In this document: piece by piece, positions 1 through 64,000 of the stretch
How positions within the stretch are numbered: the stretch's first letter is position 1
Layout: each line of letters opens with the position of its first letter
Assembly (NCBI GenBank): GCA_054600435.1
Contig: BAAIJX010000013.1
Coordinates: forward strand, 434,001 to 498,000
DNA length: 64,000 nucleotides
Direction of reading: 5' to 3'
From: Neophaeotheca triangularis
Taxonomy: Eukaryota
Position numbers and translations under genes: made by a program
Notes under the pieces: model-generated
Database searches by the model: none
What the model saw: the letters and a program-made list of their open reading frames with translations, nothing else
Told to the model about the DNA's origin: nothing

Positions 1-439
1 CGTCGTTCTTCGGGTACTCCCAATCAACGTCCAGACCATCGAAGCCATAGTCTTTGAGCAACTTGACAGCGCTGAAGGCGAAATTCTTGCGGCCTTGCTT
101 TGTGGAAGCCGGTTGCGGGAAGTTCGAGCTGTAGGTCCAGCCACCGATACTGAGCAAAGTCTTGAAGTTGCGATTCCTCTTCTTGTGGAGGTACATTTGC
201 TTGAGAGAGCCGTAGAGATTCTCGCCGACATCATTCCACGAGTCTCCTTCGTAATGCTTCTGTTCGTCCGACCATGAGTCCGTCAAATACACTTCACCGG
301 ACTCGGGACGGATGTTGGCGAAGGAGTACAACACGTGCGTGAGTTTGTCCGCTGGGACATCCTGAGGTTGATGATTGCGGCCGTAAATTGCCCAATTGAC
401 ATAATAGGCTACCGAGCGGTAGCCCTCTTGGTTGGACAT
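1..439 (-). CDS. GH18 chitinase (5' part; runs off the window), no obvious signal peptide
   Basis: Manual translation from ATG 439: [27 protein letters not shown]...[12 protein letters not shown]...[11 protein letters not shown], containing the SxGG and DxDxE catalytic motifs. Not in the ORF track because the frame is open at the edge. Confidence 0.93.
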
Positions 440-1523
440 GGTTGTGGCTGCCTCTGCCGGGTTCGTAGCGTACTCGTTATTGCCAGTCGACCGTGGGATT
501 GCTTTGTGTCGAAGGTCTCGCGCTGAGGCATAGTTAGGGGAGAGAGCAAACGCAGCAAGAAGACAATGCACCACCCATCTGGCCATGGTGTCAGTGCACG
601 TTTGCGCCTTTTTTTATATTGCTGTAGGAGTCAATGCTCGTAGGGGGGGAGTCTTGAGTCTTTGTTGTCCGACCTGACGTGGCTTTGGGGGCATATGACA
701 CTTTAAACGTCCATGAACGTGTTGTGACTATAGGAGAGCGCAGGAAAGACATGTGGAAGAGAGAGTCGTTTATATACCTTACCAAAAGAGGTCCAGATGG
801 GCACCGAAAAGGTTCCAGGCCGAGTTACTCACGCGTTTGGCCTCTTGGTGCCGCACAGGAATGTGCAACTGAGACACAGGTCGGATGGCAAGCGTCCACG
901 AATCGGCCGGTCGTGACAAGCTGAGAATCTTCTCAAAGGGGCCGAAGACGTGAGGGGGCCCTCAACAGTCAATGATCTGGTGTCGAAAAGTCGGGATACC
1001 GATTATGGTCGGGCGGCGGAGGATCTCGTCGGTGAAGACGTGTGGACACGCTGCAGTTTACCTGATCACCTCACGCTTGATGCCGGGGATGATGAAGCTG
1101 ACAAAGGCAGGGCAGGGTGGGGGCCAGACATACCCGACATACCCGATATATATATCCGATGCGCTCGTGCGAGGAGGGACCGGACGAGATTGGATGATGG
1201 ACAGCCACTCGCTTTGTTGCAAAGTGAGCACCAACCTGGAACTTGAAACTTCACCAGACGAAGTCATTCGGGCGCCGCATACAGAAGCTTGCAGAGGGGC
1301 CGTTCCGAACCTTAAAGAAGATATGTACGCACGCCCAAGCGTTTGGGGCCGTCCCCAAAAGGAAGGTAGGTGGCCTCAGAAGCTGGCTCAAACAACGCCC
1401 AAGACAAGACAACCACTCATACACACCACCTAACATGTCCCTACAAATGACCCTCCGCCTCGTGACAATCCTCGCCTTCACCACCGGAGAATTTCGGTCC
1501 CCCGAGCGCCGCAGCTCCGACCC

Positions 1524-2545
1524 TCACGGCACACCCCTCCCCTTCCTCGTAGCCTTGGCCAGCTCACTCTGCGCAGTATTGAGATGATAGCGCTCATAAA
1601 TGGGCAAATAATGCTCCCGCTCACTCGTCGTGTTCCTGATACTCGGCCGCTGCTCAAGCGCCAGGATCCACTTCCGCAACTTGCGCCACTTCGCCTCGTC
1701 CTCGCCACCTCGCCCCTCATCCGGCAACCCCAAACCCCCCTTGAAATGATCAAAAACCCAAAGCCGCATCTATCCCACAGGGGTCAGTCTGACACACAAA
1801 GAACTCACAAGACAACAGCAAGCGGCAAAACTCACCACCCAAGGCGCAACAACAAAATCCACCAGCCCAGGCTCGGTGCCCATGAAAAAAGGCCCCGCCT
1901 CATCAATCTCCGCGGCAAACTCCCCCAACTTCCCCACAAACTCCTCGCGGGCCTCGCTCAGACCCTGCTCGTCACTCATAGGCTGAAACTGCAAGTAGCG
2001 ATGAAAAGCCGGGATGATACGACTCGTGCAGAAATCCGTCCAAATCCTCGAACGGGCTTTGAGGTAGGGGTCCGAGGGCTGTAGTCGCGGTTTGTGGTCT
2101 GGGAACGCGTCTTCCAGGAATTCGCAGATCACTGTGCTTTCGTATAGGGGCTTGGAGTCGTATTCGAGAGTTGGGACGAGGCCGCGGGGGTTGAGGGAGA
2201 GGAGGGAGGCGGGTTTGTTGTAGGGGTCTGTTGGGGTGTTAGATGAATGCGGTGGGGATGTGGGGGGTGGAAGACGTGATGCTTGACGTACTGACTTCGA
2301 TGTATTGGTAGGGGATTCCCTTTTCTTCGAGGACGGTCCAAGCTCTTTGGACGAAGGGGCAGCTTTGGAGGGAATTAGTTGTTTGAGCGTTGCTTTCCCC
2401 GCCGGCATGCCGTCAACTGGTGACTGGGCACTTACAACCAGCCTGAGTAGAGCTTCAATGGCTGTTCGTGGGCATGCGCGTCGACGATGGTCTTTGCGGG
2501 GCCCGTGGCAACTGGGTGGAGCTGCGCATCGGGATGAGAACTCAT
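1524..2545 (-). CDS. Glutathione S-transferase, omega-like (CPF motif), 4 exons
   Basis: Introns 2363-2435, 2228-2291 and 1770-1835 join MSSHPDAQ..LKLYSGWFCPFVQRAWTVLEEKGIPYQYIEVNPYNKP..NPRGLVPTL..LYESTVICEFLED to the C-terminal ORF 1524-1769. Confidence 0.9.
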
Positions 2546-2863
2546 TTTGATCAGTTCGCGGCGAGAGTTGTCAATCAATCCACCCAAGACAAAGAGAGTT
2601 AAATGGTAAGTTGAATGGTGGTAGATATATTTCGGTCTCCTCTACCTCCTAGAGCTGTCGTCTCGACACATCAATGCATGACGTGTGCGGGGTATCATCC
2701 TTTCTACCTAAGGTTGGGTACCTTACCCAGGTATAGCATTAGGTACGCACGTAACAGCAAAATAAAACCCACGCCGTGCCTTCCGTATCCGGCCATACGG
2801 TAGTCCTGATCTGACCCACTCCCGCCTAAAGTAACGCCCCTGAAAACACCCCTTCAACTAACG

Positions 2864-4327
2864 TTACATCACCACACAAGGCCCTTTGGGATTAACAAAC
2901 TCCTCGCCATACTCCTGAACCAACTGCGCACGCTCATTCTCCCTCTGCCGCCGCTTAACCTCCAAGGGGAAATACTTCTCCAGAAAATCCAGCGCGTCGA
3001 AATCGATATTCCTGCCATCGGCTTTGAAAACAGACTCGGAATTGCAGCAAGGACAGCGCCGCAAGCCCTGGTCCTGCAATTGTATAATACAACGAATGCA
3101 AAAGACGCTCCGGCAGCAGCCGAGATTGACCGGTTTCCACGCCATGGCGTAGCAGACGGGGCAATTCCAGTCGTCCAGCTGCGGCACAATGGCGAGGACT
3201 TTGGTGCAAATCTCCGCCGACATGTCGCGCGCGATTGACCCCGCGAAGCCCGCGTTCTTGTGCTCCTTGTCCAGCGTTAGTGCTGGGAAGCGCGTGGTGA
3301 GACTGCGGACGAAGAGGTCGCCTTCGAGGTGCGTGCGTTTTTGGAACTTCTTGAGGATTTTGGTCATGGCTTTGGCGTTCATTTCTTGGAAGCGCATGAT
3401 GCGTAAGATGTCGATGTTGACGTCCAGGAATTTTTGGGCCGCGGCTTTGGCTTGGGGGGTACGCATTTTGGCTAGCAGACCGGTGGAACGTAGTTGCTCG
3501 TCGTAGTTTTGGAGTCGTTCTTTTGCTTGGACGAATGTCAGGGCGCCACGGGACTGCTCGGTTTGCGAGTAGAAGACCGGGCTTTCGAGGTAGAGCCTGA
3601 ACATCTCTCGCCAGAAATACAAATCGCGGTAACTCATTGATCTTTTGGCCTCGAAACCTTCCCGCACCGGTTCCACAACATTCTCAACAGCCTCCCCTAA
3701 ATCCATAATATCGTTCTCCAGCTTCCGCGTCTCGGCCTCCCTCAGCGCCTCCAACTCCTGCAGCTTCGGCTCCAAGAGATCAAAAAAATCCCTCGCCGTC
3801 GACAACGGAACCAAAATCTCCTGCACATCCTGCGACGGGTCCATCAACTCACTAACCTCATTCCCTCCACTACCCCGTCGCGCCTCCACCCCACTCAGCG
3901 GCCTCGGCACCCCAGCCCCCAGCGAAGCCTTGCGACTATCAAGCACATGCTCCGTCCGCGCCAACTTCCTAAGCGCAATCTTCGTCTCGGGCGCCAAACT
4001 CGCATCAACCGGGAACCCCGTCTTGCGGTCCACAAGCACGCGCAACTGCGGCGTAAACTCCTCGGGCACGGTGTTCAGACTCGGCAAAGCGGCGGAATAA
4101 TACTCCCTCTCCCCGTCCCCCTGGCCCTTGCCCCGCAGACTCAACTCCTCACCCGTGAGCGGCGACAACTGCTCCAGAGTCTTCGGATCCAGTCCCGTCG
4201 CCGCCAACTCATCGTGAACGCGCTTGATGATTTTCTTCAGGTGCTTGTACTCGATGGCCGAGCCGAGCCAGTGCTCGGGAAAGCCGCCAGTGAGCAGCGC
4301 TCGCGAGAATTCTTGCCCGAACTTCAT
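2864..4327 (-). CDS. SPX-domain plus C-terminal RING-finger protein (putative E3 ligase)
   Basis: 487-aa ORF with SPX hallmarks MKFGQEF, IEYKHLKKIIK and NAKAMTKILKKFQKRT, and a C-terminal CPVC..CC..FCIRC..CPCC. Confidence 0.9.
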   Translation of the reverse strand: MKFGQEFSRALLTGGFPEHWLGSAIEYKHLKKIIKRVHDELAATGLDPKTLEQLSPLTGEELSLRGKGQGDGEREYYSAALPSLNTVPEEFTPQLRVLVDRKTGFPVDASLAPETKIALRKLARTEHVLDSRKASLGAGVPRPLSGVEARRGSGGNEVSELMDPSQDVQEILVPLSTARDFFDLLEPKLQELEALREAETRKLENDIMDLGEAVENVVEPVREGFEAKRSMSYRDLYFWREMFRLYLESPVFYSQTEQSRGALTFVQAKERLQNYDEQLRSTGLLAKMRTPQAKAAAQKFLDVNIDILRIMRFQEMNAKAMTKILKKFQKRTHLEGDLFVRSLTTRFPALTLDKEHKNAGFAGSIARDMSAEICTKVLAIVPQLDDWNCPVCYAMAWKPVNLGCCRSVFCIRCIIQLQDQGLRRCPCCNSESVFKADGRNIDFDALDFLEKYFPLEVKRRQRENERAQLVQEYGEEFVNPKGPCVVM

Positions 4328-5058
4328 CTTTTTTTTCCCCCGTCGAGCTGGGTTTTCTTGATGAGAGTTCAGAGCGGTTTCGAGCTTCTTTTGCTTTTTG
4401 GCTGCTGGATTTGATTAGCGCTTCCTGAACAGTCCGAAAGCTTTTTGTGAGCTGGCGTGGATGGCGCGCTTTGGTTACGGAGAGCGCTCCGGATCGGCGG
4501 GGAGCATGATCTCTCTGCTACTACGTCCACTGTATCGCTGCGACGGCGAGGCGCTTGGCATGGGCGATTAAGACGTAGCGAAAGATGCGACCTTGAGCGT
4601 TTCCAAGTCGTGTATCTGCGCGCGCTCCATGAAGGTCAGAGGTAGATGGCCTGCAGACGTTGAGTGCGACAAGAGTACTTATGACAAAAGGGCGGGTTAG
4701 TTCTAGGTAAGCTTGTTGACAAGTCGAGATGGGTGGAGGAAAAGCTTGTTCTCAGCCTTTTCCCGAAGCGGTGTAGTTATCCCCGGATTTAGGTGGGGGC
4801 TTACGTGGGCTTTGATTGGAAGGCTCCGCTCCGGCGCTAGTAGACGGACGGATGGTTAACAGTCGACGGCCGACGCGCTTTGTCTGTAGCATCGTGTGTT
4901 TAATTTAATCTCTGTAGGGTCGCGGCATTGCTTCCATGTCTAATGTAAGGCTATAACTAATACCGACGAAGCAGACATACTTGTAGTGATTATCAACGCC
5001 TCTTCACCCGGTATTACGTAGGGTCTTCCAGCCCTATCCCTTGCCCACCCGAACAATT

Positions 5059-6841
5059 TCAATCAAGATCATCATCCCCACCACCGGCCGCCTGCCCCGG
5101 CGTCTGCTTCTTAGGATAGAAGTCCAACTTGCCACCCTCCTGAATTACCCCAGTGCGATCATACAAACTCTTCGCCCTAACGTAAGGATCCAGACGCCAG
5201 TAATTCGCCGCCAGCCTCTCGGCCAAACGCCCGCGACCCTCCCCACCATCCTCCCCATGCAACCAACTCAGCGTCTCGCTCTCATAACTGCTCACCAACT
5301 CCTTGCGCTCAGCAGTCACCTTCTCCCTCTCCCCAGCCTTCTCCATGGCCTTGTTCTCGCCCTCCACAGGCTCAACGTACTCGTACTTCCACTGCTCCTC
5401 GCCACCCATTTCAACAGGGATTTGCTTCTTGGGTACAAACTGCGACAGCTCGTCGGCATTGCTAGCGAAGTGTACTTTGGAAGCAACGACGGGGTCGAGC
5501 CAGCCTTTGATAATTTTCCAAATCCCTTGGAATACCCAGGGCGATTTGTAGACGAGAACACTGCCGAGGGATTCCGGGTAGTTTGCTTCGAAGCACTTGA
5601 TCATGAATTTGACAGGCGTGTAGTCCATGTTTGCCATGCTGAAGTCGGTCATGTCGAAGACGATTGTCTGAGGAAAAGGGGATATCAGTGTCTTTTCTTT
5701 TGCCAGAAAGTGTAGGGGGGCATCAACTCACGGCAGTATCGATTGGCGGCCTCAACAGCATCCTCGCCGTCTCGATGGTGTAGACGGTAAATCGCTCCAA
5801 ACTCTTCTCGGACTGCTCGCCCTGCTTGTGCAACTTGACCCTCACATAACAGCATGGCCTGCCATCTTTGTCGGTGCCGTGCAGAAAGCTCTTCCCCATT
5901 CTCATCTGCGCGAGAAAGTCGTCACCCTCCTTTTTAGCGGCCGAGTTCGAGCTCTTGCTCTCTTTCAAAGCGTGCTCTTCTCCTTGCCACATGATATGGT
6001 CGTCGACGTGCATTTCCTGACTGCGCCAGTGCATGGTCGAGACCAACATGATGAGAGCGCCGTGTATGTCCCATTTGCGGGCGCGCAGGAACCGCAGCAG
6101 TAGCGCGTCAGGGTTGTCATGTTTAGCCATGCTCCAGAAGGCAGCGCGCAATTCTTCCGGGGTTTGCGAGGCAAGGGCTTGCTCGAATTCCTTGGTCTGA
6201 CCGTGTTTGTCGTTATTGGACTCGGCGTTGCCACTGCCGCCTGATGCGCCGTCTTTGCTCTTCTTGCCGAACATTTTGAGAGGGGTTCTGCGCTTCTTCT
6301 TCTCGTCTGTGGAGGTCGAGCTCGATGAGGTGCCATTTGCCGCTGCTGCGGTTTGCGGTTGCGACTCGTCTTTGGCGACACCGAAGACATCGAGGGTCGC
6401 TAGCCACATCTCCTTGAGCTTTTCCGTCTGTTCTGGAGTCAAGTTGCCAGGTCGGCCTGGTGGCATGTTTGGCGCCATTTCGTCGAGGTCCTCGCTCGCG
6501 GTTGGCAAAGGGTCTGTGTCGCTGCTGAGGTTATCGTCTGATGTCGCCTCGCTTTTATCGGTGTAAGTTGCTGTAATGTATGCGATGCCGAAAGATATCG
6601 AGAGTACGAGAGCAGCAGTGAGGGGGTCGATGGCACCTTGTATTGGGGTGAATCTCGGCGTGGGTGGAGGAGGCGGAATGAAGAGGGAGCGCTGGTAAGG
6701 ATGAGTATGGACCTTTGGCAGCCTATTGAGGAAGTGGGACTCGAGGTGTATTAAGCGTCGAGTGCAGGTGGGTTTGATGAGTATGGATGAGGAAGGCAAA
6801 GAGAATGGCTGAACGCGCGCGACCCGAGCGCAGAGCCACAT
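5059..6841 (-). CDS. CSR1: Sec14/CRAL-TRIO phosphatidylinositol transfer protein, CSR1-like
   Basis: HDNPDALLLRFLRARKWD, DKDGRP, DMTDFSMANMDY, FEANYPESLG and IIKGWLDPVVASKVHF motifs; intron 5668-5731. Start is either 6841 or 6478. Confidence 0.88.
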
Positions 6842-7230
6842 GTGTAGAATAACTTAAGTACAAGTAGTGAGGTGTTGTTCGAACGAGAAGACGTGAGGGA
6901 AAAAGTCATCGGCATCTAACGTTAATCACTTGCATTAATCCGTCCGCCCACATCACATCCACTTATGCCACTTTCGAAGGAGAAGTCCCGTCGTTCCTGA
7001 TGAGGTGACCTTCCGTTTCGACCAGCATGCACAGTGACGAAACTGCAGGCGCCCCACTCCATCCACCTAATAGCGTAGGTGACCGTGCACGTGCCCAAAC
7101 GCGAGTCGCGTCAAAACATCCATTCAATACTAGCTGGAGGTATGTATGTATCAATCAATCAATCATCAACCAAAACATTCAAAGCCCCCCCAATCACAAG
7201 ATTAATTTCAAACCCACAGCCAGCCGCGAC

Positions 7231-8094
7231 ATGTCCCACATAACCACCCCGCACCGCCCGCGCACCTCCTCCCACTCCCGCACCCGCAACCTCCCAAGCC
7301 GGCCAACAACCCCCCTCCGCCCTCCCTCCCGCACCTCCCTCCGCGCCTCACAAACCACCACCCCGAGCGGCGAACCCACCAACTCCAAAAACAACCCCAA
7401 CCCCTCCCACCCCCTCAACAGCCTCGAACCCGCCTTCGCCGAACTAAGCGACAGCATGGCCGACCTCGAAGCCAACTTCCTGCACCTGCAACTCCTCAAC
7501 GAAAGCCTCGGCCGCTTCAACGAGAACTTCGGCAGTTTCCTGTACGGGCTAAACATGAGCGCCTTCTGCGTCGACTTCCCCGAGGTATACGCTCGCCCTC
7601 CCCAACACCTGCGCTCCCACAAAAACCACGACCCCATCTAACAACCAAAACAGGCACCCATCCCCCCCTCATTCGCCCGCGCCAAAGCAACCCAACCCCC
7701 CACTCACGAAACCCATTCCCAGTACCCGCCCGCATCTCCTTTCCAGCCCCGCCCCAGCCATTCCGCGCTGCCTCAAGACGTCGACGCGACTTTCATGACC
7801 AACGACACGAGTTTCGTCGAGAACCCGCCTACGTCGGTGAGACCTGCGAGTAAATTTACCGACCCCCCTGCTGCTTCTTCTGGAAGGGGGGTGGGGAGGA
7901 AGTCTGGGGTTCCTGCTGCTGCTGGGGTGTCTGGGAGGGGGAGGGGGGTTGGTAGGGGGGTTGGTAGGGGGAGTGGTAGTGTGGGGAGAGGGGGTGCGGC
8001 TGGGAGGGCTACTGGGAGTGGGATCGGCAGAGGTGCGGGGAGTGGGATTGCGAGGGGGAGTGGGAGGGGTGGGGTTGGGGGATGGAGGGGTTGA
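7231..8094 (+). CDS. DAM1: DASH/Dam1 kinetochore complex subunit Dam1
   Basis: LEPAFAELSDSMADLEANFLHLQLLNESLGRFNENFGSFLYGLNMSAFCVDFPE|AP; intron 7585-7653 joins in frame to ORF 7795-8094 (Gly/Arg-rich tail). Confidence 0.9.
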
Positions 8095-8424
8095 AGTCGG
8101 TTGGACGTTGAGGGGGTTGGATTGATAGTTTTGTTGAAGATGGCTTAGTCGTCTTTCGGAAGAGGCTCATGACTTTTCTTCGCTTGGGAAGAGACGAGTG
8201 ACATGACCTAACCTAACCTAACCTATCCTGCCCTACCATACGTACGGAGCAAAAACACCGCCAACGCCTACGCTACGCTGTGCTTCTATCTCACTGGCCC
8301 ATCACCCTCGCATCGTCTCGAGCAAGAGAAGAAGGAAGAAGAAAGAAGAGAATGAAAAAGAACCCCCTCACTCGCCGCAGAAAGCCTTCTCCTCAGAAAA
8401 CCTATCCCATTCCATCTCAAGCCC

Positions 8425-10053
8425 TCATCTCCCCTTAGCAGAACTCCCACTCCGGCTCAACTCCCCACTCGCCCTAATGGCTTCCCCACTCGGCCTCAAA
8501 CTATCCATACTAGGCCTCAAACTACTCGAACTGCTCCTTCGCCTCCGCCTCCGCGCTTCCTCGGGATCATTCGGCGCCAGCCCGCTGGCTTTGGCGAAGA
8601 GATTCAGCACGTCAGTCAAACTGACCACACCCGACAAACCACCGCTCATGCCCGCGCCCGGGAGTTGGCCAGCGCTGACAGCGACGTGGGGGTTCGCGAC
8701 AGGTGCGCCGGAGGTTTGGTGGGGGGTTTGGTGGGGTTGTTCGCGGGCTGAAGCGCCGGCACCGTTGTTTGCGAGCGAGAAGGGCGGGACGACGGTGTGG
8801 ACGCCCGGGCTTGGAGGGACGCTCGAAGCCGGGCTAGGGGCGTCGACGATCCACATGCGGTGGGAGCGGGTTGCACAGAGTTTGGCGACGGTGTGGGCGA
8901 GGCTGCTGAAGGGCGTGACGTGGAAGACGGGGTATGAGTCTTTGCCGTCTTGCACGCCGCGCTCGGAGAGGATGACGCCAATGAAGTGGATGCAGCTCAT
9001 GGAGAGCAGGGGAATGGCCGAGGTGTCGGTGAGGAGGCGCACGTCGACGTGAGAGATGTTGCCGACGACGTTTTTCTGGGCGTCGAGGACAGGGAGGGAA
9101 GAGATGCCTTCGGTTAGCATGAGCAGGAGCGCGTCGGAGAGCGGTTTGTCGCCGTTGATGGAGAGGACTTCTTTTCTGCCCAATTCGAGCTCTTTCAGGT
9201 GTAGAGAGTAGAGTTTCTCGGTCGAAGCGAAGTTTTGGTGGTTTTCCCAGAAGAAGCGCACGAGGCGGAGCTGGGTTAGTAAGCCCACAACTTCGGAAGT
9301 GCCTTCTTTGTTTATTATCACTCTGTGCGCGCCGCCGCCTAGGACTTCCATTGCTTTGGTGAGGTCGGCGGTGTGCGGCAGGAAAGCAGGAGTTTCGTTG
9401 GGCCCGAGGTGATCAATAACTGCGCTCAATGGTAGCGTTTCTCCACCGCGAGCTCGTTCGGCGAGTTGCACGGCAGCCTCATCGGGTTTCGACAAGCCAA
9501 GCACGAGCAGGAGGTAGGCGTTCAAATCATCGTAGCCAAAAGTCCCGATAGCAGTCTTGGTCTTGTGAGATTCCCGCACGAGCACGACGTTGGGCGCACC
9601 AGAGCGGATCAAGAGCTTGGTAGTCTCCTCGATACTCGTGTCCAGCTCGACAAAGCGCACTTCCACCGGGTCCGTAATCTCATTCACCTGAATAGCCCTC
9701 CAGTCCCTACCCTTGAACTTGGCTTCTTCACCGTTGCCCCTCATGGCGGGATACATGAGCAGTTCCTGCAGGGCTTGGCCTGAGAAGGAGGGGGTGCGTT
9801 GGGCTCGCGGTGAGGGAGGGTAGTTTCGTAGGTTCTCTGCGAAGCTTGTGCGGTGGGAGACGGAGGGCGAGGTGTGGTTGGAGCGGGACGAGGGAGCGTT
9901 GAGGGAGGAGAAGGAGGAGCTGAGGGATTGCTGGCTTGTTGTTGTTGTTGTTGTTGTTGGTTGTACGGGAGACGCCACACGTTGTACTGGCGATTTGGCG
10001 GCGTTGGAGGAGGATCCGGGGCGGGAGGAATGCTGTGAGGAAGGTGCTGCCAT
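8425..10053 (-). CDS. SDS23: CBS-domain protein Sds23/Sds24 family
   Basis: 542-aa single-exon ORF with DWRAIQVNE, LLTQLRLVRFFWEN, GNISHVDVR, YPVFHV and VAKLCATRSHRMW motifs. Confidence 0.9.
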   Translation of the reverse strand: MAAPSSQHSSRPGSSSNAAKSPVQRVASPVQPTTTTTTTSQQSLSSSFSSLNAPSSRSNHTSPSVSHRTSFAENLRNYPPSPRAQRTPSFSGQALQELLMYPAMRGNGEEAKFKGRDWRAIQVNEITDPVEVRFVELDTSIEETTKLLIRSGAPNVVLVRESHKTKTAIGTFGYDDLNAYLLLVLGLSKPDEAAVQLAERARGGETLPLSAVIDHLGPNETPAFLPHTADLTKAMEVLGGGAHRVIINKEGTSEVVGLLTQLRLVRFFWENHQNFASTEKLYSLHLKELELGRKEVLSINGDKPLSDALLLMLTEGISSLPVLDAQKNVVGNISHVDVRLLTDTSAIPLLSMSCIHFIGVILSERGVQDGKDSYPVFHVTPFSSLAHTVAKLCATRSHRMWIVDAPSPASSVPPSPGVHTVVPPFSLANNGAGASAREQPHQTPHQTSGAPVANPHVAVSAGQLPGAGMSGGLSGVVSLTDVLNLFAKASGLAPNDPEEARRRRRRSSSSSLRPSMDSLRPSGEAIRASGELSRSGSSAKGR

Positions 10054-10592
10054 TACTTGGGCAGGCGCGGGGCGGGGTTATGGGGTTCAGACGGGAGAGG
10101 TTGGGCAGACGCTGTGAATTGGGTGCAGATGGGTGTCCAGGGTCTGGTTGAGGTTGGCAGTGAGGTTGTGAGCGAGTGAATGCTAAGGTATGGTCAGGTA
10201 AGGTAAGTAAGATGGGTGTTTACGGTAGGTATGCGAATACTACCTTACGTAGGTCTAGGTAGGTAACTCTATCCAGACCGCGCGGTCAGTGGTCACCGTC
10301 TCCAAAGCCACCTCAGCTCAATCCCTCGCCTATCAAACCCCCCTCCCCCCACTTCCAACCCCACCACCCAGCATCCAAGCATCGCCCCTTGTCGTTCCTG
10401 AACCTTCCGGCCAAGCGACATGTGAATCATGTGACGTCTCAGTCAACATGATTGAACCTAAACCGTAACACCTCACCTGGGCATCCATACTAAGATTTAC
10501 TGGGTAACCTGTTACCGTTATCGTTATCGTCGAATAGGCTGTCAAGCAACGTCAAGCAGTGCCACGCTCGGCACTACACCCGCCACAATGCC

Positions 10593-11440
10593 ATGATTCC
10601 CGACGACGAAAACAACAACTTCGACATCTTCCGAGACTGCCTCTCGACCGCAATCATCGAGAAACTCGCCCCCGTCAACTCCAAACCCTCTTCCCGAAAA
10701 AGAGGAGGCAAGGGTCGCAAGAATGAGATCAAACCCGCCGCCCCCGTAGTATCAGCAGAAGAACAGCAAGAAAACGACGCCGCCGAACTCGCAGACTTTA
10801 TAGAGGTATATATATTCGCCACCCACACCCAACCCAACACTCCCTCAATGCAACCTAACTCCCCAAACCCCAGTACCTCGCCGAAGAAACCTTCACCCAC
10901 CTGCCCGCAAGCCTCCGCACCCTAGCCTACAGCACCATCCAAAACGAGCCCTCACTCAACACCCATTACCCCGTGCCCCTCCCCCCTCCCACTGTCGAAA
11001 ACCTGCTAAAACCCCTCCCCCCACACATCCCCGAAACGCTCACAACCTCGCAAATCCTGTCCACCCCCGACGACCTCCCGGACCTCCTCACCCCAGTCCT
11101 CGAAACCTACATCACCACCGCCACCTCCCCAGCCGCAGCTTACACGCCCTCTGCCCGCCCCGAAGGCTGCGAAATCTGCGACCGCGAGCACTTGCCCTTG
11201 ACTTATCACCATCTGATCCCCAGGCAGGTTCAGGCTAAGGCGGTGAAGCGTGGTTGGTGCGCGGACTGGGAGTTGCAGAAGGTTGCGTGGCTTTGTCGGG
11301 CGTGCCATAGTTTTGTGCATCGGGTTGCTAGTAATGAGGTTTTGGCTAGGGAGTTTAATGATGTGGAGGCTTTGCTGCAGAGGGAGGATGTGCAGAAGTG
11401 GGCGCAGTGGGTGGGGAGAGTGAGGTGGAAGAGTCGGTGA
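10593..11440 (+). CDS. Hypothetical protein with C-terminal HNH-like Zn-binding domain
   Basis: Intron 10806-10873 joins ORF 10593 in frame to ORF 10973; CEIC..LTYHHLIPR..WLCRACHSFVH. Confidence 0.8.
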
Positions 11441-14400
11441 GGGGTTGCTGGGTCCTGGAGAGTGGGGATGTTTCTGGTTTCGGTGGTGGCGCCGAGGTGC
11501 CATGGAGACGTTGTCCAAGGGTTTCTGGGAAGTGGTTGCGGTGGGCTGGTTAGTTGTGCGATTGATTGAACCCGCCATCGGCGTGCTGTCCGCTTTACAA
11601 CACTCCCAGGCACGGAGCTGCAGGGAAACACGCACGGCCAGTGTTTCTACAAAAAATGAAGAAACACGACCCAACCTACCCAAAAGCAAAACAAAACAGA
11701 ACACCGAATACCCTCCCCTCTCCACGACCTCGGCGACGATAACCAACTCCCGCTCCAAATCCACCATTGCAAGTTTTCGCTCCCCAGGCCTTTTCCATGG
11801 CTCACAGCATCGTCAGAAAGGCGAACCGACGAGTAGAAATATCGCCGGAAGACGCTCTCGAACGTATTCTCTCGAGCCTTGAGAGTGCTTCCGGCAATAA
11901 TCATGTTCTCTTGGACTTCAACTACCAACACCCCAGAGCGGCCGCTTCTCCGCGAAAGCCGGGCGGCTCTCAGCGGGACGCGAGAAAAACAGCAGCGATC
12001 GCCGAGGAGAGGCCTTGAGCTCGCTTTGCGTGCCGTGCTCCCAGCGACGGCGGTTGTTCCTTTTCGCTCCGCTCGCGAGCAGTCTGCTCTCCGTTGTCTG
12101 GGTCTTGTAACTCCCACCAGACCATCGACGAGCCATGGGAGAGTCAGTGCCGACTCCTGCCATCTTCACTCACGCTCTTTGCGCTAGCGAGTGATTCGGC
12201 TGTCTTTCGGTTTGCAAACGTCGTCAGCGCCGTCGATAAGGAGTGACCGGCTTGACATGATCTTGCTGGGAACAAGCGTCGTGGGCTCTACATGACGAAA
12301 TACGGAATGCCGGTTTTTACGCAGGATACAGTAGCGTTGCAAAGCCGTGCAAGCTCGCGAGCAATAGCATAAGTGACCATAACTTAGTGTACACTACCTT
12401 CTCGTAGTCGCCGAAAAGGCAAGAACGACGTCGCAATTCCTCTAGGGAAGATGGATTTACTTACCCCAGTGAAGGTCATGTTGCCTTTGTCGGGGAGCTA
12501 CAACACTATTGCAACCCGGGCTTTGAGGCTTTGGTAGGGTGGTGGAATAGACTTGTCAATGGAGAAGATTTGAGTAGGGAGACTTGGCTCGGGAGGCTTA
12601 GGTGAGGCTATTACGAGTGGAGAGTGGTCGGGAACGACTATGTTTCCGCGGGTCTAGGGAGCGTAGCGTTAGGTATCTCGAAGCTTGGTGAGCTCTCTTC
12701 CTTTCCGTCCCATGGGGTTTTTCCTCTTGCTCTTGCTGGACTATAGGTGAGTCGGATCGGGGATTTTTGAGAGACGCCGCTGCTGTAGTGTCGTCTGCTT
12801 TGGCTTCTATGCCTTTGCTGCCTCTCTCTCGAGCGGTCTCGAGCTTTCGCAGCTCGCAATACTGGCTCCGGGGTACAGCTTCCAGGGCGCGATTGTGGAT
12901 ATGGACTTCTACCAGGCTCGAGGCGATGTGACACTATGGCTCAGATCAGCCGACAACAGTAGCATCGCGTCCAGGAGAGTTTCTCGTGATGTTACCTTGC
13001 TCAGGTCCTACCGAAAGGCGCTCCATGGCCTGCAGTAGTAGCATGTTCAGTCAGCACCTTAGGTGAGGATGTCGTAGTTGCGCACCCCTCGTAGGGCTGT
13101 TAGCGTTGGTCTCTCCTCGCGCATGAGGGGGCTGTGTACAGAGGTAGGTACAGCAGATCTTCTGGTGGTTCGGGCGATTGAGTTCTTCTTTGCATGCTCT
13201 TCCTTTTCTAGAGAAGCTTGTGGTGATCGACTACTGACTGGATTGCGTCCTATACGTTGTAGTCCCAGAGACGCTCTCTATGTAGCTCGCTATTAACGTA
13301 AGATTGGCTCACTGATTGTTCTCATGATAACGATTGATAGCGCCGCAGGGGTCAGTCCTCTGCACCCAGTTTGCTTTGGCCGCTCATGATGTATAGCCCG
13401 TGCTCTTTGCGTAGGCTGCAAACGGATAGAATAGACGAAGGCATCAACCGAAAAGGGAAGACATCTGAACCATGTTGGATCAAAGCCAGTCCGTAACGGG
13501 TGTGTGGCTGCCACACTTCGCCTGTGCTACCAGATACTCATGGATTGGCTTTCGCATGGATGCTCATGCAGCATGCTCTTCTGCAAGCCACTGGAAACAT
13601 ACAACGGTACGTGTGCGTGACTTCTTGCTACGCGAGAAGCCTATATACACGGGGCGGCCGTCGCAGAAACTCTTTGCAGGGATGTATCATGTCGGGCTGT
13701 TGTAGGCCGGCTTGCTTGTTTTTGAGACTCCCAGTCATTCGTACCTAGGTAAGTAGGTAGTATGCGTATGCGTATGCGACGGGATGACGATGCAATAACT
13801 GACGGAAGGATTGGATGTTCAAGGATGTCGTAGGATCTAAGTATGGATGCTCGGTATGCAGATGGAGGTCGTCATGTCCATGTAGCGGGTACGGTCTGAC
13901 AACGTGATCACAGGGAGATGGTCGATCATGCTCCCGGCCATGATTGTTGTTGATAGGTAGAGCAAAGTAGAGGACTGCCTGTCTGCTGGCAGTGAGGGTG
14001 ATTTCCGTAAGGCATCAAGGCACCAAGGCAGCATCCTCTCGTAGGGCAGTAGGGCTTACCCGTCTTGGTTGAAAGTTGGATCGAAGCTCGATGGAAGCCG
14101 ATCAAACTCCCCGCCCTTCGCTCTTGGCCCGCCGCTCCCGCCTGCCGCCTGAGACTGTGAAAGGTTGCTTGCGACGCCGGCCTAGCGCAAACAAGTCTAA
14201 CCGATTACTACTCTACTTACTCTTCACTCTCACTTAGTACTAACGTTACTACTCTTCAGCCTCCAGCCTATCTTGCTACCCTGAACCTTGCAGCAGCAGT
14301 ACGGTACTCGCGGTCGCTAAGCCTCGTCACCATCAAGTACCCCTCCATACCATACCGTACAGCCAAACGACCCCTCATCCTAGCTTTCGTCCGAGTAGGA

Positions 14401-14529
14401 TAAATATACTGCCCACCGCCTTGGGATACGCCTGACCCGTACAAGATCATCAGAGAGTGTCACCTCTCTCGGCAATAGCCTTGCCAGGCGCCTCGAGGTA
14501 AAGGCATTACCTGAAACCTACCGCCCGCC

Positions 14530-16421
14530 ATGTCCTTTTTCCCCGGCCAAGGATATCACAACCAGCATCAAGGCTACCAACAACCTCCTCCACAGCAGTA
14601 CGGTGGATACCAGCAACCTCCCCCTCAGCAATATCCGTAAGTCAACCAGGGTAATGCAGATCAAGCCTGGTCGCTAAGAATGCCCGCAGCCCCTACGGTC
14701 AGCACCCACCTCCTGGAGCACCGTATGGCGGGCCTCCTCAGCCGCCCTACGGTGGCTACCGCCCCTCCCCGCAACCTGGATATGGCGGATATGGTCCCCC
14801 ACCTGGAGCTCCTGCGCCCCACGGTGGTCCACCCCAACAACACTACGGGGTGCCGATGAGTAAGCAGAACAAGAGCAGCATTTGTACAGGAAACAAGGAC
14901 TGACCAAGCGCCAGACGGAGGGTATGGAAGACCACCGCCACCACCCCCGCAACAAGCCCAAGGTTTTGGCCATGGCGCACCAAACAGTTACTCGTTCCAG
15001 TACTCCCAATGCAACGGAAAGCGGAAAGCTTTGCTGATCGGAATCAACTATTTCAACCAGCGCGGACAGCTCAGGGGATGCATCAATGATGTCAAAAACA
15101 TGTCGGCCTACCTCAACGAGCATTGGAACTATAAGAGAGAGGATATGGTAGCATTGACGGACGACCAACAAAACCCCATGAGCCAGCCGACCAAGCAAAA
15201 CATCCTGCGAGCCATGCACTGGCTGGTCAAGGATGCACAGCCAAACGACTCGCTCTTCTTCCATTACTCTGGCCATGGTGGTCAAACCAAAGATTTAGAT
15301 GGAGATGAGGATGACGGATACGACGAGGTCATCTACCCGGTGGACTTTAGGCAAGCTGGACATATTGTGGACGACGAGATGCATCGTATCATGTACGTGG
15401 AGAGGATACACGGCGAAGAAAAGCATCAACTAATATACTGTCCAGGGTACAATCTCTCCGACCCGGTGTCAGACTAACAGCCATCTTCGACTCCTGCCAC
15501 TCCGGCTCCGCCCTCGACCTCCCCTACATTTACTCCACCCAAGGTGTCCTCAAAGAACCCAACCTCGCCAAGGAAGCCGGTCAAGGTCTCCTCAGCATGA
15601 TCGGAGACTACGGCCGTGGAGACGTCAGCAGTATAGCTTCGACGGCCATGTCGCTTTTCCGGAAAGCGCGCAGCGGCGATGAGGTGTACCAGTACAATTT
15701 GCGCACCAAGACTTCCCCTGCAGACGTCGTCATGTGGAGCGGCAGCAAGGATGACCAGACTTCGTATGTTGAGCCCCTGTTTTTTAATGAGCCCCTGGTG
15801 CCCTTTGAGCCAATCGTAATCCCCGGCATTGGTGCGGTGGTGCCGTACGAGGATATCTACATGCCGTACAGGGACATTCGCGGCAATGTTTTACTTTGAC
15901 TTTGGCGCGCTGCGTTCCCGGGCAATTGTTTCTCGAGCTCGGCGCTAGCGGTGTTCTGCATCTGTAGTGATAGTGTTCCGGCGTAAAACATCCCACGTCT
16001 CCCCGCCGAGAAGGGCTTCCACGGAAGCAGCTTCGAGGCGCGGGGACGACGAGTTGCGTTGGACACTTCACCTCAGCGAGCCCCGACCAGATTATTTTGA
16101 AACTTCACGAAATGTTCCGCTAACTTATCGACTCTCTACAGGACCGACGCTAATATCGCCGGCAAAGCGACGGGCGCCATGTCGTACGCTTTCATCAGCG
16201 CCATCAAGAAGAACCCGCAGCAGAGCTACGTGCAATTGCTCAATTCGCTGCGGGACGAGCTGGATGGCAAGTATGAACAGAAGCCGCAGCTGAGCTGTAG
16301 TCATCCGCTTGGTGAGTTTCTCCCCAATTTAGCTATAGTGATCGTGATGCCGGATGGCGTGGGAGAACTATAGTCTTTGCTGACTTGCTGCACAGATACA
16401 AATTTGCTGTACGTGATGTAG
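14530..16421 (+). CDS. MCA1: Type I metacaspase, 6 exons
   Basis: Q/P/G/Y-rich N-terminus, [17 protein letters not shown], catalytic HYSGHG and [42 protein letters not shown]. Introns 14637-14689, 14860-14914, 15393-15445, 15764-16141, 16312-16395. Confidence 0.95.
15967..16071 (+). other. Long RNA stem-loop inside metacaspase intron 4
   Basis: Nested pairings read by eye: GUGA/UCAC, AGUGU/ACACU, CC/GG, GGCGUAA/UUGCGUU, CGUC/GACG, UCCCCG/CGGGGA, GAAG/CUUC, GCUUC/GAAGC closing a CACG loop. Confidence 0.6.
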
Positions 16422-17628
16422 CGAGCCGACTGCAAGCGCCAGCGCGTGGTGAGACTTGGACTTGCGCCGTTTTGTGGTCTTGGGAGAACAACCGACCGCC
16501 TCGGCTTCGGAAAAGTGCAAGCGAGGTGTCGAGCCACACCTATTACATACGTCTACGCATGGCGCCGTGGTCGTTTGGCCTTGTAGCCTTTTGAATTTGC
16601 CGTAGATACCCACGAGAAACGGGAGCACGATAATCGAGGAGGCAGGAGTCTACGAGCGTCTTGCATGCTTGGGGGTTCGGCTTTGGCTTCAGCGCCCTTT
16701 TGTACGGGCAAGGGTGATTTGTAGATACAGTACCCGTGGCCGTGGGAGCTTTCCGATGCTGAAGGCCATTCTGCATTTCCCCCCTGAAGTGTCGAAGTAC
16801 TCACTCTCAAAGGCCTCTTCGACCGGCTCGCCGCTTCTCGTAAGGAGATAATGGTCGTCTAAGGTAAATGGCACAAGTCAGCTTCGCCAGCGGCTCGCCA
16901 CTTCTGTCTGCGTCGCAGTGGGTTGGAAGTAATTGTTGATGGTCTGTCTGCTGGCATGCATAAGTACAACCTTTCTGTCGGTGACATACTACGCCTCTGT
17001 ACCCGTCCCTCAAGCGCGGCGCTCAACAGGGCAGCAGGGCATACATGGGAGGTCTGGAACCCGCAGCGCGCCATTGGTAACTCTGCTAGCCGCCGTTTGT
17101 CCCTCCCTGCTGTCTTGCATAGTTTGCAGCTTTTACGCGAGAGCGAGAGCGAGCGTGGCACAGTCGGAATCGTCAAACGAGATGTTGATTATTCTTCCAT
17201 GACTACTTAGGTTGTAGTAACGAGTCGGCTCCACGCTATTGGCGCAAGCAAGGACTACCTTAGTTACCTAGGTGGCTGTCCTTAGGGTCAACGAGTCGCG
17301 ACAACCTAAGGTGGGCTCGGCACGTGCTCGGATCACTTGTTGTTCTGGGGATCATCTGCTCTTCCAATTTCCCCGCTCTCATGACGAGCCTCCACTAGGA
17401 CCACTACCTAAAGGTACCTTGCCTGACTAGGAGGTACTGCCGTGCTGCAGCTGGACCACTTCACCTCGTTATTCTTATTTTTCTTGACCTACCGCCCGCC
17501 CGCCCGCCCTTCTCGCTGCCATGCCGAACTTACCGCCGAGCCTCTGTTCGCCATGACTCGACCTTGTCAAGACGCTACCAGCCTACCAGCCTACCTCCAT
17601 TAGGAAGATGGAAGATGGGCAGAGAGAT

Positions 17629-17653
17629 AGAGAGAAAGAGAGAGAGAGAGAGA
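17629..17653. repeat. (AG)n microsatellite, imperfect
   Basis: agagagaaagagagagagagagaga. Confidence 0.8.
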
Positions 17654-18280
17654 CAGATTGGCATTCTATCATAGCATGAGGCTGGCGAGCCGCGGTAAGT
17701 GTAATGACCCAGCCCGTTTCTTTCATTTGAAGAGAGAGTAGGAGGTAGTGCCTCCTAGTAGTAACTATTTCTTTCCGAGGCTATCGAATTTCCCACGGCC
17801 GTAGAGGATCAATAGGAACTAGCTCGGCTACCCGGCGCGCGGGTATGCTGGACAAGACGTAATACACCAACTAGCTACCTAGGTACCTTACCTTGTGTTC
17901 GCCGTTGCTTGTTACCTCCGTACGTATGTACATTGGATGCGGCGCCCGTCTGGAATCTTTGGATGCTACAACAACGCCCCGCCATGTGGAGGCGGTGGAG
18001 CTTATTGGACGGTAGCGGAGTCTACGGCTAGTCGACTATGCAAGCCTGCATACAATATCATTCGGCGAGTGGGCAGTAGTCAGTACTGCTTTGCGCAGGT
18101 CCAAAAGCTAAGTTATGATCATGAGCTAAAGGTCGGGAGGGTTGCCTGCGTCCCTGTACCTTGCGTCTTTTTACCGACTCTCTTCCATTTCCTTCCTCTC
18201 CTCTACGTGCCGTTGTCCTCTCACTCCCTCCCCCATCCCCCAACCCCCCATCCCCCCAAGAGAGAGGAAGAAACCCTACC

Positions 18281-20130
18281 ATGGTCCGCCCAACCACAGC
18301 AGCCCTAGCGCTGCTCTCCGCGACCACGACCGTCCTCGCTTTACCCGCCGCCAACAACATCACCACCACCGACCTCCCCATCGTCGACTTGGGCTACGAA
18401 CTCCACCAAGCCTCCTTCCTCAACGAAACCGGCGGTTTCTACAACTTCTCCAATATCCGCTACGCCGCGCCGCCCACCGGCCAGAACCGCTTCACTTACC
18501 CCCAAGCTCCCGCTGTCAATCGCGATGGCGTGCAGACGGGTAACCAGAGCCGGATTTGCCCGCAAGCAGGGCCTGCCTGGCAAGCCATTGCTGGGCAGTT
18601 TGTGCCGCAGTATTTGTTGACGGGGCAGACGGAGTATAATCAGAGTAGTTTCAATACCACTTCGGCGGGCGGTGGGATGCCCCAGCAGGATCCGCGGACG
18701 GATGAGGACTGGTGAGTTTTCTCGGCGGAGGTGGAGGTGTGGTGTGGTTGAAGAGATTGGAGTGCTGACTTTGTGCTTTTCCAGCTTGTTCATGGACGTC
18801 GTGGTCCCGCAATCCATCTACGAGAGCGCTGGCACTGGCTTTGGCGCTCCCGTGCTGGTATGGATCTACGGCGGTGGATACACCATGGGCTCCAAGGATG
18901 GCGCTGGCAATCCCGCTGGTTTGCTGAAGAGGGCCGAGAACAACGGCGATGATGGTGTGATCTGTGAGTTTGGCTGAAAAAATTGCGTATGTGCGACTTC
19001 CGCTGACACCATCTCGCCGTAAAGACGTTTCGTTCAACTACAGGCTCGGTGCTTTCGGCTGGCTTTCTGGCCCTACCTTCCAAGCCAATGGCACTGCCAA
19101 CCTCGGTCTGCACGACCAACGCTTCGCTCTGGAATGGGTCCAAGCCAACATCGCCAAATTCGGCGGTGACCCAAACAGAGTGACCGTCTTCGGCGAGTCT
19201 GCGGGCGGTGGCAGCATCATGCACCACATCACCGCTTACGGCGGGAACAACGGCTCCGCACCCTTTGCGCAAGCCGTGCCCCAGTCTCCTGGATGGGTGC
19301 CAGTGGTTTCAAACCGCCAGCAAGAACAGACCTTTCAGGATTACCTCGCCCTTTTGAACGTCTCTACCATCCAAGAAGCCCGCGAGCTGCCCTACGAGGC
19401 TCTCCAGCAAGCCAACATCCAGCAGGTTGCAGGTTCCGTCTACGGCGGCTTCACCTACGGTCCTGTCGTCGACGGCAACTACGTCCCCGCCCTCCCTGGC
19501 GAGCTCCTCCTGCACGGCCAATACGACAAGTCCATCCGCTTGATGGTCGGCCACAACGCGCAAGAAGGCCTCATCTTCACCTCGCCCTTCGCGGCGCAAA
19601 ACGAGACCGCCGCCGCCGCCCAGATCACCGGCAACCTCCCCACCATCCGCGCCTGGCCCGAAGTCCTCGACTACATCCTGCAAACCGCGTACCCGCCCGT
19701 CTACGATGGCTCGCAAGCCCAAAACTACACCGACCCCGTCGCCCGCACTTCGGCAATAATCGCCGAGCTCGTCTTCACGTGTAACACGAATTACCTAAAC
19801 CGCGCTTTCGGCAACAAGACTTTCGCCTACTTTTTCACCGTACCTCCAGCGCTGCACGGCCAAGACATCGACTACAGCTACTACAACGACGGCGGCGTGG
19901 ACCCGTCAGACATCACGGGTGTTCAAAGCGTCGAAGTCGCTCTCGCGCTGCAAGAGTACATCACCTCTTTCGCCATGACTGGCAACCCCAATTCCGACGG
20001 CGTGCCCTTTTTCCCCACGTGGGGCTCGAATGCGACGGTGCAGATGCTCGGGGCTGACGGGTTGGAGGCTGCTTTCGATCGCACGGCGAATGAGCGGTGT
20101 GAGTTTTGGCAGAGGGCGTTGTATGTATGA
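18281..20130 (+). CDS. Secreted type-B carboxylesterase/lipase
   Basis: Signal peptide MVRPTTAALALLSATTTVLA; NIRYAAPP, EDCLF, WIYGGGY, NYRLGAFG, FGGDP, GESAG nucleophile elbow, HGQD. Introns 18712-18784 and 18964-19024. Confidence 0.93.
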
Positions 20131-21734
20131 GTTTTGAGTTGAGTTGAGTTGAGGGGTAGGGGGGTGTTATCTTATGGCTTATGAGATTGGAAAAAGGGGG
20201 AGGGGATTTGTACATGTCTGTACGTGTGAACGACTATGTTTAATGGACTTTGTCATAAAAGATGTTTCCTGCGTCTAATGGCACTTTGGGTGCTTCTGCC
20301 GGCGACTAATAATGCGTGTGAGTGATTTATCAGCCCGTCTCCCCCTTCCGGCTCTGTTTTCTACGGACACTACCTAGGGTTGTACCTACCTACCCCTCTA
20401 GCGATGACAGAACAGACAACGTGCGGACTTTACCTCACCCCCACTGCTGCGAAAAGACGCTCTGATGGGTTTTCCTTCTTTTGGTTGGCTGGTTGGTTGG
20501 TATGCACTCCAGACGACTCCCCCGCCTTATCCGGAAACCCGCCCACCCTCTACCACACGAGAACACCCATTCGCCCACCACCCCAGCCGGTAGGAGAAAA
20601 AGACGCGGAAACGCTTCCATCTCTTCCCTTCCCCCCACCCCTCTCAACAGAACCCACAAACCCAAACGAAGAAGATACCGTTTCCCGCGGCCGCAACGAC
20701 CAAAACGATCATCCCATCCCCCCACCCCCAATCCGCGGCCTCGGAAACGAAAGCATGCCGCGCCATGGAAATAGCAAAGCCAAGCTGCCAGGGGCGATTT
20801 CAGTGCTATAAAGACAGTACAGCACCGTCGTCGTTAAAGTATACACACAGCCTAATCCGGCTTTGGGCTCCTACTACGGCTTTTTCGCTCCTACTACTAC
20901 GGCTCCGGAGCGCGTGAGGAGACAGGACGACACGACAGGACGACAGGACAGGATAGCTGGGACGGGGAGGCAGCGTCTTGGCGGCGAAGGCACGGCTCGG
21001 GTTCATTTTTCCCCCGTTTGTCTGCCTGCCTGGGCATTCCTCCAGCGTCTGGAGAAGGCTCGTAGCGACTTAGATTTGTTGTGGGGGAGTTGTAGGATGG
21101 AGGCGTGGTTGGAGTACTACCTTGGCCAGTACTTTCGGGAGGCAGGGTGCGTCCACGGAGCTAGCTATGTCTAGAAGTCGTTTGTGTTGGCAGGCGGCGA
21201 GGCGGGAAGGCGGGGGTTAGAGCCGTGGTGTTTGCCGCTGGCGATGATGTCGTGGCTGTTGAGGGGGTAAACTGTGGTGGTTTTTACTCTTGCGGCTTCT
21301 GGTGGCCTGGTGACTGGGCAGGAAGGGGGGTTGCGTTGCGTGGAGATTGCGGGAAAGATGCGAGGGGAGTGGTTGGGACTGTGACTGGGTGGTGCCTTGT
21401 AGTGGACTCCGGGCAGCAGGTGGCGGTGAAGCTGGAGCGCTCTGTCGAGAGAGGACATACCTAAGAGGATCGTCTTGCCCGATTCCTCTCGCCGAATTGA
21501 CGCGACAACTTCGCTCGTGGAAGTCAAAGGCGGGGGTTGGAAAATGCAAGTACATGTGATAACAAAGTTACGCGAGATAGAAACAGTAAATGCGACGCCG
21601 ACCGATAAGCCGCAGAAGGCATTGTCACATCCTCCTGACCTTTTTCTTCGGAGGCTGCTCGTTCATTACAATCCACTCCCATGAGCATGACTGCCCCCTA
21701 CGGTTCGCTCTGACTAGAAGCCTCAGTGAGCCCT

Positions 21735-23863
21735 TTAGAAGGCAGTGTCCTCGCACGTGTTGGTGTTGGTATCGCAACGGATCGCCAGACCGGGCGTGAC
21801 TATGGTCTCGGAGTAAGAATATTGGTTGAAGAGCCATTCCCCCGACTCGGTTTCTGTGTTGTAAAAAGATGAAATTTGATTAGCACACATTCCACAGTAA
21901 AGCGAGACGGTTCACGCTTAAGACTCACCTCCTTGCGTGCCGACAAGGTTTTTCGAAAACCCAGGACTGCCGATTTGGAAGTAGCGGTACACAAACACCC
22001 CGGGCTCCTCGGCATCGTACGTGACGGTGAATTGGAAGATGTCGAAAGCGACGGCGCCTCGCGAGAGGAAGTATTCGAAAACAACGCTCGTGCCGTCGAC
22101 TTGGTAGAAGATGCCCTGTCGAGGATCGACATCTGCGTTCTGCGCCATGTCGTCCCAGAAGGGGAAGATGGTGTTGCGGGGGACGGTGTCCGCCGGTAGC
22201 GGCTCGGGTGCGTATTCGTCGGAGCCGTCGAGGATGGAGAAGAGGCCGTTGGTGGAGAGGTAGACGGTGGAGGACTCGACGCCGTAGATGCGGATTGGGA
22301 AGTCGAGGTCGATGGCGACGAAGTTGTCGTCTTGCCGTGCTGGCAAATCTTCGCCGAAACTGCCCCGAATGCCGTCTTCGAGGGAGTAGTCATCGGGGTA
22401 CTCTTCCGGTGGAGGGAGAGTCCCTGTGTCGCCGTCAGGTGGCGTTGGGTCCTCGGTTGGGGTCGGTGGAGGTGGAGGCGGCGGTGGAGGCGGCGGCGGA
22501 GGCGCAGGTGGTTGCGATGTGGTGGGAGGCAGGGGATCTACTGAAGGCTGCGATGTGGTGGGTGGCAGGGAATAAACCGGTGGCTGAGATGTTGTAAATG
22601 CCGGAGGAGCTGGAACTGAAAGAGTTGAAGTGGTCATCATGTCCGGCGTACCTGGCAAAGAAGTGGTCGCAGATACGCCTGGCGGTGTGTATTGACCGGG
22701 GTCTTCGGGCGGACTGACGCATATACCGAACGCAGTTTGGCATCCCCGAGCTGGGTCACAGAAGCCTGGCTCGGATCCACAAAAGTTGAATTGACTGCAG
22801 CAATCACCAAATCCAGAGCCGGCGCACGTCCAGCTCGATTCGCCACCGCAGATGCCGTTTGGAGATATGGAGTTGGTTGGTTGAGTTGAGTCGACGGCAG
22901 AGGTTGGTGTTTCACCTGGAGATACTGCGGTGGTTGGCTGTTGGATTGGTGGGGTGTACACCGGAGGATCAACAGCCCAATACGTCTGGGTAGACATGCT
23001 CATAGTACTAGTTGCTTCCGGTGGCGTATCCACTGGCGGGCTGCTTTCTCCGGGTCCCGATGGGCTTGACTGACCAGGTGTTGTGTAGACTGGAGGGCTG
23101 GGCGGAGTTATCGTCACCCCATCCGAGACGGACACAGAGCCGGCAGTCGTAGCTGGAGGGGAAATTCCAGGATAGGTTGCTCCGGGCGGTGGGGGGTCAA
23201 CTGCTTATAATCAGACAACTGCTTATCGCAATGCGAACAGGCACGCTTACCGAGTTCAACGTAGAGATTGATCGGACTCCATCCTCGTTCTCGCTCGCCA
23301 TCCGCGCTCCTGAACCTCGCAAGAATAAGCGCGTTGTCGAGGAGTCCAGGAGGTAGCTTATAGAAATGAGCCGTGCCGTTGGTGAAGAAAGGATTGTCCC
23401 AGTAGAGCAGACCTCCACGAACTGTAAAAGTGGTCTCAATGTCCAAGCGATCGTCGCGGATTTCAAAAGCCCGAGCCAGGACGTTTCTGTTGGTACTGAC
23501 GCGGCTGCCATTGGTCGACATCAGTTGCCCATCCATCATGCGGTAGGTGCCGGCCATTGATCGAGTGATCGTAGTGTTGCCATTCCACATAACCCAAGAA
23601 GGGGTCTCAATCTGCCTCCTCGACATGTAGCCTTCGGGGTTGAGCATCTCAACACCAATGATGAATGGCGCGCCGTTGTTGACCGCATCATCATACGGCT
23701 GCGGCACGACAGTAACCGTGGACTGGATTATGGTGGTGGTTCTAGAGGTGTAAATGGCGCTGCAAGTGGCGGGATACTCTGTAACGGTGATAAGCTCTCC
23801 TCGCACGAATTGTGCGATTGAGGCGAGCGCGAGCGTTGCCCACGCTGCCCTTGGGCCAACCAT
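21735..23863 (-). CDS. Secreted modular protein: N-terminal globular domain, S/T/P linkers, hevein-type chitin-binding module (CBM18), poly-Pro, NIDO-like C-terminal domain
   Basis: Signal peptide MVGPRAAWATLALASIAQFVRG; CGG..CAGSGFGDCCSQFNFCG..C..GCQTAFGIC; C-terminal FPIRIYG..VYLSTNGLFS..IFPFWDD. Introns 23201-23250 and 21854-21928 give a continuous frame ending CDTNTNTCEDTAF*. Confidence 0.8.
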
Positions 23864-24269
23864 GGCAGGCTAAGTTGTGCGTCGCCAAAGATAGGACTGG
23901 TGCGAATGGCAGAACACCTAGGATAGTTGATCAAAAAGAGAGGCTGCAGTTAGAAAGACGGTAGGTGTTGTCGTCAACTAAACGAGAGCGGACGAAGTTG
24001 AGGTTTCCTTGCAAGTAGGCTCGAAGCCAAGGGATTGTGGAATGAAAACAATACACCTACCGACGCTAATCCACGTGCTGTGGTATGTGGAAGTTGCTAA
24101 TCGCTTCTGCGGAATGTTTCCTTCGAAGGCATGGAGATTCAATCATTTTTGCGCTAGGGGAACTTGGTGATTCGTATGCGCAATGCTAACAGTAACCTTC
24201 GTATCCTTTCATCATGTCGGAAGAATGCTACTGCTTGCCGAGTCCGTTGAGCTATTGTATGTCTACGAG

Positions 24270-25679
24270 TCAACGAATTAGGCCTTCCCAGGAGATGTGG
24301 GCATCTGAACCATTCGATGTCAGTGCATTGTTCTGTTTGTCAGGGTGTCTTTGCTCTACCTCTTCTGACGTGTCAGCCTCAGCCTCAAACTCAGATTTCG
24401 CTTGGGAGTCGCCGTTCATAGGGGCGACATTGACAATTTCCGCTTCGGCCTTTGGCGCCTCGTCGCTTTTCTTCTCGGCCCCAACTTCTGGGTCGTTATC
24501 ATCCTCGTTACCCTCTTCCTCCTCGCCTTTCAATTTTCCTCCTTTCCTTTTCGGGATGACCTTCATGAAAGCCTCGCCCCAGTCTCTGCACTCCAACCAT
24601 TTGACCATGATCTCATGAACATGGTTGGTCGTCAACACTTTCCGGCTCTGCATCTCCAAATACTTTCCAATCGGGAGTCTGGCAGTCTTGACCCCCGCCT
24701 CCACGGCTCGCCTGTAACAGATACCCTTCTCACGATTCTTGTCAACCAACCCCCCTATGACGTAAGTGCTGTATGGCTTGAGTTCCTCCAACTCCTCGTC
24801 AGCCTCGGAAGTCAAATAGACGATCTCGCCTTGCTCTTTCAACTTTCGCCCTTCGTCCTCCTTCGCCGAGTCTGCAAGAGGCTCGAATGCACCCTTGAGC
24901 ATGCCGCCGCCGTCAATCTCACTCATCCATTCTTTCGCTTTCTCAGCCGTTTCGACAAAGTTACATTGGAGAAACCTCGTGCCACGCCACGACTTATGGA
25001 CGCCTGCCAGTAAGCCATCGTACCGCTCCTTTAGATGGCCACCAAAAGAGCTGATGGTGAGATGAGCTCTGAAATGGGCGTTTTTGTTGTCGGAATAGCA
25101 CCTTGTAACTTGGCTAGCAAGAGACACGCGCTCGTTGTCTGTCATCAAATTGTCGAAATCACAATCGATCACGAAGGTCACGGGAAGCTGAACAGGTCGA
25201 AGAGAGCGGTGTCTTTTGCCACCACGGTCTTGAGATTGTTGCGCTACTTGAGTGCCGGAGCTGGCTGCTTCTCGTTTTGCTTCCTTTTTGCGTTCGCGGC
25301 GGGCAGCCGTTTTCTCTTTACGAACGACTTTGCGCTCTTCACGGCCGGCTTCCCATTCAGCCTTTTTGCGGAGTTTCCTTTGCTGATTCTTGGAGAGTGG
25401 TTTCTCCGTTTCCGTCTGGCCAGCGGTGGGCGCTTGGGTACTTTGGGTCTCTGAAGGAGCTACAAGGGGAGTGACATCCTTGGCATTGATGTCGCTCTTT
25501 GTTTGCTCAAGCGATGCCGTGGACGAAGGCTTCGTAGCCTCCTCGCTTCTAGAATCTCCAGTAGGCACCTTGTGCGAGAGTTCTTCAACATTCACTTCGT
25601 CTTTCGCAGTGGATGAATCGAACTTTTCGCCATTACTCAGTCTCCTCTGCTTGGGGGGTCGCTCATCGTCGCTGGTCAT
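24270..25679 (-). CDS. TRM10: tRNA (guanine9-N1) methyltransferase
   Basis: PLSKNQQRKLRK, IDCDFDNLM, QVTRCYSDN, IVYLTSEA, YVIGGLVDKNREKG, ARLPIG, RKVLTTNHV, VIPKRK. Start taken at MTSDDE (25679). Confidence 0.93.
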   Translation of the reverse strand: MTSDDERPPKQRRLSNGEKFDSSTAKDEVNVEELSHKVPTGDSRSEEATKPSSTASLEQTKSDINAKDVTPLVAPSETQSTQAPTAGQTETEKPLSKNQQRKLRKKAEWEAGREERKVVRKEKTAARRERKKEAKREAASSGTQVAQQSQDRGGKRHRSLRPVQLPVTFVIDCDFDNLMTDNERVSLASQVTRCYSDNKNAHFRAHLTISSFGGHLKERYDGLLAGVHKSWRGTRFLQCNFVETAEKAKEWMSEIDGGGMLKGAFEPLADSAKEDEGRKLKEQGEIVYLTSEADEELEELKPYSTYVIGGLVDKNREKGICYRRAVEAGVKTARLPIGKYLEMQSRKVLTTNHVHEIMVKWLECRDWGEAFMKVIPKRKGGKLKGEEEEGNEDDNDPEVGAEKKSDEAPKAEAEIVNVAPMNGDSQAKSEFEAEADTSEEVEQRHPDKQNNALTSNGSDAHISWEGLIR

Positions 25680-26252
25680 ACTGCTGAACTGCTTCCTGTA
25701 GACAGAGCACTGTTTCACAATGACTCCAGGGTCGGACGTCAATGCTGCGAGAATTTGTCTAGGTAAACGACAATGACCTCGAGCCGCCTTTTGGGGGAAG
25801 GTGGGCTTGATGCACCGTAAGCGTACCGTGGGCGTTTCTATGAAGCGTACGGTTAGGAGTACAGTGTCTCGTCGGTAATTTGGCAAGCTATGTCGCATCA
25901 AAACTACTGCGTATGCAAGAGGCGGTAGCGAAGTATACAGTAAGTACGGTATATATGGGAGGTACTTTTGAAGTACGCCAAGACTGATTTGCGGTACGCC
26001 TTTACGCTCGGCAAGTCTGCCGAGCCTGCCAAAACCGCGCCAGGTAGAGCCGCCAGGCTACGCGTAACTTAACTATATACTACAATAAGTACTAAGAAAC
26101 CCCCCTCCGATAGGGACATACCATCCTAGGCATCTACTTAGGATAGGACAGAGGTAGGTAGTACTTTAAGGGGTACCTTGGTACTCTTAATGGCAGACCT
26201 TTATAGGTTGCTTATCGCACTGCTAATCAGCTAACTTGTCATTTATAATTAT

Positions 26253-26265
26253 CTACTACTACTAT

Positions 26266-26309
<44 letters not shown>
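26253..26309. repeat. (CTA)n microsatellite
   Basis: Long ctactacta run with one interruption. Confidence 0.9.
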
Positions 26310-26654
26310 GTTACTCTATTCCCTAAGCCCCGCTCGTACTACCTACCTAGCTCCGATGACCTTGATCTTATACACCCTTCTAACTTCTTCGACCTCACAT
26401 GTACATAACTAACCTTAAGTCAAGCTGAATCAAAGGCGGCCGGGGAGACAACCCCACCTTCGCGACGTCACGAACCTTGGAAGCGGGCATGGATGGATAT
26501 GGAAACGCCCGCCCGCGGCTCTCCCCAGGCGGGGCAGCCATCATACAAGTCAACTTCACAAAGACCTAAACTCGACGTCGTCTCTGCAACCATACATGTC
26601 TGAGGAAACACCTACACACATCTTCAGTTCCCAACGACATCCACCTCCAGGACC

Positions 26655-27498
26655 ATGCCTAAGAAGATAGTAATAGCATTCGATGCATACGGCACGCTCC
26701 TCTCAACCGAGAGCATCGCCAAACAACTAGCTTCCCACTTCGGCGAAGACAAATCAAAAGCCATAGCAGCAACATGGCGTAAACACCAACTAGAATACAC
26801 CTGGCGCCTAAACAGCATGGGTACGACCACAACTCCCCCCCACCCAACCACACCACACCCAAAACCCCAACTAACCCAAACCCCCAGACACCTACGAAGA
26901 CTTCTCGGCCCTAACCCGACGCTCCCTCCAAAACGCCCTAGCCGAATCCTCCGTCTCCCTCTCCGACACCGACCTCGAAAACCTAATGACCTCGTACAAC
27001 TCCCTCTCAACCTTCCCCGACGTCGCCAAATGCCTGCAATCGCTCCAAACCACTCCAGACATCGACGCCGTCGTCTTCTCCAACGGCACGCACGCCATGG
27101 TCTCGGCCTCGGTCCAAAACTCCCCAGACCTCGCCCCCTACGCCTCGCACTTCAGCCAGATCGTCACGGTCGAGGGCCCGCGCAAGTTCAAGCCCGCGCC
27201 GGAAACTTATACACACTTGGCCGAGAGCGTGGGCAAGGATTCCACTGACCCTGACGCGATGCGGGATTTGTGGCTCGTGAGTGGGAATGCTTTTGATATT
27301 GTCGGGGCGCGGAAAATGGGGATGAATGCGGTTTGGGTCGATCGCGCCGGGATCGGGTGGCAGGATAGGCTGGTTGAGGGGAGTAAGGGGAGGCCCACGG
27401 TGATTGTTAGGGGTTTGGAGGATGTGGTTGCCCAGGTTATGAGCGGGCAGCCGGATACTTTGACCGAGCAGTGGAGGGAGATGCATGGGGATAGGTAG
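26655..27498 (+). CDS. Haloacid dehalogenase type II (HAD superfamily)
   Basis: FDAYGTL motif I, WRKHQLEYTW, FSNG, FKPAPETY, LVSGNAFDIVGA; intron 26821-26887. Confidence 0.9.
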
Positions 27499-28004
27499 TT
27501 GTGGAATGGGGATAAGGATGCGTAGGGTGAGAAAAGGGGCCGGGTGTGTTGTGATGGATTTCAGGGGCAAGGATTTGACGCTTGTGAAGATGTCTCGACG
27601 TACTGGATTGCGAATGAGTGTAAATTCATTAACTGGATGGCGGAGTAGTTTCTATTGACGCCAGGAACATGCAGCTTCTGCCTATCTCTGCCCCACGACT
27701 GCGGTAAGTTTGGGCGTATGTGGATTTTCTGACAACTTCGGCGCGCTCGGCTTGAGAAGTTATCTTGACTTCCGACAATTGCACCAGGCTCAAGTTGTAA
27801 CTCTACGCCACCCATCAGCTCTAATTCGTGACGGTTGGTACGGGCACGGCATCTTTGCGGCCTACACATCCTTTTCATAGCTTAGATACGGCTCCGTACT
27901 GAATATACAGTCTTTCCGTTGCCACCACTTAAACTGAATCACGCCTACCATGGCGCACAAGTAGCATAGTTTCCACTCATCCACCTCCATCCCTCTCCGA
28001 CTCT

Positions 28005-29803
28005 CTACCGCCTAGGCATCCCCCTCCCCCTTCCCCTAACAGCTCTCTGCGCCGCGCCGGGCGGCAACCCCCTCTGTGGCTGCTGCGGCTGCTGGCTCTC
28101 CTGATTCCTGATCGTCTCATCGACGGACAAGATCAAACAACTCGCCTCGACAGCCGCCTGAATAGCATTGACCTTGACAAGACTCGGCTCCCAAACAAAA
28201 GCCTTCAAGTTGTCGCGGATGCCCTCCTCATCGAAATCCACACCGGCCCAGATGTTGCCCTTGCGGTGCTCGACGCGCAGCCGGTTGAGAATGTCAGTCG
28301 CGTCAAAACCGGCATTGTCGCACAGTTGGCGCGGAATCACTTCGAGCGCTTTGGCGAAGGCTTTGATGATGGATTGCTGCTTGTGGGGAACGTTCTTGTC
28401 GGCAAACTGGTGCAAGTAGGCCGAGACTTCCATTTCGCAGGCGCCGCCGCCGGCTACAATGGACGTGTTCTTGATGGCGCGTTTCACGATCATGATGGCG
28501 TCGTGCAAGCTGCGCTCAACCTCGGCGATGAATTGCTCGGCGCCACCGCGGAGCAGGAGCGTGCAAGTGCGGGCTTTGGGACAGCCGGAGAAGAAGTTGA
28601 AGCGCTCGGAGCCGATTTGGCGCTCCTCGAACGTTTCGCAGGTTCCGAGGTGGCGTGCCTGGATGTCGGAGCAAGTGGATTGAATCGAGGCGCCCGTGGC
28701 TTGGCAGACGCGCTCGAGATCTTCGGAGGAGACGCGGCCGGCGCAGAAGATGTCGCGGTCGGCAAAGTATTGGGTTGCCAGATCGCCAATGGGGAGTTTG
28801 GAGAGGACGACCTTGGCACCTGTAGCGTAGAGTGCTTCCATCTTGTCGAAGATGATGCGCCATTCTGCATCGACGATGGCCTGGTATTCTGACACCTGCT
28901 CGACGCGGACTTCGGCGTTGTCCTTTTCGGACTTGAGCTCGAGTTCGACGTTGAGGCAGACAATGTTGGGGTTCGAGAAGTATTTCGGTTGCTGTTCGAA
29001 TCCGGCGTAACTGAAGGTCTTCTTGAAGGCAACGCCATTGATGAAAAGGCTTTCTTCCAGGGCACCACCAGTAACCTTCTTAACACCAATGAGCTTTTCG
29101 TTCAGGTCGTCCTGATCCAAGGATAGCACGGCGTCAACAACCACTGGTTCGAAGTATTAGTTTTCGGCTCTGTCAAATCGCCATACTTCCCCACCCATAC
29201 ATACTTTTTGTGAAGAAATCGGCATTCCTGTGAATAAGCTTGGAGCTCATCGCCGTGCCCGCCAGCTTCCTCAATGTCTCCCTCTGGTTGCCCTCGCTAG
29301 TGTTGACCGCAATCTCCTTGACCTTGTTGACAGCCATGGCACTCGCTCTCCGCAGACCCTTGATGATAGTCTGACTGCTAACGCCCTGATCCACATGCTC
29401 CTTGATCTCCTTCAAAACCTCTCCCGCCAGAACAACGACTGAAGTCGTACCGTCGCCCACTTCTGCATCTTGCGAGCGCGCAATATCTGTGAGAATGCGA
29501 GCGGCCGGGTGTACAATGTCGAGCAGTTTCATCACCGTTGCGCCATCGTTGGTGATTGTTTGCCTGCCGTTCTCGTCGACGAGCAGGAGGTCACCGCCGT
29601 AGGGGCCGAGTGTGCTTTTCACAGTGCCTTGGACCGCTAAGCAGGCGTTGATGTTGGATATGATCTGGCCTTTTCCTTGGGACTGGTCGGTGCCTGGGGA
29701 GAAGAGTTAGAATGGAAGGCTTGAGTGATAGTGTTGGCAGTGTGTTTCAAGGCTCACCCTCTTTTAGGACGACGATGGTCGGGGTTTGCCCGCCAAAAGA
29801 CAT
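28005..29803 (-). CDS. CCT7: Chaperonin CCT/TRiC subunit eta
   Basis: [68 protein letters not shown]; introns 29694-29757 and 29144-29204. Confidence 0.96.
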
Positions 29804-30130
29804 GTTTGCGGTATGTACGGAGTCGTCAGAAGGTGCTTAAGATTGACAGAGGATTAATGAGCGAAGAAGAGGTGATGGTGAGAGAGTAGACTTTGGTATA
29901 TTGTTTCCTTCAATACACCTTCCCTAAGCAGCTCCAACTTTTCTCGAAGCGCGTTTGCGGTCGCGTCGGCAAAGCTTCCTCTCTTCTCATTCCCCGCGTT
30001 TGGGGCAGCCTCACCTAATGACTTCATGTCCTTAATCAATATTTCATTAAGGCTGCTTATAATTTACTTGACTCCCTCGAGACGGTACTCTCTCTGTATA
30101 TCTTGTGCTTCAACTCCGTCGTAGGTCAGA

Positions 30131-31876
30131 ATGGGAGCCAGTCAGTCCAGCTCCTATGAAGGAGCAGGCGGCTCCGTACCCCAGGCCGAAGTAAAGACAA
30201 GCTACTACGACCTGTTAAGCGTCTCGAGGCAAGCGACCGACGACGAGATCAAAAAGGCGTACCGACGCAAAGCCCTCGAATTGCACCCGGACCGCAATTT
30301 TGGCAACGAGCAAGAAGCGACCAAGACTTTTGCAGAAGTGCAAGCTGCCTACGAAATTCTCTCAGACCCCCAAGAGCGTGCTTGGTACGATAGTCACGAG
30401 AGTGCGATCTTGAGGGGGGACGATGGGGGTGTGGGTGATGAGGCACCGAGTTTTGGCAATGTCAAAGTTACGACTGCGGATGATTTGGCGCGCATGGTTA
30501 GGAAGTTCAACAGCAGTATTGAGTTTAGCGATGCGCCGAGTGGGTTTTATGGGTTCTTGAGGGGGACGTTTGAGCAGTTGGCGAAAGAGGAGGAAGTCGC
30601 GGCTGTATGGGAGGGTACTCAAGCACCGGATTATCCAACTTTCGGCCACCGGGACGATACGCATGAGGATGTTGTTAAGCAATTTTACTCGGCTTGGGGA
30701 AGTTTTGCGACGGTCAAGGGGTTTGGTTGGAAGGACAAGTATCGCCTGTCTGATGCGCCGGATCGGAGGGTTAGGAGACTGATGGAGAAGGAGAATGAGA
30801 CCGCGAGGAGGGAGGGGATCAGGGAGTTCAATGAGGCTGTGCGGAGCTTGGTGGCTTTTGTGAGGAAGAGGGATCCTAGGGTTGTGGTGAATTCACAGAC
30901 GGAAGCAGAGAGGCAGAAGACATTGAGGGATGCAGCGGCGGCGCAGGCCGCGAGGGCAAGGAAGGCAAACCAGGCAAATGTTGAGCCGCAGGTTGCTGAG
31001 TGGACGAAGATTAGAGATCCGGAGGAAGAGGAGGAGAACCCTTTCGAGGAGGAAGAACAGCAGGAGGAAGAAGTATTTGAATGTGTGGCCTGTAGTAAGG
31101 TGTTTAAGAGTGAGAGGCAATGGGAGGCGCATGAGAAGAGCAAAAAGCATCAGAAGGCTGTCTTTGCGCTAAGGAAGAAAATGCAGAAAGAAAACGCAAA
31201 TTTCGATCTTGATGGTGAAGGGGTCAGCAGTGGTGTTAATACTCCAGCCCCTGAGGAAGATGAGCCAGTTCCAGACGATACGACAGACATGGACAAGGAT
31301 GGAGACCCAGCGCCTTCTGAAGATCTAGAGGAGGGCTCAGATGTAGACTTCGACGACCTCGCCGATGAGAACGGCGAGCGTAATGGCACCACCCACAAGT
31401 CTCAGCAGAATAGCGGCTCCAACGGGGCTAGCGAAAAGAAATCAGCGCTCGAGGCAGCCTCACCTCCCACATCGGCATCAGAAGAGTCGGCAGAAGACAG
31501 CGAAGATTCTGACTATGCCTCTCCAGAAACAATCTCCGCTCGTCTCACCGCTACAACGCTCTCCACGGCCCCATCAACAGCCACAGATCCAGCTGAAGAT
31601 TCCATTCCCAGCACTCCTCTCACAGAGACCGCTTCACAACCCAAACTCGGCAAGGCGGCGCAGAAACGGGCGAAGAAAGCTGCTCAAGCGGCTGCTGAGG
31701 GCGAAAAGGAGAAGCAGCATGCATGCGCGACGTGTGAGGCCAAGTTTGAGAGTGGCACGCAGTTACATCAGCATATCAAGGTGAATGGACATGCGGCGCC
31801 GAAGGTTTTGTACCCGGGGAGTGGGAAGAGTAAGATTGGAGCGGGGGCGAAGAAGAAGGGGAAGGCGAAGAAGTAG
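30131..31876 (+). CDS. JJJ1: J-domain protein with C2H2 zinc fingers (Jjj1/DNAJC21)
   Basis: HPD J-domain, [31 protein letters not shown] and a second CxxC..H..H finger. Confidence 0.92.
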
Positions 31877-32183
31877 TTGTTGGAGCAGCGTGATATGCAT
31901 ATGCATGGCGTGGCGTTTTGCGTGGTAGGGCGATACCCAATGATTCTGATAAAAAAGCATAACGGTTAGATGTCGAGTACAGTATAGAACGAACACCTTG
32001 AGACTGTTTTCACCTGAGTACCTCAATAGAACCTTTGTTTCTCAGTAGCATGATACACGCAGAATCGCATCTGCATACTCTAGCAAGCAACAGCCAGTCC
32101 CAAAAACCACTTGATGCCTTTTTCTGATACGCCACAAAACGCCGACCATAGCACCTAGTCATCGTCTCACCGCAACCACGCAT

Positions 32184-32902
32184 CTAGTATCTCCCCCTCG
32201 GCGCACCCCTGCCACGGAAGCCACCGCCGCCACCCCTCGGCGCACCACGTCCAAAACCACTTCCACCCCTGGGAGCGCCCCTCCCACCTCCAAACCCACC
32301 CCTACCCCTCGGCGCACCCCTGCCACCGCCCCTACCGCCACCACCCCTCATAGGCCCACCACGCCCGCCAGCCCTCTTAACCTTAGGCGCACCAGGAGCG
32401 GGCTTGGGCTTGGGCAAAAACCTCTCGAGCGGCAAAAGCTTATCCCCGCCAATATAAAATTTGTCACCCTGCTTGAAGCTCGTCGCCTGGATACCCTCTT
32501 GCGGTTTGATAGTGAAGAAGACCTGGTTCAGCGGGCCGAGGATCTCGTCGACTTTGCCGATACTCGTCTTGTTCTCGAGGTAGATGGGCGCGTTGAAGTA
32601 GGGGATTTTCGGGTTGATGCTGCTGCAGACCAGCTCGCCTTCGGTCGCGTGGAGGAAAGTGCCCATTTCTGCGCTTGCGTCTTTAGCTCGACTACTTCTT
32701 CTTCATCTTCTTCTCGTCGTGTAGAGTCTTCGCTTAAACACCTCAACTTACCGTGCACAGTATCCGGAGGCCCGTACGACGTCTGGAAGCCACCGCGTCC
32801 TCCTCCTCGACCGCCAAAACCTCCACCACGTCCGCCTCTGTCGCCGCCTCGGAAACCTCCGCGTCCGCGATCGCCGCCGCGCCCGCCGCCTCGGAAAGAC
32901 AT
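32184..32902 (-). CDS. GAR1: H/ACA snoRNP subunit Gar1
   Basis: RGG boxes at both ends; [43 protein letters not shown]; intron 32669-32751. Confidence 0.96.
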
Positions 32903-33522
32903 TATGGTGGGAGCTGGGTTGGGGTTTTTTCAAGGGTGTTGTTGGGTTGTTGCGGCGGTGGAATGTGTAATTTGCGATTTTGCTTGCTGCTGGCGCAAAC
33001 TTCACGGGCCCTGTAGGATGAAATTCGCGAAGCTCAGAGCTTTGAAATCTTCGGGCCGAGCCGTGGCTTTATCCGTGCTTCACCAATGCCCGGCCGCTCC
33101 ATCGCCGTCGTCCACCAGGTTTGGTGGTCGATCAACAACATCCATGGATGCTATCCAAAGTACTCGGAAACAAAAGTAAATTGGCAGAATACATCACCGG
33201 GACACCACAACTCCCGAGAATTGTAGGCCATAACCGCAACAGACAACAAGCTCTCCTAGCCCTCCTCCTACTCCGCTACCTCTACCATCTAACACTCCAC
33301 TCACTGCGCTACCTTCGTATGGTAGAAGTTTTACAACGAAGTGGCAAGAGGCCGTGGAACATTGGCGCAAGTATCGGCTGTGCTTTATCGCGCATGTCGC
33401 GTTTCTAGTGTAGAATCATTTCTCATTCCATCGTCCACTACCCACCCCATTCCCATCTACCCTTCTTCCCAACCAACGCCTCCCCTCTAACCCCCTCCTC
33501 ACCCTCCTCGATTCGCAACTCC

Positions 33523-36289
33523 CTAACCCCCCCTCTCCCCAAACTCCCGACTCCAGTCTTCAAACTCCTTCAGCCCAGCCTTACTGACACTAGGCCGAAT
33601 ATTCACCAACGACTGACGGAAATCCTCAAAACAAATCGGACGAATCTCATCGGGTGACATATGCAGCAACTGCTCGCCCAGACTGCGCAGCGGGCCCATT
33701 GCGGCATCTTTGGCTAGAGCTGTGATGTCGGAACCGGAGAAACCTGTGCCAGACAAGTCAGCAAAACAGCCAAAGTTAGGGGATACAAGCGTGAGTGAAT
33801 GGGGGAACGCACCATCGGTCAGCCGCACAAGCTCCTCGAGCTCCTCCTCACTCATAGCATGTTTCTGCGCCGCCAGCAGCGTCTGCAACTGCTGCTTGCG
33901 CACAAAGTCCTCGGGCAGCGGGATATACTGCCTGCGGACAAAACGCCTCCGAGCGGCCTCATCAATTGCCCAAGGCAAGTTCGTAGCCGCCAGAACCAAA
34001 ACTCTCGTAGCATCGCCCTTCTCCTTCTCCTTGTCTTCACGGCCCGCAGCCGCTTTTTGTAAATCGCTCCACTGGATGAGAAACTCGGTTTTGATTCTGC
34101 GCGTGGCTTCGTGCTCGCTGGAGCCGCCGCGGGAGCCGAGCAAAGAGTCGATTTCGTCTACGAAGATGATGGAAGGTGCAAGAGCTTTGGCGATGGCAAA
34201 GAGTGCTCGTACCAGCTTTTCGGACTCGCCGAGGTATTTGCTAGTCAGACTGCTGGCGCTGATGGCGAAAAAGACGGATTTGCTCTCGGTCGCGACGGCG
34301 CGCGCGAGCATCGTTTTGCCGGTTCCGGGGGGGCCGAAGAGGAGCATGCCCCGCGCGGGCTCGCGAAGCCCCATGAAGAGATCTGGGCGGAGGAAGGGGT
34401 AGACGACGGTTTCTTTGAGAGCGGATTTGGCAATTTCTAGCCCCGCCACGTCATCCCAGTGGACTTGGTCGCCTTTGATGACGATCTCGTTGAAGATCTG
34501 TTTGGCTGCGCTTGCGTCTACGCCCTTGGGGAGATTGTTGAGGATCTTTTTGGCACGAGCGTCGAATTCCTCCTCTTCTGTTGGAGTCTGCTGGCTTGAG
34601 CCGTCTGGGTTTTCGTTGTCATCGGGAGAGTCGTCCGTCGAGGGCGGTGTGTCTTTGCGTCCTGAAGCTGCGGTATTTACCGGTTGCGGTTTGCGTTTGG
34701 CAGTGCGCCGGGGTACGGGCTCCGGGCTGCTGCTGCTGCCCCACGGGTGGTCGGCCATGTTTAGCTCACCAACTCTATCAGTGAGGTCGTTGTGGACGGA
34801 ATCCAGCTTTTGCCGTTCGAGTGTGGCACTGACGACACCGGCGGCTCGGCCGTTGACAGCTTTGCGTGGAATCGAGGGTGCTGGGTTTGCTGGTATAGTC
34901 TTTGGCGGAGCCGTGGGTCTGGCAGCCCGATCAAGAGGTAAAGCAGGACGTGGTTTTTTGTATGGTACCTTGGGGGGAATCGATTTTGGTTTAGGCGGGT
35001 GGTTAGGGTATTCCTTCATGTAGTTCAGTGATGTCTGGCCCATCGAAGGAGTCGCAGATCCCGATGCTTCCCTAGCCGCACCCATGCTGTAGGGATTTGG
35101 TGAAGAGATAGGAGAGCTGTGAGATGGTACTGGCGGTGGCCGGGCCGTCTCGAAAGATTCGGCGCTCCGGGTGTGAGAAGGCTGTGCTGCCCTCGATGGG
35201 TAAGGCGGGTGGTGGATGTGATTCGACTGCCCATTGTAGCCTTGATGCCCCTGATAGAGATGCCCTCTGTTGTAGTCGGAAGGGCTTGGCGGCCTTACTG
35301 CGGCATTATGTGATGACCTTCTCTCTGGAGGCGAGCTGGGTGGTTCAACAAGCGTCCTAGTATATGGGTCCCATGTTGTTGCGTTTGGATTGACTGGTGC
35401 TCTGTATGTGCCGCTAATCTGCTCAGCGCTGCCAATGCTATGCCTTTGCTGCGCTTGATCGCCCCAGACTTGCGTGGCTGCTCTCGCTGCTGAAGAGACG
35501 GCATTGTTGCGATTGTTGGTCGCCCTGGCTGCGGAAGATGCGCGTTCCTTAGTGTTATTCCGCAAAGTCCTCAACATACCACCTCCACCTTTTTTCTCCG
35601 GACTAGGGGTGCGCGAACCTCCCCGTGGTTGCTCGCTAGAAGATGGGTGTAAGGCATTGGTTGAGGTCGATGTCGAAGCCGTCGAAGTAGCACCAGCATG
35701 CTCGCTCTTCGATCTCGGTGCGTTCCTATCTGAGCTGGCTTTACGTGGATTTCCGGGCCTGGTGAGCTTAGCGGGCCTCGCTGGCTGTGGTGGCGGGTTC
35801 GGTTTGGGAAGGTCTGCGTAGGTCGCCTGCGGTACTGTGTTTCCACCCAACCAACTCCCACTACGCGCTGCACTAGCTTGCGGCGGCCTGCCTCTAGCAT
35901 CGCTCAAGCTTTCCTTGCTCGAAGCCTTGGCCTCTTCCTCGGCCTCCTTCCTACTCTTCCTCAAGGCTTCCAGCAGGTCGACGCGCTCCTTGCACTGCAG
36001 CTCCATGCTTCTGAGCGAATCGTGCAGCGCCTTTTCCGTCTCGCTTCGGGGGGTGTACGAGGAGGGCATCTTATAAGCATTGTGGTAGTAGATCTGATCC
36101 AAGGCACCGCGCCATGCGCGAAGGGCTTCTGCTTCATTGTTCTGTATGATGTGGCTGCTGGTTAGATGGGACAAGCATGAGTTTAGGTGGAGCACATACC
36201 TGGCCCTCGAAGTAGATGGCAGTGGAGCAAGTCAGGTAGCATTCATCGTACGTCTTTTGCATTGAAGACGCCGGCGTCTTGCGCATCAT
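33523..36289 (-). CDS. Spastin/fidgetin-like AAA ATPase (Sap1/Yta6 family)
   Basis: Exon 1 MMRKTPASSMQKTYDECYLTCSTAIYFEGQ, intron 36142-36199; Walker A GPPGTGKT, Walker B IIFVDEID, ATNLPW..DEAARRRF; intron 33744-33812 restores TDGFSGSD. Confidence 0.93.
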
Positions 36290-36489
36290 CGTGACTGCTT
36301 GGCATGCGGCGGTGGAGGAAGAAAGAGAGTGGTGTCTAGGCAGGAAACGAGTGATGTGGGTGGTGGTAGTGGCGGCGCCAATAACCTTTGGAAGGCAGTG
36401 ACTGTAGGGGATGTAGAGTGTGTCGTAGCGTCGGGATATCCGGGGTATGATATGTTAAGTTATGGTAGTGGTAACAGCAGTATGTGGTG

Positions 36490-36523
36490 GGTGGTGGTGG
36501 TGGTGGTGGTGGTGGTGGTGGTG
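36490..36523. repeat. (GGT)n microsatellite
   Basis: Perfect ggt run upstream of the AAA ATPase start. Confidence 0.9.
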
Positions 36524-36696
36524 TAACAGGTGCCAGTGCGGCTCGTTGCGATGGAGAGCGGGCTGGTGGACGTGGGATGGCGGGTCGAACCTTGAAGGCG
36601 GCCTGAGCCAGTGATGGAAGTTGACCAAGTGAATCAAATGTATGAAAGTGAGTAGGACTTTCACTACGGAGGTACTGTCAAACCCTGTTCCAACTG

Positions 36697-36779
36697 GACC
36701 TGACCTGACCTGACCTGACCTGACCGGAGCGGACCTGACCTGACTCTCACTCTGCATGACGTCCTGTCCTGTCCTGTCC
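36697..36779. repeat. (GACCT)n and (GTCCT)n pentanucleotide repeats
   Basis: gacctgacctgacct.. at 36697-36744 and gtcctgtcct.. at 36760-36779. Confidence 0.85.
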
Positions 36780-37087
36780 GAGACGGAGGGGCAGGCCAGG
36801 GCAGAAAAACAAACTAACCACCACCTGCACCCAGCCCAGCCCTGCAGTCGATCCCGAGTTTACCCCGTTGTATACCAACTAAATATGCCCTCCCTGTACA
36901 TGCATACCTTATCTACATAACTTAAGGTAGTGAGTGGTACATGCTCATCACTATTACTACCTCCTACTCTACATATCAAACCCTCATGTGACCAACTCCT
37001 TCTACAAGGTACTTGATTCAAACTTCTCCGGCCCTTTACCACCAAACCTGGTCTTTGCAATCGCCAAATTCTTGTCTTGCCCAGGCA

Positions 37088-38745
37088 ATGCGAACATGGC
37101 GCCTCCCGACCATCAGCTCGAAACCCCTTAAGGCTGTCTGTATCAACAAATCTCTCCAATTGCCTAGACGGCCCTTTTCAACCTCCGATTCCAAACTCGA
37201 GCTATGGACCGTAGGCAGGATACTAAACTATAGCAAGCCCGAAGTGCGCGAGCGTGTTAGTCTGAACTGCTGGGTCCGTACAGTTCGTAAACAGAAAAAA
37301 GTCGCCTTCCTCACTGTTGGCGACGGCTCGACTTCTCAGCATGCCCAAGTCGTACTCGAACCGGAATTAGCTCAAGGGTACGTCTAGGCCGGAGCAAATA
37401 CAATGCTCTCAGAAGTAATAACCGCGGGCTAACATGATTTCGCAGTCTGTCCCCAGGCACAGCAGTGCATATATTTGGGCCCCTCAAGCCCTCGCCTGGT
37501 CGCGGGCAATCTCATGAGCTTTTCGTTAGAAGTATCCATATACTAGGCCCCAATGATGCCGAGAAAAATCCTCTTCAGCCCAAGTACCAAACACCGGAAT
37601 ACCTCAGGACCATCCCTCATCTACGGCCCCGAGTTCCACACAACGCCACCCTATTACGCCTACGATCTGAGATTATAGCCTCCCTCACTCGCTACTTCTC
37701 GGGGAAGGATTTTGTTCAATGTCACACTCCTATTATTACATCCTCCGACTGCGAGGGCGCCGGTGAAGTCTTCACCGTCTCGGCAAACTCTGAAACCCAG
37801 CAATCCCCCGAGCGAAACCACAAAGACGACACAGACGACCACTTTTTCAAAACACCAAAATACCTCACCGTATCCGCCCAACTCCATCTCGAAGCTCTCG
37901 CCTCCGCTCTACCCAAAGTATGGACTCTGTCACCAACCTTCCGTGCCGAAAGATCAGACACCCCCCGCCACCTGAGCGAATTCTACATGCTCGAGGCCGA
38001 AGTCAGCTTCACAAGTGACATGTTCGTTGTCATGAAAATCGTAGAAGACATGCTACGTCACGTCGCAACCGAAGTGCAACGTACCCGTCCATTCTTCGAC
38101 CTCGTAGCCGTCGTCAGCGAACGCGCGGGAAGCGTCCCGGGGCGCGATGTGAAAGAGGCGGAGAAAGCTCTCCGCGCGCGTTGGGAAGGCATGTCGGCAG
38201 CAAACTGGCCCAAGTATACTTACACCGAAGCCATTGAGAAGCTCAGTAAAGCCCACACCGACAACCCGGACCTTTTCGCCAACGAGCCGACCTGGGATGA
38301 GGGCTTCTCGGCAGAGCACGAGCGCTACCTCGCCTCCCTCGATCCTACGGGCAGACCAGTTTTCATCACAAACTACCCCCGCCACCAGAAACCCTTTTAC
38401 ATGTCTCCAACACCCGCACCGCTCACAGACCCGCCATCCGAAGCCTCTCCTGAGCTCCAAGAATCATCCACAGTCAACAATTTCGACCTCCTCGTCCCCG
38501 AAGTCTGCGAGCTCGCCGGCGGCAGCATGCGCGAACACAACGCCGATGCCCTACTAGCAGCCATGCAAGAAAAAGGCGTGGACCCAACGAAATTAGAATG
38601 GTACATGGATTTGCGCAAGTTTGGCAGTGTGCCGCACGGGGGTTTTGGGCTGGGGTTCGACAGACTGATGTCTTATCTGGGGGGCGAAGGGAATCTGAGG
38701 GAGGTAGTGGCTTGGCCAAGGTGGGTGGGTAGGTGTGAGGGTTAG
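37088..38745 (+). CDS. SLM5: Mitochondrial asparaginyl-tRNA synthetase
   Basis: Basic presequence-like N-terminus; WVRTVRKQK..DGS OB fold; SSDCEGAGEVF, YLTVSAQLHLE, FRAERS..RHLSEF, GGSMRE, PHGGFGLGFDR; intron 37378-37445. Confidence 0.92.
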
Positions 38746-39590
38746 TTGTTCGAGCGAAACTTTTCTTTTTTGAGCGTAAAGAGCGCTATTTTGTAGGATG
38801 TAGAGTATTGAGTGTGTATCATTATTACTGCTTGTGGTGTTTGCGAGATGAAGCATCTCCGAGGAGTTCGATCACTCAGCCGGGAACACAAATCATGTTG
38901 CATCCGGACGACAAAGCGACAGGCATGAACAATGCAGCTGTAGAGCTTCGACAAAAACGCAGACAGCCAATGCGCAAGACACAAGACGAACCGACTTCGC
39001 CAGGTCTGTTTCAAAGGTCACCAAGACATATCGAACCGTGATGTAGCGCAAATAATAACAATGTCCCAATGCTACCTTGATTATTAGCTATCCCCTCACC
39101 CAATAAATCGTTCAAACATCCAAACACCAAACCGCCTCGGTCTGCTGTCATCATCATCATCGCCTGAAGTAAATTTCGGGGCACGGACGCCGGACTTCCG
39201 CTTTGGCTTAGAAGTGAAGGAGAGAGCTTCATTTCACCGCGACCACCCCCTCTGTCCTCCATCATCCACGACACCGCCGGACCGGACGAAAAACTCCCAC
39301 CGACAACGCCAAGTCACCCTTGCGGCCTCGCCGCATCGACAACTCCCCACCGCTCCGCTCGCCGCCCGTCCCCCTAGACAGCACCACCGCAAAGCGGCCG
39401 AGCATCAGCCACCCCAGCGCATCTTCGCGGCGCAAACACCCCCCCTTCTGCTCGCGGCGCCCGCACACACTCCAGCGGAAACGGTCATCGTACCTCCCCC
39501 AAGTCCTCGGGCGGCCTTTGTCCTCTTTTTTGCTTCCCCCTTCTTTCGCGAGCGCATCCAGACCCCAAACAAACCTTCCCCCAACGGTAC

Positions 39591-40997
39591 ATGTCTACGC
39601 AGCCGGCAGCTCTCGTCGGCACAGGCACAGGCACAGGCGCACAAATGGCCACCGCGCAGGCGTCGCAGAAGGAGGCTGTTGGGATCGTGGAGCCCATTGA
39701 GGAGGAGTATGAGTACGTTGAAATTACCTACACCTACACTTTTTGGCCTTGGAGGCTGAAAAGGAGAGGGATGATTTGTGCTGAGGAAGGGCTTGTTTTT
39801 GCTGACTTTGGTTGTGTGGCAGTTATGAATCCCTGCCTCCGAATTTCTCACTGGCGGCGAATATGGCTGCGGGAGCGTTTGCTGGGGTTGCGGTGAGTTG
39901 ATTCTTCTTATGGCGCTGGTTGCGATGTTTGCGCGGAAGTGCGCTGTTCTGAAGATGATACAGTTTGCTGACTTTGCGCTGAGTACAGGAACATTCGGTC
40001 ATGTACCCTATAGACTTACTCAAGGTACGTTCTACCCATTAACCATTCTGACGGAAATGCGCCGGGAAGCTAACCTCCATGTTACTCGCAGACACGAATG
40101 CAAGTCGTCAACCCCACACCTGCGGCCATCTACACCGGCATCGGCAATGCCATCAGCACGATCTCAAGAGCGGAGGGCTACATGTCGTTATGGCGGGGGC
40201 TGTCCAGTGTGGTTGTTGGAGCAGGCCCGGCGCATGCCGTCTACTTTGCTACGTACGAGGTTGTGAAGCAGGCCATGGGTGGGAACGCCAGCGGACATCA
40301 TCCTCTTGCAGCAGGTAAGCAGAAACCCGATATCCAAATCAGGACAGAGGGAAAAGAAAGCCTGCGCAAACCAAAGCCCAAAAGCTAACATACCCAACCC
40401 TCAGCCACCTCCGGCGCCTGTGCAACCATCGCCTCTGACGCTTTCATGAACCCCTTCGACGTGATCAAACAGCGCATGCAAGTGCATGGCTCCCCACACA
40501 CCTCCCTCGCCAACTGCGCGCGCACAGTCTTCCGCAACGAAGGCCTGCGCGCCTTTTACGTTTCCTACCCCACCACCCTGACCATGACAGTCCCCTTCAC
40601 AGCCCTCCAATTCACCGCTTACGAATCCCTAACCAAAACCTTGACCGCGCTCCGCCGACGACAGTCCTCCCATCCCGCCGCCGGAACCCCCACATACGAC
40701 CCACTGACCCACTGCACGGCCGGTGGCCTCGCGGGTGGTTTCGCCGCCGCCGCCACCACTCCCTTGGACGTCGTCAAGACCCTTCTACAAACTCGAGGCA
40801 CGAGCACGGATGCGGAAATCAGGAACGCGAAGGGTTTGCTACAGGCCGGAGGTATCATCTGGCGGAGAGAGGGTTTCAAGGGGTTCTTTAGGGGTATGAA
40901 GGCCAGAGTCGTGACGGCTGCGCCTAGTACAGCGATTTGTTGGAGTGCGTATGAGGTTGCGAAGGCTTATTTCATTAGGGTTGAGGGGGAGAAGTAA
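39591..40997 (+). CDS. MRS3: Mitochondrial iron carrier (mitoferrin, Mrs3/4 family), 5 exons
   Basis: DYESLP..AGAFAGVAEHSVMYPIDLLKTRMQ, GAGPAHAVYFATYE, MNPFDVIKQRMQ, TTPLDVVKTLLQ. Introns 39713-39822, 39893-39988, 40025-40091, 40315-40404. Confidence 0.94.
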
Positions 40998-41299
40998 ACT
41001 AGGAGGGTTTATCGTGGGGGGAATGCGGGGTTTTGAGCTTGTGGGTGCTGTGGATGGGTAAGGGGTAGGGGTTGGGGTTGGAGGTGCTGGGTTCGGGGAG
41101 ACCGGAGGCAAAGGGTCTTAGATCTCTACGTGGACTGAGGACGCTTGCGTGAATGCTTGCCGGGGACGGATACTCTGGCGCGGGTAGGATGGTTTGGGTG
41201 TACTCTAGGTAACTGAGGGCGCCCTGAGCTGGCCATGCGCTCGCCAGCCTGCGTTATCAATCCGATGCGATGGGTGCTAAGAGGGAGCGAGCGGCAGTG

Positions 41300-43700
41300 G
41301 AGATGATCCACTTCCGATGCCGTCACTTATGGGCCTCTCGTGGGCTTCATTGGGTATGATTGTGGCTCTCGAGGAGCGTGGAGCAGTTCGACGAGCTGCT
41401 CGCGCTGCTTAGACGGAAGAAAGAGCGAGCGCGGCTTGTCGTTGTTGCTGCCGGTGGCTTGTACAAACACATTTACGGTATACTGAGATCTACATTACTT
41501 TTACCTTTTGTCTTGCCCATGTACCGGATAAAGGAAGCCGATTCCGGGTCAGGAAGACGCTGGCTGGCTGTGCTGTTTGCTTTTGGCCTTGTCGCCTTTT
41601 TTGCCTCTTGCTCTTTTCCCTCGCCTTTGTGCTCCAAGAGCCGCGTACATAAACAGTCGGTTCGGTTCATCATTGAAGCGCTCTGACTAGTATGCTACCG
41701 CCGGCCCAACCCAACGAACGAGGCGCCAACGACCCAGTCTAGACCTGCATTTCGCGGCGGCGGAACAAGGCGGTGGAGCTTTCGAGTTCCTCGAGAATGG
41801 CTTATTGGGGCTTTGGATAGCTTCGTTGCGAAACATGGCAAAGAGTCGGCAGCGGCGGCAATAATTGTAAAGGCTTTGCGATGAGGTGATGCTTTGCGAG
41901 CTTTCCTGGATAGAGCCCACGCTTTACCGGTCGTAAGGTTGCGTTTGGAGATTGGGCGTTGCTGACTAGGTGGGCTGGTGGGAGGATTTGGGTCGAACGA
42001 GTCAGGGGGTCTGTGTTCGGTGCCCGGGGCAGTTTAGTCGTGAAGTTGAGTCTAATCGCGGACTGGATAGGTGGCTTTCCTGCCTTGGGACGATCGATGG
42101 CGGTTTCCTGTCGTTGTCATAGATCAAGCTCGTCTTCGACGTCTACCGCTCCGCTGACCGTGTTATCTCCTTGCAATTCCACCGCCTTGCTCGGCGTGCG
42201 ATCGGGCAAGGACCAGAGGTGCTAGCTTCCTGGGGGTTTTGCTGACTTTTGAGGGGTTCTCCGGGCCTGCAGGTCAAATCCAAGCGGACGATTCTGCACC
42301 GCATCTGCGCTGGAGCGGCGTTGCGCGTTTAAGGGCGGCAGTTGCAGTTACTCCCGGCGTACCTCGTAGAGCTGCTGTCAAACGCTTTCGCACAGCTTTG
42401 ATGCTGGTTCTCGAGTAATATACGTTGCGGGTTTGGGTTGCTAGAAGGCCGAAAACCAGGTCTTTCAGAGAGGCACCGGCGTAGTGTATGCTGTCGACTT
42501 TGGGAGATTGCTTTCCGTTTGCGTGGAGCAGATAAATCTGAATGGCTAATTCGTGCTTCGCAGTAAGCACTCAGGATGTCAATTAATTCTGCAGACTGCT
42601 GTCTTAGATGTATGGCTATGATCTCTCCCTGGATTGCGACGCCACGCTTCCCAGATTTTCGTGGAATGCCGCAGGAAAGCTGTTTCTTTGCATTACTAGT
42701 ATCCGAGAGCAGCAGGCATAGCGCGTTCACCGTTGACGGTCAGACGATCAAACGTGGTGTCATGACCCTCCTAGACTGACACAGGCTCCATAGCATCTGG
42801 ACAATCCAAAGAGCTCTTGCATGCGCGGCTTGAAAGCTTCGTGCTCTGCGACTTCCCAAGTCAATGGCAGGATTCGTCCCAGATTGACTTTATCCAGTCG
42901 AGGCTCGCGATGAGGCTGTAGGAGCATTGCAGGAGTGATCCTTGGAACGCTATTGCTGAACTCAAAGAGGCTTGCAGGGCCTCGCCTGTCAGCAAAGCAG
43001 GAAGCTTGTGGTCTACTACCGTCCCTGAATATTAGCTTATGGGCCAACGGATACTTGCCAGGGAGCTCGAAACTTGCAAGGCCAGGCTGGCAGCTACTTG
43101 CACGTTACAAGAGACCCGTTTTTACTTGTTTCCGGGATTTGCATGAGAATCAAGGAGAGCATCTCAAGGTTTCGACAAGATCACTGCCAATACAGCGGTA
43201 CCCGTGGGCTCCTCGAATTGTTCGGGGTTGAACACTGCTAAAGTCGAATCTGTCGGGAGAAGGGGGTCTCAAGTTCTCAACTCAACGCTATGTGCGCGTG
43301 CCACACAAAGAGACTCGCTTGAAACGGACAATGCCTGGCATACTAGCTCGTATGCAGCCGACGTAACACCAGTGAGATGGAGACTGCATGTCATGCAGAG
43401 CTGTCCAAGTATGAACCATCGCTTCCTACGCAGCGGGCTGCTCGAAGCACGTAAGCCGAGGGGTGAGAAGAGGGGGTGATTCTATGGATGATATCGCTCG
43501 CGAGATACTTACATGCCTCTCAGTCTCGGTCTCATCAGTGAGCGGCGTAGTTTATCAGGCTTACTTGGTAGGCTGCATAGCCATGGGTGTTGAATGGAGA
43601 CAGAGACCCAAAGTCTATGAGTGGGCATTCCGTGTAATCAGGGGTACCTCGGTGGCGCCCGACCCGTAGGCGTTGTGGATCAATCTCTTCCGCCAGGTGC
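41300..43700. pseudogene. Possible decayed gene remnants (minus strand ~41300-42570; plus strand ~42576-43700)
   Basis: Long protein-like frames broken by isolated stops and frameshifts; no recognisable family. Confidence 0.25.
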
Positions 43701-44546
43701 GGGCATTCTGGCTATTCACAGCTCTTGCAAGCAAGGCTCACAAGGAAAGGTGTTGCTACCTAATAAGTCAATGGTAGGGGCATCGAGAGCCCAGGGCGTG
43801 GTGTATACATTAAGTATGTATGTCGCTAATTCTCTTGGCACACTAGTCCAGGAACGCTCGCAGACCAGGGACGTCACCTCGTCCATCAGAAGCCCCTGGG
43901 TCCTACCACTCTCCCACTCCAACAAACCGAAACCTCACATGAATGCTGCTGGCTCTACCGCCGACGTCGAGCCCTGCCAAAAATCTCATACAGGTACATG
44001 CCTAATAAGCTTGCTGAACCGTCCTAAATCCTATTAAGGCTAATAATGTCAAGTCCGCTCCGGAGCCCGAACCAGACCTGTCTTCAACGGGGATCCTCGG
44101 CGACCCACGATGCGACCAGGACCCGCAGAAACCTTACAGGCAACGTTCGTCGCTGCATCTACCGACTCCTCTATACCAGGCTATAATGCTAGATTCGTGC
44201 AAGGATGATCCCACTCGACCACGCTATATGTCGCCATCTTACCGCTATGAGGCTTAAAAGACTGCAGACTTGTAGGCGTCCCTTGCATTCCATCTTCAAC
44301 CCCGGGCCCGTCCGACGTTTGCAGCGCGACTTACGAGCCGCGCTGCACAAGCGTCGATGTCCCCGCTGAGACAGCGTTAGAATCGGTGAGTCGCGATGGT
44401 AGGTGAACTAAACCATTTCAAAGGGAGTGCGATGGCCAAACAAATAGAGCATACAAGGTTTCCGCTCCATTCTCTCTTACTTCTTTTCCGAGAAATGTCC
44501 CCAGGTAGCACTCCGTCGAGCAAGAAGCAATACCGCGCCTTAGAAC

Positions 44547-45296
44547 ATGGCCCCTCGAGATACCACTGCTCAATACGCGTACGCCCATCGAGCAGGTAGA
44601 CCACGACCCGTTGTCTACGCGCAACAAACGCAGCCACCTATCGTCCCCAACGCGACCGCACCAGCGTACCACTCAGTGTACATACCGACCAGCAGAGAAG
44701 CAATCACGACACCGGCAGATTATAGACCAGCTCGTCTACCCCCTATCCACGCCCTATCATCGACATCGTCACTCCCACAACCATCACCAGTATCAACGTC
44801 GACAAACCCTCGCCGTCTCCCTCCCCCTAAAGGCGGCTGGGATCAAGCCCGCCCTCAGCCTCACTACGGCCATATGCCCGCCTACGCCAGCCTTCGCGAC
44901 CTGGGAGATGGCAAACCTGGCGGATGGCCACCCCAAATCGACAAGGCATCGGGCTACGACTATGCAGCCGATTGGAACGCGTACCAAAGCACTTTGGAAC
45001 AAGTAAGCCCAGTCGGTGATACGGGGCCAGAGAGGATCCGTCGGGCTGAGACCCCTGCCGTACCATCCCCTCGCATCACCCTGCCGCCGTCATCATCTTT
45101 TGGCCTGGGTGATACGCCGACTGATGGCTCGTCGCATCCGCGCGCTTATAGTGGCATCCGGCCCGTGACTTCGAGGTCAGGGACTGCGGGCATTTCGAAC
45201 GACGCGCCGCAAAGAACGGATTCGTTCGTTTCGTCGCCGACCTTGCAGCGGTTGGGGCCAACGCTGAGACCTATCCATTGGCTGGACCGGCCGTGA
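44547..45296 (+). CDS. Hypothetical Pro/Ser/Thr-rich protein (249 aa), possibly the 5' part of a disrupted gene
   Basis: ATG in good context (agaacATGG); low-complexity ORF; no domain recognised. Confidence 0.4.
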   Translation: MAPRDTTAQYAYAHRAGRPRPVVYAQQTQPPIVPNATAPAYHSVYIPTSREAITTPADYRPARLPPIHALSSTSSLPQPSPVSTSTNPRRLPPPKGGWDQARPQPHYGHMPAYASLRDLGDGKPGGWPPQIDKASGYDYAADWNAYQSTLEQVSPVGDTGPERIRRAETPAVPSPRITLPPSSSFGLGDTPTDGSSHPRAYSGIRPVTSRSGTAGISNDAPQRTDSFVSSPTLQRLGPTLRPIHWLDRP

Positions 45297-46650
45297 CGAG
45301 GGGGAGGCAGTACGAGTCAAGCGCAGGATTGCGACCATCGGGCCTTGACTTGACTTGTTGGGCCAGCACCGGTCTGCTTGGCTTGGAGCTCCATCCGGCA
45401 TCGCGATGGCATCGACAAACAAGCCAACCAGCGTTAGCTGAAGGAGTCGATCCTACGGATCGCGTAGTTCAGATGCATCACTTCATTCGAGGGGTGCAGC
45501 GAGACCAGCAAATCAAAGCATCTCCTCGAGGCCTGGAACACTAGTGTACAGCTTTTCACGTCTCAAAGAGTTCAACTCGGCCTGAAGCACGATAATCCGG
45601 CCGCCAGAGAGGAACACACTCTTTCCCGGCCCAACCAAGCCCACCCGCCATCAAGCCGATGCTGCCATGAGACCTTGCAAGCTATGCACATCTCGACGAC
45701 AACAAGACACGGCAAAACCGACGTAAGGGCACCACCTCCGGGTTGCGACAATACCTACCACAACCGGCTTGGACTGAACGGGATTGGCAGCAAATGAGAT
45801 GCAACCGTTCATCAGCAGCCACAGAGTAAGCCGCTGAATACCTGAAGGCATGTGGGGAGCGCCAAACGGTCAGCCAGGGTGTAGACGATGAAGGAGAGAA
45901 AAACAACTCAGGGGTCCATGGAACACAGCACAGGCAAAGGAAGATACAAAGAACAGAGGCTGCAGAGACAAAACCTCCTAGACCGAGTAGAGGAAGCTTA
46001 GCAAGTAAGCGGCAGCCTCGACTCTAAGGGGAGGTGGTGGGGGGGACTGCATACTGCACTGCCGGTCGTAATGCTTAATAATTAATGATATAATACTAAT
46101 GATGATGATAACAATGCTGAGACTCAATATTGATGAAAACGCAGGCCGCTACTCCAGGAAGCCCGGCGGCGATCCTCGAGCCCTTGGCGTGTTTTCCTAG
46201 TATCCGTGAGCCTGTGCGGTGCGAACGAGTGGCAGCTCGCGATGCTGTCTGATAGATGGAGGGAAACGCTTCACGCGGTGGGTAGGTGAGAGACTGCTCA
46301 ATTCCAAGATCGCCGTACTCAAGGCAGCCAGTATAACAGGAGGCACTCGAAATCTGGTATCCGGGGAAAAATCACGACCGGTATCGAGGCACAATCATAG
46401 TCTATTCTTCGTCTTCACTCATTATCGAGATTTTCATTCTTTTCGTCTAGTAGTAAAGGCGGAGGCGTTCTCGTCCCGGGTATAGCTCGGAGCGTGGTCT
46501 TCGCCAAAAGCAATTCGAACAGAGCGAGCAGAGCCCACATCTCGCCTCTTGTCGCACAAACAGCAGCGAAGCAAATTCTCCACACCCAACCACAGTCGGC
46601 GCGCCATTCGCCCTAGTCCATTTTACTCAACCTCTCTACGGTGCAAGGAC

Positions 46651-48334
46651 CTACTTACACCTCTTCTCGACAATACCCGGCCCAAACTCCTCATACTCCT
46701 GCCTAGAAACCCACATCTGGTGGAAAGTGCCCAAACTGCCCAGCACACTACCACCGATCCAGGCGCCAAACTTGCGCTCGGCGGAATTGCCATTCGCCAA
46801 AACCCGCACTTTCGGGTTCGGGTACATGGTCTGCACGTCGCTTTGGATGCGATCGGGCAGCTTCTCGAGCAAGCTGCCAGCGCCCGTTAGGACAATGTTG
46901 TTGAGCAGCACGGGTCGCGTGTCGACGTCGCAAGCTTGCAAAGCTTTGTTGATGGTGCTGACGATTGTTTGCTCGCCCGAGGGTTGCGGGTGCGTGTCCG
47001 AGGTGTAGGCGGCTTTGTTGTCGAAGAGACCTTCGGGGGCGCGATAGCGCTCGAGGCCGAAGACTTGGTTCCAGCCGTCGGGGAGTTCAAAAGGTTTTGG
47101 GGGCAGCGTTTTGACGTGGTCGGCGTTGGTGTGGGAGTTTGGGGTTGTGGTTGAGGCGGAGTCGAGGCGGCCTGGGCCTTGCCAGACTTGCGCGACGGAT
47201 TCTTTGAAGGAGAGCAGGACGCGGTTTTCTTCTTGTTGGCGGAAGGAGGCGGTTGGGGGCGTGGGAAATGTGGTGTAGGTTGCGTTGCTGGGGACCCCGG
47301 CGTCTACAGGAGTCTTGGTTTGTACCATGTAGTGCGGGACTAGGGGGACGGGGGGTGTTTGCGAGCCGAACATTAGTCGAATCTGGTCGTTGAGCCAGTT
47401 ACCAGCTAGTGGGGTATGATGCACACCTGTGGAGGGTGTTAGTGGGAGGTCTGGAAGGCTTTGCTCGCTATAATGTGTGAGTGAGGTTGGTTTGGCTGTC
47501 AGTATTAGTGTGGCCCGGTCAGGGGCCGTCTCAGCAATGCCACAGGAGTGGCTATGTCGACCGTCGTGATATTGTGGATCATCTTGGACGAAGGTTGGGG
47601 AAAGGTAAGGGTATGCAGAACGTACTCTTCTTCAACACCATCCCTTCCCAAAGCGCCATAACGGAGGTATGCTGTGCGCCCACGTCGACCACAAGCGCAG
47701 TCGCCTTGCCTTGCGAATACCTGACGACCACGTCAGCCATAACAATCTCTTCAACACAGCACAAGAAGCTCACCTACGCAGCCAACTGTCCATTCTTCGC
47801 CAAAAAGAACGCCGGAACCCCCCACTCCTCCATGGCAACCTCCATAGTCTTCTCCCTAGCCTTTGCCGGATTCCACCCAGGCTCACTCATCAACAGCGGG
47901 TTCTCCCCCAAAACCCTCTCTTGCTGCTCCTGCTGTTCCCTCTCTTCCTCCATCCCTTCCTCCATGGCCGTATCCCCTTCCCCATCCTTGACAGCATCAT
48001 TCAACCCATTTCGACTCGGCGGCGTCTGCCTGGCACCCGTGAGTCGCGATGTCACAGCGAACTCCCACAATTTCGACGCAGTCTCCCAATCTTCCACTAT
48101 GCCATCTGAGCCAATGGGATTGCAAATTTCCATATCCGGACGCGGTCGGTGGATGGCATTCTCGCCAAAAATGCGCTCGCCGGATGGTAAGCGGCCGTAG
48201 GAGGTGGGGATGACGGCCTTGGGAATATCTTCTCCCGCGAAACCTGCGCGCGTGGTACAGCTCCCTGGGTCGAGGATGAGGGCGTTGATTTCGTCGCCGG
48301 CGTATTCGTTGGCCGGGGGTGGGGCGGCGTTCAT
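46651..48334 (-). CDS. ARP4: Nuclear actin-related protein 4 (NuA4/INO80/SWR1)
   Basis: [75 protein letters not shown]. Introns 47721-47777 and 47427-47625. Confidence 0.94.
47526..47591 (-). ncRNA. Candidate intronic box C/D snoRNA-like element in ARP4 intron 2
   Basis: Minus strand reads UCGUC-CAA-GAUGA...CUGA-GACGG: terminal stem, 3-nt bulge and C/D-like boxes in kink-turn geometry, plus internal hairpin GCCAC-UCCU-GUGGC. Confidence 0.5.
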
Positions 48335-48726
48335 TGTCGCGGGGGTTTGGGGGAAGTTTTGGGAGTAGAAGTGTCACTAAAGGAGTGGCAGAGAGGTGGA
48401 AATATGTGGCATATGTTGGTTTCACGACCAATTGTTCGTTTCGCGCAAAGAACGGTCGCGATGTTATAGCAAACGCGCTCGGAATGATAAAGGTCCACTA
48501 AGTCGCGATGCCCTCGAATGCTGACTAAGAATATACAGAGGTCAACCTGTTAAACGAGACGACGTGCCCTCACGCAGCTCCATAAAGTACGGTATCAGTA
48601 TACTGTACAGCCCGTTTGCAATACAATACACAACTACACACAAATCGAATACGGAAAATACAGAATTGTCGAGTGTTGAAAACGACCCTACGATCAAGGC
48701 ATTGCCCAAACGATGCTGCAGTCAAA

Positions 48727-50707
48727 ATGTCATGGCTAGATTACCTCCAGCGCATGTTCTCCCTGGACACGCTTGACACAAGACTCACCACTTCCACCCG
48801 GTCGTCACCAAAGGACCAGGATCAGGATCAAAATGCAAGTCTCGCAGACTCGAAGTTGCCGGCTCAACAGGTCTTGGGTAAGGCTGGCCAGGCCCAACCT
48901 ATACCGGGAACACAGCCCTCAAAATGGAACACCCCGGAGTTCTACTTTTATTACTTTTGCTTCATTACCATTCCTCCGTTGATGTTCAAAGCCGTCTATG
49001 ATGTCTCTCAACCCAGCCATCCGAGCTATTCGAAGTATGAGCATCTGCTCTCTCCGGGCTGGATACCTGGACGCAAAGTCGACAACTCCGACTCCCAGTA
49101 CGCCACGTTCCGCAACAATTTTCCCTTTCTGGCACTGCTGTTATTCCTACATCCTCTGCTTCGACGAGCGTACAACGCTTTCTGGAGGATCGATTCATAT
49201 ACGGCCGTGAAGCAGAGCAATCAGAATGATCTTACCCAAGGCCTAAGTCTCTCGGCTGCAGCAGATGCGAGGCTCGACGCTCGAGTCAGCTTCGACTTGA
49301 TGTTCGCGAGCGTCTTTCTCTTGGGCCTGAACGGCATTTCAGCGTTCAAAGTGTTGTTTATACTGTACTTGAACTACCAAGTAGCGACTGCGACACCCAA
49401 AGCCTATGTGCCCGTTGCGACTTGGGTCTTCAACATTGGCATACTCTTCGCCAACGAGCTCTGCCATGGATATCGATTCTCAGACGCTTTCGCTTTTATC
49501 ATGCCTAGTCCTAACACTGGGGATAAACCCATCAACTCTGATGACTGGGGTTCCTGGCTGGACAGCTTCGGTGGTCTCAACCCGCGTTGGGAAATTCTCT
49601 TCAATATCACCGTCCTTCGGCTCATAAGCTTCAACTTCGATTACTACTGGAGCCTGGATCAACGAGCAAGCAGCCCGATCGAGGTGAGCTTCAGCCAACC
49701 CATCCACTTTTGCTAAACTTAAATGATCTAATACACTCCAGAAGAAACAACTCGACCCTTCAGCGCTCTCCGAACGCGACCGTGTCAGCATCCCCGCCAA
49801 ACCCCACGCCTACAGCTTCCGCAACTACCTCGCCTACGCCCTCTACTCCCCCCTATACCTAACCGGCCCCATCCTCACCTTCAACGACTACATCTCCCAA
49901 TCCACCTATCCCCTCCCCTCGGCGCGCTCCTCGACCCGCACCCTCCTCTACGGCGCCCGCTTCCTCTTCAGCCTCCTAACCATGGAACTCGTTCTACACC
50001 ACCTCTACGCCGTCGCCATCAGCAAAGCCCACCCGGATTGGTCCCTCTACAGCCCTTTCCAACTCAGCATGCTCGGCTACTTCAACCTGCACATCATCTG
50101 GCTGAAGCTACTCCTCCCCTGGCGCTTCTTCCGCCTCTGGGCGCTAGCCGACAGCCTCGATCCTCCCGAAAACATGGTCCGCTGCATGTCAGACAACTAC
50201 AGCGCGCTGGCCTTCTGGCGCGGCTGGCACCGGAGCTTCAACCGCTGGATCCTCCGCTACATCTACATCCCCCTCGGCGGCAGCGAACACGGCACTTCGC
50301 GCTTCCGGGCCATTGCCAACTTCCTCGCCGTCTTCACCTTCGTCGCCCTCTGGCACGACATCAACCTCCGCCTCCTCGCCTGGGGCTGGCTAATAACCCT
50401 CTTCGTCCTCCCCGAAGTCCTCTGCACTCTCGCTTTCCCGGCACGTAAATGGCGCGATCGCCCGAATGCTTACCGCTGGCTATGCGGCGTCGGAGCCGTG
50501 GGCAACATTCTCATGATGATGGCGGCGAATCTCGTGGGTTTTGCTGTTGGGTTGGATGGGCTAAGGGGTTTGGTCGATGGCATTGTTGGATCTTGGAGCG
50601 GGCGGGGGTTTTTGCTGGCGGCTTGCGCGACGCTTTTTGTAGGCGTGCAGGTTATGTTTGAGCATCGTGAGGGGGAGAAAAGGAGGGGGGTGAATTTGAA
50701 GTTCTAG
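48727..50707 (+). CDS. GUP1: MBOAT O-acyltransferase Gup1
   Basis: LSPGWIPGRKVDNSDSQY..FRNN, RWEILFNITVLRLISFN, KLLLPWRFFRLWA, FWRGWHRSFNRW..YIYIPLGG, VFTFVALWHD; intron 49684-49741. Confidence 0.94.
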
Positions 50708-51043
50708 GGAGGGAAAAGGGAGGGGGGGAAGAGGGGTTTGGTCAAGGGGGCTTTGTATAGTATTGACGTGGTGTAGATTCGTAGCTTTTCGTCTGTGTTT
50801 GCTATCTCAATGTGTTCTGCGCTTGTGTCCTGTCTGCTGCGTTTCGCCTCTTGGTCGCTGGTTGCACACCGTTCACCCCAAAAGAAATCAGGGCCTTGTT
50901 GAATCGGTGCAAAACTTGCCTCACGAGGCGCTTAAAGTCGTCGCAACATACCTGTACCACGATTGGATAGACAAAAGCGAGTCACAAGAAACACCCGTCA
51001 AAACCACAACCAAACCCAACCAGAACCCCTCGCCTCCTTTCCG

Positions 51044-52769
51044 CTAATCCCCCAACCCAAAACTCCTAACCCTAGACCAATAAAACGCGCGATCATTCTT
51101 CAACCCAAACTCACCCCAATCATCCGTCAAGCGATTATAGCTCCAAAACCCCTTCCAGCTCAACTTATTATTCCTGGTCCCTTTACCCGCATGCCCCAGA
51201 CGGAGTTGCAGCTTATACGTATACTTGGAGATGACGCCTTCGGTCTCGATGTGGAGGGTGCCTTCATCTTCTTGTTCTTGTTCTTGTTCTTCTCGTAATG
51301 GTGTTTGGTTGGCGGTGGTCGATTGAGCTTGGCGGCGATGGAGGGAAGCGGGCCCGCTGAGCCGCCAGCGGCCTTTGAGGGCATCTTTCATGACGCTCGA
51401 GGGCATCGCCGTGAGGTGTTGCGTCTGACTGTGGGCAGCGACGTTGGCTTTTGTGAGGTGGTGGACGACGTCGGCGGGCTCGGAAGTGGTGAGCAGCGAG
51501 ATGCAGCTGCCGTCGCGGAAGAAGCGCAGGTAGCGGAAGTAGGTCACAACGTGCACGGGGACGCCCCAGGAGAGCGTGTTGGTGCTCGTGGCGCCTGGTC
51601 GCGTGTAATTTACCGTGCTGATGTAGCAGCCGTTGAAGCGAATGCGCGGGCGAGCGCGGAACATGTGGAGGTATGAGGAATATTGGGTTTGGAGGAGGTG
51701 GGCCGTGGTTGTGGCTAGAGCAATGGAGGGGTCTGGTGGAAGGGGGAGATCAAGGTTATCGTCGGCTTGGAAATCATAGTAAGGGTCGTCGTTGAGGTAT
51801 CGGGCAATTTCGTCGTTGGCTTCGAGCGAAAAACCTTCAATGTCGCAGGTGTAATTGTACTTCATTGCGCCAAAGCCGAATTCACTGCCTAGAGTTACCC
51901 GTCTCCACACGCTTTCCTCGGTCAGTACCAGGTATGCTAGGCGCTTGCAGACTTGAGCCATTCGGACGAAGGCAGCCACATCGTTGACTGCCACCTCGGT
52001 CAGAATATGAGTCAAAATCTCTTCTGGCAGGTCGGCGAATGGAGATGGTTCTTGTGGAGAAGCGTCTGTGGGAGGCTCTTTCGCTTCAATGCGCATGCTG
52101 GAAAAGTCGCCAATCATCTGTTGAAGGCTTTGAGGTAGGCCACCACTACCATGTAAGGAGTGATGGGCAGTATTCGGTACAGCAGGAGCGGCATTGGAAG
52201 GGTTTGGGTTGGATGGTTTGGGTTTGAAAGCAGAAGGAGGAAAGTGTTTCATCTTGTAGGCTTCGTGGACGCCATCGTCAAGCTACAACCTACCTTAGCC
52301 GGGTACACTACGAACGATACGACTGACCTGGGCCAGACGTAGCAAAGGAAGGGCCTACCTTGAAAGCCTTGCGGTAGTGGGCAAGACTGTCACCGAGTTG
52401 GCCGGCTGTTTCCTTATCGACTGCTCGCTCGTAATGCTCGAGGGCTGACGAAGGCTCCCTGAACCGACTTCTGTCAATCTTTTGACTCTCCCCACCCAGT
52501 TTGAGCACTTCTTCCTTGTCCGGCAGGTCATGATAGGCCTTGGGCTCAACTTCGTCTGAGCCATCAATGGCAGGCTCTCTCCGCCGTGCTGTCGACGGTC
52601 CTGTCGCTGTGCTTGACTGTCCATCTTGTCGTCTTTGCTGCCGCCTGATGGGGACTGTCGCGTTGCTTGATGCTGTTTCCGGCTTTTTGTTCCTGGCCTC
52701 GACCTCTTCGCGCCATTGCCGGCGAAAGGCCTCTAGCTCTGCTGCTGTGTCTGGAGCTTGTTCTGCCAT
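51044..52769 (-). CDS. HRT3: F-box protein Hrt3/Pof7 (FBXO9-like)
   Basis: ELEAFRRQWREEV, YERAVDKE..GQLGDSL..YRKAFK|LD, F-box LPEEIL, RPRIRFNGCYIS, VTYFRYLRFFRDG; intron 52283-52358. Confidence 0.9.
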
Positions 52770-53270
52770 GGCAACGACCTGGACGAGTATGAATTCAATG
52801 AATAGAGAGGGACGGGAAGAAGTGAGGGTGAGGAAGCCAAGCAACCAAAAGCGGTCGTGTGTAGTAGGTGGTGTCTAGGCATACATGCTTGTGAGTAGAT
52901 CTCAAAGAATGGAAGATCTGGAGGAAGCGGAAGTAGAGGTGACGTCTGCAGCTCAAACCCGACGCAGCGGTTATAGCCGAGATCGGACGCATCGGAGCTT
53001 AAAGACCTCGAATAATGACGAGGTCGAGACCGCGAATCGAATGGAAAGAAGAAACATACTAGTAGTCACATCTATCTGACACTTATCTCACAGTATACAC
53101 AGCTACCTGGTATCCATCACTTATTACACCTCTGCCCTTTCCCCAACCTCCTCCACCACGGTCTCTCGTACTCTACAATCCTACATTCGAAGCCTCAGCA
53201 AAATTGTCGATAACTACATTCACGAGCTCTTTGCGCAACCGGCGCAATTGAGCAAGGGAGAGGGGGCGAG

Positions 53271-54613
53271 ATGGCGACAACACAATCCCCAGGACAAGCC
53301 CACAACAGAATACCGCCTGGAAATGGCGACCTCGACTCTCCCTCGGCTCCGCGTATTTCGGGCAGCGCACCGACAACGACGGACATATCGATTGGGCAGA
53401 AGATGCTATCCGCAGTGTCCGGCAGCATCCTGACATCGTTGCTCGGTAAGAAACGGACAACAGCAGACAAGGGTCTCAAGAGAACATATACTGAGACTAT
53501 GCCACAGTCACCCCCTTGGATGTCGTCCGCGTACGGCTACAAGCGCAGCAGGGTCCGTCTCCCAGTACCCGTCTCCCCTCCTTCATTCAACTCCCCCCGA
53601 ACCTAGGTGTGAGCGCGTGCTGCAGAGAAGTCTTCTGGGTGCAGAACCAGTCCCAGTTCTGCGTCGCGTCCCCTCCCAGCACCGCCGTCATGGATGAGAT
53701 GATCATCTCTGACTGTGCGGCAGAGGAGTCCCAACGGCGCACCTTTAACTCCACCCTCGACGGCCTGCGCAAAATCTCCCGCAACGAAGGCATCCTCACG
53801 CTTTGGAGGGGTCTCAGCCCAACTCTCGCCATGGCCGTGCCCGCCAATGTCATCTACTTCGCCGGCTACGACTGGCTCCGCACCAGCCAGCTCTCCCCAA
53901 TGGCCAACCGCGTCAGTGACACCTACGCCCCGCTCGTCGCAGGCTCCACCGCCCGCGTCGGCGCCGCAATCTGCGTCTCCCCGATCGAAATGCTGCGAAC
54001 ACGCATGCAAGCCTCCTCCGCAGGCGAAGGCGGCGTGCTGCGCGCCACAATCGGCGGCCTCCGCGAAATGGTCAGCAACGAAGGCTACCGCTCTCTCTGG
54101 CGCGGGCTAAGTCTTACCCTCTGGCGCGACGTCCCCTTCTCCGCTTTCTACTGGTGGGGCTACGAATACGGGCGCGACCGCTTACACCAAGCGCGCGAAA
54201 ACGCTCGTCCGCACGACCCCTCGAACCCTGCACGCTCGCGCTCTCGCTCCGACCTCTCCCACCGCGCCGTCCTCATCGACTCCTTCATCGCCGGCGCAAG
54301 CTCCGGCGCCATCGCCGCTCTAACCACCACCCCCTTCGACGTGGGAAAAACCCGGCAACAGACCATCCTCCACTCGAGAGAGGGCGCGCAAATGAGCGCC
54401 GAGCAATTACGAAACCTTCCCGAGAACCGCACGATGCCGCGTTTCCTGTTGCACATTTTCCAGACGGAGGGGTTGGGCGGCTTGTTCAAAGGCTGGGCGG
54501 CGCGGTGTCTGAAGGTCGCGCCCGCGTGCGCGATCATGATCAGTAGTTATGAGATTGGCAAGAAGATGGCCAGTCGGGCGAATGAGGGGAAGGCTGTTGC
54601 GGAGCAGGATTGA
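53271..54613 (+). CDS. MTM1: Mitochondrial carrier Mtm1 (SLC25A39/40 family)
   Basis: QKMLSAVSGSILTSLL|VTPLDVVRVRLQ, CCREVF loop, LWRGLSPTL, RDVPFSAFYW, APACAIMISSYE; intron 53446-53507. Confidence 0.92.
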
Positions 54614-55446
54614 ATTACGTTGGTGCATGATTTGGGTGTTTTATAATGAGAGCGGGCGGCGTGCCCTTGTTGCGAGCCTGCGAGCATAGCGTGGCGTTTT
54701 ACTTGGAGCATTGAGAGGGCCATAGATCGGCGCTGGCGTCTTGGACAAAAGAGGCGGATGTGACTGAGAATGGCGTGGTTCGCGCTTGCACACTTCTTGT
54801 TTATACCCAACTATTACTGTATACTATTGTCTAAAAGTCTCGACATGGAGCTCACCCCCGATGGCATAGTGTCGAGTACCTACTTCAGCGGTAAACGACA
54901 AGATCAATGAAGAACTCAACATTTGCACGTCGAGTGGCGGTACTACGAACGCGAGTAGGTGCCACACGCTTTTTGTACAGCCACCTGCCAAAAGCAGCAT
55001 CACCGAGCTCAGAATCCATTCAAGCACAGGTCTCATTCTCCATGGGATTTGTGGTAGTACCGCGCCTGTGCCGCGTCGTCGACACCACAGCGGTACCCGA
55101 AAGCTTTCAGTCACATACATCTCGCATCTGTCTTGTAGTAGAGTCAGCGAACGCTCAACTTCAGCCTTTTGATTTTTTCGTCTTGATAGTAGAGGTAACT
55201 TTCAGAGGATTGGCTTTGTAGGAATACATAATCACATTAAGCAGCTTGCGCTGCCAACTTAGATCATAGGCAAAATAGAGAAAATATACAATTCATCATT
55301 GCAGCGGGTGGGTGTGGTAACGGTGGAGGGAGGGCTTACTCTTGGGTGGTAAGTACTGTTTTCTTGGAGTTACCGGTGTATAGTCTGCCGATAGACGGTC
55401 GGGCGCTTGAGGGAGGAAGTAGGTTCGGAAGCCGGGAGGGTTGGGT

Positions 55447-56250
55447 TCAGGTTGCACTGCGGAGTAAGCTTTGGCCTTTTTCGCGCAGCTCTGCGACGCC
55501 TTTGACGTTATCCCATTTGTCCAGCAAGGTCGACACATCCTCCCACTCGGCTTCAGCATCCGCTTTGCGACCTTCAGCGAGCATCTTCCTCATCCTCTCG
55601 GGCGTGTCGAGTACCCATCGGACCGTCTGTTGCTGGTTCCGCTTTTCGGCGGCAGCAGCAGAGCCATCTTCAGCTCCATCAGAAGAGAGTCGACTGTTTT
55701 GCAAGTCTTTGGAAAGGCCCACGGCAACCTCGGCGATATGCCCAATAGCCGGCTCAAGCGTGGCAGTCGTCGGCGTCAAGGGATCCATGTTCGTGCGCAT
55801 CTTCCGAATCGTCTCGGTAGCGGCGATGAGCTTGGAATAGTTGTCATAGACCAGAGCCTTGCGCTCGCCATCGAGACCTCTAATCTCGGCCACAAGAGCT
55901 GCTTCGGCGCGAAGAATGCCTTCCAAGCTTTCGGTCGAGAGGAGCTTGTGGACGTGGGCTTGAGGGTCGAAACCTTCCTTGTCTAGCTCGCTTTCCTTTT
56001 CGACTTCTACTGCTGGTGCAGTCGCTGCAACAGGCGCAGCATCTTGGTTTGATGCCGCTGCATTGGCTTTCAGACCATAATAGTCGCGTAGGGCGGCGCG
56101 GTTGCGGCGAAGATTGCCTGTTGCTGGCCCCGGGCCTAACCCTGCGGCTCGTGTGGTTGAGACTGAGCGCCGAGCAGTTTCCTCGGTGGATACTGAGGTG
56201 CGTCTCGAGGAGAGGCTGACCGAGGGTCGTGGTGATGCTATTGTAGACAT
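55447..56250 (-). CDS. VPS51: GARP complex subunit Vps51
   Basis: RAALRDYYGL and ELDKEGFDP..EIRGLDGERKALVYDNYSKLIAATETIRKM. Confidence 0.88.
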   Translation of the reverse strand: MSTIASPRPSVSLSSRRTSVSTEETARRSVSTTRAAGLGPGPATGNLRRNRAALRDYYGLKANAAASNQDAAPVAATAPAVEVEKESELDKEGFDPQAHVHKLLSTESLEGILRAEAALVAEIRGLDGERKALVYDNYSKLIAATETIRKMRTNMDPLTPTTATLEPAIGHIAEVAVGLSKDLQNSRLSSDGAEDGSAAAAEKRNQQQTVRWVLDTPERMRKMLAEGRKADAEAEWEDVSTLLDKWDNVKGVAELREKGQSLLRSAT

Positions 56251-56521
56251 GTTTCAATGGGAGAAGAGGAAAATATTTGTACGAGGGAGTGTGTGGTGGA
56301 GCTTCTAGGGCTTCAAGCCGAGATTGGCCCGCAATGTCGCGCAAGCCCAAAAGTAACCACAACCCTTGCCCGATTCCGATATCAACCGGCAACAACATCC
56401 AATGTGAACGCAAAGGAATTCAGGTACGAAAGAGAGTGGCTTTGATGATGAGCTCGTGCACGTGTAAACTACAATCTGCACCACTTGCGTTACTGTGACA
56501 ACCCAACGACCGTAGGTCAAC

Positions 56522-57229
56522 ATGCCTTCAACCACAGCCTCTGGCGTCGAGCTTTCTCAGAATATATCAGAGTACCTACGATCGAGAGGCGTACCTCCCA
56601 CCCAGGCCTGGCTATCTTCCTTTCTTCCCACCACCCGGACAAACACAGCTCTCCCAGCACTCCAACGTACAGCACTCTTCCGCCTACTTGCCACCGACCT
56701 CACCGCTTCAATCCAGACAACACCATCCAGCGCCTTCCCAACCAATTTAACCTCACCGGAAACCCGCCAGCAGCACTTGCCCGGCCCCATACCCGTTCAG
56801 ATCCTAGACATCGAAGACATAGGCCGCAGCCGCTGGAGCCAGGTCGAAGCCCTCGAAGCCATCGAACGCGGCGAAACGACAAAAGGCCGTGAAGTGATCC
56901 GCGTGCTACCAGAGGAGAACAACGCCTCTTCTGAAGCTACGCGAGCTACGGCTACGGCATCGAATGGGCCGCACAAGCTACTACTCCAGGATGCCGAGGG
57001 GACGAAGGTCTTTGCAATGGAGATGAGTGCGATCAAGGGAGTGGATGTGAGCATGGCTATTGGAGCGAAGTTGGTGTTGCGGAACGTGACTGTTGCGAGG
57101 GGGCTGTTGTTGCTCGAGCCTGCTGGTGTGGATGTTTTGGGTGGCAAGGTCGAGGTTTGGGATCAGAAGTGGCGAGAGGAGAGGAAAGGGTTGCTGAAGG
57201 AGAAGGCTGGGATGAGCGTTGACACCTGA
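56522..57229 (+). CDS. RMI1: RecQ-mediated genome instability protein 1 (N-terminal OB fold)
   Basis: LLATDL, LPGPIPVQILDIEDIG, HKLLLQD..GTKVFAME, IGAKLVL, RGLLLLEP..VDVLGGKV. Confidence 0.87.
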   Translation: MPSTTASGVELSQNISEYLRSRGVPPTQAWLSSFLPTTRTNTALPALQRTALFRLLATDLTASIQTTPSSAFPTNLTSPETRQQHLPGPIPVQILDIEDIGRSRWSQVEALEAIERGETTKGREVIRVLPEENNASSEATRATATASNGPHKLLLQDAEGTKVFAMEMSAIKGVDVSMAIGAKLVLRNVTVARGLLLLEPAGVDVLGGKVEVWDQKWREERKGLLKEKAGMSVDT

Positions 57230-59292
57230 GACATGTTGGTGTTCTCGTTGTCGCTACTCTTGGGACATGGAAAGCGCCATCGGCTCTCGCCGGCCTGTTC
57301 GACTTCCACGCCTTTCGCGACCTCCGAAAATCAATCACGACTCAAGAACTTTCGACTGCCGGAAGCTTTCTAGGATCAGCCCTACGTTGATAGTGGCTTG
57401 CCAGTTCTCTACACCACCGATGCCTGGTCAGGACATTCACAAGAAGCGTTCGCAAGACAATTGGGCATCCCCTGCTCGTGACTCGAAGGCCATACCTTCA
57501 GGGCCCGACTGATCAAAGTGTTGTCGTTGGATGATTCTGACGGAGCCGATTCGACTCGACTCAACTCGACGGGGACACTTGTGACCGCAACACGCCATAT
57601 TTTGGGCATCTCGATACCATTCGTTTGTCGCCATGCGACTATTTCAGCGTCGACAAGGGTAGCTCCAGGCCAGCGTTCGGAGGACGGGGAAACGTCCGAT
57701 CAGAAACCGCTTGGCGAGAATCATTGTGTGAATTTTCGACCAGCCACCAATGCCACCATTTCTACATGCAGCGCACAACTTCGGTACTTTGTTAGCAGTA
57801 TTGTTCTCACATGGCTGACCATAGGTTTCGTAGATTATGATGTGCTCTGCTGCTCCCGTCTGCTCAGAGCACAGTGCCTTGCCGGCCGCTTAACCGAAAA
57901 GCCAAGAGGAGGTGGGGTTGTGCACACCTTCTGCTCAGCCTTATGCCGGGTAGGCGTTTGTGGGACCTCGACATCACCTCATCATCAGCCGATTACTGAT
58001 CATGGCGAACTTTTTTTCCCCCATGCCATTCTTTTCTCTCGCAGGCCGAATCATGGCCGACGACGTCTTACCCGTCTACACATCCCGGTCAAGCCAACTT
58101 GTAAGTTACTCGTACCTCGGCGTGACTCTGAGGGAGCCTGAAGTCGCGCAAAGAGTCCATCAAATCGATGACTCACAAAAGCATGGATGAGTTAGAATGC
58201 GATGACAGCGGCGCGCGTAGCTTTTTGCCGTTTATGCTGGTGGTGCTGTTGTGCTATGCTGAAGATGTGCTACTGCTGACCGCTTGCCATTTCCGTCCTC
58301 TGATGGGTTGGCCTATGCTCCTTGTACACCTATACCATATACGGCATGCCGCACCACGACTTCGGGGTGCTCGGTGTCGCTCTCCCGTGTAGCTACGCGG
58401 AACCGGGTCTTTGTAGACCACGGCAAATTTGTTTATGATTCGGCCGACCACACGAAGTTTTTGTTGCGGAAATGCGCCGACCATTGCCGATTGACTGCCG
58501 CCCTTGCCTTCTCCGCCCCTCTTCGACGGAAATCTGCGATGGAACTCGGATGCTACTGGGCAGGACTAACCTCCGTCGGCAGGCCAGTCTTCGTCAGTCT
58601 GTTGACATAGGTCTGCAACTTGAGCAATGTATCGCCTCAGCTGACACCCACCCGGATGTCGGCGGAAATAAGCACAACGCACACCTGCACGGATGACAGT
58701 TTCAAAATGGCATAAGCATCCAGAAGTCGGTAGTAGCCGTCGCACTTGACACCGTAGATGTACAGCGGGTACCGACGGGAGCGGCAGGTACGGAAGCTGA
58801 TCCTTGCCACGCTGAAGTCATCAAAAGCTCAGAGCTAGTGGTGATCATGGAACTGTGTTACCGAACAACATGCATTTTCTGACGTCCGCCTTCCATTATT
58901 ACCAATCGGCGCGCGAGGTCGCTTTCTCCTTCGCGAGAGAGTATGGAGCCTCACCCGATCGCGCGTGATCGCGCGCTGCGACAGGCTCTCATAACACTGC
59001 AAATGGCTCCGGAATGCCTTCTTAACACCGAGTATGCTGCGATCACGGATCTTACTGCCTTATACTTGCATCAGATGAGGTTGTAGACTTTTCTTCGCGT
59101 TCTTCTCATCTTTTCTTACATCTTGTTTTCTTTCAAGTCTTCTCTAGGCCATCACTTTCGCGTTCAAGCGTTTTCTCGCGGTGTCGCGCATATCTTTCCA
59201 CCCATCTTACTCCTTACACGGATCTCACAATCTAAGTGATCTACTACTGATCGCAACTTTGGGAACACAAACACCGATCGACCAGACAACCC

Positions 59293-61089
59293 ATGCAGAC
59301 GAATCGAGTTCTCTTAGCAAGCACCGCAGCGCTTCTAGCCGGAAGCCTGCCACTTGTGACTGGACACGGCGACGGTCACATGGATATGGGTGCAAAGGTA
59401 GCGAGCAATAGTAGCACAGCCATGGAGCAAAGTCCGCCTAGTTACTTCAGAGACAGCGGCTACCCGGGATGGATGCTGGCGCATATTGCCCTCATGGTCG
59501 TTGCTTGGGTGGCTATCCTACCAGTTGTGATTATGCTGAGCGTTGCGCGTTCACGGTATAGCTTGCCAGGCCAGGTTGTTTTCCACACCTTCAACGGCCT
59601 CGGTGTTTTTACCGGTTCAGTTTATAACCATGCGACACCGGACTTATACGAGAAAAATGCGCATCATCCTATCGGCTGGGTCGTCTCGGCTTTGACTGTG
59701 GTTTGGACGTCGCTTGCGATTGCCAATGCCTACGTTCAACGCAGGAACGGCTCAGCGCACGATGCACCCCCAAAGTCCTCAATGACTTCCGATAACCTGG
59801 CGCACCATAATGGGTTCAAGGAGTACAGCGATCAGGATGCATGTCGGCTCTCCCGCGACTCTGGTCAGGGCACAGAGCGTAACTCTGCCTCTCTCTTCTC
59901 ATCGCGCCAGAACAGCTCAGACTCGATACCCAAGAAGGAAAACCGACGCCTGTACGCCGACGATGAAGAGCACGAGAAATACCATAGCGACGAGGACAGC
60001 GAACAACAAGGCTTCCTGAGCAACGACAGAGCCGACCGCTACATGCCCCGCAAGCTAAAGAGTACGACCACTCCACGCGCCTCCAGCATTCTACGCATCA
60101 GCCACACCTTCCTAGAAAAGACCCTCCTTGTTCTCGGCTTCTTAGCCATTGCAACCGGCGCAGTGACCTACGGCGGCCTCTTCCGGGAGCGCCGTGTCTT
60201 CGCAGGCCTCGCGCACTTCGTCAAAGGCGGCATCTTCTTCTGGTACGGGCTACTAACACTGGGCCGCTGGATGGGCGCCTTCACTGAATATGGATGGGCC
60301 TGGAACGTGCGACCCCAATACCCGCTCGTCTCCCGCCTAGCCTACCGCATGCCCTCAGCCGAATTTGTCGAATCCTTCGTCATCTGGCTCTATGGCGCCA
60401 GCAACGTGTTCCTCGAGCACCTCAACGGCAAACACTGGAACCCCATGGACTTCGAACACATCAGCATCACCATCCTCTTCTTCGGCGGCGGCCTGCTGGG
60501 CATGCTAGTCGAATCCACCCGCGTGCGCGACCTCCTCAACACCAGCGCGCTCGAGACCAAGCACAAAGCCGGAAGCTCCCCCAACACCGACCTCGAAACC
60601 GCAACACCCGCTCTCTGGACCGAGCCACGCAATTACTCAACCCCACTAAACCCCCTCCCAGCCCTGGTAATCCTGATTCTAGGCCTCATGATGTCCTCTC
60701 ACCACCAATCCTCGCACGTCTCAACCATGATGCACGCCCAATGGGGCAACCTGTTCATCGGCTTCGCCTTGACGCGCTGTCTCACTTACATATTGCTGTA
60801 CCTTTCGCCACCGGCCTCGCATTTGCCGGCTCGTCCGCCCACGGAGCTTCTCGCGGCTTTTTGTCTTAGTAGCGGAGGTCTGGTTTTCATGGGCAGTGCG
60901 CCGGATACTGTTGCCGCGGTTGAGGGCAATGGGTTGGATGAGATGTTTGTTTTTACTGTGGTCATGGGGGTCACGGCGGTGGTTTTGGCGTGGGAGGTGG
61001 CGGTTTTTGCTGTCGGAGGATGGGCTGTTAGGAGGGAGAAGAGGGGGATTGCTGGGGTGAGAGGTGGAGAGAGAGGTTTGGTGGATTGA
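59293..61089 (+). CDS. Multi-pass membrane protein, YTP1/DUF2427 family
   Basis: Signal peptide, TPDLYEKNAHH, LAHFVKGGIFFWYG, NVFLEHL, MMSSHHQ..STMMHAQWG, SRPPTEL-like RPPTEL; many hydrophobic segments. Confidence 0.85.
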   Translation: MQTNRVLLASTAALLAGSLPLVTGHGDGHMDMGAKVASNSSTAMEQSPPSYFRDSGYPGWMLAHIALMVVAWVAILPVVIMLSVARSRYSLPGQVVFHTFNGLGVFTGSVYNHATPDLYEKNAHHPIGWVVSALTVVWTSLAIANAYVQRRNGSAHDAPPKSSMTSDNLAHHNGFKEYSDQDACRLSRDSGQGTERNSASLFSSRQNSSDSIPKKENRRLYADDEEHEKYHSDEDSEQQGFLSNDRADRYMPRKLKSTTTPRASSILRISHTFLEKTLLVLGFLAIATGAVTYGGLFRERRVFAGLAHFVKGGIFFWYGLLTLGRWMGAFTEYGWAWNVRPQYPLVSRLAYRMPSAEFVESFVIWLYGASNVFLEHLNGKHWNPMDFEHISITILFFGGGLLGMLVESTRVRDLLNTSALETKHKAGSSPNTDLETATPALWTEPRNYSTPLNPLPALVILILGLMMSSHHQSSHVSTMMHAQWGNLFIGFALTRCLTYILLYLSPPASHLPARPPTELLAAFCLSSGGLVFMGSAPDTVAAVEGNGLDEMFVFTVVMGVTAVVLAWEVAVFAVGGWAVRREKRGIAGVRGGERGLVD

Positions 61090-61928
61090 GTTAGGGAGGG
61101 TCGGTGCAAGCAGACGAGAGATGGTTGATGCAATGTGGAAAGGTGGGGAGGTTTGCTTGGACGCTTTGCCGCTCATCTGCCCATTTTGACGGGCCATGAG
61201 CATACTTTCTCTTTCTTCTTCTTTTCTTTTGCTTTTCATACACTGCGCTGTCGTTCACGGATATACCCACTAGCTAGCTCGGAGCGGGCGTTGGCTACAC
61301 ATACAGTAATGTCACTTAATGAAACACCACTCTACTCTGAAACTACTCGCCTCCCTCTCCCCCTTCCTCCCTCGACTTCACTCAACCGCTCGGCAAGCTT
61401 CTAGCTCCCTCCGTCCACGGTTGTGTTCCGGAGACTCTTGGTTTCCACGCTAGCTGGACATCATCGATGCCCGGACATGTAGTCACGGAGTACTATTGCG
61501 ATACATGTCGTGTGCTGGGAAAGGGAGTGCTGTTTTAAGACCAGGGGGATATCTTTACCAATTGTTACATTCGCGTCGAGACGATGTTCGTGAGAGTGTG
61601 GCGATCCGTTAATAATGTCAAGCCACACTGCGGCTGCTGTCGTGAATGGGATGGTGGAAGTGCTCGTTGCGGTGTGACGAAGTAGTTAATGATTAACGGA
61701 GTGACAGCTGGGGATGGGGTGAGTGCAAGTTCGGATATGGTCGTTTGAAGGTCCAGAAATAGAGTAAGTTGGAGGGATTTAGTTACTGATTACCTAAGGT
61801 ATATTGTTTATCGATTGCGGGGGAAACAACCGACTAACCCACCTCAGCTCTCGGCCAGACAACTCCACGTGCCGGCTGCTGCATGTACTGCACTGCTCTG
61901 CTGCACCTCTCATGCAAGCGGGAAGCCA

Positions 61929-61970
61929 CTTTCACCTTCACCTTCACTTTCTCTTTCTCTTTCTCTTTCA
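61929..61970. repeat. Pyrimidine-rich hexamer repeats (TTCACC/TTTCTC)
   Basis: ctttcaccttcaccttcactttctctttctctttctctttca upstream of the F-box gene. Confidence 0.7.
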
Positions 61971-62160
61971 CTTGTGGTCGATTGACTGAGAGTACGGTGG
62001 TCAAGACTCGCATCATACTGCAGTCGACTGGCTTCACTCACCTACCGGTACTTGTTCGGGAAAGTGGTGAGCGACATCAGCGAAGCCTGAGCAGTGAGCT
62101 GGTCCGGTCAACGACACTCGACTGCTGCATGCCTACCTAGACCCTACTTACCTACGCATC

Positions 62161-64000
62161 ATGGAGTCTCCCATCCTGTCCTCCTCTCTCCCCTATCCTC
62201 CTGCTCCTTCCGATGACCGTGTCTCCTTTCATCCCTACCAAGACGATCCCCGAGACCTTGCCGTCACGCCAGCCCACCTCCCCATAGCGACAGACGACAT
62301 GACACCCCATGCGCTACCCGCAACACAAGCCCCGGACCTAAACCCCCCCAAGGATGCAAAAGGTCCAGAAACCCGCTCCCATCACGATACCAACGAAGCC
62401 GACCCCCCGGCTGCCCCACGACTCCGCTCAAGCCGCCTCTTTAAAGGCAAAGGCAAAGAGCCTGTGCTCGCGCAACCCGAGCGCAAGCAACCCCTCCGAC
62501 TCCTCGACCTCCCCCTCGACATCCTCAAAGACATCGTCAAAGAAGTCACCCACACCAACGACCTCGCCTCGCTGGCCCTCTGCCACAGCGCCCTCCACCG
62601 CCTCGCTATCCCCCACATCTACTCCCGCTTCGACATTGTCTGGCCCGACAGCAGCACCCACACGGAACCGCGCTCCGGCGTCGATGCCCTGACCTACGGT
62701 CTCGCGACGCTCGTCATGGCTGAGGAAATCTTTGGTGAAGCGCCGAGTCAACGTAGACCCGGGCAGAAGAACCGGTTTGCAGTCCACGGGCAAGCCAAGG
62801 CGAGCGAGCTGGGGATTCGGAGACGCAGAGGCAATCACTACGCGCAGTTTACGAAAAAGTTCTCTCTCGGCAATGGCCCTGCCGACTGGGTACAGGAGTA
62901 CTTGATCACAAAGGAAGGCGGCAAGATGCTGGGGACACTGGTCGCGCTGGCGGTTGCGAGGATGCGCGCGCTCGAGACATTTGTGTGGGATATGCCGACG
63001 GGTATTCTGAGGGACGTCTGGCTGGCGCTGTCTTCGCTGAGTGACAGGGATGATGGCATTCCCTGCCGGCTGGAAAAGGTCGCCGTCAGATGGCACGATA
63101 ACTCCGCCGTGGACGGCGTGGCTCCCCCTGTGCCTACGAATGTGGGCTTGTCGGTGCTGTCTGCGCAGGCGATTGCTTCGCATCCTGCCGCGCTGGATCG
63201 GTTGGAGCATCCTTCTTTTTCCATCTTGCCGCCGTTGAAGAGTTTGAGTGTTCTCGATATCGATGAATTGGCGTATTTGGATGAGATGGCTGTGCTGATT
63301 GGGAGGTCGATTGATAAGTTGAAGGAGCTAAGGGTGGGCATTGCTAGGCATGCTGTGGATAGAGATTGGGTTTCCGTGTGGGAAGGCAGTGATGCGCAGC
63401 AAGTGGATCCGGAGTATCCTACTGCTGGCTCTCTGACTATAGGCGAGAAGAGGTTGGGTGGCGTGCTCGGGGTTCTGACCGGGTTCGTCAACGACATGAG
63501 GAGGCCTAAGATGACTATGCCAATACGGAGGAAAGAAGCGTCTCGCTCTAGCGCTCGACATTCCCTGGCTCCCGAGGCTAACATTTCGACCAACCCTCCG
63601 CAAAGAGCAGCCGAAGCATCCAGCTTAGTGTTCAATGACTCGCAAGAGCCCTTGATCGATCTGTCTCCCGAAACTGTCGCCCAGCTACCGGTCTCGACTC
63701 CACTAAACGGCATCACGGCTCTTGAAGGCTTCCTTGAACCACCTGTCGATCCACTTATCAGCAACGGCCAAGCGAGCCCTCTCCATGACCGAAGCAGCCC
63801 ACTCTTCTTCCCCGAACCCGCTAGCCCAGACGAAACAGCCGACTCAGACTCCGAGCCGCCCGAAGCCTTCTTAGACCACAAACTCAAACTCGATACCCTC
63901 GAACTCGAACGCACACCGCTCTGCGTGCCAGTCCTCCTAAATGCGCTAGACTGGACAACCCTCACCTCGCTCACCATTCTGCACTGCCCAAACCACGAAC
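62161..64000 (+). CDS. F-box domain protein (partial; runs off the window)
   Basis: Frame read from ATG 62161: LRLLDLPLDILKDIVKEVTHTNDLASLALCHSALHRLAIPHIYSRFDIVWPD..GNHYAQFTKKFSLGNGP..LETFVWDMPTG, followed by LRR-like LxxLxL segments. Confidence 0.85.
   Translation, partial: MESPILSSSLPYPPAPSDDRVSFHPYQDDPRDLAVTPAHLPIATDDMTPHALPATQAPDLNPPKDAKGPETRSHHDTNEADPPAAPRLRSSRLFKGKGKEPVLAQPERKQPLRLLDLPLDILKDIVKEVTHTNDLASLALCHSALHRLAIPHIYSRFDIVWPDSSTHTEPRSGVDALTYGLATLVMAEEIFGEAPSQRRPGQKNRFAVHGQAKASELGIRRRRGNHYAQFTKKFSLGNGPADWVQEYLITKEGGKMLGTLVALAVARMRALETFVWDMPTGILRDVWLALSSLSDRDDGIPCRLEKVAVRWHDNSAVDGVAPPVPTNVGLSVLSAQAIASHPAALDRLEHPSFSILPPLKSLSVLDIDELAYLDEMAVLIGRSIDKLKELRVGIARHAVDRDWVSVWEGSDAQQVDPEYPTAGSLTIGEKRLGGVLGVLTGFVNDMRRPKMTMPIRRKEASRSSARHSLAPEANISTNPPQRAAEASSLVFNDSQEPLIDLSPETVAQLPVSTPLNGITALEGFLEPPVDPLISNGQASPLHDRSSPLFFPEPASPDETADSDSEPPEAFLDHKLKLDTLELERTPLCVPVLLNALDWTTLTSLTILHCPNHE

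Follow-up and report, generated by a model that had tools for sequence, protein, structure and literature searches.

A conserved hairpin and an in-frame protein tail in a fungal metacaspase intron suggest a choice between two protease forms

In a Neophaeotheca-like dothideomycete, the gene for metacaspase-1 is best read as carrying a conserved "retainable" intron that consists of two modules: an intron start that continues the upstream reading frame into a short protein tail and, deeper in the intron, a long hairpin. Very probably the hairpin is an RNA structure with a function, kept by selection and linked to the choice of isoform. Taken together, hairpin and tail suggest that the intron gives the gene the option of two protease forms. 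The product of the host gene has a central part in cell death and protein quality control in fungi.

The window (the whole stretch of 64,000 nucleotides that was analysed) contains this gene on the forward strand with the features listed below. Exons are numbered there by order; elsewhere in the text the exon before the 378-nt intron is called exon 5.

14531..16421, + strand: type I metacaspase gene (MCA1/casA type), ATG at 14531, TAG at 16419-16421
14531-14636, 14690-14859 and 14915-15392, + strand: metacaspase exons 1-3
15446-15763, 16142-16311 and 16396-16421, + strand: metacaspase exons 4-6
14637-14689 (53 nt), 14860-14914 (55 nt), 15393-15445 (53 nt), 15764-16141 (378 nt) and 16312-16395 (84 nt): metacaspase introns
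15764..16141, + strand: intron 4, 378 nt, phase 2 (between TC and G), 5' end GTATGT, 3' end CAG
16120-16124 and 16139-16141, + strand: branch site CTAAC and acceptor CAG, both outside the hairpin

Exon 5 is 100% identical to a database protein of Neophaeotheca triangularis (P0002), whose annotated model removes the 378-nt intron by splicing. This protein matches Peptidase_C14 (PF00656) with an E-value of 3.3e-43 over profile positions 1-232 of 233, and its membership of the type I metacaspases is borne out by the catalytic His and Cys motifs (HYSGHGG and DSCHSG). An earlier note on this DNA had pointed out the unusual size of intron 4, and rightly so: 378 nt against 53, 55, 53 and 84 nt for the other four introns. 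The public gene models of related species treat the region inconsistently, since the intron is either spliced out, or the tail forms the end of the protein, or a part of the tail is fused in frame.

For comparison we used 80 related metagenome loci, 74 of which cover both flanking exons. An intron at the same position (after the DDQT codons, between TC and G) is found in 50 of these 74 loci, being short in 38 and long in 12; the long introns at the homologous codon concern 12 of the 80 loci and measure 318-475 nt. The splice signals CTRAC and YAG are kept in all six complete group-1 introns.

The hairpin is composed of the following elements; the last entry is a conserved block upstream of it:

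15967..16071, + strand: conserved irregular hairpin of 105 nt, folding as a single stem-loop
15996-16002 with 16042-16048, and 16004-16007 with 16037-16040: hairpin core helices
15993-15995 (CCA) opposite 16049-16050 (AC): conserved internal loop of 3 nt/2 nt
16020-16023: apical loop CACG
16037..16062, + strand: hairpin 3' arm (GGCGCGGGGACGACGAGTTGCGTTGG), the most conserved part of the intron
15937..15954, + strand: conserved block C (window ...GCTCGGCGCTAGCGG; relatives ...CAGCGAGGCGTTGGCGG), with a group-1 mean pairwise identity of 0.70

Below the core and the internal loop extends a long lower stem. The minimum free energy of the hairpin is -53.7 kcal/mol (z -5.33), which none of 200 dinucleotide shuffles equalled, and it is the most stable 105-nt stretch of the window: its energy was matched by 0 of 8520 windows of that length (both strands of the 64-kb window, step 15; runner-up -52.3, at higher G+C), a ranking in which folding the hairpin in its own register gives it a small advantage over the stepped windows. 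The large stem-loop that had been proposed at 15967-16071 can therefore be considered real. The same note described the intron as highly structured, which applies to the large hairpin but hardly to the intron as a whole (z -1.74, equalled by 2 of 100 shuffles). Neither of the two smaller hairpins that it listed stands out from shuffled sequence (15905-15952: z -0.23, 79 of 200 shuffles as good; 15870-15893: z -1.54, 17 of 200), and the 5' part of the intron (15764-15900) is unstructured with a z of +0.96. Comparison of sense and antisense stability in ten homologues was not decisive (sense better in six, antisense in three, one tie).

Results for the related loci show that the structure is maintained in evolution. 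A homologous hairpin is present in all 12 long introns, with compensatory changes in the core pairs. Covariance model R1 matches the 12 long-intron loci, the window and the incomplete locus L027 (full matches 84-107 bits), and no match beyond these introns was found in 338,784 nt, which makes it a single-copy element. The homologous 135-nt segments, ten in number, are all more stable than the mean of their shuffles (z -2.55 to -8.76); nine of them were equalled by 0 of 200 shuffles. The 14 core pairs are paired in 96.8% of cells, and sliding the partners lowers this to 38-54%. Changes on both sides occur in six of the 14 pairs, and the covariation score amounts to 0.529 against 0.248 for shuffled alignments (0 of 500 reach the observed value), although the double changes mostly divide two clades and hence reflect few independent events. 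In the lower stem pairing is kept by differing sequences in differing lineages. Altogether the hairpin occurs in at least ten distinct sequences, among which are the window (matching a Neophaeothecales species) and a locus matching a Mycosphaerellales species.

Conservation of the sequence itself is concentrated in the 3' arm: among the six group-1 introns the mean pairwise identity is 0.86 over 16038-16057 against 0.77 for the DNA of exon 5, whereas the hairpin flanks are unconserved and most of the intron remains at 0.1-0.4. The strong conservation of this G/U-rich arm can follow from wobble rules alone, substitutions being tolerated in the C/A-rich partner but not in the G/U strand, and is not necessarily the sign of a protein-binding sequence. 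No long-range partner of the arm (5' splice site, branch site or exons, using RNAduplex) recurred as a homologous target in the ten sequences. A derivation of the arm from the end of exon 4 (GGACGACGAG in both) was also considered and rejected, because the arms of the relatives ignore the synonymous changes of their own exon.

The apical loop behaves differently. The CACG tetraloop had been put forward as a cue typical of functional RNAs, but only the window has CACG and all ten homologues differ, their loops of 3-6 nt including UUCU, CCUCGC, AUAU, CUCCGC and UGGU; a YNMG/UNCG-type tetraloop element is thereby discarded. The TAG at 15965-15967 does exist and its use as an acceptor would give ...QTSDSVPA-stop, as had been suggested, but the homologous TAG is absent in L020, L073 and L027 and its use finds no support. 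When the region 14000-18000 was searched on both strands with the Rfam 15 covariance models, no match was obtained at E <= 10. What is left of the proposal of an undescribed cis-acting RNA element is consequently the large hairpin, being conserved, covarying, single-copy and without an Rfam match; the tetraloop, the other hairpins and the cryptic acceptor have to be dropped from it.

The second module is located at the very start of the intron:

15764..15899, + strand: alternative C-terminal tail if the intron is retained, continuing the exon-5 frame up to the stop TGA at 15897-15899

The first reading of the sequence had missed this in-frame tail. Approximately the first 135 nt of the intron form 44 codons in the frame of exon 5, and the tail ends in ...RDIRGNVLL. 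In seven of the eight group-1 sequences an in-frame ORF of 39-62 codons leads to the homologous TGA, with the other frames stopping early, and every one of the six different ORF lengths is divisible by 3 (chance 0.004). Differences between tails distribute over the codon positions as 63/47/89, an excess at the third position (p 0.0011), and dN/dS in three close pairs is 0.21, 0.30 and 0.31. A Leu codon appears as TTA, TTG or CTG among relatives, and the motif [YFW]-[LM]-P..[DN] is common to tails of four families. Judged by these substitution patterns, the group-1 tail is evolving like a protein under purifying selection. Two annotated proteins, P0029 (Teratosphaeriaceae sp.) and P0010, terminate in the tail. 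The coding signal is seen in group 1 only: in group 2 (L011, L012, L014, L021, L023) the tail is short with all three frames open, and the sole pair of equal length gives a dN of 0.16 and a dS of 0.72.

Retention of the intron affects the catalytic domain. Peptidase_C14 is covered over positions 1-174 or 1-192 of 233 in the retained-intron proteins, against 1-228 or 1-232 in the spliced ones, and the predicted retained form loses the end of the catalytic domain, i.e. the last quarter of the caspase domain. An AlphaFold2 model of P0029 (from a 21-row alignment) was poor, with a mean pLDDT of 51.4 and values below 50 in the tail. The earlier note had the element controlling whether the enzyme receives its C-terminal (p10) region. 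This stands in so far as the fate of the intron decides on that last quarter, whereas the alternative kept by evolution is plain retention; for the hairpin itself both the action and a binding partner are putative.

Several observations point to transcripts in which the intron is kept. In contigs L040 and L067 the coding sequence runs from near the N-terminus to the tail with no intron upstream, and L067 continues into the hairpin. Spliced cDNA contigs do occur in the collection, as seen from rows that have the same exon sequence but differ in the presence of the intron. We infer that L040 and L067 are transcripts keeping the intron; retained transcripts thus probably exist. By contrast, genomic gene calls of close relatives (P0105 and P0115) begin within an intron immediately before exon 5. 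RNA run X3 yielded one contig of 233 nt inside exon 5 (15471-15703), spanning no junction, and runs X8 and X9 aligned in the exons only, at 80% likeness. Among the titles and abstract openings searched, none concerned an intron, isoform or hairpin of a fungal metacaspase.

The two modules can be lost together. L028, the sister of L003 (SH-aLRT 99), has a 65-nt intron without tail and hairpin. In L073 and L078 the hairpin is present and the conserved end of the tail and its stop are gone, so that the hairpin can persist without a complete tail. In the tree based on exon 5 and 6 DNA, resolution among the deep branches is too weak to tell whether the long form is ancestral.

In the mechanism that we propose, the majority of transcripts would be spliced and yield the full enzyme, whereas some would remain unspliced. 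In the latter the hairpin would serve as a position-independent cis element, a property suggested by the variable spacing between hairpin and branch site (from ~15 nt in L020 to >200 nt in L012, where a tandem array is inserted) and by the fact that the stem contains no splice signal. It would dock a protein that binds a helix or an internal loop, by which the intron-bearing mRNA could avoid decay or being kept in the nucleus, and its translation would yield a short isoform: prodomain, catalytic p20 and the start of p10, followed by the short conserved tail. That the hairpin works as an export or expression element for unspliced mRNA is a tentative reading by analogy, possible but short of an even chance; we know of no fungal export element of the CTE kind.

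The hairpin could instead act on the pre-mRNA only, either by compacting a long intron or by recruiting a factor that sets the level of retention, perhaps under stress. Most of the conserved yeast intron structures that are known experimentally change splicing or retained-intron levels (PMC12350175), and L073 and L078 keep the hairpin though the tail end is lost. The tail part, moreover, must stay unstructured, so any compaction must come from other parts of the intron. Nevertheless, the position rule for zipper stems, defined by Rangan et al. 2025 with linkers of 42-85 nt (PMC12350175), fails here: the linkers measure 203 nt (15764 to 15967) and 48 nt (16071 to 16120), 251 nt in total, and the hairpin is rejected as a zipper stem. 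The free spacing to the branch site and the lack of a splice signal in the stem argue in the same direction, and compaction leaves unexplained why ~240 nt are kept beyond the stop codon and why the stem is more conserved than the exons, where zipper stems are only 20-30% conserved in sequence (PMC12350175). Overall we regard an action on splicing alone as somewhat unlikely. More improbable is that the intron hosts the precursor of a small RNA or other ncRNA, excised by a Dicer-like or other enzyme and acting in trans with the 3' arm as mature product. With ~45-50 bp of stem, an apex that varies and one conserved arm, the shape would suit such a precursor, and so would the unconserved flanks and the free position within the intron. 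Yet the Rfam search at E <= 10 gave no family, the asymmetry of the arms is accounted for by the G/U wobble rules, and the element is confined to one gene and one intron. Box C/D and H/ACA snoRNAs were likewise rejected, given that no snoRNA family matched and no conserved boxes were seen near the stem when alignments were read by eye; an ACA after the 3' arm is unconserved, occurring in the window and L004 and lacking in L003, L006 and L073.

A long, stable and conserved intronic duplex might also be recognised by an RNase III-type enzyme, by which unspliced transcripts or lariats would be degraded and leakage of truncated protein limited. In yeast, Rnt1 cleaves intronic stem-loops in some ribosomal-protein pre-mRNAs, recognising AGNN tetraloops. 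Here the apical loop varies between homologues without being AGNN in any of them, for which reason a hairpin of the Rnt1 type was rejected, and the purifying selection on the tail argues for translation of the unspliced mRNA; such a decay signal seems very improbable to us. Finally, the hairpin might have no function at all and represent either a palindrome arisen by chance or an inverted repeat that an insertion left behind (the relic of a hairpin transposon or MITE). Mobile elements do give rise to long inverted repeats, and in strain X2 the hairpin region differs at 6-12 positions per 221 nt, about the same as the remaining intron. Against this, neither the window nor the 338 kb of related loci contains an additional copy of the element, it is conserved between sequences matching Neophaeothecales and Mycosphaerellales, and it combines compensatory changes and G-U pairs with an identity above that of the coding exon. 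A repeat or transposon origin is not borne out elsewhere in the window either, where only chance matches of 10-12 nt are found. The reading without function is close to refuted and almost certainly wrong.

Conserved covarying structures in fungal spliceosomal introns are, to our knowledge, rare outside snoRNA hosts and ribosomal-protein autoregulation, and in the present case such a hairpin goes together with a protein tail kept in frame by selection. If our reading of the retainable intron is true, it would constitute a new family of cis-acting RNAs with a clear read-out, namely in what ratio two mRNAs are made and what becomes of them. There would then be evidence that filamentous fungi can use intron retention as a maintained route to a second protein, beyond noise or fodder for decay, and a natural short metacaspase isoform (an inhibitor, scaffold or stress form) would be open to testing. 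The proposal can be carried further, to an unlikely extent in our own estimate: stress-tolerant black fungi of the Dothideomycetidae might make two metacaspases per gene, where a truncated, tail-bearing and probably non-proteolytic isoform modulates the full enzyme or the handling of aggregates and is made from unspliced mRNA that needs the hairpin for export, stability or translation. In that case the hairpin would be a new RNA family and, among fungi, the first equivalent of a CTE.

Alternative splicing in animals gives truncated caspase isoforms, such as short caspase-2 or caspase-9, that may have a modulating role. As in those cases, a single gene would here give rise to a full protease and a form without part of the catalytic domain. 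The differences are that metacaspases and caspases are only distantly related, that the mechanism would be intron retention, and that the short fungal form is a putative one.

Similarities are also seen with Saccharomyces cerevisiae introns that carry zipper stems, downstream stems or "long stems", structures that can alter retained-intron levels (PMC12350175). The metacaspase hairpin differs from zipper stems in its linkers, and in a 3' arm that is 86% identical and covarying across orders compared to 20-30% (PMC12350175). Unlike the yeast introns, the metacaspase intron also encodes a conserved protein tail.

The closest parallel in design is the vertebrate NXF1/Tap gene with its CTE, together with the CTE of MPMV. 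In NXF1, keeping intron 10 extends the reading frame by a few codons up to a stop, and export and expression depend on a conserved structured element (PMC4338338). In both systems the first intron codons lengthen the ORF to a stop and so yield a shorter protein (for the fungal gene the retention that this implies is suggested by L040 and L067), a conserved stem with an internal loop lies deeper in the intron, and the element is strikingly conserved over distant species where the remaining intron is not (PMC4338338). The fungal case differs in its host and gene, in an intron of 0.3-0.5 kb compared to 1.8-4 kb (PMC4338338), and in a function that is here a predicted one. The likeness between the hairpin and the NXF1 or MPMV elements is one of architecture: a reading frame that runs on into a short tail, followed by a conserved stem within the same intron.

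A type I metacaspase of the fungal kind is encoded at 14531-16421 (+), and comparison of the sequence with the ORF list yields six exons and five introns:

14637-14689 (+), intron 1, 53 nt
14860-14914 (+), intron 2, 55 nt
15393-15445 (+), intron 3, 53 nt
15764-16141 (+), intron 4, 378 nt
16312-16395 (+), intron 5, 84 nt

The odd size of intron 4 reported in the earlier note is borne out (378 nt against 53-84 nt). It opens with GTATGT, carries CTAAC at 16120-16124 and ends in CAG. The database protein P0002 (source name Neophaeotheca triangularis; Dothideomycetes, order Neophaeothecales) is 100% identical over exon 5, and its gene model removes the intron at exactly the boundaries read in the window. 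The same model reads through all 84 nt of the last intron (16312-16395), where splicing of GTGAGT...CAG gives the conserved C-terminus of the family with the stop at 16419-16421; the C-terminus of P0002 is probably mis-annotated.

Using the exon-5 alignment A1 (23 named homologues) we fetched 80 metagenome loci, in which exons 5 and 6 were located by script. The codon is uninterrupted in 24 loci, some of which are spliced cDNA contigs, since the exons of two match intron-bearing loci exactly. A short intron (50-113 nt) is present in 38 loci and a long one (318-475 nt) in 12 (L003, L004, L006, L007, L011, L012, L014, L020, L021, L023, L073 and L078), so that intron length is bimodal; the contig ends first in the remaining 6, five of them (L001, L013, L027, L040 and L067) with a long in-frame extension. 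Exon 5 of L004 matches proteins of Friedmanniomyces endolithicus at 100% identity, which places this locus in Mycosphaerellales. On these matches the intron type would occur in at least two orders, Neophaeothecales (window) and Mycosphaerellales (L004). For a distant relative (run X9), one contig spans 799 letters between 15394 and 16204 against 809 in the window, a weak hint that its intron may be similarly long.

The earlier note had overlooked a coding tail inside the intron, which is found in addition: the exon-5 frame stays open from the first intron base for 44 codons, up to TGA at 15897-15899. In group 1, the clade that holds the window, L003, L004, L006, L020 and L073, this frame runs on for 39-62 codons to a homologous TGA in seven of eight sequences. 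L073, which has lost the conserved end block, meets no stop in it. Early stops interrupt most of the alternative frames. Each of the six distinct ORF lengths is divisible by three (chance 0.004). The tail starts with YV[DEN]P.F[PFS][DN]EP (exceptions L004, L020 and L027) and ends with [RT][DN][MI].G[NS][VLI]L[LIVM]-stop, and its codons vary in the manner of coding sequence, with Leu as TTA, TTG or CTG, for instance. Three pairs of loci were compared (dN/dS, then differences at codon positions 1/2/3):

L004-L027: 0.31/1.50; 18/15/31
L003-L001: 0.39/1.31; 18/12/20
L040-L067: 0.36/1.18; 27/20/38

Summed over the three pairs the differences are 63/47/89 (chi-square p 0.0011). The tail is under far weaker constraint than exon 5 (dN/dS 0.03-0.13), and in group 2 (L011, L012, L014, L021 and L023) coding is not demonstrated, as the short tail is open in all three frames.

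The tail also turns up in database proteins of other genomes, which confirms it there: the annotated C-terminus of P0029 (Teratosphaeriaceae sp. CCFEE 6253) is ...YLPFRDMHGCVLI, and P0010 ends in ...LHRDINGNVLL. In the models of P0107 (Hortaea werneckii) and P0082 (Saxophila tyrrhenica) part of the tail is fused in frame to exon 6, and in that of P0018 (Friedmanniomyces) the intron is spliced out; public gene models thus handle the intron inconsistently (spliced, ending in the tail, or partial in-frame fusion). Additional tail families are formed by P0041/P0115/P0105 and by P0027/P0063/P0066/P0085. Alignment A4, of tails from four families, has in common [YFW]-[LM]-P-x-x-[DN], located some 8-20 residues before a hydrophobic C-terminus, which suggests one old short linear motif; outside it the families look unrelated.

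Folding of the window intron singles out the stem-loop at 15967-16071 (105 nt; -53.7 kcal/mol, z -5.33, with 0 of 200 dinucleotide shuffles as good). Its energy was reached by none of 8520 other 105-nt windows (whole 64 kb, both strands, step 15), a scan in which folding the target in its own register gives it a small advantage; the runner-up has -52.3 at 69% G+C. The other top stretches of the scan (-49 to -52 kcal/mol at a G+C of 0.65-0.72) are listed here, followed by the z scores of the intron and its remaining parts:

53926-54105 (-), very stable stretch
39301-39465 (-), very stable stretch
22396-22500 (+), very stable stretch
51301-51405 (+), very stable stretch
15764-16141 (+), whole intron, z -1.74
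15905-15952 (+), second hairpin, z -0.23
15870-15893 (+), third hairpin, z -1.54
15764-15900 (+), 5' part of the intron, z +0.96
16072-16141 (+), intron 3' of the hairpin, z 0.01

The description of the intron as highly structured therefore holds for the large hairpin; the remainder is not unusual (z -1.74 to +0.96), and neither are the two smaller hairpins that had been listed with it (z -0.23 and -1.54). In run X2 (a second strain under the same organism label) the hairpin region 15964-16184 is covered by a pair of alternative contigs, each at roughly half depth (48 and 54; 12 differences in the former and 6 in the latter, and a 1-nt deletion at 16041 in one), and the same is seen over the promoter-side stretch 14325-14473. 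The cause may be heterozygosity, a duplication, or a bubble in the assembly where the inverted repeat lies.

A long hairpin is folded in the 3' half of every long intron. For ten homologous 135-nt segments z is -4.44 (window), -8.76, -5.73, -6.91, -2.55, -6.25, -6.96, -5.88, -7.59 and -6.80, with 0 of 200 shuffles as good in nine and 1 of 200 in L020. From A2, a MAFFT alignment of 11 distinct sequences in two clades (group 1, n=6; group 2, n=5), RNAalifold recovered the core helices, and covariation was measured over 14 core pairs fixed from that result. Standard pairs fill 96.8% of the cells; shifting the 3' partners by 1-3 columns lowers this to 38-54%. Compensatory changes, which the earlier note had proposed to look for, do occur: both sides change in 6 of the 14 pairs (for example U-A in six sequences, C-G in five), and the covariation score is 0.529 against 0.248 shuffled (0 of 500 as high), though the double changes mostly divide the two clades and so represent few independent events. 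In the lower stem pairing is kept through quite different sequences between lineages, with A2 columns 134-138 being A-U, C-G, U-A or G-C by turns. A 2-nt bulge on the 3' side (A, then C/U) is unpaired in nearly all 11 sequences, the MFE fold of L006 pairing its second base. The apical loop, a CACG tetraloop in the window and of a kind that the earlier note calls typical of functional RNAs, is not conserved. The 3' arm (16038-16057) has an identity of 0.86 among the six group 1 introns, compared with 0.77 for exon 5 DNA and 0.1-0.4 for most of the intron; the asymmetry between arms is partly expected, because changes on the G/U strand break pairs whereas the C/A partner varies freely via wobble. 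The likeness of this arm to the end of exon 4 was rejected as a lead, as it does not co-vary, and a search for a long-range pairing partner found no conserved one.

A search with R1, the covariance model of the hairpin, in the window and the 80 loci (338,784 nt) gave matches confined to long introns (13 full at 84-107 bits plus the cut L027, with weak reverse-strand echoes at the same sites); in the data at hand the element is therefore single-copy and gene-specific. The contig of L067 (group 3) breaks off within a related stem. In L012 some ten tandem copies of a 17-19-nt unit (for example CCGACTTGATCCCTTGT and TCGACTTGATCACTTGT) form an array that directly adjoins the 3' arm at ~1250-1440, inside the 451-nt intron, displacing the branch site more than 200 nt from the hairpin; it seems to have grown from sequence beside the stem.

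As for RNA, the run X3 contig of the window organism lies within exon 5 only. L040 and L067, short contigs from two organisms, read from near the N-terminus to the tail with no upstream intron. P0105 (97% to L040 over exon 5) and P0115 (95%), which were predicted on genomic contigs from close relatives, start inside an intron just before exon 5 (...PRR|VKGLKGG; MRR|VKSLKGG). Judged by this comparison, L040 and L067 look like transcripts of relatives that have lost other introns by splicing but still carry this one, L067 extending past the tail into the hairpin. The conservation of exon 6 (protein identity 74-89% across loci covering it, 78-86% in the 12 long-intron loci) shows that the spliced product is made as well. 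Spliced proteins cover positions 1-228 or 1-232 of Pfam Peptidase_C14 (233 positions), retained-intron proteins 1-174 (P0029) or 1-192 (L067): the short form still has its prodomain and the catalytic part with His and Cys, and misses the last quarter of the fold. The AlphaFold2 model of P0029 (mean pLDDT 51) is too poor to interpret. Rfam gave no match at E <= 10 for 14000-18000, and a full-text literature search, at the level of titles and abstracts, returned nothing on a metacaspase intron hairpin. The hairpin is classed here as a conserved structured element, in an intron that is probably retained, and it belongs to no described family.

We consider it very likely that selection maintains the hairpin as an RNA structure tied to isoform choice. 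Mere compaction does not account for the upkeep of ~240 nt past the stop codon, nor for their being better conserved than the exons, and a neutral repeat is hardly credible; elsewhere in the 64 kb the intron has chance matches of 10-12 nt only. Splice signals are absent from the hairpin, which is separated from the branch site by ~15 nt (L020) to more than 200 nt (L012) and lies at a varying distance from the 5' splice site too. L028, whose intron has 65 nt, is the sister of L003, whose intron has 475 nt (SH-aLRT 99); with this difference of ~410 nt L028 has lost both tail and hairpin, so that some lineages can do without the module. The best fit to the facts, which we put forward tentatively and by analogy, would be a position-independent cis element serving the unspliced mRNA, like a constitutive transport element, because spacing is free, a splice signal is lacking, and tail and hairpin disappear together.

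That the hairpin instead tunes splicing is somewhat less likely. Zipper stems are defined by 42-85 nt of linkers in PMC12350175, against a total of 251 nt here. A role as small-RNA precursor appears improbable, and one as RNase III decay signal still more so.

The closest precedent for an element serving the unspliced mRNA is the constitutive transport element in retained intron 10 of NXF1. According to PMC4338338, keeping that intron extends the reading frame by a few codons up to a stop, and a conserved structured element lets the mRNA for the short protein be exported and translated.
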